Source of the DNA: Fistulifera solaris
Lineage: Eukaryota
DNA: 64,000 bases
Direction of reading: 5' to 3'
Assembly: GCA_030295235.1 (NCBI GenBank)
Contig: AP026153.1
Span: 620,001-684,000 of the forward strand
Below are positions 1-64,000 of the stretch, piece by piece. The notes under the pieces are model-generated. The model was not told the DNA's origin and made no database searches. It worked only from the letters and a program-made list of their open reading frames with translations. How positions within the stretch are numbered: position 1 is the first letter of the stretch; every line of letters begins with the position of its first letter. Made by a program: the position numbers and the translations under genes.

Positions 1-3000
1 CTCGGCCTTTTCTTCGTACTGCTTCAGTTCAGCAACTTGTTCTAAAAGCGCGAATCTTTCCTCGTCTCTGGCAGCGACTACATTCTCAAGTGCACGACAC
101 TCTGCGGTTCTCTGTTCCACAAAAATTCTTTGTTGTTGCAGCTCGTGTTCATGAAGTCTCTGTTGCTCGTTCAACTGCATTGATAATTCATCTCGTATAT
201 GGCGTAGTTCTTGAAATTCGGCATCGCGAGCTTGTTCCCTACGTCGTGATTCAGCTTTGAATTCTTCCATCATCAGTGCAGATGTTCTAGCTTCTTCTTG
301 CTGCGCCTCTTGCACGTTTCGAAGATCCTTTTGTAATGTTTCGCATTCTGCTTCTTTCACCGTCAACCGATCTAAGACAATAGCATCGTGTCTCATCTGT
401 TCATTGGCCGTTTCTAGTTCTGTCTGCAGCCCAAGGTTCTGTTCAGATAAGTTTGAGCACATCCCCTCGAGCTCTGTGATACGATTTTGGAGCCTTCGGA
501 TTTCACTCTCTAAATGTATTGTCGTGTCAGAACCAATGGAAAGAAATGCACGGTCATCCGTCCCATGATTGGAATCATTTGGCGATGAACCATTTTGTAC
601 TGTTATTGAAGGAAAGATAGGACCAGGTCTTTGTGGTAACGACATTTCAAAGCCCCCCCTTCTATGAGGCGTCGACGGTGGAGTATCAGCATCAGCAAAC
701 GACTTGCTCGTCCCGTCATGTTCTCCGTGTAGATTCAAATTATCCGATGGCTCTTCATTCACGACAGGAGTGGAATATGTGTCGTTCGTAATGGATGCAT
801 CAAATCGGACCGACATGCGCTCCTGGTCGGAAGCTATGGATTGACTAGAACTGCGTAAAGCTCCTCGAAGGAATGCATTCGATGCAAGAGCAGCTTTATC
901 AGACATACAAGCCTCCGACCCGTCGAAATCAATTTCATCTTCCCAACCGTCTCCGTCGTCACAGCTTCCATTCTCCGATACAGTGGCTAGCGCGTCAACT
1001 GTCGAACCTCCTCGAGAAGGTGCGGAGGAAACCCCCGATGTTGGAAGATGATCAACTACTGGACCGTACTTGCTATCGTCCTCCTCATCATCCTCTGATA
1101 ATTGTGACCGGGCAACAGTGCCAACCGAGTCACTTTTAAGAAGTTCCTTCTGATCGGGTAGCTGGTCAACAACAACCTTAGTCTCCAAAGCGGGTTCTGA
1201 AGGCGCTTCAGAAGCATCTTCTTTACTCATCGCTCGGCACTCGGAAGCTGTGACCTGAGTAGCAATAGAAGCATGAGACAAACCTGGCGAAAGGACAGTC
1301 GGGGTAGCATCCACGACAGGACCAAACTCGTCTTCCCTCGGATCAACTTGGAGTTGCGACTGGGCACCAATAGTCAATTCGGATGCAGCATCCCGTGCAT
1401 TTTGCGCAACAACCGAATCCGGAGCAGGAATAAAATCTACAAGTTGCTCCTCCTCAGTCTGGTCAACGGGCTCGTCTATTCCCGACTGGGGATTGGGGGC
1501 CGCTTCTGTCGAGGTTCCAGCATCGTGTTGTCCCCAGCTATCATCATCACCTTCCGTACCGTCTGCATCGTCTAAATCTTCTGCCACCATGGACGGTGCG
1601 AAAACGATAGTTGAAGCGGCACCAGAGGGGTGCTCAGGAGTCCCAGGAAGTGGTTGAATTGGGGTAACATCGACCACTAGGCCAAAATGAGATACTCCTT
1701 CTTGAGTAGTATCATCGACAACAGATAATATTTCTGACGGATCCGCAGCCACACCAGTCGACGCATCTCCGTACCTGGACGCATCTCCGTAACGCGAATC
1801 TGATCGAGGAGGTACATGATCAACCAGCTGATCTTCTTCTGATCGTAACGGTCCCGGCATTTCCTCATCAACAATTGTTTCGTCACCGACTAGCGAGCCC
1901 TCAATAACAGTGTCCTCACCCTCCAAAGTAGCCTCATCCTCTTCGCCAAGCTGGACTAAAACTGAATCCGAGCGAAGATTCATTGGAGCAGGAGTCAGCG
2001 GAGTGTAGTCCACCACATTACCGTAAACAACCTTTTCGCCGGTGCTGTCAACATCTCCATCTTCTTTTGTCAAACCTTCTGAACCTGTAACATCGACGGA
2101 CGGTTCGCGAACAAGCGAAGACACAGGTCCTATTTCAGATGGTGTTTGATCAACTACAACAATTTTGTCACCAGCAATTGTAGAGCTTGGTTCTTCTCCA
2201 TCATGACCACTTTCTTGATCTTCCAAAACCGGATCCTCCTGATCCCAACCACTGGCACCTCCTATGGTAGAATCATAGCAACTGTCGTCTTCAAAATCCT
2301 TTTTAAAGTGAACAGCAAGTGAATTGGCACCTGAATCGGACACAGAAGGTCTCGGAGTTTGAGGCAATACGTCAACAACGGGGCCGTAGTTCAATTCATT
2401 CTCGTCGTCATACACTTCTTCCTCCACTGATATTTCTGTGTTGCGGGTTACATCTACCCCAGCTGCCAATGCAGCTACGGATGGATCCAGCTCCGTATCA
2501 TTTTCCGCTGGCATCTCCGATGGTGTATGATCTACTAGATGGGAGTGCATGGTGAGTTCGGAAGCGAATGTGGTAATTTTCTTCCGAGAGCTTCTGCGCT
2601 CTACGCCCGTCGAGGCGGTTTTCTCACTTTCTTCGTCATCTAAAATGTTGTCATCCTCCCAACCACGTGGAGAAGCGACGTCAGATGCAACTCGTTCACC
2701 AATTGTTGAATCCCCGTAGTAGCTCTCGTCCATTTTGTCATCGTCCTCCAAGTCTCCTCTCAGCGCCGAAGCATGAACATCCATTGAACAATCACCCGAA
2801 TACGAAACTGGACGACTCGGAGTTCGTGGTAAATGATCAACAATAAAACCAAAATTCATTTCATTTTCATCATCGTATACCTCTTCATCCTCACCGTTGC
2901 CTGTATCTCTCGTAAGGTCCTCCTCTGCAGCAAGAACTTTGATAGACGGATCTAAAACAGAGTCGGTTCCATCCCCTGGCAGCTCTGAAGGAGTGTGATC

Positions 3001-4599
3001 TACGACGTAGATCTGAGTCGTAAGTTGCGAAGAAAACGTGGCCGTCTTCTTTTCAGGACGTTTTGTTTCCGAAGCCGTATTTAAATTCCCCGTTTCTTCT
3101 CCCTCGTCTTGATCTTCGTAATCATCATCGACAAGAATATCATCGTCATCATCCCAACCGCCACTTGTGCCGCCAGCCACCATTGAATCTCCATTCAGTG
3201 TGTCATCCATTTCTTCATCTTCTCGTATATCTTGTTCAAGAGCTTCGGCATGAACAGCCAGTGAACCGGTAAAAGGAGCCGGTGGGATGTCATCCAGGGA
3301 ACAAAGAGATTCTTTCCGAGACGAAGCTACAGGCGTCAAATCAACCACCAGCCCAAAGGCATGCCTACTATTTTGTGGATCGCAATCCACAAATTCATCT
3401 TGAGCCGCCATGGAATCTATTTCAGAAGCGAGCACATCCACGGAGGCGTCGGTAGATGGCTGCGGCTTTATCTCAGATGGAGTGTGATCCACAACAGTGG
3501 GTTCTTTTGGTTCTTCAGGCTCATCATCAATGAGAACAGAAAGATCGTCTTCATCGTCGGCCCATCCGCTCGTTTCTCCAATCGTCCCGTCGCCATCATT
3601 GCCTTGCACCGCCAGTGAGTCTCCCCGAACCAGAGGAATCGCCGGCGTTCGCGGCAAATTATCAACTAATGGAGCATAATTGATTTCGTCTTCATCATCG
3701 TAAACATCTTGCTCTTCTTCAATAAAGCGATCATTTGGATCACCCACCGGACCCGTATCACGAGTCCTATCATCTGCAGCGGCCAGAACAGCCAAGGAAA
3801 TATCCGAAGCCTGAACCAAGTGCTCTCCGGTCAAAGGGACGTGATCAACTACCATCGACACGGGATGCGCTGCTGGCTGAAAGGCCGCAACGTCCTCCCT
3901 CATCGTAGGTAGCCTGTCTTGATTCAACATTCTCGTCTACAACCCGATCCGTGGGCCCCGAAAGATCCAAAGCAAAATCATCGTCATTCCACCCATCATT
4001 GGTGTCAGTTGGTTCGTGTGGAGATTCTTCTTCTTCGCAAAGAGGCCCAGCCTCAGTGTGTTGAGCAGCCGGAAGTTCCGTTTGCAACACCATTTGCGAT
4101 GCGGAGAGATTTAAGGAGTCATCTTCCTCGTTCCACCCGTCATTTACGTTGATTGACTCTTGAGAACTCACATCTTTCATCGATTGCGTTGCCTCTACTT
4201 GTCTTGGCGAACGAAAAAGTCGGAGGCTCCTTCGTCCACGCCCCAACGATACTCCTCGGTTACTGTGCCTTCGGTAGCCAGCATCTCATCGTGTAAATCC
4301 GGTATACCCTCCCTAAAATTTTGTTGTGTATCCACCTGTTCTAAGTAATGATCTAATTCGTCTTCACTCTCCGCCCATCCGTCTTCTTGGTATTCCTCCT
4401 CATCCTCTTCGTTCGGTTGCGTCACTTCCGCGAGGAATTGCGTCAATCGTCCGCTCAATCGATTGACACCGGCAGCAAGACGTGCCGAAGGAGGTATCAT
4501 AGTCCTATTTTCATCTTCGTTTGTGCGTTCGCTTTCGGAGTATTCTTCTTCTTCTTCCCAACCATCCGGTTGTGTGGCACGCAATAAATTGGTCCACAT
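1..4599 (-). CDS. Large acidic protein with degenerate internal repeats and a C-terminal coiled coil (golgin/tether-like); 3' end lies outside the window
   Basis: ATG at 4599 (MWTNLLRATQPDGWEEEEEY). Two apparent 1-bp frameshifts (~4220 and ~3900), then one open minus-strand frame running off position 1 (absent from the ORF track because it has no stop in the window). Manual translation shows recurring VVDHTP, (Y/F)GxVVDxxP and GW[DE]D motifs, and an E/Q/L/R-rich coiled-coil-like stretch below ~540. Confidence 0.75.
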
Positions 4600-5134
4600 G
4601 GTGTTTTTAAACGAATCAACAACGGAGTATTTCAAACTGTTTGTGTCGTGTCGTTTCGTCAAAAAACAGCTTTTCTTGTTAGGGATAACAAACGAGAAAA
4701 CAAATAAAATGAAATATTGTCTTTATTGTAGATGCAGATAATAATAGCAAATACAACAACATCAACAACAACGAGCGACCAAAAACGCGATCCTCTCCGT
4801 GATCTCTCGCGTCTCTCGTCGTCGTTGCGTCTCGCCGTGTCTTCGCGAGCCTACAATCCACGTTACAGTCAATCCAAGGGATCCGTTCGGACATTTTCAA
4901 CGGATGACTGTACATCGCGTCCTACCGGCACTGACAACTGACAACCCACCGCTAAGCCGCTAAGAGCTAAGAGCAGTCACTACCTGGAACCAGTACCACT
5001 GGAAAATACTACTCGTGAATCAAGTTATTGCCCAACCGGTACCCAAAATCCCTTCACTAGCACCAGTTCTGGGAAATAATAGAGAGGCAAAAGTTTTTCC
5101 CTTTCCCCTTTTTTGGCAACAAGACTCGGTGCTA

Positions 5135-6480
5135 ATAACGAAAGGAATTGCGTGTTCCAGAAATTCTGGATAAGTTATTTCATATCTGAGGAGGTCCAAA
5201 AAAAAGACCAGTTTTTCGAAACGATGAAATGCTGTGCGCATTCCAGAAAATATGTAAAGAGTGTTTTGGATCCTACCGGAATGCTATTTGCGTCCCAGAA
5301 ATTCCGGAAACTATGTTTTGGATCAGAACGAAAGAAAATGCAAATTCCAGATATTCTGGAAAGTTTGCTCCGCATTATTTCTGATCATACAGAAATTCTG
5401 TGGTGGTCCAGAAATTCTGGACCAGTTCTTGCGATCTGATGAAATGCTGTGCAAGCTCCAGAGAATCATAGCCACAGAATGTGCACGTTCCAGAAATTCC
5501 GGACACTTTGTTTTTTATCATAACGAAAGAAAATGCAAATTCCAGATATTCTGGAAATGTTGCTCCGTATTATTTCTGATCATACAGAAATTCTGTGGTG
5601 GTCCAGAAATTCTGGACCAGTTCTTTCGATCTGATGAAATGCTGTGCACGCTCCAGAAATTCAAAGCATGGTGTTGGATATCAAAGAGACAGAATGTGCA
5701 CGTTCCAGAAATTCCGGACACTTTGTTTTTTTATCATAACGAAAGAAAATGCAAATTCCAGATATTCTGGAAATGTTGCTCCGTATTATTTCTGATCATA
5801 CAGAAATTCTGTGGTGTTCCAGAAATTCTGGACCAGTTCTTTCGATCTGATGAAATGCTGTGCACGCTCCAGAAATTCAAAGCATGGTGTTGGATATCAA
5901 AGAGACAGAATGTGCACGTTCCAGAAATTGCGGACACTTTGTTTTTTTATCATAACGAAAGAAAATGCAAATTCCAGATATTCTGGAAATGTTGCTCCGT
6001 ATTATTTCTGATCATACAGAAATTCTGTGGTGTTCCAGAAATTCTGGACCAGTTCTTTCGATCTGATGAAATGCTGTGCACGCTCCAGAAATTCAAAGCA
6101 TGGTGTTGGATATCAAAGAGACAGAATGTGCACGTTCCAGAAATTCCGGACACTTTGTTTTTTTATCATAACGAAAGAAAATGCAAATTCCAGATATTCT
6201 GGAAATGTTGCTCCGTATTATTTCTGATCATACAGAAATTCTGTGGTGGTCCAGAAATTCTGGACCAGTTCTTTCGGCCCTACCGAAATGCAGTGCGCGC
6301 TCCAGAAATTCAGGGTACGGTGTTGAGAATCATAGCAACAGAATGTGCACGTTCCAGAAATCTCGGAAACTTTGTTTTGGATCATAACGAAAGAAAATGC
6401 AAATCATCCCAGAAATTCTGGAAATGTTGCTCCGTATAATTTGTGATCGTACAGAGATTCTGTGCTGAGAAATTCTGGGT
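5135..6480. repeat. 216-bp tandem array built from CAGAAATTCTG-type sub-repeats
   Basis: Near-identical blocks recur every 216 bp (ORF-track repeats at 5518/5734/5950 and 5595/5811/6027); about 4 clean copies with degenerate flanks. Confidence 0.95.
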
Positions 6481-9400
6481 CTGGTACCGTACCGGTAACT
6501 GGTAAACACGCTTCTCACGATGACCCCGACGTTTTCATTGCGCTGTTATTTTTTGCGAATGTTTCATTCATTCATTCATCCATTCCTTCCTTTCGAGGCT
6601 TTTGAGCGCTACTTAAAACATGAAATCAGCAATGAACATTACAAGTGAAGAGCAAGAAAGGTTTAACAATAATTCTGAAAGTCATGTATCGCAAAGGAAG
6701 ACCGCAAGCCGCGGCCGAGCGTCCTGACGTGTGCTGCCGCGGCACTCCGTGAGCTCAAACATGCAACTGCTACAAAGCGAGAAGGTGCCACGGCTTATTT
6801 ATGACCTTTTTATTGTGATCCTGGCGATCAGTGGCTCGAACGAGAATAGGATTTCGTCAGAAGGATGCATGTTGCGGGCTTTTCCCAGACAGCTATTTGG
6901 AATACGTTACCGTCGACGGTAATGAAGATGTTTTAGAAGTGTTGTCGCCAGATGTTCTTTTTTCACTGGTATCAAGTTTCAAGACAGCTAGAACTAGACC
7001 AATCAACCGCTGACGTGACTTTCGCCTGATATACTCATTTGATAATGGATCGCATGAGATCAAGCGCAAATTCGAAGGCTTTATTCTTGTGGTGCAAGTG
7101 AAAAAGCTATGAAATTCATTGGCAAGCCATTCCTGCAAATACCGAATGTCCTTTTCCGACTTCATAAAGGTTCCTTTTCCGTCGATAGGCGTTCTCCTCC
7201 GTGAAAGATTGGAGGATGCAAGTTTTTCTTCAAACGTTATTGTCCTGTGACAAACGGCGTTAATACGTCAAATAGGAAATCGTGTGAGCTGGATAGTGTT
7301 TGCCTGGTTTGTCGTGGCGCCGCTTCAGTTTCTAAGTTGTGAGACCGGCGGACGCTTTGATGATTCGTGCATTTACGCTAAATTTCCACCATATCATTCA
7401 TCAATCTCTGGTCAAACGCATTGACGCCGCACTCACGAAGAAGAAGACCGCATGCAACAACTCACACGTTTTATCGTACGCGTCGTGGAATCAATCTGTC
7501 ATGGGGAGTTTTCCGACTACCACGATGGCAACCGCTCAAGAAATCGCCGATTGTTCTTTAAAAGTGACAGTTCGAGTGGTGGACAATTCGAATGGCTGGC
7601 CGTGAATTTCCTCGTGATCTTTGGCCTAGTTTAGTATTCGCGCCGTTGACCACCATGTCACGTAAATCAATGCGCTTGCGGAAACCACGTATAATTACAT
7701 GGATAGTAAAACGCAGACGTTCCGGGGGCAAAAATGAAAGAACGAATGATCGTATCCCTTTCGCAAGTTGTTTGCAGTGCTCTTAGCTAGCTTGCAGTCG
7801 GCGGCATGGCAGGTTAACGTTACGACACCGAAGATCCATCATGCACCATAGGTTATGTAAAGGTCTTCCTGAATTTGCAAGTCCAGCTAAATCGCTAGGC
7901 GTCCATGAAGTGGGAACTGAGACAACTGCTGGACGTTTATATCATCAAGTCGTCCACGAAAGGTGAATTGGCACGCTAATTAAGAGTTCATGTCCTCACA
8001 ACGAGAAGAAGATCACCATTCCCTTGATATTCTCGCTTCTCATACTAGGATTGTGCACAAGCCGTTTGAAAGCGACGCAACTCGCGATGGCACTACGACG
8101 GAAATCTTTCAGGTAGCTGCTGCTACTAACCTGACCTACTGCCGATAAGCGTTTCTTCTATTCTCGCGACGACTAAAGTGACAAAACGCATTCAAACTAC
8201 GGTTACTACAACAACAGCTACAACTAAATGTTAGCGGTACTTCTTTTGAGTTGCTTGTTTCTAGTTCATATCATTTTTTAAATTACTTTTACTTGTGCGT
8301 CAGATTGATCTTTTGGGCCAGCTTTTTGCTGGCACAGTCTCAGTCTTTGGCCCGATACTGTGTGGAAGAGAGCTTACACTTTTGTGGTCCATTTTTCACC
8401 TCTTTTGGGCGCCGCCCTTTGTCGGACGGGGGCGCGTATGCTTATGCAACCAAACAACCCTCATTTGGGATCGGGTAGAGCGAGCCTTGTCAATGTTGGG
8501 ACTTTGCCCTAACACGGGGCCGCCACCTCAAGGTATGCCATCTCGGTCGACTTTGTCGCCGGGGTCATCCTTCGGGTGGAATTTCTACCATGCTGCCTTA
8601 CTATGGAGCTAACCTCTTCCAGCTGGTTTTCAGCCGGCCCTCCTTTGGCGGGTGTCGGCCGCCAATCTGGGGGACGCCACCGGGATAGGTATGGTCATCG
8701 CAATCGGTCGTATCGGTCCTCTTTGAGGCCGTCGCCGTTGGTGCCATCCTCCTCTGTCGTGGAATTTCCATGGCAACTTTACGGAGTGATTGCATACCAG
8801 GTCGTCCCCGTGGATTCCGCTTGGAGGCTTTCCTCCAGCACGACACCATCTTTGGGTGTCGAGTAAGCTTCTCTCCTCTTACTGCGCAACCTGCCACGCA
8901 TACGCTGGTACCAACACTGAAGTTACCCTCAGGCCGCACTTTGTCCATGGTCTTTGCCACGGCGCTTTTGAAAGAGAATCAAGGTGAGTAGCGGTGAAGG
9001 CCCCGAGGCGCAGCACATACTCTCATTCCTTGAAACAGAGAATTTGAGGCGAGGAGCGGTGAAGGCCTCAGGGCTCAGCACATCACTCGGCCTCTCTCCA
9101 GAGCAAGAGAGGGACGGAGGCTCAAGGCACCCGCGATTTCTCGTTGCTCCCATTGTGGCAGGAAGCTACTCCGCAGGGCCCGTGCACTACCCGTCAGTAT
9201 GAGGCTTCCCTGCGGACGAAGATCATTATATTATCTGACTGCAATACGCAAAATAGAAACAAGGTGAGCGAGTGAAAAGATTCACTGCTCTGTCAGAGAC
9301 AAATTGCACTTTGTGTGTGATTTGACACAAGGTGCAATTTGTGAGAAGAAAGAAGGATGCATGCGACAGGTTGATTGTCAAGTAAGTCGTGCGGAGCGCC

Positions 9401-9995
9401 GTTTCTTTTCAGCCGTTTCCGTTTTCGAGACCAGTTTTCGATCGCCAATTTGCGTCTCCGACAAAAACGGGATTGATGATTGAAACAAAGTAAAACCGAA
9501 ATACAAATCAAGCAAGAGAAGTTAATTAATCATTATCGTAAAGATTATTATGAATGAGCAAAGACGGCAACGAGATCCGAAAAAAAAGCATCGCATCATC
9601 GTCGCAATAACATACATAACATCGCATCGTGTTGTTTCGAGCTTCGCTACAGTGTACCAATACTATAGCGAAAACTGTGGCCTGGGGCCATAAGGTATCG
9701 ATAAAATTCCTAGGAGGCCTACGTGGAATCGTCGTACACTTTCCATGCGACGCATTTTTCCTCATTTCTATTATTTTAGTCAGGTTGATGTCGAATACTA
9801 GTCTATGCGAAGTGTATAATCAATGCCAAGGAAATACCTGATTCAGAAATCGGAGTTTCTGAAAGAAAGAATAAACAATATTTGTGCCAAAAGAGAAAAA
9901 CCAGTGGAAAATTCAGTCAAATGTCGAAAAAGCATCCGCATTTCAGGAAAATTAGGAATAAATATTTAGGATTTTATTATTCTATTGAAAAAACT

Positions 9996-10455
9996 AACTA
10001 TCATCTTCATTCGAAACGCAATAATTTGTGTCGAAAAGCATCCGTATCATTTACAGCCATTTTTACTATAATGGTGAAGTGTTGGTTGTACGCGATAGCG
10101 ACTTAATCTATTTCAGTCACTTGAACGGCACCGAGGCAATGAGAGCATTAAAGGTGTCCACAATCAAAAGCACGAAGTGTGTAATCAAATGCCATGGAAA
10201 TACCAACATATGAACAAACTATCATCTTCATTCGAAACGCAACCATTTGCGTCGAAAAGCATCCGTATCATCTACTGCTCTTTTCACTATAATGGTAAAG
10301 TGTTGGTTGTGCGCGATCGCGACTTAATCTATTTCAGTCACTTGAAACGCCACCGAACCACCGAAGCAATGAGGGCACCAAAATTGTCCACAAACAAAAG
10401 CACGAAGTGTGTAATCAAATGCCATGGAAAAACCAATATATGAACTAACTATAAT
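9996..10455. repeat. Tandem duplication with ~220-bp unit
   Basis: aactatcatcttcattcgaaacgca at 9996 and 10217; cacaa.caaaagcacgaagtgtgtaatcaaatgccatggaaa occurs twice. Confidence 0.9.
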
Positions 10456-10479
10456 CTACTGTTATAGCTCTTTGCTGGA

Positions 10480-11858
10480 TTGTACAACAAAGGGTTCCGT
10501 TTTGCGTCTCTCGCATCCGTCCATTGTCATTCAACTGCAAATATATTTAGAATTACAGGTAAGTTAAGTCGCAACAATGATAACTTAAAACTACAAAATA
10601 AGAGTTTCTTTAATTTTCACGTCGAAAATCTGAGGATCGACGCCTTGAATTTTCACTATGCAACAGAGTGTTGGTTTACGCCAGCCAAGACTGGATTGTA
10701 CAGTGGTCATGAGTCATGAACCAAACAACAAAAGATTCCGTGATGCGTCTCTCGCATCCGTTTATTGTCATTCAAATGCGAATAAAATTACAATTACGGG
10801 TAAATATAGTCGCAACAATGATAATTCGGAACTATTTGTTAAGAATTTCTTTTATTTTCACGCCGAAAATCCGAGGATCGACACCTTGAATTTCCACTAT
10901 GAAACGGAGTGTTGGTTTACGCTAGCCAAGACTGGATTGTACAGTAGTCATGAACTGAACAACAAAGGGTTCCGTTCTGCGTCTCTCGCATCCGTCCATT
11001 GTCATTTAACTGCAAATATAATTATAATTACGGGTAAATATAGTCGCAAAAATGATGATTCGGAACTATTTGTTAAGAATTTCTTTTATTTTCACGTCGA
11101 AAATGTGAGGATTGACAACTTGAATTTCCACTATGAAACGGAGTGTTGGTTTAGGCAAGCCAAGACTGGATTGTACAGTGGTCATGAGTCATGAACCAAA
11201 CAACAAAAGATTCCGTTCTGCGTCTCTCGCATCCGTCCATTGTCATTTAACTGCAAATATATTTAGAATTACAGGTAAATTAAGTCGCAAAAATGATGAT
11301 TCGGAACTATTTGTTAAGAATTTCTTTTATTTTCACGTCGAAAATGTGAGGATTGACAACTTGAATTTCCACTATGAAACGGAGTGTTGGTTTACGCCAG
11401 CCAAGACTGGATTGTACAGCGGTCATGAGTCATGAACCAAACAACAAAAGATTCCGTTCTGCGTCTCTCGCATCCGTTTATTGTCATTCAAATGCGAATA
11501 AAATTACAATTACGGGTAAATAAAGTCGCAACAATGATGATTCGGAACTATTTGTTAAGAATTTCTTTTATTTTCACGTCGAAAATGTGAGGATTGACAA
11601 CTTGAATTTCCACTATGAAACGGAGTGTTGGTTTAGGCCAGCCAAGACTGGATTGTACAGTGGTCATGAGTCATGAACCAAACAACAAAAGATTCCGTTC
11701 TGCGTCTCTCGCATCCGTCCATTGTCATTTAACTGCAAATATAATTATAATTACAGGTAAATATAGTCGCAACAATGATGATTCGGAACTATTTGTTAAG
11801 AATTTCTTTTATTTTCACGTCGAAAATCCGAGGATCGACGCCTTGAATTTTCACTATT
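10480..11858. repeat. Tandem array with 234-241 bp unit, ~5.7 copies
   Basis: gccaagactggattgtacag and gcgtctctcgcatccgt recur; gaaccaaacaacaaaagattccg at ~10718, 11193, 11434 and 11675. Confidence 0.95.
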
Positions 11859-12358
11859 CTCTATTATTACCCGGATATTGCTGGATTCGACATCATCCTA
11901 GTTTTGACTGACTGCAATCCAATCCTTAACGCTTCAACGACATCGCTGCTAAGCTAAGATACAACGCTTTGAACTCCTTCGCGAAAGCCATTTATCGACG
12001 TAGGTAGCAACCGAGACTTTTATCGGGTTCGACCTCGTTAATTTTCTGGTCCGACTGCGACGGCGTTGATCCCACCATTCGTCAACATAGCTTCGTAGAG
12101 ACCGTAAGCAAGAATTGACGTGGATTGGAACGCCAAACAAGAAAAAGACGACAGATAAAATTGTGCGATTGTCTACGTGCAGTGTAAGTAGGCGTCTTCG
12201 TAGCAACTTGTGTTAGTCTATCTAGTGGTTTTTGGATACTACTTGATATCGATCGCACAACCTGTAGCTTTCTTCTGTTTGTTAGCATAATGAAACAAGA
12301 TGTTCTATTCGTTACAAGATTCATAGTGTATAAGTCAAAATCATGGCATCCGCACGAG

Positions 12359-13707
12359 TTATGGATCAAATGGACAGACCGGCAAATTGCTTTCGTCCTC
12401 CTCTTCTTCAATATGAAAGCATATTACGTCGTCTGGATTGTCGGCCTCGAGCTCGTCATCAAATTGGTAATGCAAATCACTTTGTTTGGGTACGTCTTCG
12501 TATGCGTCTTTGTCCGCCGCATTGTCTGGGGGCGGCGGGTGCTCCGATCCTCGCCAATCGAATTCCAAGTCTTCCATGTCACTCTGTTCTTGAAACAATT
12601 CTTCGGAAATGCGACCGGAAAAGGGTGTGATGGAGGGCCTTACAACTCTGGAACTGACGGGGAGGTTCATTTGTGATGAAACAGTCAAAGTAGAAGAGAA
12701 AATGGAAAGTCTCGATCCGGTTCGATTGCAGTGACTCTGGTGATCGCTTCCTTCCGATATTTTGGTTACTGATTGTGACGTGCAGCAAACCGAACATCCG
12801 AGCCATGAAAACAACACTTGGACTGCCAGTTGGATATCTGGTTTTTGTAGCGAAAGAATTGCCGTCACAAATACCTGAAAGAACCCCAGTAATATGGCTG
12901 TCCAAGTCGCCCAAACGTTGCGGATAAAAACGACCAAAATAGAAGGAGCAAAAATGCATGCGTAGCAATTAGCGATTCGATAAAAGAATACAGCAATTGT
13001 TCGCCTTTGCCCTTTCTTCGGAAGCAGTTTGTTGCGTCGAACTTTCCAAACTAACCATATTACGTAAGAATACGGAATCAAGCAGGAGATGGGGATCAGA
13101 GCGAGCCATAGGAAAAGTAGTGATGTTTGATCGTGATCAATCGGTATACACAAAACGTCGTTTTGCATGATCGGTTCAATCGGGAAGCTCGGATATCCGA
13201 AGGAGGAAAACGTTGCAATCACCGCCGCCCATAGATACACAAACAAGGCATTCCGTGCGGCTCTCCTTCGTGTCGGAGGTAAATATCGTAAACAACACAT
13301 GCTACTGCAAAGCATAAAGTGTAACTCGTAACCGATGACAGCAAAAAGCCAACACGTTGATGTGACGTGCCATATCAACATAAATGACTCGAAGCGACAG
13401 AGCTGTGAGGAAAAGTGCACGGTAGATGCATTGATGGCACAAAGAATAGCAAAAGTGATGGAGACGGCACCATTAGGAAGAAGCAAGGCGAGAAGGTAGC
13501 TCTACATACATAACAGAGTGAGGGAATGAAGCAAGAATGCCGACTGACAAGAGAATTGACTCGTCAACTTACGTTGAAGGGACTACTGCGCGCTTTTCTA
13601 GAAAGAAGGATCGCCAAGGCAATCACCAATGTCAGGGTTCCGTATATTATTGTGAGTGTTGTCGCCGCCGACGATAACATGACTTGAATGTAATACGAGT
13701 CCATCAT
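12359..13707 (-). CDS. Seven-transmembrane GPCR-like receptor (diatom-type), one intron 13502-13572
   Basis: Exon 1 MMDSYYIQ...LAILLSRKARSSPFN splices (GTAAG...TAG, 71 nt) in frame to SYLLALLLPNG of the 375-aa ORF; about seven hydrophobic segments and an acidic C-tail. Confidence 0.8.
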
Positions 13708-15929
13708 TGTCGCTAATTATCGATTGCAGTCAGCTTTGGCAGGGATCGGGTCCTCAGAGAAGGAACACGAAGAAGAATAGAGTATCACAATGGCTAATAC
13801 CGACACCATGCATTATCATGCTATGCAGTTTGCGGCGTCTTGTGCTCGTCGATCAATAAAGACGGGTTTGATAGGAAGTTCGAGAAAAGCCTCACTGGAG
13901 GTGGCAAAAGGCAAGCGGCACCCAATCCCATAGTCTTTCTACTATCCATTGTATAGTATTATCATGTTTCTCGCTAAATGTGAATTTCATAATTCCGAAT
14001 AGTACTTTCTGAAAGATAATCGTCGAACACTACTGTCAGAAAATCTTGTCTGTTGTCATTAAATGAAATGTCTGACACTCGCAGTAGATTCGGAGTAACA
14101 AATAATTCTTTGCAACATGACGTCATAAGCTGGATACAGCATACAGCTTCTCTACTGAAGCCGTTCAATGTTCAATGTTCAGAAATCCTTTGGTCTTTTG
14201 GTTGTTCCTTTATGATCTTCTGTGTTCATGCAGTCTGCGTCAAAGAGTATCACAACGTTCCACCGACCGCTGTGCAGTCTTTGGTCGGGTCATGTGAGAC
14301 ATTCTATCGCTGTGCAGGAAGATCGTCCGGAAAAGGGAATCCGGTCACTTTTCAATGGAAAGTGGAAAGAAAGAGTTTCCAGTTTCCAGCCTAAAAATCA
14401 TCATCGGAAGTTCACGATTGCTTCTCTAAAAAAGGTAATAAGTTGAGTCTTGCGCGAGAGAGCAGGCAAGGAGCAGGATTGGATAAGTAGTAAGTCAATC
14501 GTCAATCCGGAGTACAAGTATTTCAGATTTCAGATTCCAACCTTCAGGTCAAAGACCAACAGTTCATTTATTGTAGATTGTAGCTGATGATGAAGCTATG
14601 AGAGGAGCCTCCAGCTAGCGGAAACGCAATATAAGATCTTCAAAATCAAGAGCATAGACAAGAGCTAAAGTGGAAAAGAGAAAGCGAGAAATCGGCAAAG
14701 TGAACTCTGTTGGGAATGAGCAACTTTTCTTGGTACACGTGAATAACTATACTCCGCAATAATCTAATAATCAGATTCTAATCTAGGTTCTCACGAGAGG
14801 CTCCAAGAGAGAACAACAATGCGCGAATTCAGCCTAGACTGTAAGTTTCAAGTCTAAAGAGTGACGAAATCAAGTCTTTTTTTTTGCGTAAAAGTTAATT
14901 CGAAGAGATTAGGTCAGGTCAGTGCAAATGAGGTCGCATTATTTTATCTTTAGCAGACGAATCGAAGTGAAGCAGTGAATCCGACTTTCGTCTTTTATAA
15001 GGTTGAGAATTGAGAAGCCTCAGTAAGCATTATCTACTTTGTGCAATAGTAGGGAAGGGGTCTTTGGGACTCTAGAAGCATCGACCTAGTTTTTTTTTTT
15101 TAAATAAATTATTACAGTCTGTCTAATTTATTTGTCTGAGGACGAGTTTGATACGAAAGCTGGTGCGACATTATCGAGTCTCGACAAAGGATACCGTTCC
15201 ACTGTAAAGAAAGTGCAGCCCTGATGTAGAAAATGTACCAAGCTGTACACGATCCTTCGCATTCGACGCATCAAGTCAAGCGATGTTTGATCGAGGCCGC
15301 TTTCATGACAACAATAACAAACCTTTGCGAAACCCATCACTTGTTGCCTCCAACATATCCAAGCAACACGTTTTTAAAGAACAAATTTTTTCCTCTATCA
15401 TCGCAATCATTGTTCGTTTCCAATGACGAATTGCTGTTTAGGAAATTACTGCAAAAGTCCTTCGAATAAGCCGTAAGTACTTGTGACATGCGGTTGCTGC
15501 GAAAAGATAATTTGCATTGGAAGTTTCTTCTAAACAATGATTTTCTTCAAAATTTCGTCACAGAACCTTGATTTGCGGTCTTTGTCGCAAACAGGTACAT
15601 TCTGTTGTGTTGGGATGTTCCATCGGTCCAGGTAAGTCAAGCAAAAATACAAGAAAAAGAAAGAGCGAGGTCAAGATACACTTCATCGCTTGGCTCCCAT
15701 TTGTCACACTTTCCGTAAATCTTCTCACACGATGTGATCTCGCCTTTCGCTTGCTCGATTGCTTTTCCTCTTACTATTAAAAGCCTGCGAATTGCCTCCC
15801 CATCATCATGTTTATCAGCGAACATTACTGCCCTTCGGCGACCCCGGCCGCCTTTCGTCTTCGGCCCACATTTGCTTAGCGTGCAGTGACAATGCGACCA
15901 AGAACATCGTTCCCCTTTCGACGACGGTC

Positions 15930-17341
15930 ATGGCGCTGCCGGATCTTTCGTTGACGCACGGGAATCACGACAATGAAGATGATAATGATACTGACGATGC
16001 CGCCGATTTATTGCTCAAAAAGACTTGGCTTCGACATTATCACGTCGTCGTTACACACTCGAAGATAAATACGACGTCGTCACCAAAGTCAAAGATGACG
16101 GAACAAACAAGAAAGAAATAGCCGAACAATTTGGTATCAACAAAGCCACGCTGAACGCGTGGTTGAGGCAGAAAAAAGTCGATCATCAAACAATGCAAAG
16201 GTGTTCAAGAACGACAACGTTTTTCGTATCAACAAAAACACGAAATACTCTCTAAAATCAAGCAAGACAAATCCAACAAGAAGGAAATTATGGACGCCTT
16301 TGGTATCAAGAAGCATACACTGAATACGTGGTTGCGGCATCGCACGGACATTGCCCGGACGAGTGAAGAGCTGCCGGCCCGGAAAGCCAATTATCACAGT
16401 GCCATTTGGAGGATACACGAAGGCGTCGACGCCTTTTTGCTGAAAATCAAATGCGACAAGGGAAGGATCGCATCAATATTACGGGATACGTTTTGGGTGT
16501 GCATGCCAACAAAGTCAAAGAGGAACTACTCGAACGACACGCCAATAAAGAGATTGAATTGGACGAGCAGGAGGTCAAGCATTTGATGAAATTCAAAGGG
16601 AGTGATTCTTGGGGCAGAAAATACGCCAAAGCTAAAGGATGGCGTGGACCCGAGTTCCGGAAAGGTGGTCGTGATGGAGATGACGATGAGAATCCTCATT
16701 CGAGCAGTACTATTTTGATCCATCATCACCACCATCATCCGATGGAAGATACCTCCGATAATTTAGAGCAACACGCGGCCCATCATTCGCATCATCACCA
16801 TCGACCGCAGCACGGTGGCTTGGGTGCTAGTGCTATCGACAGTACGAGTTTGAATCTCAGCAACATGGACAACGGCCACAAATCGGACGAATCGTACGGG
16901 TACCATATGTACGCCCACAATATACAACAATTGACAGCGAGCCATCATCTGACCATGGCTCAAGCTAGTAGTATCGACCCACTCAACAATCTGCAGCATG
17001 TGCAAATGCATCATCAACAGCAATTACATTCGTCGAATGACAACGCAATGTCTCAAGCGAATATGCTGGCGCAGCATCAGCAGCAGCAAGCTCTCCAACA
17101 GCAAATACAACAACAGCAGCTCCACCACCAGACATTACAGCAGCAGCAACAAACGATGCAACATCATATTCAACAGTTAGGGGAGCAGCATTCGATCGAT
17201 CACAATACTCTCGTTGGCCACGATCCCAGTCTTGCCATGGGTATGTCACAGCAACAGTCTCTTCAACAACAATCATCGCATCTGCACAGCGATATGTCCT
17301 CCAATGTACCCGATCCTCGATCATACAACACGTACGTGTAA
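15930..17341 (+). CDS. CENP-B/pogo-type DNA-binding protein (two psq-like HTH plus a CENP-B HTH) with His/Gln-rich C-terminus; three frameshifts
   Basis: Joined frames give RRRYTLEDKYDVV...KKEIAEQFGINKATLNAWLRQK, RQRFSYQQKHEIL...KKEIMDAFGIKKHTLNTWLRHR and ITGYVLGVHANKVKEEL...FKGSDSWGRKYAK, then poly-H/poly-Q. Shifts lie at A/T runs (~16020, ~16175, ~16437). Confidence 0.7.
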
Positions 17342-17499
17342 CTAGTTATATATCTCAACTGTAGAACAAGGGTTTCAGTGAACATGGCCACGTAATTTCT
17401 GCTGCCCGTTTGACCATTAATGCGGGCCCCACAACGACAGAGTGGCAAAACGCCCAATAGCGAGACCCTCACAACCATCAACTCTATCTTCCAATGCTT

Positions 17500-18900
17500 T
17501 TGGTCCAAGGTTGTAATGGTTAGCGTCAACGATTTCGTTTACAGCTATTACTGAAAATCCAATGAGTAGATGATGGTGAAAAATACAATCTCCGGGTTCT
17601 CCTGCAGAGATAAATTTCCTACGGCGGCTACGTATTATACGCGTAGACACTGCAACCGTTGTATCTTTCTACTTATGCTTGAATCACTTTCAAAATAGTC
17701 CTGACTATTGTGCCATTTTACGCATAAGCTATGTTGGACAAAGTCTTGTTGACATTGGTGTATAAAAGCCGCGAAAAATGGTGTCATCAAAAGAACAATA
17801 TCCGGGTTTGCCCTCTGTCGATAAATTTCCTACGAGAGCTACGTGAAATTACGTAGACATTCGAAGCGTTGCATTGTTCGTTCCATCAACGCTTTGCTCT
17901 TAAATCGATGGCGGTTATTGCTAAGCGATACCAAGGCAATACGGTGCGTAAGATAACGTTAACATCTGTGCACTATAATGCAAAAATTGGATGATGGTGA
18001 AAAATACAATCTCCGGGTTCTCCTTCAGAGATAAATTTCTTACGGCGGCTACGTATTATACGCGTAGACACTGCAACCGTTGTATCTTTCTACTTATGCT
18101 TGAATCACTTTCAAAATAGTCCTGACTATTGTGCCATTTTACGCATAAGCTATGTTGGACAAAGTCTTGTTGACATTGGTGTATAAAAGCCGCGAAAAAT
18201 GGTGTCATCAAAAGAACAATATCCGGGTTTGCCCTCTGTCGATAAATTTCCTACGAGAGCTACGTGAAATTACGTAGACATTCGAAGCGTTGCATTGTTC
18301 GTTCCATCAACGCTTTGCTCTTAAATCGATGGCGGTTATTGCTAAGCGATACCAAGGCAATACGGTGCGTAAGATAACGTTAACATCTGTGCACTATAAT
18401 GCAAAAATTGGATGATGGTGAAAAATACAATCTCCGGGTTCTCCTTCAGAGATAAATTTCTTACGGCGGCTACGTATTATACGCGTAGACACTGCAACCG
18501 TTGTATCTTTCTACTTATTCTGGAATCACTTTCAAAATAGTCCTGACTATTGTGCCATTTTACGCATAAGCTATGTTGGACAAAGTCTTGTTGACATTGG
18601 TGTATAAAAGCCGCGAAAAATGGTGTCATCAAAAAGAACAATATCCGGGTTTGCCCTCTGTCGATAAATTTCCTACGAGAGCTACGTGAAATTACGTAGA
18701 CATTCGAAGCGTTGCATTGTTCGTTCCATCAACGCTTTGCTCTAAAATCGATGGCGGTTATTGCTAAGCGATACCAAGGCAATACGGTGGGCAAGATAAC
18801 GTTGACATCTGTGCACTTAAAATGCAAAGACGGGATGATGGTGAAAAATATAATCTCCGGGTCCCCCTCGCGAGAGCTACGTGCATCGATTACGTAGAAA
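17500..18900. repeat. 420-bp tandem array (3+ copies), each unit a dimer of diverged ~210-bp halves
   Basis: gatgatggtgaaaaata at ~17570, 17991, 18411 and 18834. Both halves contain tccgggtt...gataaatttc(c/t)tacg...gctacgt. Confidence 0.95.
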
Positions 18901-18983
18901 TTATTTTAGCGCGTTGCACCGCATTTTGCAATATTTCCTTTTTATAATTCTGTTAAATGTGTTCGTGTTGCTAGCTTTTCAGC

Positions 18984-19316
18984 ATGCAAATTTCAAGTTT
19001 CTTTACCGGTTATTGGCTTCTAATGCTCATGACAGAGTGCGCACTTGCCTACGTGATTCCTGTGAAACATTCGTCTCGATTGAATACGTCACTGAAATGG
19101 TTTGGAACAAACAACAACAAGAAAGAATCCATTTCGAAAGAGAAAAACACATCGAAACCAAAAGATAATGACATCAACAACAGCGGTCCTCCCCCTTTCA
19201 TCTTCTTATATGGAAAACCACAGCACGATTGGTCTACGGGGAAACCGATTAGTGAGGACTCGTGGGTCAACAAGAAACGAGCCAATTGGCTTGTCAAGCC
19301 CAAAAAGGAAAATTAA
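18984..19316 (+). CDS. Small hypothetical protein with signal peptide, probably plastid-targeted
   Basis: 110-aa ATG ORF; hydrophobic N-terminus ending ALA-YVIP followed by an S/R/K-rich transit-like stretch; C-terminal segment LYGKPQHDWSTGKP. Confidence 0.6.
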   Translation: MQISSFFTGYWLLMLMTECALAYVIPVKHSSRLNTSLKWFGTNNNKKESISKEKNTSKPKDNDINNSGPPPFIFLYGKPQHDWSTGKPISEDSWVNKKRANWLVKPKKEN

Positions 19317-19380
19317 ACCTCGCTATCGTTCTAAAATTGTGATAGATCAAATGTGATGTATGAGCTCATTTATCCAGTAT

Positions 19381-21013
19381 TCATTTCTTAGCTTCATCAT
19401 ATGTTCCAGCCCGCCCATGATCGACCTGATTCCTATGCGCAAACGCTTTCGATTCAATGACACCGGACTGGAAGTCATCCAAGAACTGCGCCCGATCCAC
19501 TGTCCGCGCTTTGCGTAAATTCTCCGCCTTGATCGCTCGTGCTTGATGCTGCGCTCCCAGCGCTGCTGCCACTACTTCGCTGCCACCGACACCCCACACT
19601 TCCAAACTATCCAACTCAAAGAAACGTTGTCCATCGGGCAGTAATTGTCCGTGCGCAAATGTCAAATCCCGCGAACCGGCGATGCATTGCTCGAAAGATT
19701 CCGGAAAGAAGAGACGAGGTTCCGTGGTAGTGCCGCCGAATCCGATGCCGTGCGCTTGTTGATCGTAGCCTTTGCTGCGTGCGTACGAATTGCAGTACAT
19801 GAAATTACGGTCCGAACCGGAAGGCCGGAATATGCTAGTACGAGGTGCGACCTGAAACAGGAAGCAATCCGTATTGCCGTAAAAGTCTTTCGATTCCTTC
19901 CAGGGGGATGCGGTAAAAGCTCCCAGAATACTACCTTTTTTACCAGTCGTGCGTGCTAAAAGTAATGTGGGGCCCGAGTATCCCAGCAAAGCATTCTGGA
20001 GACGATTAAACGAGAGCCCGTCTTGTGTCGAAGTATACAAACAGTAATAGCTTCCGCCCAGTGCCGGAGACAAGCAACCAAAGGTAAAGAGCAGAGACGA
20101 AGTTGGGTTTTGAAAGAATGAACTGGGCTTGGAATCGTCTGTAACCCAAGGAAATTCGTAGGCCGTTCGTCCTGTCGAACTGTGTGACATTCCGGGAAAC
20201 AAAATGGTATGAAACAAGGTTGGTAGAATCGATGCAAAGGTGGGAGCCACGGCTTCCGACCATTCCAGGATGTCCTCGAACGTTACAGCAAAATCGTCTG
20301 TACTATTCGTCGTGCTGTCCGTCTGAATATAAGTCATTCGCTTCTTTCGTTGTTCCACAATGGATTGCGCCAAGGCGAGAAGCGTCTCGTCGTGTTGTTG
20401 TGTATCGTTTATTACAGGTATGGATGCATGGTTGCCTTGCAAAAATTCGGATGTCAAGGCCAATCGATACCCCAATTGAATGAATTCCGTAGCTTGTATT
20501 GTGACTTCGTTGTTTTCATTTTTGGTTGCTTGACAATTTCGAAACATGACTTGCAGGGCCGCTCTCGAACCTCGACGTGATGCATTCGAAAGTCCTTCAA
20601 AGAACGCCTCCAAGTGATCACGTGATGTAGAACTCTCCGGTGGTTGCGTACCGTAAGCGTTTTCGGATATTGTAAACGCCCTTTGATACAATCGATTTCC
20701 AAAGTCGACCGGCAATACCTCCCGTTCCACTTGTGCAATTTTTTCAACGTACTCTTCAAGTGCCATTGTTTGTTGTGTCGATGAGTCATCTTCTTTTGCT
20801 TCTGTATGCGGTAATTTGCTACGACGATTCCAACATGCTCCTGCCCAGTCTTTCAAAAAAAGTCGTTTTCGATGTCTGACTCTGCCAAGCTTGATAACAG
20901 CGATACAAATGCCATAATTCGGCGTCCCCGAACGGACAGCGTTCGCCCAAGAATTGCACATCCAGTTGTTCGGGTGTACGTGAATGATTCGCTGTGCTTG
21001 AAGACACACCCAT
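19381..21013 (-). CDS. TLDc-domain protein with probable N-myristoylated MG start; one frameshift ~20855
   Basis: TLDc motifs LYTSTQDGLSFNRL..ALLGYSGPTL, GAFTASPWKES..FYGNTDCFLF and LEVWGVGG. The N-terminus MGVSSS...FGDAELWHLY lies in another frame joined at an A7 run. Confidence 0.85.
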
Positions 21014-21610
21014 TTGTCTATAAAGAAAAGGGACTATTGCGCTCAAGAAACAGATGCAAGTGAAATATTCTTTCCCATCACAAGATTGTTTTCGTTTATT
21101 ACGATGCAATGCATCGTTCGCGAAATACATCGAATTCCACACTCCCAGATTTTCTGGGAGGTGAGAACGCCGCCCATTTTTGACATAAACATCAGAATTT
21201 CCGTCTGCCTCAAAATAATGGCAAATGGATCAACTATGGTCGAAAGTGTAAGAGAACATATCCACGACTGCATTTCAGTCATGAGAAAATATTATTTTAT
21301 TTTATTTTAAAAAAAATAAAATTACTCCGGAGTATTATTGTTGGGGCAACGAGCAACGAGCAGACCGCAATAAGGACCACCGCGCGCAACGCAAACTTAC
21401 CTGGTATTCTTGCTTCTTGCTTCTTGCACCTCAAGCCGCAAAGCCATTTTCCATTATTTTATTTTTCGCATTCATTTCCGCAGCTGTGATTAGAAAGTCA
21501 AGTAACAACAATATTCTATTCGCATAGAATACCCACCAACTGGTTTTTATAGAATTAAGGCGTTCATTACGGCGAGAAAATCGTCTCTTTACAGCAACAC
21601 ATACGCAACA

Positions 21611-22342
21611 ATGGCGCATCACTTGGCTCGGATTCACGGCACGGAAGAAGACAAAGTCAATTGTCCTTTCTATTTCAAAATCGGTGCTTGTCGACACTCT
21701 GATCGCTGTAGTCGTTTACACCACAAACCTCAGTTTTCACAAACACTCCTCGTCAAGCATTTGTATCAACATCCCGTTCGACAAGCGGAACTACAACAAG
21801 CGGTCGGACAACCTGCTGCCGCCATTCCGGAAGAACAGGCCGTAGAAGAGTTCTTTTGCTTCTTTGAAGACATGTTTATGGAATTTAGTAAATTTGGTCG
21901 CATTGAAGAAATGCACATTGTCGATAATTTGGGCGATCATCTGATTGGGCACGTGTACGTCAAATTCAGTGATGAGGAAGACGCGAGTGATGCCTTGGCC
22001 GTCATGAACGGTCGTTACTATGACGGAAGACAGATGCAAGTGGAATTCTCGCCCGTGACCGACTTTCGGGAAGCCCGTTGTCGAGATTATGACGATGATG
22101 TATGTGCTCGGGGTGGCTTTTGTAATTTCTTGCACTCTAAACCCGTGCCGATGTGCTTGATTCGGTCGTTGGAAGAAGATGCAGAGCGTGAACGTGAACT
22201 TGAAGAGCGAGACAAGAAGCACAAGAGTAAGAAACGCAAGAAAGATCACGAGTCACGGCATCATCATCGGAAGCGTTCTCGACATAGTCGAAGTCGCAGC
22301 CGCGATCGAAGTCGATCTGAAGATGGCCGTAGTAGTGACTAG
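21611..22342 (+). CDS. U2AF1: Splicing factor U2AF small subunit (U2AF35)
   Basis: MAHHLARIHGTEEDKVNCPFYFKIGACRH CCCH finger, UHM/RRM (NLGDHLIGHVYVKF), second CCCH (CARGGFCNFLH) and RS tail. Confidence 0.97.
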   Translation: MAHHLARIHGTEEDKVNCPFYFKIGACRHSDRCSRLHHKPQFSQTLLVKHLYQHPVRQAELQQAVGQPAAAIPEEQAVEEFFCFFEDMFMEFSKFGRIEEMHIVDNLGDHLIGHVYVKFSDEEDASDALAVMNGRYYDGRQMQVEFSPVTDFREARCRDYDDDVCARGGFCNFLHSKPVPMCLIRSLEEDAERERELEERDKKHKSKKRKKDHESRHHHRKRSRHSRSRSRDRSRSEDGRSSD

Positions 22343-22699
22343 CTGTTGTAAATCTTTATCGATCGCTTGCATGTCCATATGATTTATGTGTTGTAGAATT
22401 GCGATTCTGTTTTCTGTTTGGAATAATCTGAGATGATAAACTCCGCAAAGATGGAGGCTTAGTTTTCAGTGCCGCACAGACATGCATGTGCGGAATGACT
22501 TCAACACAGCCGTCTGGTGTCGTCCGTGCCACATTGGTTTAATGACTGACGTACCTGGTACGCACCAAGAAAGTCTACGTAGCTCAACGACGACCCTACG
22601 ATCGCGTGCGCAACAAGCATCTTTTGCTGCAAAAGGACAACAACAAACCGTGCTATTAACAACACCGTTGCATTGCATTCCATCTCTCTTTGTATAATC

Positions 22700-23261
22700 A
22701 TGATGAAGCAAACTGCTCTTTTCGTTGCTCTTTTGGCGTCTGCCTCGGCTTTCGCTCCCGCTAGCAGGTGTGTTTGAGATTGTTAATATATCGTTCAGAT
22801 CGAACGGATTTTTTCGAGATTTTACTGTTAGTGCCTCCTATGAAGCAACGCAACAAATAATTTTTTTTGAGTTGCAGCAAGGCATTGCATGATACTATTT
22901 TTTTTGAATGAGCGCAGATATACGCGACGAAGCTGGGCTTTTTTCGGAGACTGCGAATGGATATACGAAGCAAACGAGAAAAGTGCAAAATCTTTTGCTT
23001 GCTTTCGCTCTTTCTTCCCTTTTCGCTGGTTGATGATAATGATCATATTTCTCACTAAGTTTTTCTTTGTTTTATTTTTCTAAAAACAGATTCGGTGTCA
23101 GCACAAAGTTGGCCGCCGAATGGAAGCCAGCGGACGGTGCCAAGTGGGAAGAGACTGACTTTGAGAAGGAGATCAACAAACTTGAGAAAGAAGCCGAAGA
23201 CCGCATGGACAAGAAAATCGAGGAGCTGAAATCCAAAATTCAAGCGACTGGTGCCAAGTAA
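22700..23261 (+). CDS. Small plastid-targeted protein with ASAFAP presequence; intron 22768-23089
   Basis: MMKQTALFVALLASASAFAPAS-R splices in frame (GT...AG, 322 nt) to FGVSTKLAAEWKPADGAKWEETDFEKEINKLEKEAEDRMDKKIEELKSKIQATGAK. Confidence 0.85.
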
Positions 23262-24167
23262 ATAAGCAACTTTTTATGTAGCAGAAAGAAACTTTGGACA
23301 CAATAGACCGATATGTTTTGCTGTTTCGTAAATAGTCGTGATTGCACTTGTTTCATTTGTGTGTAAGCATAATAATGTCACAATCAAATGTTAGAGACTT
23401 TATTTGATCATCTAGATTCACTTTCACGCCCTAGCTAGGGCTTGATAGTAATGCGCTGCCTGATCTAGATATTCTCCAGATTGAATTGGCTTGCTGAGAT
23501 ACGACTTGAAAGGAAAACCGTCGAAGCAAGGAGAATATGAACGACCATTATCGATGACTCGGGCAGTTCTTTTTTCAAGTAGCGTTCACAATGATACGGC
23601 CTACAAGCCTACAAGTACCACGTGGAGACCAAGAACCACCCACCTTTATCTCCTTCTCAACCCGACGTCAAATAGGTTCAATGCTGTTTGAAATAGCCCA
23701 TTCACAAAGCTTGACTTGTTCAATTTGACTTTTATCCATCTCGATTTAGTCTACGAATGTTTGCCTCTCGAAAAGCTTCCAAAATGTTCATTACCTAGGC
23801 TACTATACATTCAAAATGTAGGCGACACTTTCCACGACTGGGTAAGACAGTTGAGTCATGAACCCGAACCTTCATCGACGAATATTTGACAGGACTGAGC
23901 GCGCGGATAACGCGCCATGAGATGATCTGAAACCAGGCTTCGTTTTTGTACAGCGCTCGCAGTACGCTTTCAACGTCACATTTTTCGACGTGAAGCTTCA
24001 TCGCGGACGAGCACCTTTTTTCTGTTCCGTCATTCAATCAACATCGCTGATCTTCACAGAACATCGGAGCAGATCTTTCGATACATTCATTGCTTTGCTC
24101 TGTCGAACTGCACCCGTCGTTTATCTGCAATCATCTCACAAATAGGAAAGGAAAGACTGCTGCGAAG

Positions 24168-26465
24168 ATGAGGTATTTTCCCAACATTATCATCAAATTG
24201 GGCTTGGAAGATCCGCCGGAAGGTACGACTCACTTTCGTGTCACCTCAAAGAAGCACGAGTCGCGGTTTCAGACGAGTTTTAACGTGCTTTTTTATTACC
24301 AAATTCTTACACAAATTGTGTATTCCCTTGTGTTGCTGACAGGCAAGGCGTTGTTTCGTCGAATCACTCCGAAACAACTCCGAGAGAACAGCGGAGATGA
24401 ACCTCTGGCTTATCTCAAGAAACAGGCTGTTTTGCTCTTTCAGAAAGCCTTTGAAGATACCGATGTCAATCTGGCGTGCTTCAATGTTTCTCTCATGTAC
24501 AAGGACATGGATGGAGATTATATGATCATTCACAATCCGGAAGATCTGACGGCGGCGTTGAAGGAATATGCGGAAGCGGGCAAAATTAAGATTATCGCGC
24601 GAGTGCAAGACAAGCCTTCGGCACCGAATACTGCCAGTTCTTCTCCCTCGGTGCATACTTCGACGCAAACGACCCATACGACAACGGATCACGAAACTCT
24701 GAATGTGACGGATGCGGTGGAGCATGTTGTGGGGCGATTGCCTCGGCTACAATCATGGCAGCCAACCAAGTCACTCGTTCTCTGCGCGACATTAAGCGGG
24801 CGGAACGCAAGATCATTCAGCCGATTCGGGTGGCGACCGTGATGCGTTGTAGTTGCAAGCCAAATGCTGCCAAGAAGACAGCGAAATCACCCCCTGTCGA
24901 CCGCAAAGAGGAGGGAAAAGTCGAGGAGAAGGTTTCGACTGCGACTGACGAGGTTTTACAAACGAAATCTCCCCCTGTTGATTGCAAGGAGGATGAGAAA
25001 GTTGAGGAGAAAGTTTCGACTGACAAGGTTACACCGCAGCCAGTGGAGGAAGTGACAGCCACAAGTGCCACCGTGGATGTAGAAAAGGAAAAGAACCCCA
25101 CAGAGGACGAAGAGTCGGAGAAGAAGCCAGCCGCAAAATCGGAAGAAGATTGCGCTATTCCGGAAACGACCAACGACGAACCACTTTTCATCCACGGGCG
25201 TCACACATGCGACGGTTGTTTGTCTACACCCATTGTAGGAAAGCGCTTCCATGCGATACCCGATTATGATCTTTGCGAGACCTGCTTCAAGAACTACAGC
25301 GGAGATCGTGATTTTGTGGAAGTTGAACTTGGTACGTATAGTATTGTATTTATTGTCGAAATACAGTGTGTTGCCGCGTGTTGCCGTTGTGCCTAACCAT
25401 TGCATCGTTTTTCAGATCAAGATCGCATGTTTCAGGATCGCTGGAAAACACGCTGGGATCAGTTTCGTCGAAAGGGCTGCGCACTTGTATGCAATGCACT
25501 ACCGAAGTGCCCTCCTCAAACGTCGGCTTCCTGTCCCTTCCCACAGAGTGCCGCAGGAAACGAGTTTGCGCACGATCTCGCTCTTGAGGAAGCAGTTCGT
25601 CGAAGTCTTGACGATTTGAAAAAGAACCAACGGAAGTGGAAGTCATGCCCAATGAATTCGTATTAGAGGAAGCCTTACGCCGCAGTGACGAGCAAGCTGA
25701 AGCAGAAGAAGCAGCCGCGGTTGAAAAAGCTATCCAAATGAGCATGGAGGAAGTCAACAAGCCAGTTGCTTCAGACACCCCAATGTCTGCCCGCAGTTTA
25801 GCATCAAAGTCGTCCTTTGCGCAAGATGCAGCTGGATGTGGTGATATCGCGAATGATCTTGGCGAAGCTTTGGATAAAATTGCAAATGAAATTGATGAAA
25901 TGACTTTGACGTTGGGACGTTCCGATGAAGAAAAGGAAGCGGACGACGTTGATAGTTACATGGAGGAGGAGAGCTTGAAAGCCATTGATGATGTTTCTGT
26001 GGATGGAGAAAAGGGTGCTACAATTATTGAAGGCTCGGAACCTGCGTTGACCAGTAAATTAAGTGATGCTGGAAGCAAGAATAGCTGGCACGTGGTAGAC
26101 AATGACGAGGATGGCGAGGTGTTGGACGCAAACGCAGCTTTAGGTCGTGCCGCGCAAATGATTGGATCAGCGCTATTCAACAGCGATATGGAACGGTCTG
26201 CGCCTACTGCACCTTATGAATCAGTTGCCACCGTCTCTTCTATCCCAACCACGGTCCATTTGGATAGGGCAGAGTTGAACGCCCTCGTTCCCGATCAGTT
26301 GGAGCGTTGGGCTTTGCAGCTCAACCAGTTGCATGAGTTGGGCTTTTGAACGATCAAGTTAACGTGGAAACCATTGAGCGTCTTGCTGCTGCCAACATAG
26401 GGGTGAACTCTACTGATGAGGTTTCTGTTCAACAGGTGATTGACGAAATGATGAAAGATTGGTAA
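24168..26465 (+). CDS. NBR1/p62-like selective autophagy receptor (PB1, ZZ zinc finger, UIM-like, LIR-like, UBA); introns ~24222-24342 and ~25332-25415, several frameshifts
   Basis: PB1 acidic motif LMYKDMDGDYMII; ZZ finger FIHGRHTCDGCLSTPIVGKRFH..PDYDLCETC; LEEAVRRS/LEEALRRS repeats; SWHVV LIR-like; UBA-like WALQLNQLHELGF. Confidence 0.8.
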
Positions 26466-26669
26466 CCTTTGGATGGAAAATGCATATTAAAAATCAGAAA
26501 ACATCTTATTGCCTGAATTGTAGATCTTGAACGCTCCTTTTGCTCTGCAGTGTGGGTTTACTATAAATAGCTGATTTCGGTTCCTGGACTCCTCCTTGCT
26601 GATGAATTTATCTGCCTAAGGTTGCAAAACGTTACGGAGTACTCCGTAATTTTTACCCCTCTAACTCTA

Positions 26670-26901
26670 CAGCCGGTGTCCGACCGTCTCAACACCACGT
26701 AGCCCTCGTAGAAAAATGTAACGGAAAATTTCTCCCGTGTAATTTTAAATATATAAAAATATTTTTTTGTACAAGTTACTGGTGAAATAGAAAAAGGGTA
26801 TGAAAAATGGGCATTTTGTACGTAAAATTACACGGGAGAAATTTTCCGGTACATGTTCTACGAGGGCTACTTGCGGTGTTGAGACGGTCGGACACCAGCT
26901 G
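26670..26901. mobile_element. MITE of Tc1/mariner-pogo type, ~232 bp, long terminal inverted repeats, TA target duplication
   Basis: TA|CAGCCGGTGTCCGACCGTCTCAACACC...GTAGCCCTCGTAGAA...GGAAAATTTCTCCCGTGTAATTTTA mirrors TAAAATTACACGGGAGAAATTTTCC...TTCTACGAGGGCTAC...GGTGTTGAGACGGTCGGACACCAGCTG|TA; AT-rich non-coding centre. Confidence 0.9.
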
Positions 26902-26929
26902 TACTGGTAATTCTATGACTGCGGTGACT

Positions 26930-27285
26930 AGTCCAGGAATTCTGGATTAGTTAGTTGTTGGATATACAGAAATTCTCTGAGAGGTCCAGAAATTCTGTTG
27001 GACATACAGAAATTCTTTGATAGGACCAGAAATTCTGGACCAGTTGTTGGTCATACAGAAATTCTGCTATAGGTCTAGAAATTCTGGACCAGTTGTTGGT
27101 CATACAGAAATTCTGTAATAGGTCCAGAAATTCTGGACCAATTGTTGGTCATACAGAAATTCTGCGATAGGTCCAGAAATTCTGGACCAGTTATTGGTCT
27201 TACAGAAATTCTGTGATAGGTCGGGAAATTCTGTGATAGGTCCAGAAATTCTGGACCAATTGTTGGTGATACAGAAATTCTGCAG
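26930..27285. repeat. 49-bp tandem repeat of the CAGAAATTCTG family
   Basis: Unit tccagaaattctggaccagttgttggtcatacagaaattctgtgatagg with ~49-bp period (27026, 27075, 27124, 27173). Confidence 0.92.
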
Positions 27286-27375
27286 CAGCTTGCCAGTCCC
27301 ACCGCATTTTTTGTCTGCGTCCTTGGTCTGCTTAACTTCATTATTCATCACACTATCGTAGCTTTTCGGTAGTTG

Positions 27376-28296
27376 ATGCTGAATACGGCTTCATCTTCAC
27401 GAGCATCGGCAATGCAGTTACAGCATTTATTGCAGAAAGTCTCTCAAACGAGTCGAGAGTCATGGCAATTGACTCGAGCGTGCTGGAAGTCATCACCGGC
27501 GCTGTCATCGGATCGGTTGAAAGCAATCCTCTTGGAGCAAGCTCAATCGAATAATCGAGTTGCTGTACGATTACTCTTATTAGAAAAAGAATGGGTCTTA
27601 TTGAAATATCACGGCGCCTCGAAATATTTACAGCAAAAATGGAGCAGTCGACGAGCGTTACCTAACGCTACTGACAGCAACCAACAACTGAATGTCGAAC
27701 AACGAAGCGATAACAACAATAAGGAAGTCGTCACCGAAACGGCACAAATAGCATTTATGATCACATCGCGAATGAAACAGCAATTACGGGAGGAATTGGG
27801 GTATAACGAAACGCTTCTAAAAGCCATGACTCCATTACAGGCAAGTTTGGTGTTGCAAAATCAAATCATTGCCGACGACTATAATGACAAGCTCCCTCAA
27901 CTAGAAGACTATCATAAGCAACAAGAGCTAAAGAGAAAAGAAGAAGAGGAGCTTCGGGCTCGAATAGAGCAACACAAAGCAGAAGAAAACGAACTAGCTC
28001 GTGTGAATGAATCCTCTCGCTCCAGTAGTACGGAATCATTTCCTTCAAAGCAAGTATCTTCCCAGACACCCTTCTTACAGAATGCATCGCTCTCTAGTGT
28101 CAGTCAATCCACCGGCGGCAACAAAATTACTTGGTATGAGGTGATTCAAATTCGACCTGATGGCGAAGAACAAAATATGGGATTGTACAAAAGTTCGGAA
28201 GAGGCACAAGAAGGGATCGATGCCTTGCAATACATTGCGCAGAGACGAAAAGAGAAGAAAGACGTGACGTTTTCTATTCGCCCTAGTCTTCGTTGA
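27376..28296 (+). CDS. Hypothetical protein (~306 aa) with coiled-coil segment
   Basis: Single uninterrupted ORF with protein-like composition (AFMITSRMKQQLREELGY...MTPLQA segment); no family recognised. Confidence 0.7.
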   Translation: MLNTASSSRASAMQLQHLLQKVSQTSRESWQLTRACWKSSPALSSDRLKAILLEQAQSNNRVAVRLLLLEKEWVLLKYHGASKYLQQKWSSRRALPNATDSNQQLNVEQRSDNNNKEVVTETAQIAFMITSRMKQQLREELGYNETLLKAMTPLQASLVLQNQIIADDYNDKLPQLEDYHKQQELKRKEEEELRARIEQHKAEENELARVNESSRSSSTESFPSKQVSSQTPFLQNASLSSVSQSTGGNKITWYEVIQIRPDGEEQNMGLYKSSEEAQEGIDALQYIAQRRKEKKDVTFSIRPSLR

Positions 28297-28715
28297 ATTT
28301 GCACCATTCTAATAAAGAGAAATCGGACGCGTAACGTGCTTTTTCGCTTGAAAGGTGCAATAATCTAAAAAAAAGATGCGCAAAAGCACTTCGGCGAATC
28401 TAGAATGCTCTACCGAGCTAAGCATAATGATCAACTCGCAGCTGATAATCACGTTTAGGTCCAGTCGTTTTACTACACAATAAAATTATCATAAAAGTTC
28501 GTCACAAGTGATTAAAACCGAACACGACTATAGTACGAGCTGACGAGGCTACAAGGCGCATAACGTCTCGGGATCACACACCTGCCGACTCCGATTCCAA
28601 CGTCTCGCTTCACCTCATCACGTTATCATCATTGAGCAATGGGATTACAAACCCACAAAAAAATCGAATTTCGTTTAAAATAAAGGTGGATACCCTTGTT
28701 ACTCAAAATAAATCA

Positions 28716-30594
28716 ATGAAACAGCCGACGAATAGCTTTGATCGCGATGATCCTTGGCATCAACTACTACCAATAGTCTTCTTCGGGTCTATAACCATAC
28801 TTTGGTTCTATTCCATTTCCCGATGGACGAATTTGATTAACTCGATGCAAGTCATTTACAACGATTGGGGCAGGACGCCCCTCGATCCTGTTCCGGGTGA
28901 ATACGCGGAGGAACCCATTGTGACGGTTCAAATTGCTACCTACAATGAAGGCACCGTCGTAGGAGACACTATTGCAAGAGCATGTGCGCTAGATTGGCCG
29001 CGAAACAAGCTTTTCATTCAAGTGTGTGACGACTCGACTGAGAAAGAGAGTATTGCCATCATCGAGAACTTGGTCTGTAACTGGAGAGAGAAATTTTTTA
29101 ATGTTGAACGCTTATTTCGGCATGATCGAATTGGTTATAAAGCGGGCAATCTGCAGCACAATTTTCAATTCATCAGGGGCGACTACGTTGCCTATTTGGA
29201 TGCCGATCACATGGTAGAGCCACAGTTTCTTCGCCGAACTATCCCGCACTTTTATGACGAGAACGGAAAGGCAAAGACACACATTGGGCTGGTGCAAACG
29301 CCCTGGTGCTACTACAATACACATCAGAACCTTCTCACCGAATGCGGTACGTTGTCGCGCCAGTTCACCCCCTTAGAAGACTTGGTAATACTTGTATCTC
29401 ACATTTGGTTGGGTCATTAGACGCGCTCGGGCTCGATATCCATCACGTTATTGAACAGGTTGGTCGATGCCGCTCGTACAAACTGTTTGGATTCAATGGC
29501 ACTGGCGGTGTGTGGAAAAAGCAAGCTGTGGAACATGCTGGTGGTTTTTCCTGTGACACAGTCACAGAAGACTTGTTGCTGTCTTACAAGGCCTATCTTG
29601 CTGGTTACTGGTTCATATACATACGCAATGCTCCTCAGGCGCTCGAAGTGCCAAGCTGCATTCTCGCACATGTACAGCAAAAACAACGTTGGACCAAGGG
29701 GTGTTTGCAGGTTCTCAGGATGCACTACAAAGAGATCTTCTTTTCCAAGCAGACATCAGTTGCTGTCAAGCTGGAGGCTTTAATGCATCTAAGCGGCCCT
29801 CTTCAACTCATTGCTGCAGTGACGGCTTTGCTAAGCTGTCCCTATCTCGTTTTCAATGGAGTAAATTCGATACTGGTCAAAGTTGTTTCCATATTTGCTC
29901 TGATAGAACCTTCTGTCGCTGCAATCCACTCCATCGTATCGAAAGTCCCAGGCGAAAACGGGCACTACAAACGCTGGTCTTCCAAGGTTGCGCGCACCCT
30001 GACGATTTTCCCTCACTTTGCCCTCCGATGCGGGATGGCTCCATTTGAAGCTAAAGCGGCAATAGAAGGACTATTTTCAAACGATGCTACCTTCCATACA
30101 ACCCCCAAGGAGGGTAGCAACTCGTCCGTCTCCAACGGAACCAAAGCCAAGAAACTTGCTCGAGCAACAGGAGACGACATTGCCGCTATTGTAGGGCTTT
30201 CTTTGGCCGTCCTACAATTCGTCAACATGTCGAATCTTGACTTCAATACGCTGAATTTCCTAACATTCGATTTTGCTGTCTTTGCGCTGAATGTTGTGAT
30301 GTGCATCGGTCTCTTTAGTGTTCCTCTGACGTTTTTAATTGCAAAGTACCCGTCGGTAGGCCTGCAAGCACTCCGTTCGCTCGCCAAAACACGACATATT
30401 GTTCTCTCCGTTTCACTTCTGGCTTATATCGTCGGGTACATGACATGCTTTATGTCAGGAGATGAGGTGAGTATGTCAATGTGAATGTGCTTCGTGCCAT
30501 TGAATCCTTTTCGCCCAGTCTCATTCAAATTTCCGCAATGCAGATTGATCTCGCTTACGCAGACTCGCGATCCGTCAGTAGTATCAGTCGTTAA
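28716..30594 (+). CDS. Cellulose-synthase-like processive GT2 glycosyltransferase, paralog 1 (~575 aa); introns 29347-29420 and 30467-30543
   Basis: VTVQIATYNE, DDS, GYKAGNL, DAD, GFNGTGGVW, TED, QQKQRWTKG and FHTTPK motifs; multiple TM helices; both introns GT-AG and frame-restoring; third exon only 16 codons. Confidence 0.9.
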
Positions 30595-31982
30595 ATAATG
30601 TGCTATTCCTATAAGCTCGACGTTCGGTTCGTTTTGTTGCCACCGAGCGCTTCAAGGTTATCTCTTCTTGCAAGCTGCACACGATTCTGATATGCGAATC
30701 ACCTTCATTCACCATTCTCAAGCTCTTTACAAGTTGCGTAAAGCCTTCCGCTTCAAAGCACATGTTACATCATGTATGCATTTATTATGTTCTTGATATT
30801 TCGGAGAACCGCTCGATCGCTGTGCAAGATACTGAATACGAATTACGGATTGTGGATACCCATAGTTCAGGATCGAAAATGGCAGTTCATGAATAAGACG
30901 AAGTGAGATTCAATGATGTTCCAGTGACACACTTCATTATTTGTTCCAGGTGGTAGCAATTATGGTCAGCACGAGTGTTCGGAAGCAAGGAAATGCTCGG
31001 AAGTAATAATGGCCGTCATTGTCGTCGTCATCGCATGGGAATTAGTCACGGATCATTGTGATTGACAATAAGAGCTGCGTGCGCCCTCCAACTCCAACCT
31101 CCAACTCCAACACTCTCCACATCTCCACACTCCAACGCAATAATGTGACGTGTCACGTGACGTCGATTCCCGATTGCCGATTGACCTTTACCATAGACCC
31201 TACCCGGTACGGAAAAGTATTGAGTCCTGAGTTCTGAGTTGCTACTTTGTACTGTACTTGCCTCTGGAGTGTATCTGAGAGAATCCAATTGTCTCAACAC
31301 ATTACAGTTTGAAGTGTGATACTTGTACCTGGTATAATGACAAAAAGAGGGCGTAAGAAGTAAGAACTTGATGCGGAGTCTCTATGTGGAATGTGGATTT
31401 GGTTTGCAATTAAAGTATGCGTCGTTAGTCGTTAGTCGTTAGCGTCTGCTTGCGCTCCGTCAATGCTATCTACCAAACGTCTTTTGCCGTCACATAATAA
31501 TGCCTTTATTATTGCCTTTACGAATTCCGATGGGCGGGTTCTTGTTACACAAGACGCTGGTGGCTCAAACCATTGCAATGTACAGTTTCTCAGAAATTGT
31601 ATCAATGAATTAAAGCGAGAAACGGGAGCAAGGCATTTTGAGTACACAAAAGCGCACAAGCAAGTTCCCACTCGTGACTTATTTTGATAAGCCCCCTATA
31701 TACTGTGCAATGATTGTTAGATTTATGTTTCGCAACATCGACGCTGCAATCTGCAATCTCGAAAGCATCGGAGTGATTGTTGATAGGGAATAAATGGGAA
31801 GACAAAAACAAGACGAGAAAGAGAAAAAAGAATAGGGAGGAGAGTTCATTGAATGAATCATTCATCATAACAAAAGAAGACAAAACTCAAAGGAAATAGC
31901 AGAGGAGAAAACGGATTCAGCGCACCTCCTATCATCCGAGTGAAGACGCGATCAGCATTTGTATATAAAAACTTGAATCAAA

Positions 31983-34900
31983 ATGACAAGAGTAACAGAC
32001 TCATTCGATCATAGAGATCCTTGGCATCAAGTGTTGCTGTTAGTCTTTTACGGATCAGTAAGCATGCTCTGGTTTTATTCTATCTCGAGATGGACGAATT
32101 TAATTAACTCGCTGCAAGTCATTTACAACGATTGGGGTAAGACGCCCCTCGATCCTGTTCCGGGAGAATATGCGGAGGAGCCCATTGTGACGGTTCAAAT
32201 TGCTACCTATAATGAGGGCACGGTCGTAGGAGATACTATTGCGAGAGCATGTGCGCTAGACTGGCCCCGAGACAAGCTCTTCATTCAAGTTTGTGACGAC
32301 TCGACGGAGAAAGAAAGTATCGCGATCATCGAGAACTTGATTTTAAGCTGGAGAGAGAAAGGATTTAACGTCGAGCGCTTGTTTCGACATGATCGAATCG
32401 GCTATAAGGCGGGCAATCTGCAGCACAACTTTCAATTTATTAAAGGCGATTACGTTGCCTATCTGGATGCCGATCACATGGTTGAACCGCAATTTCTTCG
32501 TCGAACAATCCCCCACTTTTATGACGAGAACGGAAAAGCGAAGACTCATATCGGGCTAGTGCAAACGCCCTGGTGCTACTACAATACACATCAGAACCTT
32601 CTCACAGAATGCGGTATGTCATGATGTGTTTTTGCTTCTGAATTCAGTCGTTTATAAAGCTCTCGATTCAATCTAACATTCTGTTCTTTTGTAAGATGCG
32701 CTCGGGCTCGACATTCACCACGTTATTGAACAGGTTGGTCGGTGCTGCTCCTACAACATGTTCGGTTTCAATGGTACTGGCGGTGTATGGAGAAAGCAAG
32801 CGGTCGAAGACGCTGGTGGCTTTTCTTGGGATACTGTGACAGAAGACTTGCTGTTATCCTACAAAGCCCATTTGGAGGGGTACGAGTTTGTTTACGTGCG
32901 AGATGCACCCCAAGCTCTGGAAGTACCCAGTTGCATTCTCGCTCATGTGCAACAAAAACAGCGATGGACCAAAGGGTTCATGCAGGTTCTTCGAATGTAC
33001 TACACCGACATTCTCTTCTCCAAGCAAGCGACCTTTGCAGTCAAACTGGAAGCTCTTATGCATCTGAGCGGCCCTCTCCAACTTGTTGCTGCCATGACTG
33101 CGCTACTCGCGTACCCCTATCTCGTTTTCCACAAAATTGATTCCTTTTTGGTCAAGATCGTATCCATCTTGGCTTTGACTGAACCCGTCGCTGCCGCAAT
33201 CCATGCCGTTGTATCAAAAATCCCAGGTGAAAACGGGCACTACACGTACTGGCACTCCAAGGTAGCGCGGCTTCTAACAATTCTTCCGTACTTTGCGCTC
33301 CGTTTCGGGATGACTCCTTTTGAGACCAAGGCCATCTTTGAAGGCTTCTTCTCAGACGACGCAACCTTCCACACCACTCCCAAAGAAGGTAGTAACTCCA
33401 CAGTTCCAGCCGTAAAGCGCGCCAAGAAAGTAGTGCGAACCGGAGGCGATGACATGGCTGCTGGAGTTGGGCTCTTTCTGGCAATCCATCAATTCATCTA
33501 CGTCTTTGCTTTCGATATGCACATGCCCTGCCACACTGTATTCGACGTGGTTGTGCGAGCGTTGAATCTTCTCATCTGCATCGGCCTCTTCACTGTATCC
33601 ATCATGTTCTTCCTCGCAAAGCACCCATCATTGGGACAGCGAGCTATTCACTCGCTCGCCAATACGCGACATGTGTTCCTTTCGGTTGCTCTTCTAGCAT
33701 ACACAGTCGGCTATATGACGTGCTTCATGTCCAGCGGCGAGGTAAGTCTTTCCGCAAGTCGCAACCAACTAATTCCAATCAATCTCACACAATATTCTAT
33801 GCACGTTTCCAGATCGATTTTTCAATAATTGAGAAGCACCCCATCAATAACACAATGTTTGCAAGCACTGATGATGGCATCGTTTTGCCGTCAAAGGCGT
33901 TCGAAGTGATCGACACAGTTCGTCCATTAGCATGCCGACCCAAGGTAGCAGCGAAACCTTTCTCATCTGTTGTCGCTCTTGGCTTGCCTCGTACGGGTTC
34001 GACTTTAATGTTCAACTTCTTGACCGAACTCGGAAAGCATTATCCCAACATCGACAACTTGAGCCTGTTCGAGACCTTTGCGCCTGTCGCTACGATGCAG
34101 CTTCCTGGTCTGACGCAAATTGTCGACATTCTGAGAAAGAACTGCGACGGACTGGAGCCTGGCGCAAAGACGATGTTCCAACAACGATTTGACTTTCAGT
34201 CCGAACACGAGCTGTACGAGTACCTGCGCAAGGATGAACATCCCGAGATCTATGAGCCGCTCATCGCAGCCCATTCCAATAGGTACAAGGACCCGCTGAG
34301 CTGGTTGCATTATGTCGAGAGCATACCGTCCACTGGAGACTATGGCTACGTGGAGTACAAGGTGTTCGACCACGACATGCTGGAAATCGGCATTAGCTCT
34401 CCCGAGCTGATTGACTCGATGCATTCCCCAAACACGAAGTTTGTGATCAACTACCGCCGCAACTTGTTGGAATCATACGTGTCGCAAAAGATTGCCGAAG
34501 CCAGCGGTAATTGGGTTGGAGCGAAGACCACATCTGATGACGCCATCACGATCAACCGCCAAGAGTTTGAAGACTACATCAAAGCTAAGGTAACATATTT
34601 CCAAGAGATTCGCGACCATCTAGACCGCAAGAACATCCCGTACTCCGTCTTCGAGTACAACACACATTTGGGAGCCGAACCGCAGCAACGAGACACGCTT
34701 CGACACTTGCAGAAACTGCTACGTTTGCGCATCGATGATTCGGTCGTCGAGGATATTATGGCCGGACTTAGAAGGAAGAAACAATCGACGGTTCCAGTAA
34801 GGGAGCAGATTCGAAACTGGGACGAAGTCGTGCAGTGGGGACTCGGCAAGGAAAAGGACGAAGACTGGGAAGACTTGTTTGCATCGGTCGATAACAGCAA

Positions 34901-37900
34901 GGCGCTTGTGGCATACGAACCCCCGAAGCAGCTTGCTTGCAAAGTTGGCGCCCCGGCAAAACCCATGTCGTCTGTGATCGCCCTTGGTTTACCTCGTACG
35001 GGTTCGACTTTAATGTTCAACTTCTTGACCGAACTTGGAAAGCATTATCCCAACATCGACAACTTGAGCCTGTTCGAGACCTTTGCGCCTGTCGCTACGA
35101 TGCAGCTTCCTGGTCTGACGCAAATTGTCGACATTCTGAGAAAGAACTGCGACGGACTGGAGCCTGGCGCAAAGACGATGTTCCAACAACGATTTGACTT
35201 TCAGTCCGAACAAGAGCTGTACGAGTACCTGCGCAAGGATGAACATCCCGAGATCTATGAGCCGCTCATCGCAGCCCATTCCAATAGGTACAAGGACCCG
35301 CTGAGCTGGTTGCATTATGTCGAGAGCATACCGTCCACTGGAGACTATGGCTACGTGGAGTACAAGGTGTTCGACCACGACATGCTGGAAATCGGCATTA
35401 GCTCTCCCGAGCTGATTGACTCGATGCATTCCCCAAACACGAAGTTTGTGATCAACTACCGCCGCAACTTGTTGGAATCATACGTGTCGCAAAAGATTGC
35501 CGAAGCCAGCGGTAATTGGGTTGGAGCGAAGACCACATCTGATGACGCCATCACGATCAACCGCCAAGAGTTTGAAGACTACATCAAAGCTAAGGTAACA
35601 TATTTCCAAGAGATTCGCGACCATCTAGACCGCAAGAACATCCCGTACTCCGTCTTCGAGTACAACACACATTTGGGAGCCGAACCGCAGCAACGAGACA
35701 CGCTTCGACACTTGCAGAAACTACTACGTTTGCGCATCGATGATTCGGTCGTCGAGGATATTATGGCCGGACTTAGAAGGAAGAAACAATCGACGGTTCC
35801 AGTAAGGGAGCAGATTCGAAACTGGGACGAAGTCGTGCAGTGGGGACTCGGCAAGGAAAAGGACGAAGACTGGGAAGACTTGTTTGCATCGGTCGATAAC
35901 AGCAAGGCGCTTGTGGCATACGAACCCCCGAAGCAGCTTGCTTGCAAAGTTGGCGCCCCGGCAAAACCCATGTCGTCTGTGATCGCCCTTGGTTTACCTC
36001 GTACGGGTTCGACTTTAATGTTCAACTTCTTGACCGAACTTGGAAAGCATTATCCCAACATCGACAACTTGAGCCTGTTCGAGACCTTTGCGCCTGTCGC
36101 TACGATGCAGCTTCCTGGTCTGACGCAAATTGTCGACATTCTGAGAAAGAACTGCGACGGACTGGAGCCTGGCGCAAAGACGATGTTCCAACAACGATTT
36201 GACTTTCAGTCCGAACAAGAGCTGTACGAGTACCTGCGCAAGGATGAACATCCCGAGATCTATGAGCCGCTCATCGCAGCCCATTCCAATAGGTACAAGG
36301 ACCCGCTGAGCTGGTTGCATTATGTCGAGAGCATACCGTCCACTGGAGACTATGGCTACGTGGAGTACAAGGTGTTCGACCACGACATGCTGGAAATCGG
36401 CATTAGCTCTCCCGAGCTGATTGACTCGATGCATTCCCCAAACACGAAGTTTGTGATCAACTACCGCCGCAACTTGTTGGAATCATACGTGTCGCAAAAG
36501 ATTGCCGAAGCCAGCGGTAATTGGGTTGGAGCGAAGACCACATCTGATGACGCCATCACGATCAACCGCCAAGAGTTTGAAGACTACATCAAAGCTAAGG
36601 TAACATATTTCCAAGAGATTCGCGACCATCTAGACCGCAAGAACATCCCGTACTCCGTCTTCGAGTACAACACACATTTGGGAGCCGAACCGCAGCAACG
36701 AGACACGCTTCGACACTTGCAGAAACTACTACGTTTGCGCATCGATGATTCGGTCGTCGAGGATATTATGGCCGGACTTAGAAGGAAGAAACAATCGACG
36801 GTTCCAGTAAGGGAGCAGATTCGAAACTGGGACGAAGTCGTGCAGTGGGGACTCGGCAAGGAAAAGGACGAAGACTGGGAAGACTTGTTTGCATCGGTCG
36901 ATAACAGCAAGGCGCTTGTGGCATACGAACCCCCGAAGCAGCTTGCTTGCAAAGTTGGCGCCCCGGCAAAACCCATGTCGTCTGTGATCGCCCTTGGTTT
37001 ACCTCGTACGGGTTCGACTTTAATGTTCAACTTCTTGACCGAACTTGGAAAGCATTATCCCAACATCGACAACTTGAGCCTGTTCGAGACCTTCGCGCCT
37101 GTCGCTACGATGCAGCTTCCTGGTCTGACGCAAATTGTCGACATTCTGAGAAAGAACTGCGACGGACTGGAGCCTGGCGAAAAGACGATGTTCCAACAAC
37201 GATTTGACTTTCAGTCCGAACAAGAGCTGTACGAGTACCTGCGCAAGGATGAACATCCCGAGATCTATGAGCCGCTCATCGCAGCCCATTCCAATAGGTA
37301 CAAGGACCCGCTGAGCTGGTTGCATTATGTCGAGAGCATACCGTCCACTGGAGACTATGGCTACGTGGAGTACAAGGTGTTCGACCACGACATGCTGGAA
37401 ATCGGCATTAGCTCTCCCGAGCTGATTGACTCGATGCATTCCCCAAACACGAAGTTTGTGATCAACTACCGCCGCAACTTGTTGGAATCATACGTGTCGC
37501 AAAAGATTGCCGAAGCCAGCGGTAATTGGGTTGGAGCGAAGACCACATCTGATGACGCCATCACGATCAACCGCCAAGAGTTTGAAGACTACATCAAAGC
37601 TAAGGTAACCTACTTCCAGGAGATTCGTGAGCATCTTGACCGCAAGAGAATCCCATACTCGATCTTTGAATACAACACACATTTGGGAGCTGAACCTCAG
37701 CAACGCGACACGCTTCGACACTTACAAAAGCTACTTCGCCTTCGGGTCGATGATACTATCGTCGAAGACATTATGGCGAATCTCAGAAGGAAGAAACAAT
37801 CGACAGTTCCAGTTAGAGAGCAAATTCGAAACTGGGAAGAAGTCGTACAGTGGGGACTTGGCAAAGAGAAGGACGAAGATTGGGATGATCTCTTTGCTGG

Positions 37901-37925
37901 CGCTTCGGAGGCAGTGTCGTTTTAG
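31983..37925 (+). CDS. GT2 cellulose-synthase-like glycosyltransferase fused to four tandem sulfotransferase domains (~1929 aa); introns 32614-32695 and 33742-33812
   Basis: D,D,D,QxxRW and FHTTPK GT2 motifs. The phase-0 intron GAG|GTAAGT...TTCCAG|ATC joins the GT2 frame to the 1401-aa ORF frame, which holds four copies of LGLPRTGSTLM (5'-PSB loop) and YRRNLLESYVS (3'-PB motif). Confidence 0.88.
33989..37609 (+). repeat. Coding tandem repeat with 1005-bp (335-aa) unit, near-identical copies
   Basis: Exact 1005-bp period (ORF-track repeats at 34005/35010/36015/37020); only a few substitutions seen between copies. Confidence 0.97.
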
Positions 37926-38050
37926 AAGAAACAGGAATATCATAGTGTATAAATTCATAACGGTCGAGCCCAATCGAAAGATTCCGCTAAATCGTTTTGT
38001 AAATTCAATAGATACTTTTTAATCAGTACTCTATTTTTGTCTGGACGCTT

Positions 38051-40919
38051 CTAATCACTACCGGTTGAGAGTTCACTGAAACGCAAGATTTGATTGTACA
38101 TGTTAGAATTGAGGCGATCAACGCGCAAACGATCACAGTCATTTGTGATAGACAACTTACCGTTCTACGGCTTCAGCGATGCGTGATCGCCATTGAGCGA
38201 AATGGTCGTCTCCGTTTGTTGTTGGAGCATCCTCCATCAGTACATCGACTAGCCGGAGCAAAACTGGACTTGCATCTTTACCGGGAGGGGACAGTTCGTA
38301 AAAAATCGGAGGGGATACACGATAGCTGCTAGCCGCGTCCTTTATTGCTACCGCTAAAGCTGGACTAATGTGAGCTGGTTCAGGACTTCGGGTGGTGACA
38401 ATATGCGCCGCATGCAGCATTAAGATTTGATCAGGTGCATCCAAGAACAACAGCAGAGGGCGCTTTGATGTCTGATCGTACTCCATCACAGCCTCCTGCA
38501 CGGCAGTTGAAGACAAATCCATAACATCCATTATAGGCTCATCCTCCAGTTCGTGGCTACCAGGTTTAGTGCTAGGGACTCTGGGGCTACTCTCCCACAA
38601 TTGTAGACGGGGTGCAATAGCCCGGGCCAAGACACTAGGAACCATATTCGACATTTGACAGAGCGTTTGTAAACGGTAGTCCAAACGAGTCGGAAAAGAC
38701 CGCAAGGCATCACATTGCGTCAATAGAAACACCATCAGTGGTGTCAATGCAAGCTTAGCATGACCTTGACCAAGCAGCACATCTTTCGGATTTAACCCAC
38801 CAGCACGATCTAGCAAGCGCTCCGCCGCATGGAAATATCCAGCTCCCGCAGCTTCCACATTCTTCTCCTTTTGTTCTTGTTCCACGATAGCCTGCTCCTC
38901 GGCAGATTGGTAAGCGCAAACCAGAAGGGACTGCAGCCACTGTTCCGCTAGCGTAAAATGGTCTTCACTTTCATCTTGCATCGATGCAAGCACTAGTTTA
39001 TGAAAGAGGACAACGGCTAGTGCTTCTGGGTCAAGAGAATCATAAAGATCTTCAACATTGTAAGCTAAGGGCATTCGACGACTTGAGATGCGCATTCGTC
39101 GAACCGTAAAATGTTCTCCGGTTGCAGCATCCTTAACAATAGTGGTGTAGGCAAAGCAAGTCTGTAATACTGGCTTGAGCTGAACTTGTCCAAATCCACT
39201 GACGAGCATGCGTTGTTGCACCGAGGATTTCTCTAACGTCAAATCGACAGCAAGATTGGTATGCGAATCGCAAACCCCCATACGCCACAACTGACTCGAA
39301 TCTTCCTCCGGACAAATAGGGCCTATCATTCCACCTTGTGAATAAAGCAATGACAGTTGAGGCCGCGGCTGATGTTGCTTTGTATGGGCGACGACAGGTT
39401 CGGAATCCACAATAAAACCAGGGGACAATCGAACGCGCAGTTCAGCCCCAAAGACGCATTTCCAGGGTGCAATCTGGTGTAAATGAGAAGTCATATAGGA
39501 TTTATCCACTTCTCCGTTGGAATGAATCGGAATATTGACAGGTCCATGTGGACATCCACTATTGGAAAGCAACGCAATGGCCACAGCACATTCAGCAGTT
39601 TCTTGACACAAAAGCAAATCAACTCCCATAGATGCCGATGCACATTGTTTCCCTAGATCGGCATATACCTGATCCCAATCTCCAAACTCTTCTAAAGCAG
39701 ATGGCGTCCACCCGGCGTTGTATTGTGTCCTATGTATTCCGTTTGTTGTGTCGCTAGGGACGGCTTCCTCGTCTGGTGTTGAGCCTACTGATTCCGTCGA
39801 ATGCGATCCATCAGTGACAGAGAAACGCGACCCTAAGGGTACTGTACCATGAACTCGACCACCCAAACAGTAAGCGGCGGAATCACGTCTTTGGTTCACG
39901 GAAGATGATTTCAATTTCCATTCCGAGGGTCGACTGGCGAGAAAGCACGTCAATTTCGCCCCACAATACGGTAAAGCCGATTGTGCTGTCGGAGTAGCAG
40001 CTGTAGGTGTTGACGCGGTTCGAGCTTGTCGTCCAGCAGCTACCGCGTTCTCTTCCAAGGCCGATAGTACGACTTGTGTCGTCCAAACCAAGGGAAAGCC
40101 CGTCCCCGTAGCCGAATACTGCTCTAATGACTGCAAAGCCGTATGCACCTGTGCGCGATACTCCGACAAGGGGACACAGGAATGCAAGACGGCTTGCAAT
40201 AGATCCTGTTGTGACCTTGTGCAGTCGGCTTGGGACGACATTTGAATGAAATAAGGGACATTCGAAGTGAGTTGGTAGATCGAGAGTTTCATGATCGAAT
40301 CGAGTGAATTGTTGTGTGTACTTGGATTCTCATCTTTCTCGTTCACAGCAGACGGAGAGGCGAGCGTGTGCGCTATAAACAAACTGAGGTGAACATGCGG
40401 CGGAGCCTGTTCGAGTACTTGCAGTATTGCACAAGATGTGGCCTTCCAGTACTGTGAATTGCGACAGGATCCATCCAGCACAAAGAACCAAAGTGGTGGA
40501 CACGTCATGGCGGGGACACGATAGAGAGTCGACGGCGAGGAAGAAGATGAAGACGATATCCGCAAGGGCAAATGAAAGACTTGTCCCGATGGGGATGTCT
40601 CTGATTGTTTGTCTTGTTGTTGTTGAAAAGAATCAGAAGAAGACGAGACGCGTCCACACAAATAACACAAAATCAGTGACGAAGAACCCAATTGAAAATG
40701 CGTCGTTCGATTCGGATGCGGTGCTCCACATTGCGAACACTTTAGTATTTGTGTCAAATAACGCGGTTCTTCTTCTTCCTCTGTAGTATCATGATTCGTC
40801 GGGGGCAAAGGCGTCAGAGAGACAGCAAACGGTAAATTGGAGTCATCGAGTATTTGTGTATTCACAGGAAAGCGAGCGGTTACGGGTCGTATACTCTCAT
40901 TCCAGAATTCGCGTGTCAT
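38051..40919 (-). CDS. Divergent Sec23/Sec24-family protein (Zn finger, trunk/vWA-like, beta-sandwich, helical); intron 38076-38160
   Basis: SIRPVTARFP...LPFAVSLTPL, CSQC...CYLC zinc finger, FFVLDGS, FGAELRVRLSPG, LQTCFAYT...RRMRI and LFLDAPDQI motifs; last exon after GTAAG...CAG ends in TAG at 38051. Confidence 0.75.
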
Positions 40920-42153
40920 TATCTCGATTTTGAAGGAAAAAGCGATGCAAAAACAAGACAAAGAGATTAATGAGAGGCATAAGTTTGCTATTGTAGTGCA
41001 ATAGAAACAATGATGCCCTTTCGTCGCTTTTCCTCTCAACGGATGCCCTTTCTGCATAATGACGAATGACGACTGTTTCGTGAGCGAATTCAGTCGCGGA
41101 GAAACGTCGCATACATTTCAGCTCATAGTCGTTTGACAAGCACGAACAATCCGAAACCTCTATGCACGCATAAACCGATAAAATGCAGATTGCGGAAGGA
41201 TTCTCATTAGCAGTTACCTCCGAATTGGGATTGCATGATATTTCATTTTTGGGATCGCATTTGAAGACGTATTTGTCGCTTTTAATCGCTTGTCAATGCC
41301 GTTGATCATGACTGAACCATTTTGAAGCACCTTGTCCAATCGATGCGCAGTGCTCATGAGCTAGTATTTTACAATTCAAATGGCATGAATGTAACGTTTA
41401 GCTGCATTTTTGGGCAAACTGTCCTCTTGGTTGCTCGTAAATGCTTACGGATCATCCTCTTAAATATTTACTATAGAGCAAAGTGTTGGTTTATGGCAAC
41501 GGTAGGCTCGACAGCCTTTCAGTCACGAGTAAAATAGACAACCAAATTTGTTCGAGTTTACGTAGCCTAACATGTATGAACGTCTGTCTTACAGTACCTG
41601 CTAACACCTATTAGCATGAAATAATATATAGTTGCATTCCCATTAAATATTTTGTTCCTCTTGCTCATGAACGCGTGCGGATCGTCGTCTTGCATAAATC
41701 TACTATAGACCAAAGTGTAGGTTCAATCGGAACACGACTGCCTTTCCGTCATGAATAATTGAAAACCTTTTTCGGAGCACACGAATACGATTGCGCTGAT
41801 TATCAATGAAATTGTTGCCTTTGTATTACGGCATCGTTGTTGTCGAGGGTGCAGACTAGCGCAAAGCATTGTCGGGCAACAAGCATCCATCCATCGCAAG
41901 TCGCAAGCCTAAACGCCTGTCCGTCGCTCATCAGCGGAGTGAAGTTTACCTTGGTACTTCCACGTGGAAGTGTTTTCGACCGAAGGAAAAAGCGAAATGA
42001 TGCGTGCGGAAGGCGGACGAGCCCCACGACGAGCCAACAAAACGCGCATTGAAAGAGAAAAAGAGGAGATCATTACGATTGATTGAATACAAATCGTCCT
42101 TTCTATTGTATTCTTTGTTTGTTGTTTTCTTCGTGAAACACTCGTTAGGCAAA

Positions 42154-45100
42154 ATGACTTCTCTTCCCGCAAATTTAGACTTTCCCGCAATGGAGAGTAA
42201 AATTTGTGATGAATGGAAAGAAAACGATACGTTTCAGACGCAAAATAAACTGAGTTTAGAGCGCAACGATGAGGTGTGTCTTGTTAATGTAAATGCAGAC
42301 CTCTTGTCGCTCTTGTTCTGAAAGTGTGTTTATCTCTTTTTCCTTCGTCTTTCATTCTCTTAACACACATATACCCACAGCGCTTTACGTTTTACGATGG
42401 TCCTCCCTTTGCGACCGGTTTGCCGCATTACGGTCACATTCTCGCCGGCACCATCAAAGATACGGTCACGCGTTACGCTGCCATGACGGGGCATTACGTC
42501 AGTCGTCGGGCCGGTTGGGATTGTCACGGATTGCCCGTCGAGTACGAAATCGATCAGATGCTCAACATTACGCATCGCGATCAAGTACTCGAAATGGGGA
42601 TTGATAAGTACAACGATACGTGTCGCAGTATTGTGACGCGATACACGGAGGAATGGGAAACCACGATCCTTCGTTTGGGACGCTGGATTGATTTTCAGAA
42701 TGATTACAAGACGATGGACCTGGACTTTATGGAGAGTGTTTGGTGGGTGTTTCGTCAGCTTTTCGACAAGCAACTCGTCTATCAAGGATATAAAGTCATG
42801 CCTTACTCGACCGCATGTACAACTCCGCTCAGTAACTTTGAAGCCGGTCTCAATTACAAGGATGTCAAAGATCCGGCCGTTGTGGTGAGTTTCCCCGTCA
42901 AGGAAGGCAACGCCAAGTTCGTCAACGCCAGTCTTCTCGCGTGGACGACGACACCGTGGACATTGCCTTCCAACTTGGCACTCTGTGTCAACCCGCAGAT
43001 GGAATATGTTCTTCTTACGGACAAGAAGACACAACACAAATACATTTTGGCGAAATCGAGATTGCCGCAAATCTACGAAGCCATGAACAACAAGAAAAAG
43101 TGGAAACCGGAAATGGCCGACGAGTTATTTGAAGTTCATGAAAGTTTTCCTGGAACAGAGTTGGTGGGTTTGCGTTATGAACCCTTGTTTCAGTTTTTTG
43201 AATCACCGAACTACTTTCAAGTCATTTCCGACTCGTACGTAACTGACGATGCCGGTACCGGAGTGGTTCATCAAGCGCCGGCTTTTGGTGAAGACGATTA
43301 CCGCGTGTGTTTGGCGCACGGAGTTATTCAGAAAGGTTCAGATATTCCGTGCCCGGTGGATGCGAATGGAAATTTCACGGATCCAGTCGAACCCGTGAAA
43401 GGAGTGCACGTCAAGGCAGCGGATCCTACTCTCATTCAACTGATCAAAGACAAGGGTCGCCTGGTACAAAAGGCTGTTCTGGATCACAGTTATCCATTCT
43501 GCTGGAGATCGGATACTCCGCTCATTTACAAAGCAGTTCCCTCGTGGTTTGTGAAAGTCGAAGAAATTCGTGATCAGGTCGTGGCTTGCAATCAAGAAAC
43601 CTACTGGGTTCCGAACGAGGTCAAAGAAGGACGTTTCCACAATTGGCTATCGGACGCACGTGATTGGGCTGTTTCGCGTAATCGCTTTTGGGGTACGCCG
43701 ATTCCTATCTGGGCCAATGAAGATTTGTCGGAAGTGGTTTGCATCGGAAGCTTGGACGAATTAGAGGAGAAAACTGGAGTCCGTGTAACAGACTTGCATC
43801 GAGAAACAGTTGATTCATTGACTATTCCAAGTCAGAAGAATCCTGGAACTGTACTTAGACGCGTTGAAGAAGTCTTTGACTGTTGGTTTGAGTCCGGTTC
43901 GATGCCATATGCGCAAAGTCACTATCCATTTGAAGATAAAGAGGGATGGGAAAGGGTTTCCCGGCTGATTTTATCGCCGAGGGGTTGGATCAGACTCGTG
44001 GCTGGTTTTACACGCTCATGGTTCTCTCAACGGCCCTTTTTGGCAAGCCGGCGTTCAAGAACAACATCGTTAACGGTATGGTGTTGGCAGCCGACGGACA
44101 GAAAATGTCAAAGCGCAAGAAGAATTATCCGGATCCCAACCTCGTCATATCCAAGTACGGCGCTGACGCCCTTCGTATGTACTTGGTCAATTCACCCGTT
44201 GTTCGTGCGGAATCTTTGAAATTCAAAGAGGAAGGTGTATTGGGAGTCGTCAAAGAAGTCTTTTGCCCCTTTACAATGTGTTCAGATTCTTCTTACAAAA
44301 CGTGGAACGTTGGGAAACAGAGTCAGGCATCAAGTTCGTGCCGGATGCAGTTAAGTTTCGCTCCACCCGAAACGCCACTGACGTTTGGATTGTCGCGGAA
44401 ACGCAGGGGCTCATTCAGTATGTTCATGCCGAAATGAAAGCCTACCGGTTGTACACGGTGATGCCCGCTCTTGTCAAGTTCGGGACGCAGCTGACGAATT
44501 GGTACCTACGCCTCAACCGCGACCGCTTGAAAGGACAGGAAGGTGACGAACAGGCTGAGTCTGACACCGAGGTGGGGTTGCAAGTTCTCTACGACGTGTT
44601 GATGGACGTTTCGACGATGATGGCCCCGTTCACACCGTTCTTGACGGAGTATTTTTACCAGCATCTGCGTAAATATCAGCCATCTTACGCCGAAGCTGCC
44701 AACGGGGAGGTACATCGAATCCCGTCAAGCCAGGCAAAAGTGATTCTATCCACTTTTTACGTCTTCCTGATTACGATGAAACACGGCTTAACCCTCACGC
44801 GGTGGAAGCAATGGAAACATTGCAAAACATTGTGGAACAAGGTCGAAACGCACGCGAGAAACGTAATCTCAGCCTTAAGTTCCCCATCAAAAGTGTTAAA
44901 GTCATTCTTCGAAATCCTCCCGAGCATGTTGTTGCAGCGATAACTGGTCCGCTGAAGAAATACATTTTGAGCGAACTCAATGCTTGGGATCTTACTGTTG
45001 TACCAAAAGAAGAGCACCACGACTGGTCACGCTTTCGCTATCGCCAAACTTCAAAGAACTAGGCTCGCGCTTAAAGCAAAAAATGAAGGCTGTAAAAGCA

Positions 45101-45858
45101 GCGATCACTGCCCTCACGCATGATGTAAGTGCTTTTTATCTGATTTACATCTCGGAATACATTTCGTAACTAACACAATTTACGCCACGTGCCACCGTAT
45201 TCACAGGAAGCGGTCAAAGTCATTGAAGATGGTTCCATTGAGGTTGAAGGCGAAGTGCTTAACGCAGAGACAGAGCTGGAGTCAAAGATTGACTTTTCCC
45301 GAGCGGGAGAGGAGTGGGAGGCGACGTCAAAGATGGACGGCTCTTTGGTTGTGGTTATTGATTGTACGCAAGACGAGGCAACTCTTTCGTCTGGTATGTC
45401 TCGTGAGCTCATGAATGGTATTCAGCAATTGAGAAAAGCTGCCGGACTTGAGCTGAAGGACGTCGTAGAAGTGTTTTTCACAGAGCACGATGATGTAGAT
45501 GTCGTCGAGAAAGTTGTGGCAAGAAATGTGTCTCTTTTTCCGCGAAATTTAAAGGTTCTGTGCCACTTCCTTCGCGATTCGCTCCGAAATGGGCTGTTTC
45601 TCTCAAGTGCGACACTATTGAAGTAGGAGGATCTCGTGTCGACGTTACCATCTGTCGTCCAGCGGTAGCTGTGAAAGATGATCTAGGGAAGCACCGGTCA
45701 ATGTATTGTCTACTTTAGAACCTTTCACACTTGGCAACGGGGCGACGTTCGAATGTACTATTGATGGTGAACGCTTTTCTTTAAAGGAAGGAGTTGACTT
45801 CTGGAAAAGTAGCGCAGCAAAAGTTCGGAGCATGAAGCTCGTGGATTGGCTTTCGTAA
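42154..45858 (+). CDS. IARS1: Isoleucyl-tRNA synthetase, cytosolic type; introns 42274-42380 and 45125-45207, several frameshifts
   Basis: [16 protein letters not shown] (HIGH), [46 protein letters not shown] and KMSKRK. Confidence 0.97.
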
Positions 45859-46016
45859 TAAATATACAAATGAAGGCTTCCAAATTTCAATTTTATATTT
45901 AAATTAATTACCTTAGGAGGCCAAGCTGGCCGAGTACGCGCCGCACCTTGCATGCAGATTTTACCAAGTATTCGTTACTTGCAATCATTTGCAGGTTGGG
46001 GTGTATAAGCAATCTT

Positions 46017-47338
46017 CTACCCAATACTTTTCGACAGGCCAATGGGAGACAAACTCTTTTCTCTCGCCATGCCCATGACTCTCCTCTTGTAGCTACTGAG
46101 TTCCAGCACCTTGAATGTACGCCCTGCACATCGTTCTCGTCGTGCCAGTAATTCTAAATCTCTTTGCATCAACGTTCCATCCTTGTCAACATCTAGTTCA
46201 CGAAACATCTTTCTAAGTTTATCCCACAATTCTTCATCAACCTTTCCCATTGTCTTGAGCATGTATTCAATAAATTCGAGTTCCGTGACATCTCCGTCTT
46301 TGTCAGTGTCCATTTTTTTGAGGTCGTCAACGGTAATTCGACTGTCGAACAGCTGCGTTTGTGCCTGTTTGAGTTGCCGATCGATGAATCTATGTGCAAT
46401 GGTTGCGACAACTTCCGTGACAACCGCCACCGAAAGAGGGATAAAAACAATACAGAGCCAGCGCGTGCGGTCGGAGACGGGTCGAAAATCCCCGTATCCG
46501 ATCGTGAGGGCCGTTTGAAAGGTCCAGTACAAGGATTCAATCGGCGTCCATCCTTCCAGTGTCATCATAGCTACCGTTCCGGTCATCATGATAAGAAAGA
46601 CTCGACACAATGGCGCAAACAGAGTGGAGTTATTGAGAAGCCATTCGTGCACAATTTCGTTATCGTCACAAAGAGCGTCCATTTCGGTGGAAGTATCGTC
46701 GTGTGCGAGTTCATGTATCATTTCGGAGGCGATTTCGCCATTGCGCTTCTCCCATTTGTTCATTTGGTAAGAAATGTAAGCTTGACCGACGACACCGAGC
46801 AGCATACCTGTCATACAGACCCCACAGGCGGCGTATAACATTGTAAATACTTTCATTGCGTCTGTCGAAGGATACAAGTCTCCGTAACCTGCAAGTAGAA
46901 CGAATGAGGCGATAGCGCAATAAGAACATGTAGGAAACGAGTCATACACGAACCTATAGTGGAAAGAGTGACCATGACAAAGTACAAAGAATCCAGAATC
47001 CTCCATCCTTCTCCTATTGCATAAATGATAGCTCCGACATTAATGAACACGATACTCGCCAGTCCTAATGGTTTGATCACATCAACAGTAAATCTTCGTA
47101 CCGATTGTTTTGCTTCATGTAACGATGTTTGTAAGGACCGTGTCGAAGAGCGTTGCTGACTGTAATGTCCATTCAAGACGGCACGTCGCACAATATTCCA
47201 GTGTCGTTGCGATCTCGTCAGTCCGTCTTGCCCGGACATCAAATTGTAGTTGCATTGACTATCATTATTATTTGTTATCTCATTGTATCTTAACGGTAAA
47301 ATAGGAGGAAGAGGACCTTCCTTGGGTTTGAATTGCAT
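46017..47338 (-). CDS. Two-pore-domain potassium channel (TPK/KCO-like) with C-terminal EF-hands; intron 46889-46953
   Basis: Two pore motifs, TLSTIG|YGD (split by the intron) and TALTIGYGD; four TM segments; EF-hand loops DTDKDGDVTELE and DVDKDGTLMQRD. Confidence 0.92.
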
Positions 47339-47819
47339 TCTTATCGCCTTGTTGTGGTTGTTGGTTGTTGGTGTTTCGTTCAATGATGTTGTGAAGGAAG
47401 AGGCATTTAGAGACGAGAGCTATTTTTATAGACGCGTTGAAGACACGACTTACAATAATGACGGATCGGGCTGGCTCGGAAACGTGGAAGTCCGGCGGAA
47501 ATGGAGACCCCGTGTGAACGTGAGCTCCTCAACGGAAAGCACTAAAAGAAACCGAGCCGGCCGAACCCCTGGGCATAACAAAAATCAAACCTTTTGTTGC
47601 TCCGCTGCTCGCTCCGAGTATTTACAACATCTACAGTAGAGGGAAGGACGTTAAAATTCTGCATCCCAGTCGCAGTACAAGATTCGACGTAGCGTCCACG
47701 ACGAGGCAGAAGTTTAACGTCCTTTCCATGAAAATTGAACACTTCGTGATGATGCATGATAAAATGCTTCAAGACTCAAGACTGGCAACGCCAGAAAAAG
47801 AGGCAGCCGGCAGCCCATC

Positions 47820-48030
47820 ATCCAGATAATGCTTGTTCAAGCAGTTCAAGAATTTCTTGAACATCGTTGAATTTGCTGAATATCCAACGATATGGTTCCA
47901 AAAATATCAGGAAAGTACACAGAATTACTGTATGTCCAAAAATACAGTTTCCAGAATTTCTGGAAGATGCGCAGAATTTCTGTATGATTAGAAACAATTT
48001 GTCAGAATTTCTGGAAACTGCATTCTGGAT
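47820..48030. repeat. Degenerate CAGAATTTCTG cluster (reverse-orientation member of the CAGAAATTCTG family)
   Basis: ttccagaatttctggaa, gcagaatttctgtatgat and tcagaatttctggaa. Confidence 0.75.
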
Positions 48031-48564
48031 TTGAAATTGGACGACAGCGAACAGAACAGGGCTATAGCGAGGCTCATGCTACTTCCGTACTTTCCGTTCT
48101 TCTACTTCCGTACGAAGTACTTTCGTACTTTCCGTTCTTCTACTTCGGTACGAAGTACTTTTAGTATATCAAATTACAATCCTCGTCACTAGCATCTGTT
48201 CATCTTTCATCTGTTCAGCAACAGCAACAGTTCACTCTTCACAGAGACGCATGTTTTTCTGAAATTTGAAAATTTTATTCTGGATGTTGGTTGGTAGAAA
48301 AGTTGTGTAAAATCCTACGGTGAAATGCGCGACTTGACAACAGCAGCTGCGTCTCCCGCGCTAACACCACACAAGCTTGTCGACCCACGGAGACAACAAA
48401 GCGTCAAGCTTCCAACACAAAGGAACGTTAAACTGTAGAGCACGTGTAACTTTTCACGTCTGCTCGACTAGTTGAAGGGTGTATTTCAATCTCGGTCCTT
48501 GTTAGGTAAAAGTTTCCATTGTTTGGCTTGTTGTGGAGCGAAATAGCCTGGCAACACACCAAGG

Positions 48565-49279
48565 ATGGAATACGCTAGAGTCGCTGCCTTGATACTCCCA
48601 CATCTCCCAGTCCTCAGGGAAACTTTCGACTTCTCTGGCAAGAAGACTGTGCGGAAGGAGATAGAACGGGCAAGAGCCATCAGCCCGATTGGATATGGGA
48701 CGACCATGATGACTTGGAGGACCGAGAGCTGGTTTCTTGCCGTGCGAAATGGGAGCAATTGGAACATGACACCACAAGGTGAAGGCCCCAAGAACAACCA
48801 CCGTTGGGGATCTGGCGGCGCGATAAAGGCACTGTGCTCCAAGACGCATCTACTCATCTGGAAGTTGGACTCGTGTCTTCAGCTGTACGATGCGCGCCTC
48901 TCCTCGATCTCCAGTAACAACCTGATTCGACGATCAGAGATGGTGCCGATTCCAATGGATCCCACAGACAGGCAAGGCTCCAGGCGCAAAAAAACACAGC
49001 TGGGCCCTTGGTGGTCGCTGGATTGACGATAAGCATGCCAATTTGGTGCCAGATGCCGATGTGAAAGTCACGCTCCATATTTTGGTGGAAGGGAGCGATG
49101 GTGCCTTTGTGGGGCACACGGAATCTGGAAGAATCAATGCACGCACATTGGCCTCCCGGCCATCCTTGGAGGCCCTCTTAAGTGCCGTAGGCGATCCCGC
49201 CACCATGGATCTTCCAGCTCGATGCCACATCTACTTCTCCACTGAACCCATGGTTATTGGCCGCAAAACTGTTGGATAG
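48565..49279 (+). other. Possible fragmented hypothetical gene or pseudogene
   Basis: Two consecutive protein-like ORFs (153 aa and 78 aa) on the same strand in a GC-richer block; no family recognised. Confidence 0.25.
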
Positions 49280-49777
49280 GTTTCTTCTTTTCCCCCGTCT
49301 TGCCTGCTCATTCTTGTCGAGGACCCCCCAAAACAAAACGGTGCAGCCGCTACGCTTAGTGACTCAATCATAGGTCGACTTGTTTGCAACTGCCCCAGAG
49401 TTCTGTTTTGTCTATAGTAAAGAGAGCCAGCCTACAATGTGACTAGAAACCAACCGGTACTAAACGTGCGCGCTCGCTCACCGCTCACCGCTCACTCATT
49501 CACTTCGTATATCTTTCGTCCGTCTGTCACCCGAAAAGTCGCCTCGATCCCTGGAAATACTTGTGTTGCTAAGGGTTAGGGTTAGAAGTTAGAAGGCCTT
49601 TTTCGTCGTTCTTTCTAGCGATTTTTGCATCCGATAACGAAAAGCATGAAACGAGAAAGAAAACGCACTTCATCTCCAATTAGCAGGTATGCACTTTAGG
49701 TATGCCATAGCCACCAAACATTTGTTTACTTTCAAATGACGATGGCTTTACGAGCCCATACAGTAGATTGAGAAATC

Positions 49778-50856
49778 ATGGCTTCGTCAACGCCGCACAT
49801 TGATGCAAGTTCAAAAGAAGCTCACAGGCTGCTGCCGACGGCAAATGCCTGGGATGCGGACAACAACTTTTCGTCTTCAAAGAAAAGACCAAACTATTTT
49901 CCCTGTCTCGTAAAGCGCAAGAATATCGCAAAGTGCCCATCTCTGTACCCAATCTAGTCGAGAAAGGACAATGTTTGAAGTGCGCGACCGATCGAACGGT
50001 TTCGGTGAGCTTATCAAGAACGAAATACTCCATGTGCTCGCTCAGTTCAATTCCCGAGCCTCCTGTTCTCGGCGGATCTATAATTGTAAAGAACAGAACT
50101 GCAAGCGAGAAGACATCGACGAGAGAAAGTAGCGAGGAAAAGGAGTTGGACGACTCGTGTTGCGTGGGGAATGGTGACAATAACGCCATTTACAAAGGAC
50201 AATACAAAAATCACATGAGACATGGGGAAGGCGAGCTGTTGTGGACGAACGGTGATAAATACAAGGGATCATTCCGTGATAATATGATGGATGGAAAGGG
50301 AACGCTTGTTTTTGGTGATGACCGTGGAGGAGAATACGTCGGGGAATGGTGCTTCAATCAAATGCACGGACAGGGGGACTCGCAGCTACCGCAATGGTGA
50401 CGTCTTCGTCGGATCTTACCAAAAAGGTTCGCGGGAAGGCGAAGGGCGCTTTACTTTGCCAACGGTGACCTGTATTGGGGTGAGTTTCGAAAGAACTTGA
50501 TGCACGGAGCCGGGCGGTATTACTTCGCTGGTGGCCAATCGTTTGCGGGTACGTTTGTGAATGGAAAACGTATGGGCAAAGGCAAAATACAGCGCAATGA
50601 CGGTTCCATTGAAATTTATCAATATGTAAATAATTCCCGGGTCGGACAGGGTGTCCGATGGTCCAAGGATCGTACAAAGGCGTGGAGGTTATGGAAGAAA
50701 GCCGGCGTTTCACCCAAGAGCACGGGCAGCACTGGAAAATCTACCGAAGAACGAAAAATGTCGGTAACTGAAGCAGCGACTTTGGTTCAAGAAATTGAAC
50801 AAGCGTCAAAGGAGATATTGGCAACGTACGATGTTCTGCACACTCCGAATTTATGA
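49778..50856 (+). CDS. MORN-repeat protein with N-terminal CxxC...CxxC domain; frameshifts
   Basis: GKCLGCG...GQCLKC, then MORN repeats YKGQYKNHMRHGEG, YKGSFRDNMMDGKG, YVGEWCFNQMHGQG and FAGTFVNGKRMGKG. Confidence 0.85.
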
Positions 50857-51639
50857 AAAAGCGTACTAGTCAATTCATCAATTAATGCTGACTTGTATAT
50901 TACCACTTGCGACTCCTTTCTCCACCAGAGGAATGGAAATGTTAAACCTGCGCGGCGGAAAAGTCATCATCCCCTGGGAATGGCACGTATGATCGACAAA
51001 GAGAGTCCTGCTTTCAAGGCTTACCCACATGAATGTCAAATTCCGCGTGCGACCGCGTCTTGGCCGCGGTCAATAAAATGATGAGCCTCGATTCTCGCAT
51101 CGAGAGACTGGTATGATAGCGACACGCTTGTCCTAGTTGTTGCGCCGGTTGTGCGATGTCAGGAATCGCTAAATAAGGTCCAAGGGGTCTGGAAAGTCCG
51201 GTGCGGAGACGAGTTTTTAGAGTATTCTGACGAATTCGCTTCTGTACGTCTGTCAGATGGTCTTCGAAAGGGCCAGTGTAACGTGCTTTGAAGGTTGTGG
51301 ACGTAGGGATCCATTCCTGTGTTGCATCCTCAGTTTATTGCCCAAGTTTGTTGACTCGTATTGCATTACGGCCCGAAAAAGGCATTGTCAGTTGAGGGAC
51401 GACACAACGAAGTAAATAATGGGCCAGATTTGTCTAAAAATTGTCTTCTCCTCCAACGCGAGATGATTTCCGGCACAGTAATGAAGAAACTTAGAGAAAG
51501 TGACAACACTCATAAAAGGCAAGAATTCTACGTAGTTGTAGTAAGACAATGGATTATAGAACCTTGAAAATTAACGTTGCTCCGCTCCGCATCGCATTCG
51601 CATGTAATTTGTTACGAAAGTGTAGCGTCGACGGTGATG

Positions 51640-51990
51640 ACTTCCAGAATTTCTAGACCAATGGCAGAATTTCTGTGTGATCAAAATACCGATTCCAGAA
51701 TATCTGGAATTAGGAAAAATGATATCCAAAACGCAAACACCGATTCCAGAATTTCTGGAACGTGCACAAAATCTTTGTGCGACGCATAGCACCCTATCAG
51801 AAATAGCTGAAAGTTTCACAGAATTTCTGCACGACACGAAACACCAATTCCAGATTTTCTGGAAAATGCTCAAAATCATTGTCTGACGGAAAGCCCCGCT
51901 ACCGAAGTATTTGAAACGTGCACAGAATCTCCGTGCCATCCCAACCACCTAATCCAAAATATCAGGAACTCTCGCAGGACTTCTGTACGA
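51640..51990. repeat. Degenerate CAGAATTTCTG cluster (reverse orientation)
   Basis: ttccagaatttctag, gcagaatttctgtgtgatc, ttccagaatatctggaa and ttccagaatttctggaacgtgcac, the reverse complement of motifs in the 5135-6480 array. Confidence 0.8.
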
Positions 51991-52441
51991 CCCAATACAC
52001 CGGGTTCAGTTAAGCTCGCTTGATCGGCGATTATTGCTTAGCCATAGAGTGTTATTGGTGTTGAAGGAAGTATCAATGCACTGTAGTAAAACGGCGAGGT
52101 GAAAATTACTCATATTCGGGTATCCCTCTGTCGATAAATTTCTTTACGAGGCCTACGTGATGCGTACGTAAACATTAGATTGTTGCATCTTTCCTTTCTG
52201 CTATGTTTTCGTTCGAAGTAAGCTACATGGAAAGCTTCAGCTTGCTTCTTTTCGAGTATTTTGGTCGGTCTCGTGTTGAAATTATGAAAGAGGGACACAG
52301 CTGGACCGTTTCTATGCCAAAATTTGAAGAAGAATTAGAACAGATGATGGACTCAAGACTCAACCCTTTGTTCGGGACTTAATTTTTGTTTAGAGTTTAG
52401 ACTCGCATTGCGATGAAGCGACGAGAGAATCATTGTTTAAG

Positions 52442-53748
52442 ATGAATGTTTATCAACTACTGCAATACCAGCGTCATTTCTTTTTCTTTAATCTGTTGTT
52501 TTTATTCCTGATTCAGTTTGCATGGAGTTTATTGATCTCGACGGCACCGCAAACGGCCCATTCTTTTCGGACGACAAGAAACGGAGCGTTACAAGATTCG
52601 TCCTGTCGACAGCTCCATCATATATGTCTTCGAGAACGCTTTTCTTTGCAGACGAGCACCACTTCAGAGGACACAGGCATCTACCATGACGCGACAATTA
52701 CTGATCTTTCTGCTTTGAAGGCACCTCCGGATCCTTTATTAAATTCAAAGGATGATTTCTTTCGCAATTTTCGAGCGACAGTTCCAGTAAAACTGCAATA
52801 TGCTTTGCGTGACTCTGGTCTTTTACGTCTCATTGTCGACTCGTTGGTCTTCTTGGGGGTTCCATCTCTTTTACAAGCTTATCCAACAGCGTGGAGAGAC
52901 TTTATGACGTTTTCCGGCCGTTCTCCATGGGATACGAACGATAGCAGTATTCGATTTCAAAGTGTACAATACGGAACGCACCGTTCCCAACGTATGGATT
53001 TGATACAGTCTCAAAAGCCTGTTGATTACACTCGCCCGAGGAAGTGGGTCGTTTTTGTTCACGGCGGAGCTTGGGGATCAGGATTTCCCCTTCTTTACCG
53101 ACTGGTGGCGAACTCCTTTGTTTCACAAGGGTACGACGTGGCCATTGTAGGGTATCGTACCTACCCTGACGCTTTTGTTGATGGGCAAATTGGCGATATT
53201 GTACAAGCGATTCAATTCTTACGGAGCATAGAGACTAGGGACGACGAACGAGGTGACAGCATAGACATGACTCTCATTGGCCATTCATCGGTGCTCATAT
53301 TTGCATGCTGGGTATCCTGCAATCCAAGATACAAGGCATCCAACGGTTTATAGGAATTTCGGGCGTCTATAATATTCCGCGGCATTATCAATTCGAGTCG
53401 AAACGGGGCGTCGAACGCATTTCGCCGCTGGCTCCGGTATGCGGCGGCAATCTATCGCAGTGGAAACAAAATTCACCGTCGCTACAGAGGATAAAGCCGT
53501 CCATTACACGAAAGCATCTTCCTCCTATATTGTTATTGCACGGTGAAATCGATTCTACTGTACCTTATACTTCCTCGGCAGGTCTTTACCATTCACTAAT
53601 CCAGCAGCAACAAATTAGAGGGAATGAAAATCAAGACCCTCTGATCGATCTGAAAGTACTGAAAGGAGTAGAACACTCCGAAACAATGTTTCATCTCATG
53701 TTTGGTGGTGTAACAAGAGACGTGCTGATGAAATGGATCAAGAACTAG
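52442..53748 (+). CDS. Alpha/beta hydrolase, prenylcysteine methylesterase-like; frameshift at the nucleophile motif
   Basis: VFVHGGAWGSG, GYRTYPDA, LIGHSS|(G)AH, LLLHGEIDSTVP and a catalytic His region near VEHSE; hydrophobic N-terminus. Confidence 0.85.
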
Positions 53749-53967
53749 AGAGAATGCTAATAGCTGATTGTTTTGCAATGCCGATGGAAGCTAGACCGAT
53801 ACAGTTAGTCGCATCTTCCTCTGGAATCACTGAGACAATCATTATAATGAATACTTATCAGGTCATGGTTTTATTCTATGTCATTCCATACCTCTTGCTG
53901 ACTTTAGGACGAGGGTATCCGAAAAGTCAAACGTTTCGTTTTGGTGCTGGCTCGATGATACTTTAAT

Positions 53968-54572
53968 CCTATAGTGAATTTGCCGGTGATCGATGCGAAA
54001 GCTTTTCGGATCCAAGAAACAATTCATTGCGTTTTGAATGATGATGATATTTCGAAGCATCACCGTCAATACCAATACAATCGATCACACATTTAATGCT
54101 AGCATTTGTTGACTTCATTGTTGCCGATTGATTTAGTTTCGTATATCGATCGTGACTCAAGTTCAGTCAAGGATTGCTTGAACCATCACTTTGAATTTAT
54201 AGTGAATTTGCCGGTGATCGATGCGAAAGCTTTTCGGATCCAAGAAACAATTCATTGCGTTTTGAATGATGATGATATTTCGAAGCATCACCGTCAATAC
54301 CAATACTATCGATCATACACTTAATGCTAGCATTTGTGGACTTCATTGTTGCCGATTCATTTATTTTAGTATTTCGATCGTGACTCAAGTTCAGTCAAGG
54401 ATTGCTTGAACCATCACTTTGATTCTATAGTGAATTTGCCGGTGATCGATGCGAAAGCTTTTCGGATCCAAGAAACAATTCATTGCGTTTTGAATGATGA
54501 TGATATTCGGTGATACCAATGCAAGCGATCATACACTTTATGCTAGCATTTGTGGACTTCATTGTTGCCGAT
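53968..54572. repeat. 228-bp tandem array, ~2.6 copies
   Basis: tatagtgaatttgccggtgatcgatgcgaaagcttttcggatccaag at ~53970, 54198 and 54426. Confidence 0.95.
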
Positions 54573-55005
54573 GATTCATAACGTCGACGGCCAAGAATGA
54601 GTGCTGGCGTGCAAGCCAACGAAAGAACTGGGGAAAACAGATGTGATCAGTGATCACATCATCATAAGTTTACTTCCTTTTTCTTTAATTGTAAAACAAC
54701 ATCATTTTTTCTTCACTTTTCCGCCTCATACCTAGGCGTAAGCCTTCAATCTTTTCACTTTAGTTTTGCGTCATGCGTCATTCGCTTTCAACGTCTGTAG
54801 GCGGTCGGGAATTTTGTGCACTAAGCCCTCGCACGTCACACCACCACCTGCGGGTTTGACAGCCGCAAAAAGAACGAGACGCGATGATCATAGCTGTCAC
54901 AATCTCAAAAACATATCAAGAGAGCAAATCATAACAATAGACCGTACTTTGTCAATAAGTAACCCTTTCCCTTACCTTATTACTTACTGAATTGAAAGAA
55001 GAACC

Positions 55006-57357
55006 ATGTCAACCGAAGACGCCCCGTTCGATCGCTGGAAGTTGCAAGACGATGCCTCCATTTCGTACGGATATCTCGGACGCACTGCAGTCACAGCACC
55101 TGCATCAACGTCGTCTCCGCAGTCGTCGTTTTATCTCACAACGGCTATCAATTACACCAACGGACCCGCTCACATGGGGCATGCTTATGAAGGCGTCACA
55201 GCGGATGTTTTAGTGCGCTTTCATCGTTTGCTGGGCACAGAAAAAGTGTACTTTGTCACCGGAGCCGATGAACACGGTCAAAGATTGCCAACGCCGCGGC
55301 GGAACAGGGCGTGGAACCCATTGATTTGTGCAACAAATATGTGACAGGCTTTCAAGTTCTCAATCAGCGTCTCTTAGTGTCGAACGATGATTATATTCGT
55401 ACTACCAGTCCTCGACACAAGGCGAATGCACAGGCGCTGTGGAATCGCATTCAGCATGATATTTACTTGGATACGTATTCGGGATGGTACAATGTTCGCG
55501 AAGAAACTTTTGTTACCGACAATGAAGCCGCTTTGTGTGATTATAAGGACCCTGTATCGGGTGTACCTTTGAAACAAGTCGAAGAAGAATCGTATTTCTT
55601 CAAAATGAGTCAATATCAAGAACAACTCTTGCAATACATTCAAGAAAACCCGAAATTCATTCAACCGGAACAACACCGCAATCACATTCTCGCGCGTTTG
55701 CAAGCGGACGAATTGCGTGATTTGAGTATTACTCGTACGACATTTTCTTGGGGCATCCAAGTGCCCGAAGGATTTCATGATCATCACGTCATGTACGTTT
55801 GGGTGGATGCTCTATCCAATTACTTGACGGGTGTCAATGCATTACAGACGGACCCCGATGCATCGCCGGAACTGGCCAGTTTTTGGCCGGCACAAGTGCA
55901 CATCATTGGGAAAGATATCTTGTGGTTTCATACTGTCATTTGGCCTTGTCTCTTGATGAGTGCGGGTTTGCCGTTGCCTCAAACAGTCTTTGCGCACGGC
56001 TTTGTCAATGACAAAGATGGAAAGAAGATGAGCAAGAGTTTGGGAAATGTGGTGGATCCACACGATATGCTGGATCAGTTCACGACAGATACCTTTCGAT
56101 GGTGCGTATGAAGTATGAAGGATCTTTGTTTCCCGCTCAAAGTTTTTTCGACTCAAACATGTAACGAATGCTTCTATGCTCTGCAGGTACTTGTGTAAGG
56201 AAGCTCCCTATGGCGGGGAACTGAGTTTCGGTCCCGAGAACTTGCGGGAAATGCACCACGCCGACTTGTGCGATACGTTGGGTAACCTTGTGCACCGAGC
56301 TACACATTTGTGTCAAAAGTACTGCAGCGGCGTAGTCCCTGCCGTTGCCGCCGTCTCGCCATTGCCGATCGATGTTGCCGAATTGATCACCACATATCAA
56401 ACGAAAATGAGTCAAATCGAGTTACAAGGTGGTGCCATGACCGCCATTCAAGGGTTCCGTGATTTGAATGGCTATTTACAGGAAGCGGCGCCGTGGAAAC
56501 TGAAAGATGCTTTGGAGGAGCAGCAAGTCATTGTTCGAACTACGCTTGAGACTATTTATATCTTAGGGCACTTGATATTGCCCTTTCTGCCGCAAGGTGG
56601 AGCGTTATTGTTCCAGAAATTGAATACGCCGCCGCAGAGTTTAGCGAATTTGAAGCTGGATGGAGCGAATTTGAAGGAAGGAACAGTGATTGAGATTGGC
56701 GACGTATTGTACTCGAAAGTATTGTCGGAAGATGAGAAATCAGATGCAGCTGCTGCTGCCATGAAAAAGAAAGAGTCATTTGCCGAGGCACAGCAACGCA
56801 AGAAAGAAGCCAAGGCAAAGGCTAGAACTCAACAACAGCAACAAACTGAAGGAGATTCGGATCAGCCCGAGTTCACAAAGATTGACATTCGTGTGGGTCA
56901 GATTACAAAGGTTTGGTACCATGAAAACGCAGCCAAGCTGTTTTGTGAAGAGATTGATTTGGGGACAGAGAGGCGTCAAGTTGCTTCGGGGCTCCGAGAT
57001 CATTATACCTTGGAGGAAATGGAAAACCGCAAAGTCTTGGTTGTGTGCAACTTGAAAGCAGTAAAGTTACATGAATTTGTGTCTGAGGGCATGGTGTTGG
57101 CAGCCAAAGGGGAAGACGGCAATGTGGAATTGATCAGTCCTCCCGAGAATGCCGTCGTCGGTGAACGCGTATTTGTGGAAGGTCTAGAAGGTGAGCCTGT
57201 TTCCTCTACGCAGGTGAAGAAGAAAAAGATCTGGGAAGAGGTAGCAAGTGGCTTGAAAACCGGTGAAGGAGGCGTCGCGCAATGGAGTGGGAAGAATATC
57301 ATGACAAGTGCTGGCGCTTGTGTGGCAGCCTCTCTCGTGGGGGCTCCGATCTCTTAA
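55006..57357 (+). CDS. metG: Methionyl-tRNA synthetase with C-terminal EMAP-II/Myf-like tRNA-binding domain; intron 56103-56187, frameshift ~55285
   Basis: FYLTTAINYTNGPAHMGHAY, TGADEHGQ, MYVWVDAL, HIIGKDILWFH and KMSKSLGNV; C-terminal IDIRVGQI...RQVASGL...VCNLK OB-fold. Confidence 0.96.
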
Positions 57358-57813
57358 GTAGAGCGAGTTATTGGATCGCCGTGTTACGCCGGCGAAATAG
57401 AATTGGATGGTAAAACTAGCTTTTTGTCGTTCATCCGTATGGCCATAGCATGTAGTTGCTTGGCAAAATCATGACAGCTGGCCCTCACCTGTTGAACCCA
57501 GGCCATCACCTGAGCTAGTGCGCTGCAATTAAGCCAGTCTACTTCTCTACTTTGAACCTTTTTCTTTTGTGCAAGTCGTTCTTCCATTTTGTGACGTTTG
57601 GCTCTAAAACAGGCACGAAAGACACGACCACGTATAAAAAAGACTCGTAGGGCCCACTTTCGTACTCCTTATCTGACTGTCTCCCGACCTCAATTTCCTT
57701 AACGCATCGAGCCGAGAACAAATCAAAGAAAAGCTGCAGTCACTTTTCCTCCTTTCATCCGTTCTTGTTGTTGCTCTGGCGTATTAATATCGCTTTCATC
57801 GAAGTCGTGTACC

Positions 57814-58367
57814 ATGTCTACCCTCCTGTTGTTGCTGATGTTCGTATCATCAGTAAATAAAAGCTGTACGTTCGTCGCGCTATTCTTTAAAAAAATATAT
57901 TAGACCGCCTGTCAAACTCATTGCACTCAAACTTTACCGTTTTATATTGTCGCAGCTGCTGCTCGCAGCGAAACCGTATCAACACGATACATGCTCTTTT
58001 CCGAGACGTTTGTGGCGGCGATAGAGGGAGACGAAATGATAGCAAAAACTGCGGGAAAGTCATTGGCGCTGGTTTTTGTCAAGACAGCGCAACGCAACTT
58101 TACGATTTCTGTCAAGATACGAGTCCAGGAAAGACACTGCTCGAGTGTCAAACTGATGCAGAGAAGAGTGCGAAAGCGGTTGGTTTTGTCTGGGATTCAG
58201 ACAATGCTGGTTGCAGTTTATTATTCGACAACAAAGACTCTCAGTCCAGCGTTGGAGCTCTATGCCCAGATGGGTTCTCAACAGGCTTGTCGCGATACAC
58301 TGGAACGGGGTTTCCGAAATCAGCCAACCAAAATGGCATTTATACTTGCTATAGCTGTGAATCATAA
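57814..58367 (+). CDS. Small secreted cysteine-rich protein (PAN/apple-like spacing); intron 57866-57955 and a probable frameshift
   Basis: Signal-like exon MSTLLLLLMFVSSVNKS, GT...CAG intron, Cys-rich frame GFCQD...YDFC...ECQ...GFVW...CSLLF...CYSC. Confidence 0.55.
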
Positions 58368-58561
58368 GCAATTTATGCATGATGACAATGTATGTATACT
58401 TTAATATCACTAACATAGACCTACTCATTTTATTTCTCTCTAGAATCGTCTCTTTCGTTCTATTCATTTCTCAATGAAAGGTCCCCTTCGAAAAGCTAGA
58501 TGACTGTGTCACTTTGTCGGGCCCATCGATAATGGATTGACCAAACAGTTCCATTTGCAAT

Positions 58562-59920
58562 TCACAAAATTCTCCATCCTTCCAGTTTATCTTTTCCGCT
58601 TCTTTTTTTCTTTCGAGGGTGACAGAGCATCTTGCTGATACCCATGGGCACCAAGAAGAGTAAAAACGGGAGCACGACGCCGGTGAGGGACATGTAAATC
58701 ATGTTTTGTGTATGTGTGGCGGGACATCCTTCCATGTCTTCCAGAATGCCCGGAAGCATACACCAGAAGTAAAAGCGAGAAAACAGATAACGAAGCTCTT
58801 TCAAAACAGGAATACCAGAGCCCGGCGAGAATGTCGTCGACAAGAAGATCATAAACATGAAGGGCATATCCGCGAGAAACAACACTGCCTGCTTGGGAAG
58901 CTCTGTGTAAAGTCCAAAGAATAGCGACGAGAATGTCATGCTGAGACTATCCATGAGAATCGCGACCCAAAACGAATAACTTTCGAGTCCATTCATCACG
59001 GCATTCGTCGTGCCAAACTGAATCACCGAAACAATTACAAAGAGAAATATACAAATGCTCGACTTGAGTGCCTTGTTCATTCTTTTCGAGCTGTGTAGTA
59101 GCGCTTCGGCTTCTTCGGACATGTAGACTCGCCAATCGGGGAGCGAAATCAAGTAAGGGTTCACCGAAAAGAATGCAATGAGCGAGCCCGCGTTGAGTAC
59201 CAAAACAGCTTGATTGTCGGGTGAATCCCAGAATCCCAGCAAAAATAACGAAAAGAAGACCACAACAAAGGCTCCAATGCCCATTAAGCCTGCATTGTAA
59301 AATACTTCGACGTCCAGAAAGAAGCGGAGATCCGCCCATGAGCCTTTGTAAACGTAGTTCTTTCCCACTGACAAGGCTTCAATCGCTTTGCTGCGTTCAA
59401 TGTTCCCTAGATGATTGATTTTGACCGTCGAGCGATCGATGGCACTGACCGTGATCGTATTATCCGCCATTTGTGTCAATGCTTCCACGTGATCGTTAGT
59501 GACGAGTAAAATTTGATGGTTTTCTTTCAGTTCTTTCAGTCGCTCGACAATGAAAGGAACAAAGTCATCCGTAACACCCGCAAAGGGTTCATCCAAGCAA
59601 ATCAATAGGTTGGATTTTCCAGCGCATCGTTGTCGAACAAGTTCAAACAGAAGTAACTTGCGTTGCCCTCCCGAGAGACCCGCCGTGAATTCTCCCGCCA
59701 TGGTTCCTCCTGCGGGTATAGAGTTAGCCGTTCCTTCTTTCACATAGATATCCCAGAAAGGGAGTTTCGTCGGATCAAAATGAGGGATTTTGGAGACGAT
59801 AACATACGGTCGAATGTTGTGATACTGACGAATGTAGATGCATTTGTGCGATCGATAAACGTCCTCTAAAAATGTTGTTTTGCCGCTGCCAGAACTTCCT
59901 ACGACGACCGTTAATGTCAT
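58562..59920 (-). CDS. ABCG-like half transporter (NBD then TMD)
   Basis: Walker A GSSGSGKTT, signature LSGGQRK, Walker B ICLDEP, then about six TM helices; the C-terminus may be frameshifted at a T-run. Confidence 0.88.
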   Translation of the reverse strand: MTLTVVVGSSGSGKTTFLEDVYRSHKCIYIRQYHNIRPYVIVSKIPHFDPTKLPFWDIYVKEGTANSIPAGGTMAGEFTAGLSGGQRKLLLFELVRQRCAGKSNLLICLDEPFAGVTDDFVPFIVERLKELKENHQILLVTNDHVEALTQMADNTITVSAIDRSTVKINHLGNIERSKAIEALSVGKNYVYKGSWADLRFFLDVEVFYNAGLMGIGAFVVVFFSLFLLGFWDSPDNQAVLVLNAGSLIAFFSVNPYLISLPDWRVYMSEEAEALLHSSKRMNKALKSSICIFLFVIVSVIQFGTTNAVMNGLESYSFWVAILMDSLSMTFSSLFFGLYTELPKQAVLFLADMPFMFMIFLSTTFSPGSGIPVLKELRYLFSRFYFWCMLPGILEDMEGCPATHTQNMIYMSLTGVVLPFLLFLVPMGISKMLCHPRKKKRSGKDKLEGWRIL

Positions 59921-60498
59921 GTTTGACAAGTGTGAAGCCTGATAATTGCTCAAGACGTGAATCAAATAGCAACAAGACAGAGAAAAGGATGAGAAAGAAT
60001 GGAATAATGAAAAGACGCGATGATCATTATTTTTGTGCGGCTTCCTCCACGTTATGCGGCCTTTATTATTTCGACGCGTGTCGTGACGAAGTCTCAGGAA
60101 ATCCTGGACTGAAACATTTTAGTCATGAGTGAATACCGCTTCCCCGATGCTGTGTCCGCTACTTTATCGTACTTTGAACTTTCACAAAGTATTGCCCACG
60201 TCACAATGATTTAAAATGTAGATTTACCTTGCAAAATAACGGTCATTTACCGCCAGCGGCAATGGATTTGCTTTCCTCTTCTTGGCGTTGGCGGTCTGCA
60301 AATTCGAGAAGTTTGTCAAAAGTCTTTTTGAGATAATCATTTTCTTCCCAAGACGGCATCTTTAGTTGTGTCATAAAATTCTCGTTCGCAACAATCGCCT
60401 TCATAAAAGCCCATTTCGCGTTGCATTTTCACATCCTTGCATACTTTTATAACGTCGAATCTCATCGAGCTCTTGCGACTTCTCATTCTATCTAAAAC

Positions 60499-60996
60499 AT
60501 GCAAACAGCACAACCTGTTGATCCCTTGGCAACTGTTCTCTTGAATCTGTCGTCGACGACCAGTACGACCTTGGCAAACGAAGTCATCAATCTCTTTCTC
60601 ACCAACAGTATCAGTCATATCTACCCAGAAAAGCACGCAAGCATGGAAAAATCACTTCCTTCCCTACCAGCGAAGAAACCAGCTGTCAGCAAGTCTTCCG
60701 GTTCGTTGCCAAAGAACAAGAAAAGCGGAGTCAAGCCATTGTCGCGTCCTCCTTTCAAGTTGATGAGCGCTCGCCCTGTCCGATTGGGAACACCTATTCA
60801 CAAGATTCCTATTCAGAAGAAGAGACCCGTCGCAAAACATACGACTCCTCCTCTTCGGAAGCAAATCATGAATGGTGCTGTGCCAGCGAAACTGTCGACA
60901 CCGCCCAGCTTGGCCCAAATCGACCTACTTCTCAAGTTGCCTGGTTTCAAGCTTCAAAACGAACGGCGCCGATCCTTTCAGGCGAATAGCGCTTAA
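60499..60996 (+). CDS. Hypothetical basic, Pro/Lys-rich protein (165 aa)
   Basis: ATG-initiated uninterrupted ORF after an AAAAC context; no family recognised. Confidence 0.55.
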   Translation: MQTAQPVDPLATVLLNLSSTTSTTLANEVINLFLTNSISHIYPEKHASMEKSLPSLPAKKPAVSKSSGSLPKNKKSGVKPLSRPPFKLMSARPVRLGTPIHKIPIQKKRPVAKHTTPPLRKQIMNGAVPAKLSTPPSLAQIDLLLKLPGFKLQNERRRSFQANSA

Positions 60997-62638
60997 TCAA
61001 TTTTGGAGCTATCGAGAACTGTTTTCGTCAAACGAAAGGACGCAATTTTGATCACAATTTAGTCGATATTTTAACAATTTTAAACGAGCTCTACCAACTA
61101 CGTTTTTCTTGCGGCTTCTTCCCTCGTTTTCGTCTCTATCATGATTTTTGCTTGTGCCTTAAAGGATACGATGCTTGTTCGATTGTTCATTTTCCATCGT
61201 CAACCTTCCGGTGCGAGATAAAATTCTCACAGACAACTCGAAAAATTCCTCATTCATGGTCGGCACTTTCTTACTTTCACACGTTGAGGTTCTCGTTGCT
61301 CGTCATTCTCATCTCGCCTCTTGCCCTTGGCACTTGCAGTTTTACGATCTAAAATGTAGAGACAGAGTAGAAAGTATAGACACATGACTTCACTTGTTGA
61401 CATTTATTGTCTTATGGCTACAAGAGTAAGCAGTGAACACTAGGACATTTTCGATTACTGAAAGAGTGTACATATGATTTTTCGCTGTTCCCGTTTGCCC
61501 AGATGAAACTTCTCCGTCCCAGTCGGCATTTTGGGTCATTTTGCTTGACATCTCCATTCTTCATTCTTCCCTTGTCGCTTTGCGAGGAAGTTGGCATTAT
61601 TTCTGCGCTATTACGGAAGACCGAAGGAATGTGTAAGCTGTTCCCCGCCTGCGCTAGTTTCTGAAACGTACACACGAACGAAGGCATCGTACGTTGAACA
61701 TCGAACATACTGTACCAGGTATCTTCCTCACAAGTCGTCACAAGTCAAGCCGAGTCGAGTCAGGAGGTAAAGTGGAAAGACAAGTGCCGATATCCGATGG
61801 CCAACCGCAGGCCCCAGTTTTCTGCTCTTGGCAATGGTCAGTTATAAATGAATATTTTTTCATGTTAAAAATGCACAATTGCGAAAGCAAACCCGTTCCT
61901 TTAAACGTTCGGCACCGTGGAGTTAAACACCCAAGGCTATCGGCCTTTTTGGGCTAAAAAAAGACCCGCTTTTATATGAAAACTATCTGGAAGCTGTAGA
62001 CAGACACTTGGGTTGATCAGAAGAGGCTCTAGAGATATGATGACAAATATCGAGGAGCGATTTAGTATATGTAAAATGTAGGGGTGACTTATCCGGGCGA
62101 GACTCAGCTAGTATTCAGTCCCGGATCGACCTCTTTATCTATTTCGATGCAACACAAATTCCTATGGATGTAGAGTAATCGCAACCTTGTTTGATGATCA
62201 GGTCGGCGCTATTGTTAATTGCTATCGATAGTGGTTGAGTTTCGAAGCACATCATAAATTGCATTCAATCAAGAGTACTCGTCTCCGACTCAAATCTTTT
62301 CAATCCCGGGCAGATGGTTTTGTTCTTTTTTTCGCTTCCACGTCGCACAAAAATCCGTCTTCGCTCAGCTGCTACTTTTCAATAGACAGTGAATGTCGGG
62401 CGTCGGTCCTCTGACAGCTCAACATTTTCCTTGCGGATGAGGTTCGCCGTGTGAGAACACCATGCCGCTGCAATAATATTTGAGATTGGATGAAAAGAGA
62501 AATATTGATTATAAATCACTCGTTTGACAACTCAACAATAAGAGGACTCGTTCTTTTCATTATTTTATCTTCGATAGCAAAAACGCATTTAGTTGATCCG
62601 CTGAGCAAGCAACAAAGTGAAGAAAAACAGCGAACAGA

Positions 62639-64000
62639 ATGCGAGAAAGAAAGCAGCGCTCGAGGCTTCTTCCTCTTACATCCACCCTTTCACTGTTGTT
62701 ATGCTGCCAAGCATACGAGCTTCTTTCTATTTCTTCTAAGTCACCCACTCGAGCCTTTCTTTCGCATCGAAATTCGGGTGCAACTTCCGTTCTTCCTCGT
62801 CATCAGGACAAAATATCACTTGGTGTTCCTAACAAGGAGAAACAAACGTCACCGGGGGCAGTCGTATTGGGATTTTCTATCGACGATGATGATCTAAATC
62901 TAACCACAAACCAGAGAAATATTCAGCAACGACGTACACGGCAATCTGGTAGTGCTCAAGATCAGCAGCAACGTCTTTTGAAATACAATCGAAAATGGAA
63001 ATACGGCAATCCGTTTGCAACTTCTACTTCGCAAGGAAAAGAGAATATTCATAAACAAGCGAGTCACGTCGATTTAGATACTTGGAATACACCAACTGAA
63101 GAAAAATTACCGCTGGAGCAGACGAGTGGCGACAACAATCTGCAAAATATCCCCAATTCGTTGGAAGAATGGTCTCGTAACAAAGTCACACCTTTGTTAA
63201 ACAGACGACAAGCTATTCGGAGAGAACAAAGTGAAGGCAAACGAAATCTCGTACAGGCGAATACTCCCGTCATAAGCAAGGAGGACTATATTGAAAGTCT
63301 GCGCAAGACGTTGAATGCGACTTCGACCCACAGTTCGGGGCAGCAACAACAGGAATTATCGAGCAACAACAATCGTCAATTGCACGTACTGTATCAACAG
63401 ATGAAAGCTGCCGATAAGCAAGGCAACGTGCAACAGACTTACCAACTTTTAACGCTGCTGCGCAAGGTAGCCCCTCATGACGGGAGAATAGTGCGACGGC
63501 TAGCTCGATGGTACGCGGAGCAAGATCAGCTCGAGGATGCCATTGGCGTATTGCAAAATGCTTTGCAGGAGCCAGAGCATTGCGAAAATGCATTTCTGTG
63601 GCATGGAATGGGTCAATATCTGCAAGAGCAGTTTCAACAGCAGAAAGACGACGACGTGGACTCGAATGAAGATATACTGCGCAATGTCACTTATTATTAC
63701 CGCCAAGCGATCCAATGTGACCCTTCACTTCCGCATCCGTACCACGCATTGGCTCTGTGTCAGCATTCGTATGGTCACATTGCCGCCGCCATGAAAACGT
63801 TACAGGAAGGCTTGTCCTGTTGTCCTCAAAATCACCGGCTGCACCATGCATTGGGCGATGTGTATCGACAAGCCGCCTCGCTCGAGCGTGCAGCGCAATG
63901 TTACAGCAAAGCACTGCAATGGAGTCCGGATCATTCCAAGGGTTACGCATTGACGGCAATTGCCAGAGTTCACTATGAATTAGATCGGCCAGACAAGTGT
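62639..64000 (+). CDS. HAT/TPR-repeat protein (Mbb1/HCF107-like), probably organelle-targeted; runs off the window
   Basis: Manually translated open frame from ATG 62639 to the window end: signal-like LSLLLCCQAY, then helical repeats NAFLWHGMG, YYRQAIQCDPSLPHPYHALA, LQEGLSCCPQNHRLHHALGDVY and CYSKALQWSP. Confidence 0.78.
   Translation, partial: MRERKQRSRLLPLTSTLSLLLCCQAYELLSISSKSPTRAFLSHRNSGATSVLPRHQDKISLGVPNKEKQTSPGAVVLGFSIDDDDLNLTTNQRNIQQRRTRQSGSAQDQQQRLLKYNRKWKYGNPFATSTSQGKENIHKQASHVDLDTWNTPTEEKLPLEQTSGDNNLQNIPNSLEEWSRNKVTPLLNRRQAIRREQSEGKRNLVQANTPVISKEDYIESLRKTLNATSTHSSGQQQQELSSNNNRQLHVLYQQMKAADKQGNVQQTYQLLTLLRKVAPHDGRIVRRLARWYAEQDQLEDAIGVLQNALQEPEHCENAFLWHGMGQYLQEQFQQQKDDDVDSNEDILRNVTYYYRQAIQCDPSLPHPYHALALCQHSYGHIAAAMKTLQEGLSCCPQNHRLHHALGDVYRQAASLERAAQCYSKALQWSPDHSKGYALTAIARVHYELDRPDKC

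Follow-up and report, generated by a model that had tools for sequence, protein, structure and literature searches.

A tail-less tandem duplicate of a GT2 synthase-sulfotransferase fusion gene in Fistulifera solaris is probably intact and under selection

Paralog 1 (p1) of the tandem gene pair analysed here is probably a real, intact gene under selection, namely a tail-less tandem duplicate of a diatom membrane-embedded processive GT2 glycan synthase-sulfotransferase fusion. It lies directly upstream of paralog 2 (p2), which carries the tail. Within the window, that is, the whole 64-kb stretch of Fistulifera solaris DNA that was analysed, a GT2 query matched the p1 and p2 loci only (Table 1).

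Table 1. Features of the p1/p2 tandem pair (positions in the window).
Feature	Position	Strand	Description
p1 exon 1, 631 bp	28716..29346	+	N-terminal TM helix and first half of GT2 catalytic domain (DDS, YKAGN, DAD, QTPW); PF00535 E=1.1e-12
p1 intron 1, 74 nt	29347..29420	+	GT..AG, phase 1
p1 exon 2, 1046 bp	29421..30466	+	FGFNGTGG, TED, QQKQRW, FHTTPK loop, five hydrophobic helices; PF13632 E=7e-14; encodes p1-specific C255, C305, C350, C414
p1 intron 2, 77 nt	30467..30543	+	GT..AG, phase 0; codon boundary same as in p2 intron 2
p1 exon 3, 16 codons and TAA	30544..30594	+	IDLAYADSRSVSSISR; without sulfotransferase domain
Spacer p1-p2, 1388 bp	30595..31982	.	no sulfotransferase-tail remnant, no recognisable gene
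p2 exon 1, 631 bp	31983..32613	+	
p2 intron 1, 82 nt	32614..32695	+	
p2 exon 2, 1046 bp	32696..33741	+	
p2 intron 2, 71 nt	33742..33812	+	junction SSGE/IDFS as in GenBank GAX26162.1
p2 exon 3	33813..37925	+	linker and four tandem ~335-aa units with sulfotransferase fold; period 1005 nt; copies start near 33855, 34875, 35880, 36885

An earlier note on this DNA had reported equal lengths of exons 1 and 2 and the same two intron positions in both genes, and the spliced models with their GT..AG introns bear this out. The gene models also agree with its description of exon 3, which starts with IDL in p1 and with IDF in p2 and ends in p1 after 16 codons, and the alignment has GGFSC and KGCLQ in p1 versus GGFSW and KGFMQ in p2, as claimed. 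The note had further seen no PSB motif ahead of p2. Searching the whole p2 tail by tblastn against positions 30467-31982 returned zero matches at E ≤ 10, blastn for a tail remnant between the two genes gave nothing significant, and three spacer ORFs (87-111 aa) were without a Pfam match. Retention of p1 intron 2 leads to a stop after five codons (VSMSM), so that p1 is tail-less whether spliced or unspliced.

The p1 motifs DDS (residues 105-107), DAD (162-164), TED (259-261) and QQKQRW (296-301) align with DDG, DCD, TED and QRIRW of E. coli BcsA, and p1 keeps every one of the 25 columns that are invariant in a family alignment of 50 sequences, which confirms the earlier statement that all its catalytic motifs are kept. 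Of 59 columns with at least 90% conservation among the other 48 sequences, p1 retains 55 and p2 57. Both proteins exceed the cut-offs of PF00535 and PF13632. An AlphaFold (AF2) model of p1 (pLDDT 89.7, pTM 0.88) matched BcsA in VIA-align with Z 27.6-29.3 over 426-448 residues (rmsd 3.8-4.5), and CesA and HAS with Z 20-25. Since the BcsA-matched range of the model runs from residue 8 to about residue 528, the p1 helix at 535-570 is an extra one. Hydrophobic segments lie at residues 17-35, 330-358, 354-386, 463-483, 495-517 and 537-555; the topology of p1 was predicted from hydropathy, charge distribution and the topology of BcsA. By its GT-A motifs, predicted channel helices and modelled overall fold, p1 is placed among the membrane-embedded GT2 synthases of the BcsA/CesA/HAS type. 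Assignment as a UDP-forming cellulose synthase was rejected for both proteins, which fall far under the NCBIfam equivalog cut-offs for TIGR03030 (p1 114.7 and p2 129.5 versus 699.1 bits) and NF008558 (p1 100.5 and p2 111.1 versus 992 bits).

In the p2 tail, units 2-4 are 93.5%, 93.5% and 88.5% identical to unit 1. The model of the tail unit (pLDDT 76.5) had Stf0 and TPST as top Foldseek matches, and 50 of 50 among the VIA-align matches listed were sulfotransferases (Z 9.9-11.2); as modelled, the unit has a sulfotransferase fold. PF13469 (Sulfotransfer_3) gave 16.6 bits for a single unit, under the cut-off of 27, and 53.2 bits for the four-unit tail as a whole. Residues R60, G62, S63, R215 and S224 are invariant across nine tails. 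We take R60/G62/S63 to be a putative PAPS-binding 5'-PSB motif (P-R/K-x-G-S/T) and R215/S224 to be the corresponding putative 3'-PB (R...S).

Pairwise comparison of p1 and p2 gave dN 0.14, dS 1.05-1.35 and dN/dS 0.102-0.134; this ratio is a mean over the two lineages, and dS is saturated. Dividing it by branch length would give p1 a ratio of its own of roughly 0.2-0.25, a matter of arithmetic and not of a fitted model. At a dS of about 1 or more, stops or frameshifts should have arisen in a neutral copy; p1 has neither. The p1-type orthologs P0001, P0002 and P0004 have an intact reading frame over the covered part and, where covered, share GGFSC, KGCLQ and LRCGM with the window sequence. Among these four sequences 48 of 284 columns vary, and the variation spares the family-invariant columns (0 of 41 versus 48 of the 243 others; Fisher p=4.5e-4; 26 of 132 among the poorly conserved ones). 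Over positions 29973-30017 a homeolog contig differs from p1 at eight sites, the only ones visible. Six are synonymous, where 25% would be expected to be (binomial p=0.004), and P0004, the L-subgenome protein, has precisely the two replacements that remain. This ortholog ends EIGLGFADSQSTSSISRY, that is, the short tail is kept in the homeolog, with 11 of 16 residues the same in H and L and thus less conserved than the body.

The two paralogs have evolved at unequal rates. H and L differ at 35 of 284 residues in p1 versus 5 of 284 in p2, the H-L tree paths are 0.14 versus 0.015 and the stems since duplication are ~0.37 versus ~0.04. Relative-rate counts against seven outgroups were 25-36 for p1 and 12-18 for p2. 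On these sequence comparisons, p1 is clearly the less constrained copy, with a rate some 7-9 times that of p2. Such a rate would also fit a functionless truncated duplicate in early decay that by chance has not yet been disrupted, as would the loss of the whole tail and changes at conserved sites: a G127F private to the H copy, at a position where 92% of the family has glycine, and R243K within FNGTGGVWR in every p1-type copy. In addition, an aromatic residue is lost in 7 of the 26 changes fixed along the p1 stem, a loss with which a degraded channel could be equally compatible. The changes concentrate in the C-terminal membrane part, where four aromatic-to-cysteine replacements are fixed in all p1 orthologs, a pattern that points to relaxed or altered constraint in the channel region rather than to decay. 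We consider decay unlikely: copies from the H and L subgenomes and from two more relatives preserve the reading frame, the two splice sites and the short tail, the family-invariant columns do not vary, the visible homeolog differences are mostly synonymous, the catalytic motifs are all kept, and in the tree the duplication is older than the split from the P0003-carrying organism. The pairwise dN/dS (0.10-0.13) is likewise far from the value near 1 that the earlier note had named, together with lack of expression of p1, as speaking against its proposal. Of the three readings it had offered for the pair (unsulfated versus sulfated polymer, hetero-oligomer, or truncated duplicate starting to decay), the last is disfavoured and the first would be the most natural functional one.

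Another possibility, which we regard as quite improbable, is that p1 is not autonomous and either obtains the tail of p2 by read-through splicing (30466^33813) or works only as a subunit together with p2. With the identical intron phases this junction would be in frame, and the genes are tandem neighbours of equal orientation with 1388 bp between them. Plant CesA synthases function as oligomers, and CesA homotrimer structures were among the structure matches of p1. However, in both subgenomes p1 ends in a conserved terminal exon of its own that contains a stop. No such joints occurred in the contigs of four sequencing runs, an observation of little weight as the runs are not on record as RNA; no run recorded as RNA contained the locus.

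We next consider how p1 came to be without a tail. As most relatives are intron-truncated ORF calls, a fused or unfused state can be read in a minority of them. The single-unit fused proteins P0034, P0036, P0037, P0038, P0039 and P0083 belong to clades outside the p1/p2 split. Their tails, found in at least two such clades, are homologous to that of p2 (25-32% identity, with the same PRxGS and C-terminal W..DWEDLF motifs). Because relatives with a fused tail flank the pair in the tree and p1 keeps the extra C-terminal helix, it is most likely, as judged from the sequences, that p1 lost its tail. A fused ancestral gene would have been duplicated in tandem before the split of the two parental lineages of the allodiploid F. 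solaris; p1 would then have lost the sulfotransferase-coding part of exon 3 while keeping the junction intron, the first exon 3 codons and the extra last transmembrane helix. The reverse order, in which p1 represents the ancestral unfused state and p2 gained its tail after duplication, could appeal to the many relatives of ~500 aa without a tail and to the close matches P0006, P0008, P0013, P0015 and P0035, which look unfused. But these close matches, which are ORF calls on intron-bearing DNA and may be fused or not, stop at the end of exon 2 or run into an apparent intron. Together with the homologous tails outside the split and the junction intron, EID exon 3 start and helix 535-570 of p1, the last without a partner in BcsA, CesA or HAS, this makes the reverse order very unlikely.

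Spliced p1 is identical to GenBank GAX26161.1 (P0067) over 575 of 575 residues. GAX26162.1 has the first 690 and last 247 residues in common with p2, but comprises 924 aa with one tail unit, versus 1929 aa and four units (three extra units of 335 aa) in the window. The two accessions are consecutive and lie on one 162-kb scaffold of an older, independent assembly, and a homeologous tandem pair (GAX17621.1/GAX17622.1) is found on a 336-kb scaffold of the second subgenome. The GenBank names of the pair, 'processive 1,2-diacylglycerol beta-glucosyltransferase' and 'hypothetical protein', are automatic, and literature searches brought up no paper on the pair. The GT2 parts of p1 and p2 align without gaps over 559 codons, with 433 of 559 residues and 1274 of 1677 bases (76%) identical. 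Forced alignments matched in 38 of 86 columns for intron 1, 76 of 218 for intron 2 and onward and 129 of 365 upstream (35-44%). Although the organism is allodiploid and homeolog contigs at 90-95% identity occur in the same DNA run, the chance that the pair is an assembly artefact, with two homeologs or, as the earlier note had considered, two alleles set in tandem, is negligible because of this divergence (introns and flanks do not align), and the adjacency of both genes recurs on the older and the homeologous scaffolds as well as in one contig of a DNA-like run that covers 30022-32051, from p1 exon 2 to p2 exon 1, with 0 other letters and may be the assembly's own data.

The most natural functional reading, we infer, is that p1 may yield an unsulfated and p2 a sulfated polymer. 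Both proteins would build a beta-linked glycan on the cytosolic side, using a nucleotide sugar, and pass it through the channel that each forms. The sixth helix, absent in BcsA, CesA and HAS, would bring the C-terminus across the membrane, where the four sulfotransferase units of p2 could sulfate the emerging chain. The chain delivered by p1 would be the same or similar but not sulfated in cis, and would be left unsulfated or sulfated by other enzymes. The pair represents an ordinary outcome of gene duplication with domain loss and offers a handy natural comparison.

Among known systems, the BcsA (PDB 4p00, 9fnn), CesA and hyaluronan-synthase class resembles p1 in its GT-A core (D, DxD, TED, QxxRW) and in the channel-forming helix bundle. 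In contrast to BcsA, to which it is ~20% identical in sequence, p1 lacks a PilZ domain, has one extra C-terminal helix and carries one N-terminal helix where BcsA presumably has four. Plant GT2 enzymes of the CslA/CslC type (mannan and xyloglucan-backbone synthases) provide a lead: the relative P0031, 27% identical, bears the source name 'glucomannan 4-beta-mannosyltransferase', and the family consensus FNGTAGIWR / DTxTEDLDLSY resembles what we take to be CslA motifs. The p2 tail unit shares its fold with Stf0, TPST and cytosolic SULT (~190-228 residues aligned, 9-15% identity) but, unlike these, occurs in four copies joined to a synthase. A glycan-modifying sulfotransferase fused to another pathway enzyme has a precedent in NDST (heparan sulfate N-deacetylase/N-sulfotransferase). 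A further precedent for fusion to another pathway enzyme are the fused fucan-pathway genes with a sulfotransferase reported from the brown alga Nemacystus (PMC6418280). In NDST and, as far as reported, in the Nemacystus fusions, the sulfotransferase is not joined to the polymerising and translocating synthase itself, as it is in p2.

The earlier note described a tandem pair of GT2 genes, one without (p1) and one with (p2) a C-terminal sulfotransferase tail, and this observation holds in every element. Exons 1 and 2 are 631 bp and 1046 bp long in both genes, and all four introns are of the GT..AG type, 71–82 nt in length and located at identical codon positions in p1 and p2. The shared 559 codons align without gaps, with 433 identical residues and 1274 identical bases out of 1677. 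As had been claimed, exon 3 of p1 comprises only 16 codons (IDLAYADSRSVSSISR) before the stop, while exon 3 of p2 (4113 bp) codes for a linker followed by four ~335-aa tandem units with a period of 1005 nt. A tblastn search of positions 30467–31982 with the whole p2 tail as query revealed no sulfotransferase remnant (E ≤ 10), and none of the three small ORFs within the 1388-bp spacer between the genes matched a Pfam family. Since retention of intron 2 brings an in-frame stop after five codons, p1 is tail-less whether spliced or unspliced.

Positions of the exons of p1 and p2 and of associated features in the window
Feature	Positions	Strand
p1 exon 1	28716–29346	same as p2
p1 exon 2	29421–30466	same as p2
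p1 exon 3	30544–30594	same as p2
p2 exon 1	31983–32613	same as p1
p2 exon 2	32696–33741	same as p1
p2 exon 3	33813–37925	same as p1
p2 tail units (four)	33813–37925	
p1 codons 31–240	28806–29435	
p2 codons 31–240	32073–32710	
Flanking ORF, 307 aa	27373–28296	+
Flanking ORF, 986 aa	38157–41117	-

Both genes are already known as GenBank predictions. The spliced p1 protein equals GAX26161.1 of Fistulifera solaris (575 of 575 residues), whose automatic source name is 'processive 1,2-diacylglycerol beta-glucosyltransferase', and p2 corresponds to GAX26162.1 (FisN_18Hh279, 924 aa) over the first 690 and last 247 residues. These two entries carry consecutive accessions on one 162-kb scaffold. F. solaris is described as allodiploid (PMC5935921; 10.1101/2021.11.10.468027), and a second pair, GAX17621.1 (FisN_18Lu294) and GAX17622.1 (FisN_18Lh279), belongs to the other subgenome (L, the window pair being the H copy), where it lies on a 336-kb scaffold. 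As the pair is present in both subgenomes, it had formed before the parental genomes diverged. The neighbouring genes encode TLDc, RRM/zf-CCCH and ZZ proteins, a class I tRNA synthetase, an ion channel and two proteins without family, and no glycan pathway cluster was seen among them. The two flanking ORFs matched no Pfam family (E ≤ 0.001).

The earlier note also considered p1 as a truncated duplicate starting to decay, which we regard as unlikely. Pairwise dN/dS between p1 and p2 is not near 1, but 0.102 (NG86) to 0.134 (ML, LWL85), with dS of 1.05–1.35. Three further p1-type sequences, P0001 (95% identity to exon 2 of p1), P0002 (90%) and the L-subgenome ortholog P0004 (88%), share the p1 motifs GGFSC, KGCLQ and LRCGM where covered. 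P0004 ends with EIGLGFADSQSTSSISRY, the same short tail as in p1 with the stop one codon later. Among the four p1-type sequences 48 of the 284 columns vary, including none of the 41 family-invariant columns versus 26 of the 132 poorly conserved ones (Fisher p=4.5e-4). A contig of the homeolog differs from p1 at eight positions within 29973–30017; six of these are synonymous, and P0004 shares the other two, which replace R by H and F by V. The low dN/dS, the conserved orthologs and short tail, the column pattern and the mostly synonymous homeolog differences argue for continuing purifying selection on p1. A 166-nt contig of the small run X2 (30518–30683) is unspliced over the intron 2/exon 3 boundary and extends 89 nt past the p1 stop; it represents either DNA or unspliced RNA. 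Contigs from four runs of uncertain kind, three of which cover the locus only in scattered pieces, showed no joints. Allelic haplotypes assembled in tandem are ruled out, since the coding sequences are 76% identical and the non-coding parts share few columns in forced alignments (38 of 86 for intron 1, 76 of 218 from intron 2 onward and 129 of 365 for the 315 bp upstream), and one contig without substitutions covers 30022–32051 in a DNA-like public run that may be the assembly's own data.

Of the two genes, p1 evolves faster. H and L copies differ at 35 of 284 residues in p1 versus 5 of 284 in p2, and the H–L path in a maximum-likelihood tree of 27 rows and 390 columns measures 0.14 for p1 and 0.015 for p2, with ~0.37 and ~0.04 changes per site since the duplication. 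Relative-rate counts with seven outgroups gave 25–36 p1-specific versus 12–18 p2-specific changes (p=0.0015–0.053). Divergence between p1 and p2 climbs towards the C-terminal membrane part, from 36–40 identical residues per 40 at 41–240 to 16 at 481–520. Once the related protein P0003 had branched off, 26 changes became fixed on the p1 stem, among them four from aromatic residues to cysteine (W255C, F305C, Y350C and F414C) and three further ones that remove an aromatic residue. The four cysteines, all encoded in exon 2, are kept in every p1-type sequence covering the respective site, and their excess over a 2–3% background gives a binomial p of ~0.002–0.007 in a post hoc count. These changes leave the canonical catalytic positions untouched; in the alignment with the bacterial cellulose synthase BcsA, C255 pairs with V and C305 with M. 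Although P0003 joins the p1 clade with a support of 100/97, it still has the ancestral residues (W, F, Y and F), which places the cysteine changes after the duplication.

Loss of the tail in p1 is the economical reading of the sequence comparison. A homologous single tail unit was found in P0034 (from a Bacillariaceae MAG), P0036, P0037, P0038, P0039 and P0083, which belong to clades outside the p1/p2 split, and p1 still has the intron at the junction, an exon 3 beginning with EID, and an extra C-terminal helix. Apparently unfused close matches are ORF calls that terminate at the exon 2 boundary or extend into it. Of two metagenome scans, the first gave no relative and the second no loci other than L001 (37%) and L002 (54%), both distant. 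L001 encodes an intron-less 868-aa GT2 protein (4861–7467) that is 43% identical to p2 over residues 12–520, and its C-terminal extension of ~350 aa matches neither the p2 tails nor any Pfam family.

Within codons 31–240, p1 and p2 differ synonymously in 59 of 193 comparable codons, a smaller share than the 111 of 209 beyond codon 240 (Fisher p=5e-6), with synonymous divergence about half of that in the remainder. Identical synonymous codons form runs of up to 14 (codons 193–207, permutation p=0.063, not significant alone). Exon-1 states are mosaic in relatives: for instance, one relative has H170 in its p1-type and its p2-type exon 1 alike, and the two window genes both have Q170. Either gene conversion in exon 1 or an unusually strong constraint on it would fit this pattern.

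A single p2 tail unit scores 16.6 bits against Pfam Sulfotransfer_3 (cut-off 27). Its structural model (pLDDT 76.5) matched only sulfotransferases among the 50 entries listed (Z 9.9–11.2), and R60, G62, S63, R215 and S224 are invariant in nine homologous tails. The window holds four near-identical 1005-nt units versus one in GAX26162.1, and p2 is longer than this entry by exactly 1005 residues, that is, three units; the one-unit tail of the older assembly is probably a collapsed repeat. The main text of the F. solaris assembly preprint reports tandem repeats uncovered by nanopore reads elsewhere, and the p1/p2 locus is unmentioned there. In other data, P0081 (707 aa) contains two matched stretches with 91% identity, and hence at least two tail units. 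P0082 (1862 aa) lacks a GT2 part but has five stretches that match the p2 tail unit with 29% identity, and P0038 (1468 aa) is a three-part fusion with a Pfam protein-kinase domain (PF00069) before the GT2 and sulfotransferase parts.

In p1, hydrophobic segments were predicted at residues 17–35, 330–358, 354–386, 463–483, 495–517 and 537–555. Structural matches to BcsA, plant CesA and hyaluronan synthases (HAS) span only residues 9–519 of an AlphaFold model of p1 (built from a 50-sequence alignment, pLDDT 89.7), so the last long helix, 535–570, is extra; it is kept in p1 although nothing comes after it. The last channel helix of BcsA ends in the cytosol; in p1, the loop 518–536 is rich in K and R, and segments 482–494 and 556–575 contain few or no basic residues. 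From hydropathy, charge and BcsA topology, the C-terminus should therefore be on the opposite membrane side from the catalytic domain. On this far side, in a PAPS-supplied compartment, the chain would come within reach of a fused sulfotransferase as it emerges.

GT2 enzymes invert, hence a beta linkage is expected for the product of p1 and p2. That the pair yields polymer without and with sulfation, as the earlier note suggested, is reasonable but unproven. We consider a more elaborate arrangement improbable, in which p1 and the four-unit p2 share a secretory membrane, possibly as one complex, and the p1:p2 ratio sets the amount or block pattern of beta-glycan sulfation at the channel exit. 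As part of such control, the luminal sulfotransferase array of p2 might also act on chains extruded by p1, and the four aromatic-to-cysteine changes would then be an adaptation of the channel or of a p1–p2 interface, not drift.

A tandem duplicate with a lost domain and faster evolution is by itself a textbook outcome. The main value of the pair is that p1 provides a natural control beside p2, with the same catalytic core and no sulfation in cis. Sulfated diatom polysaccharides are reported to feed and select marine bacteria and to influence carbon export (PMC13063451; 10.1101/2024.07.03.601839). Our literature searches found neither a diatom enzyme building such a polymer nor any publication describing a diatom GT2-sulfotransferase fusion, and 'sulfotransferase', 'glycosyl' and 'polysaccharide' have no occurrence in the main text of the F. 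solaris assembly preprint. With synthase and sulfotransferases combined in one protein, p2 is a strong candidate for the maker of a sulfated diatom polymer. A CRISPR RNP protocol is described for F. solaris (PMC13276009), which makes single and double knockouts feasible.

GT2 Pfam domains are present in both proteins, and for both the best sequence matches in solved structures are to BcsA. Assignment to the cellulose synthase equivalog was rejected (115–130 bits versus a cut-off of 699). All 25 invariant columns of the 50-sequence alignment are present in p1, which bears out the claim that it retains the catalytic motifs, and of the 59 columns conserved to at least 90% in the other 48 sequences, p1 matches 55 and p2 57. 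The p1 model superposes on BcsA at Z 27.6–29.3 (426–448 residues, rmsd 3.8–4.5); for hyaluronan synthases and plant CesA, Z is 20–25.
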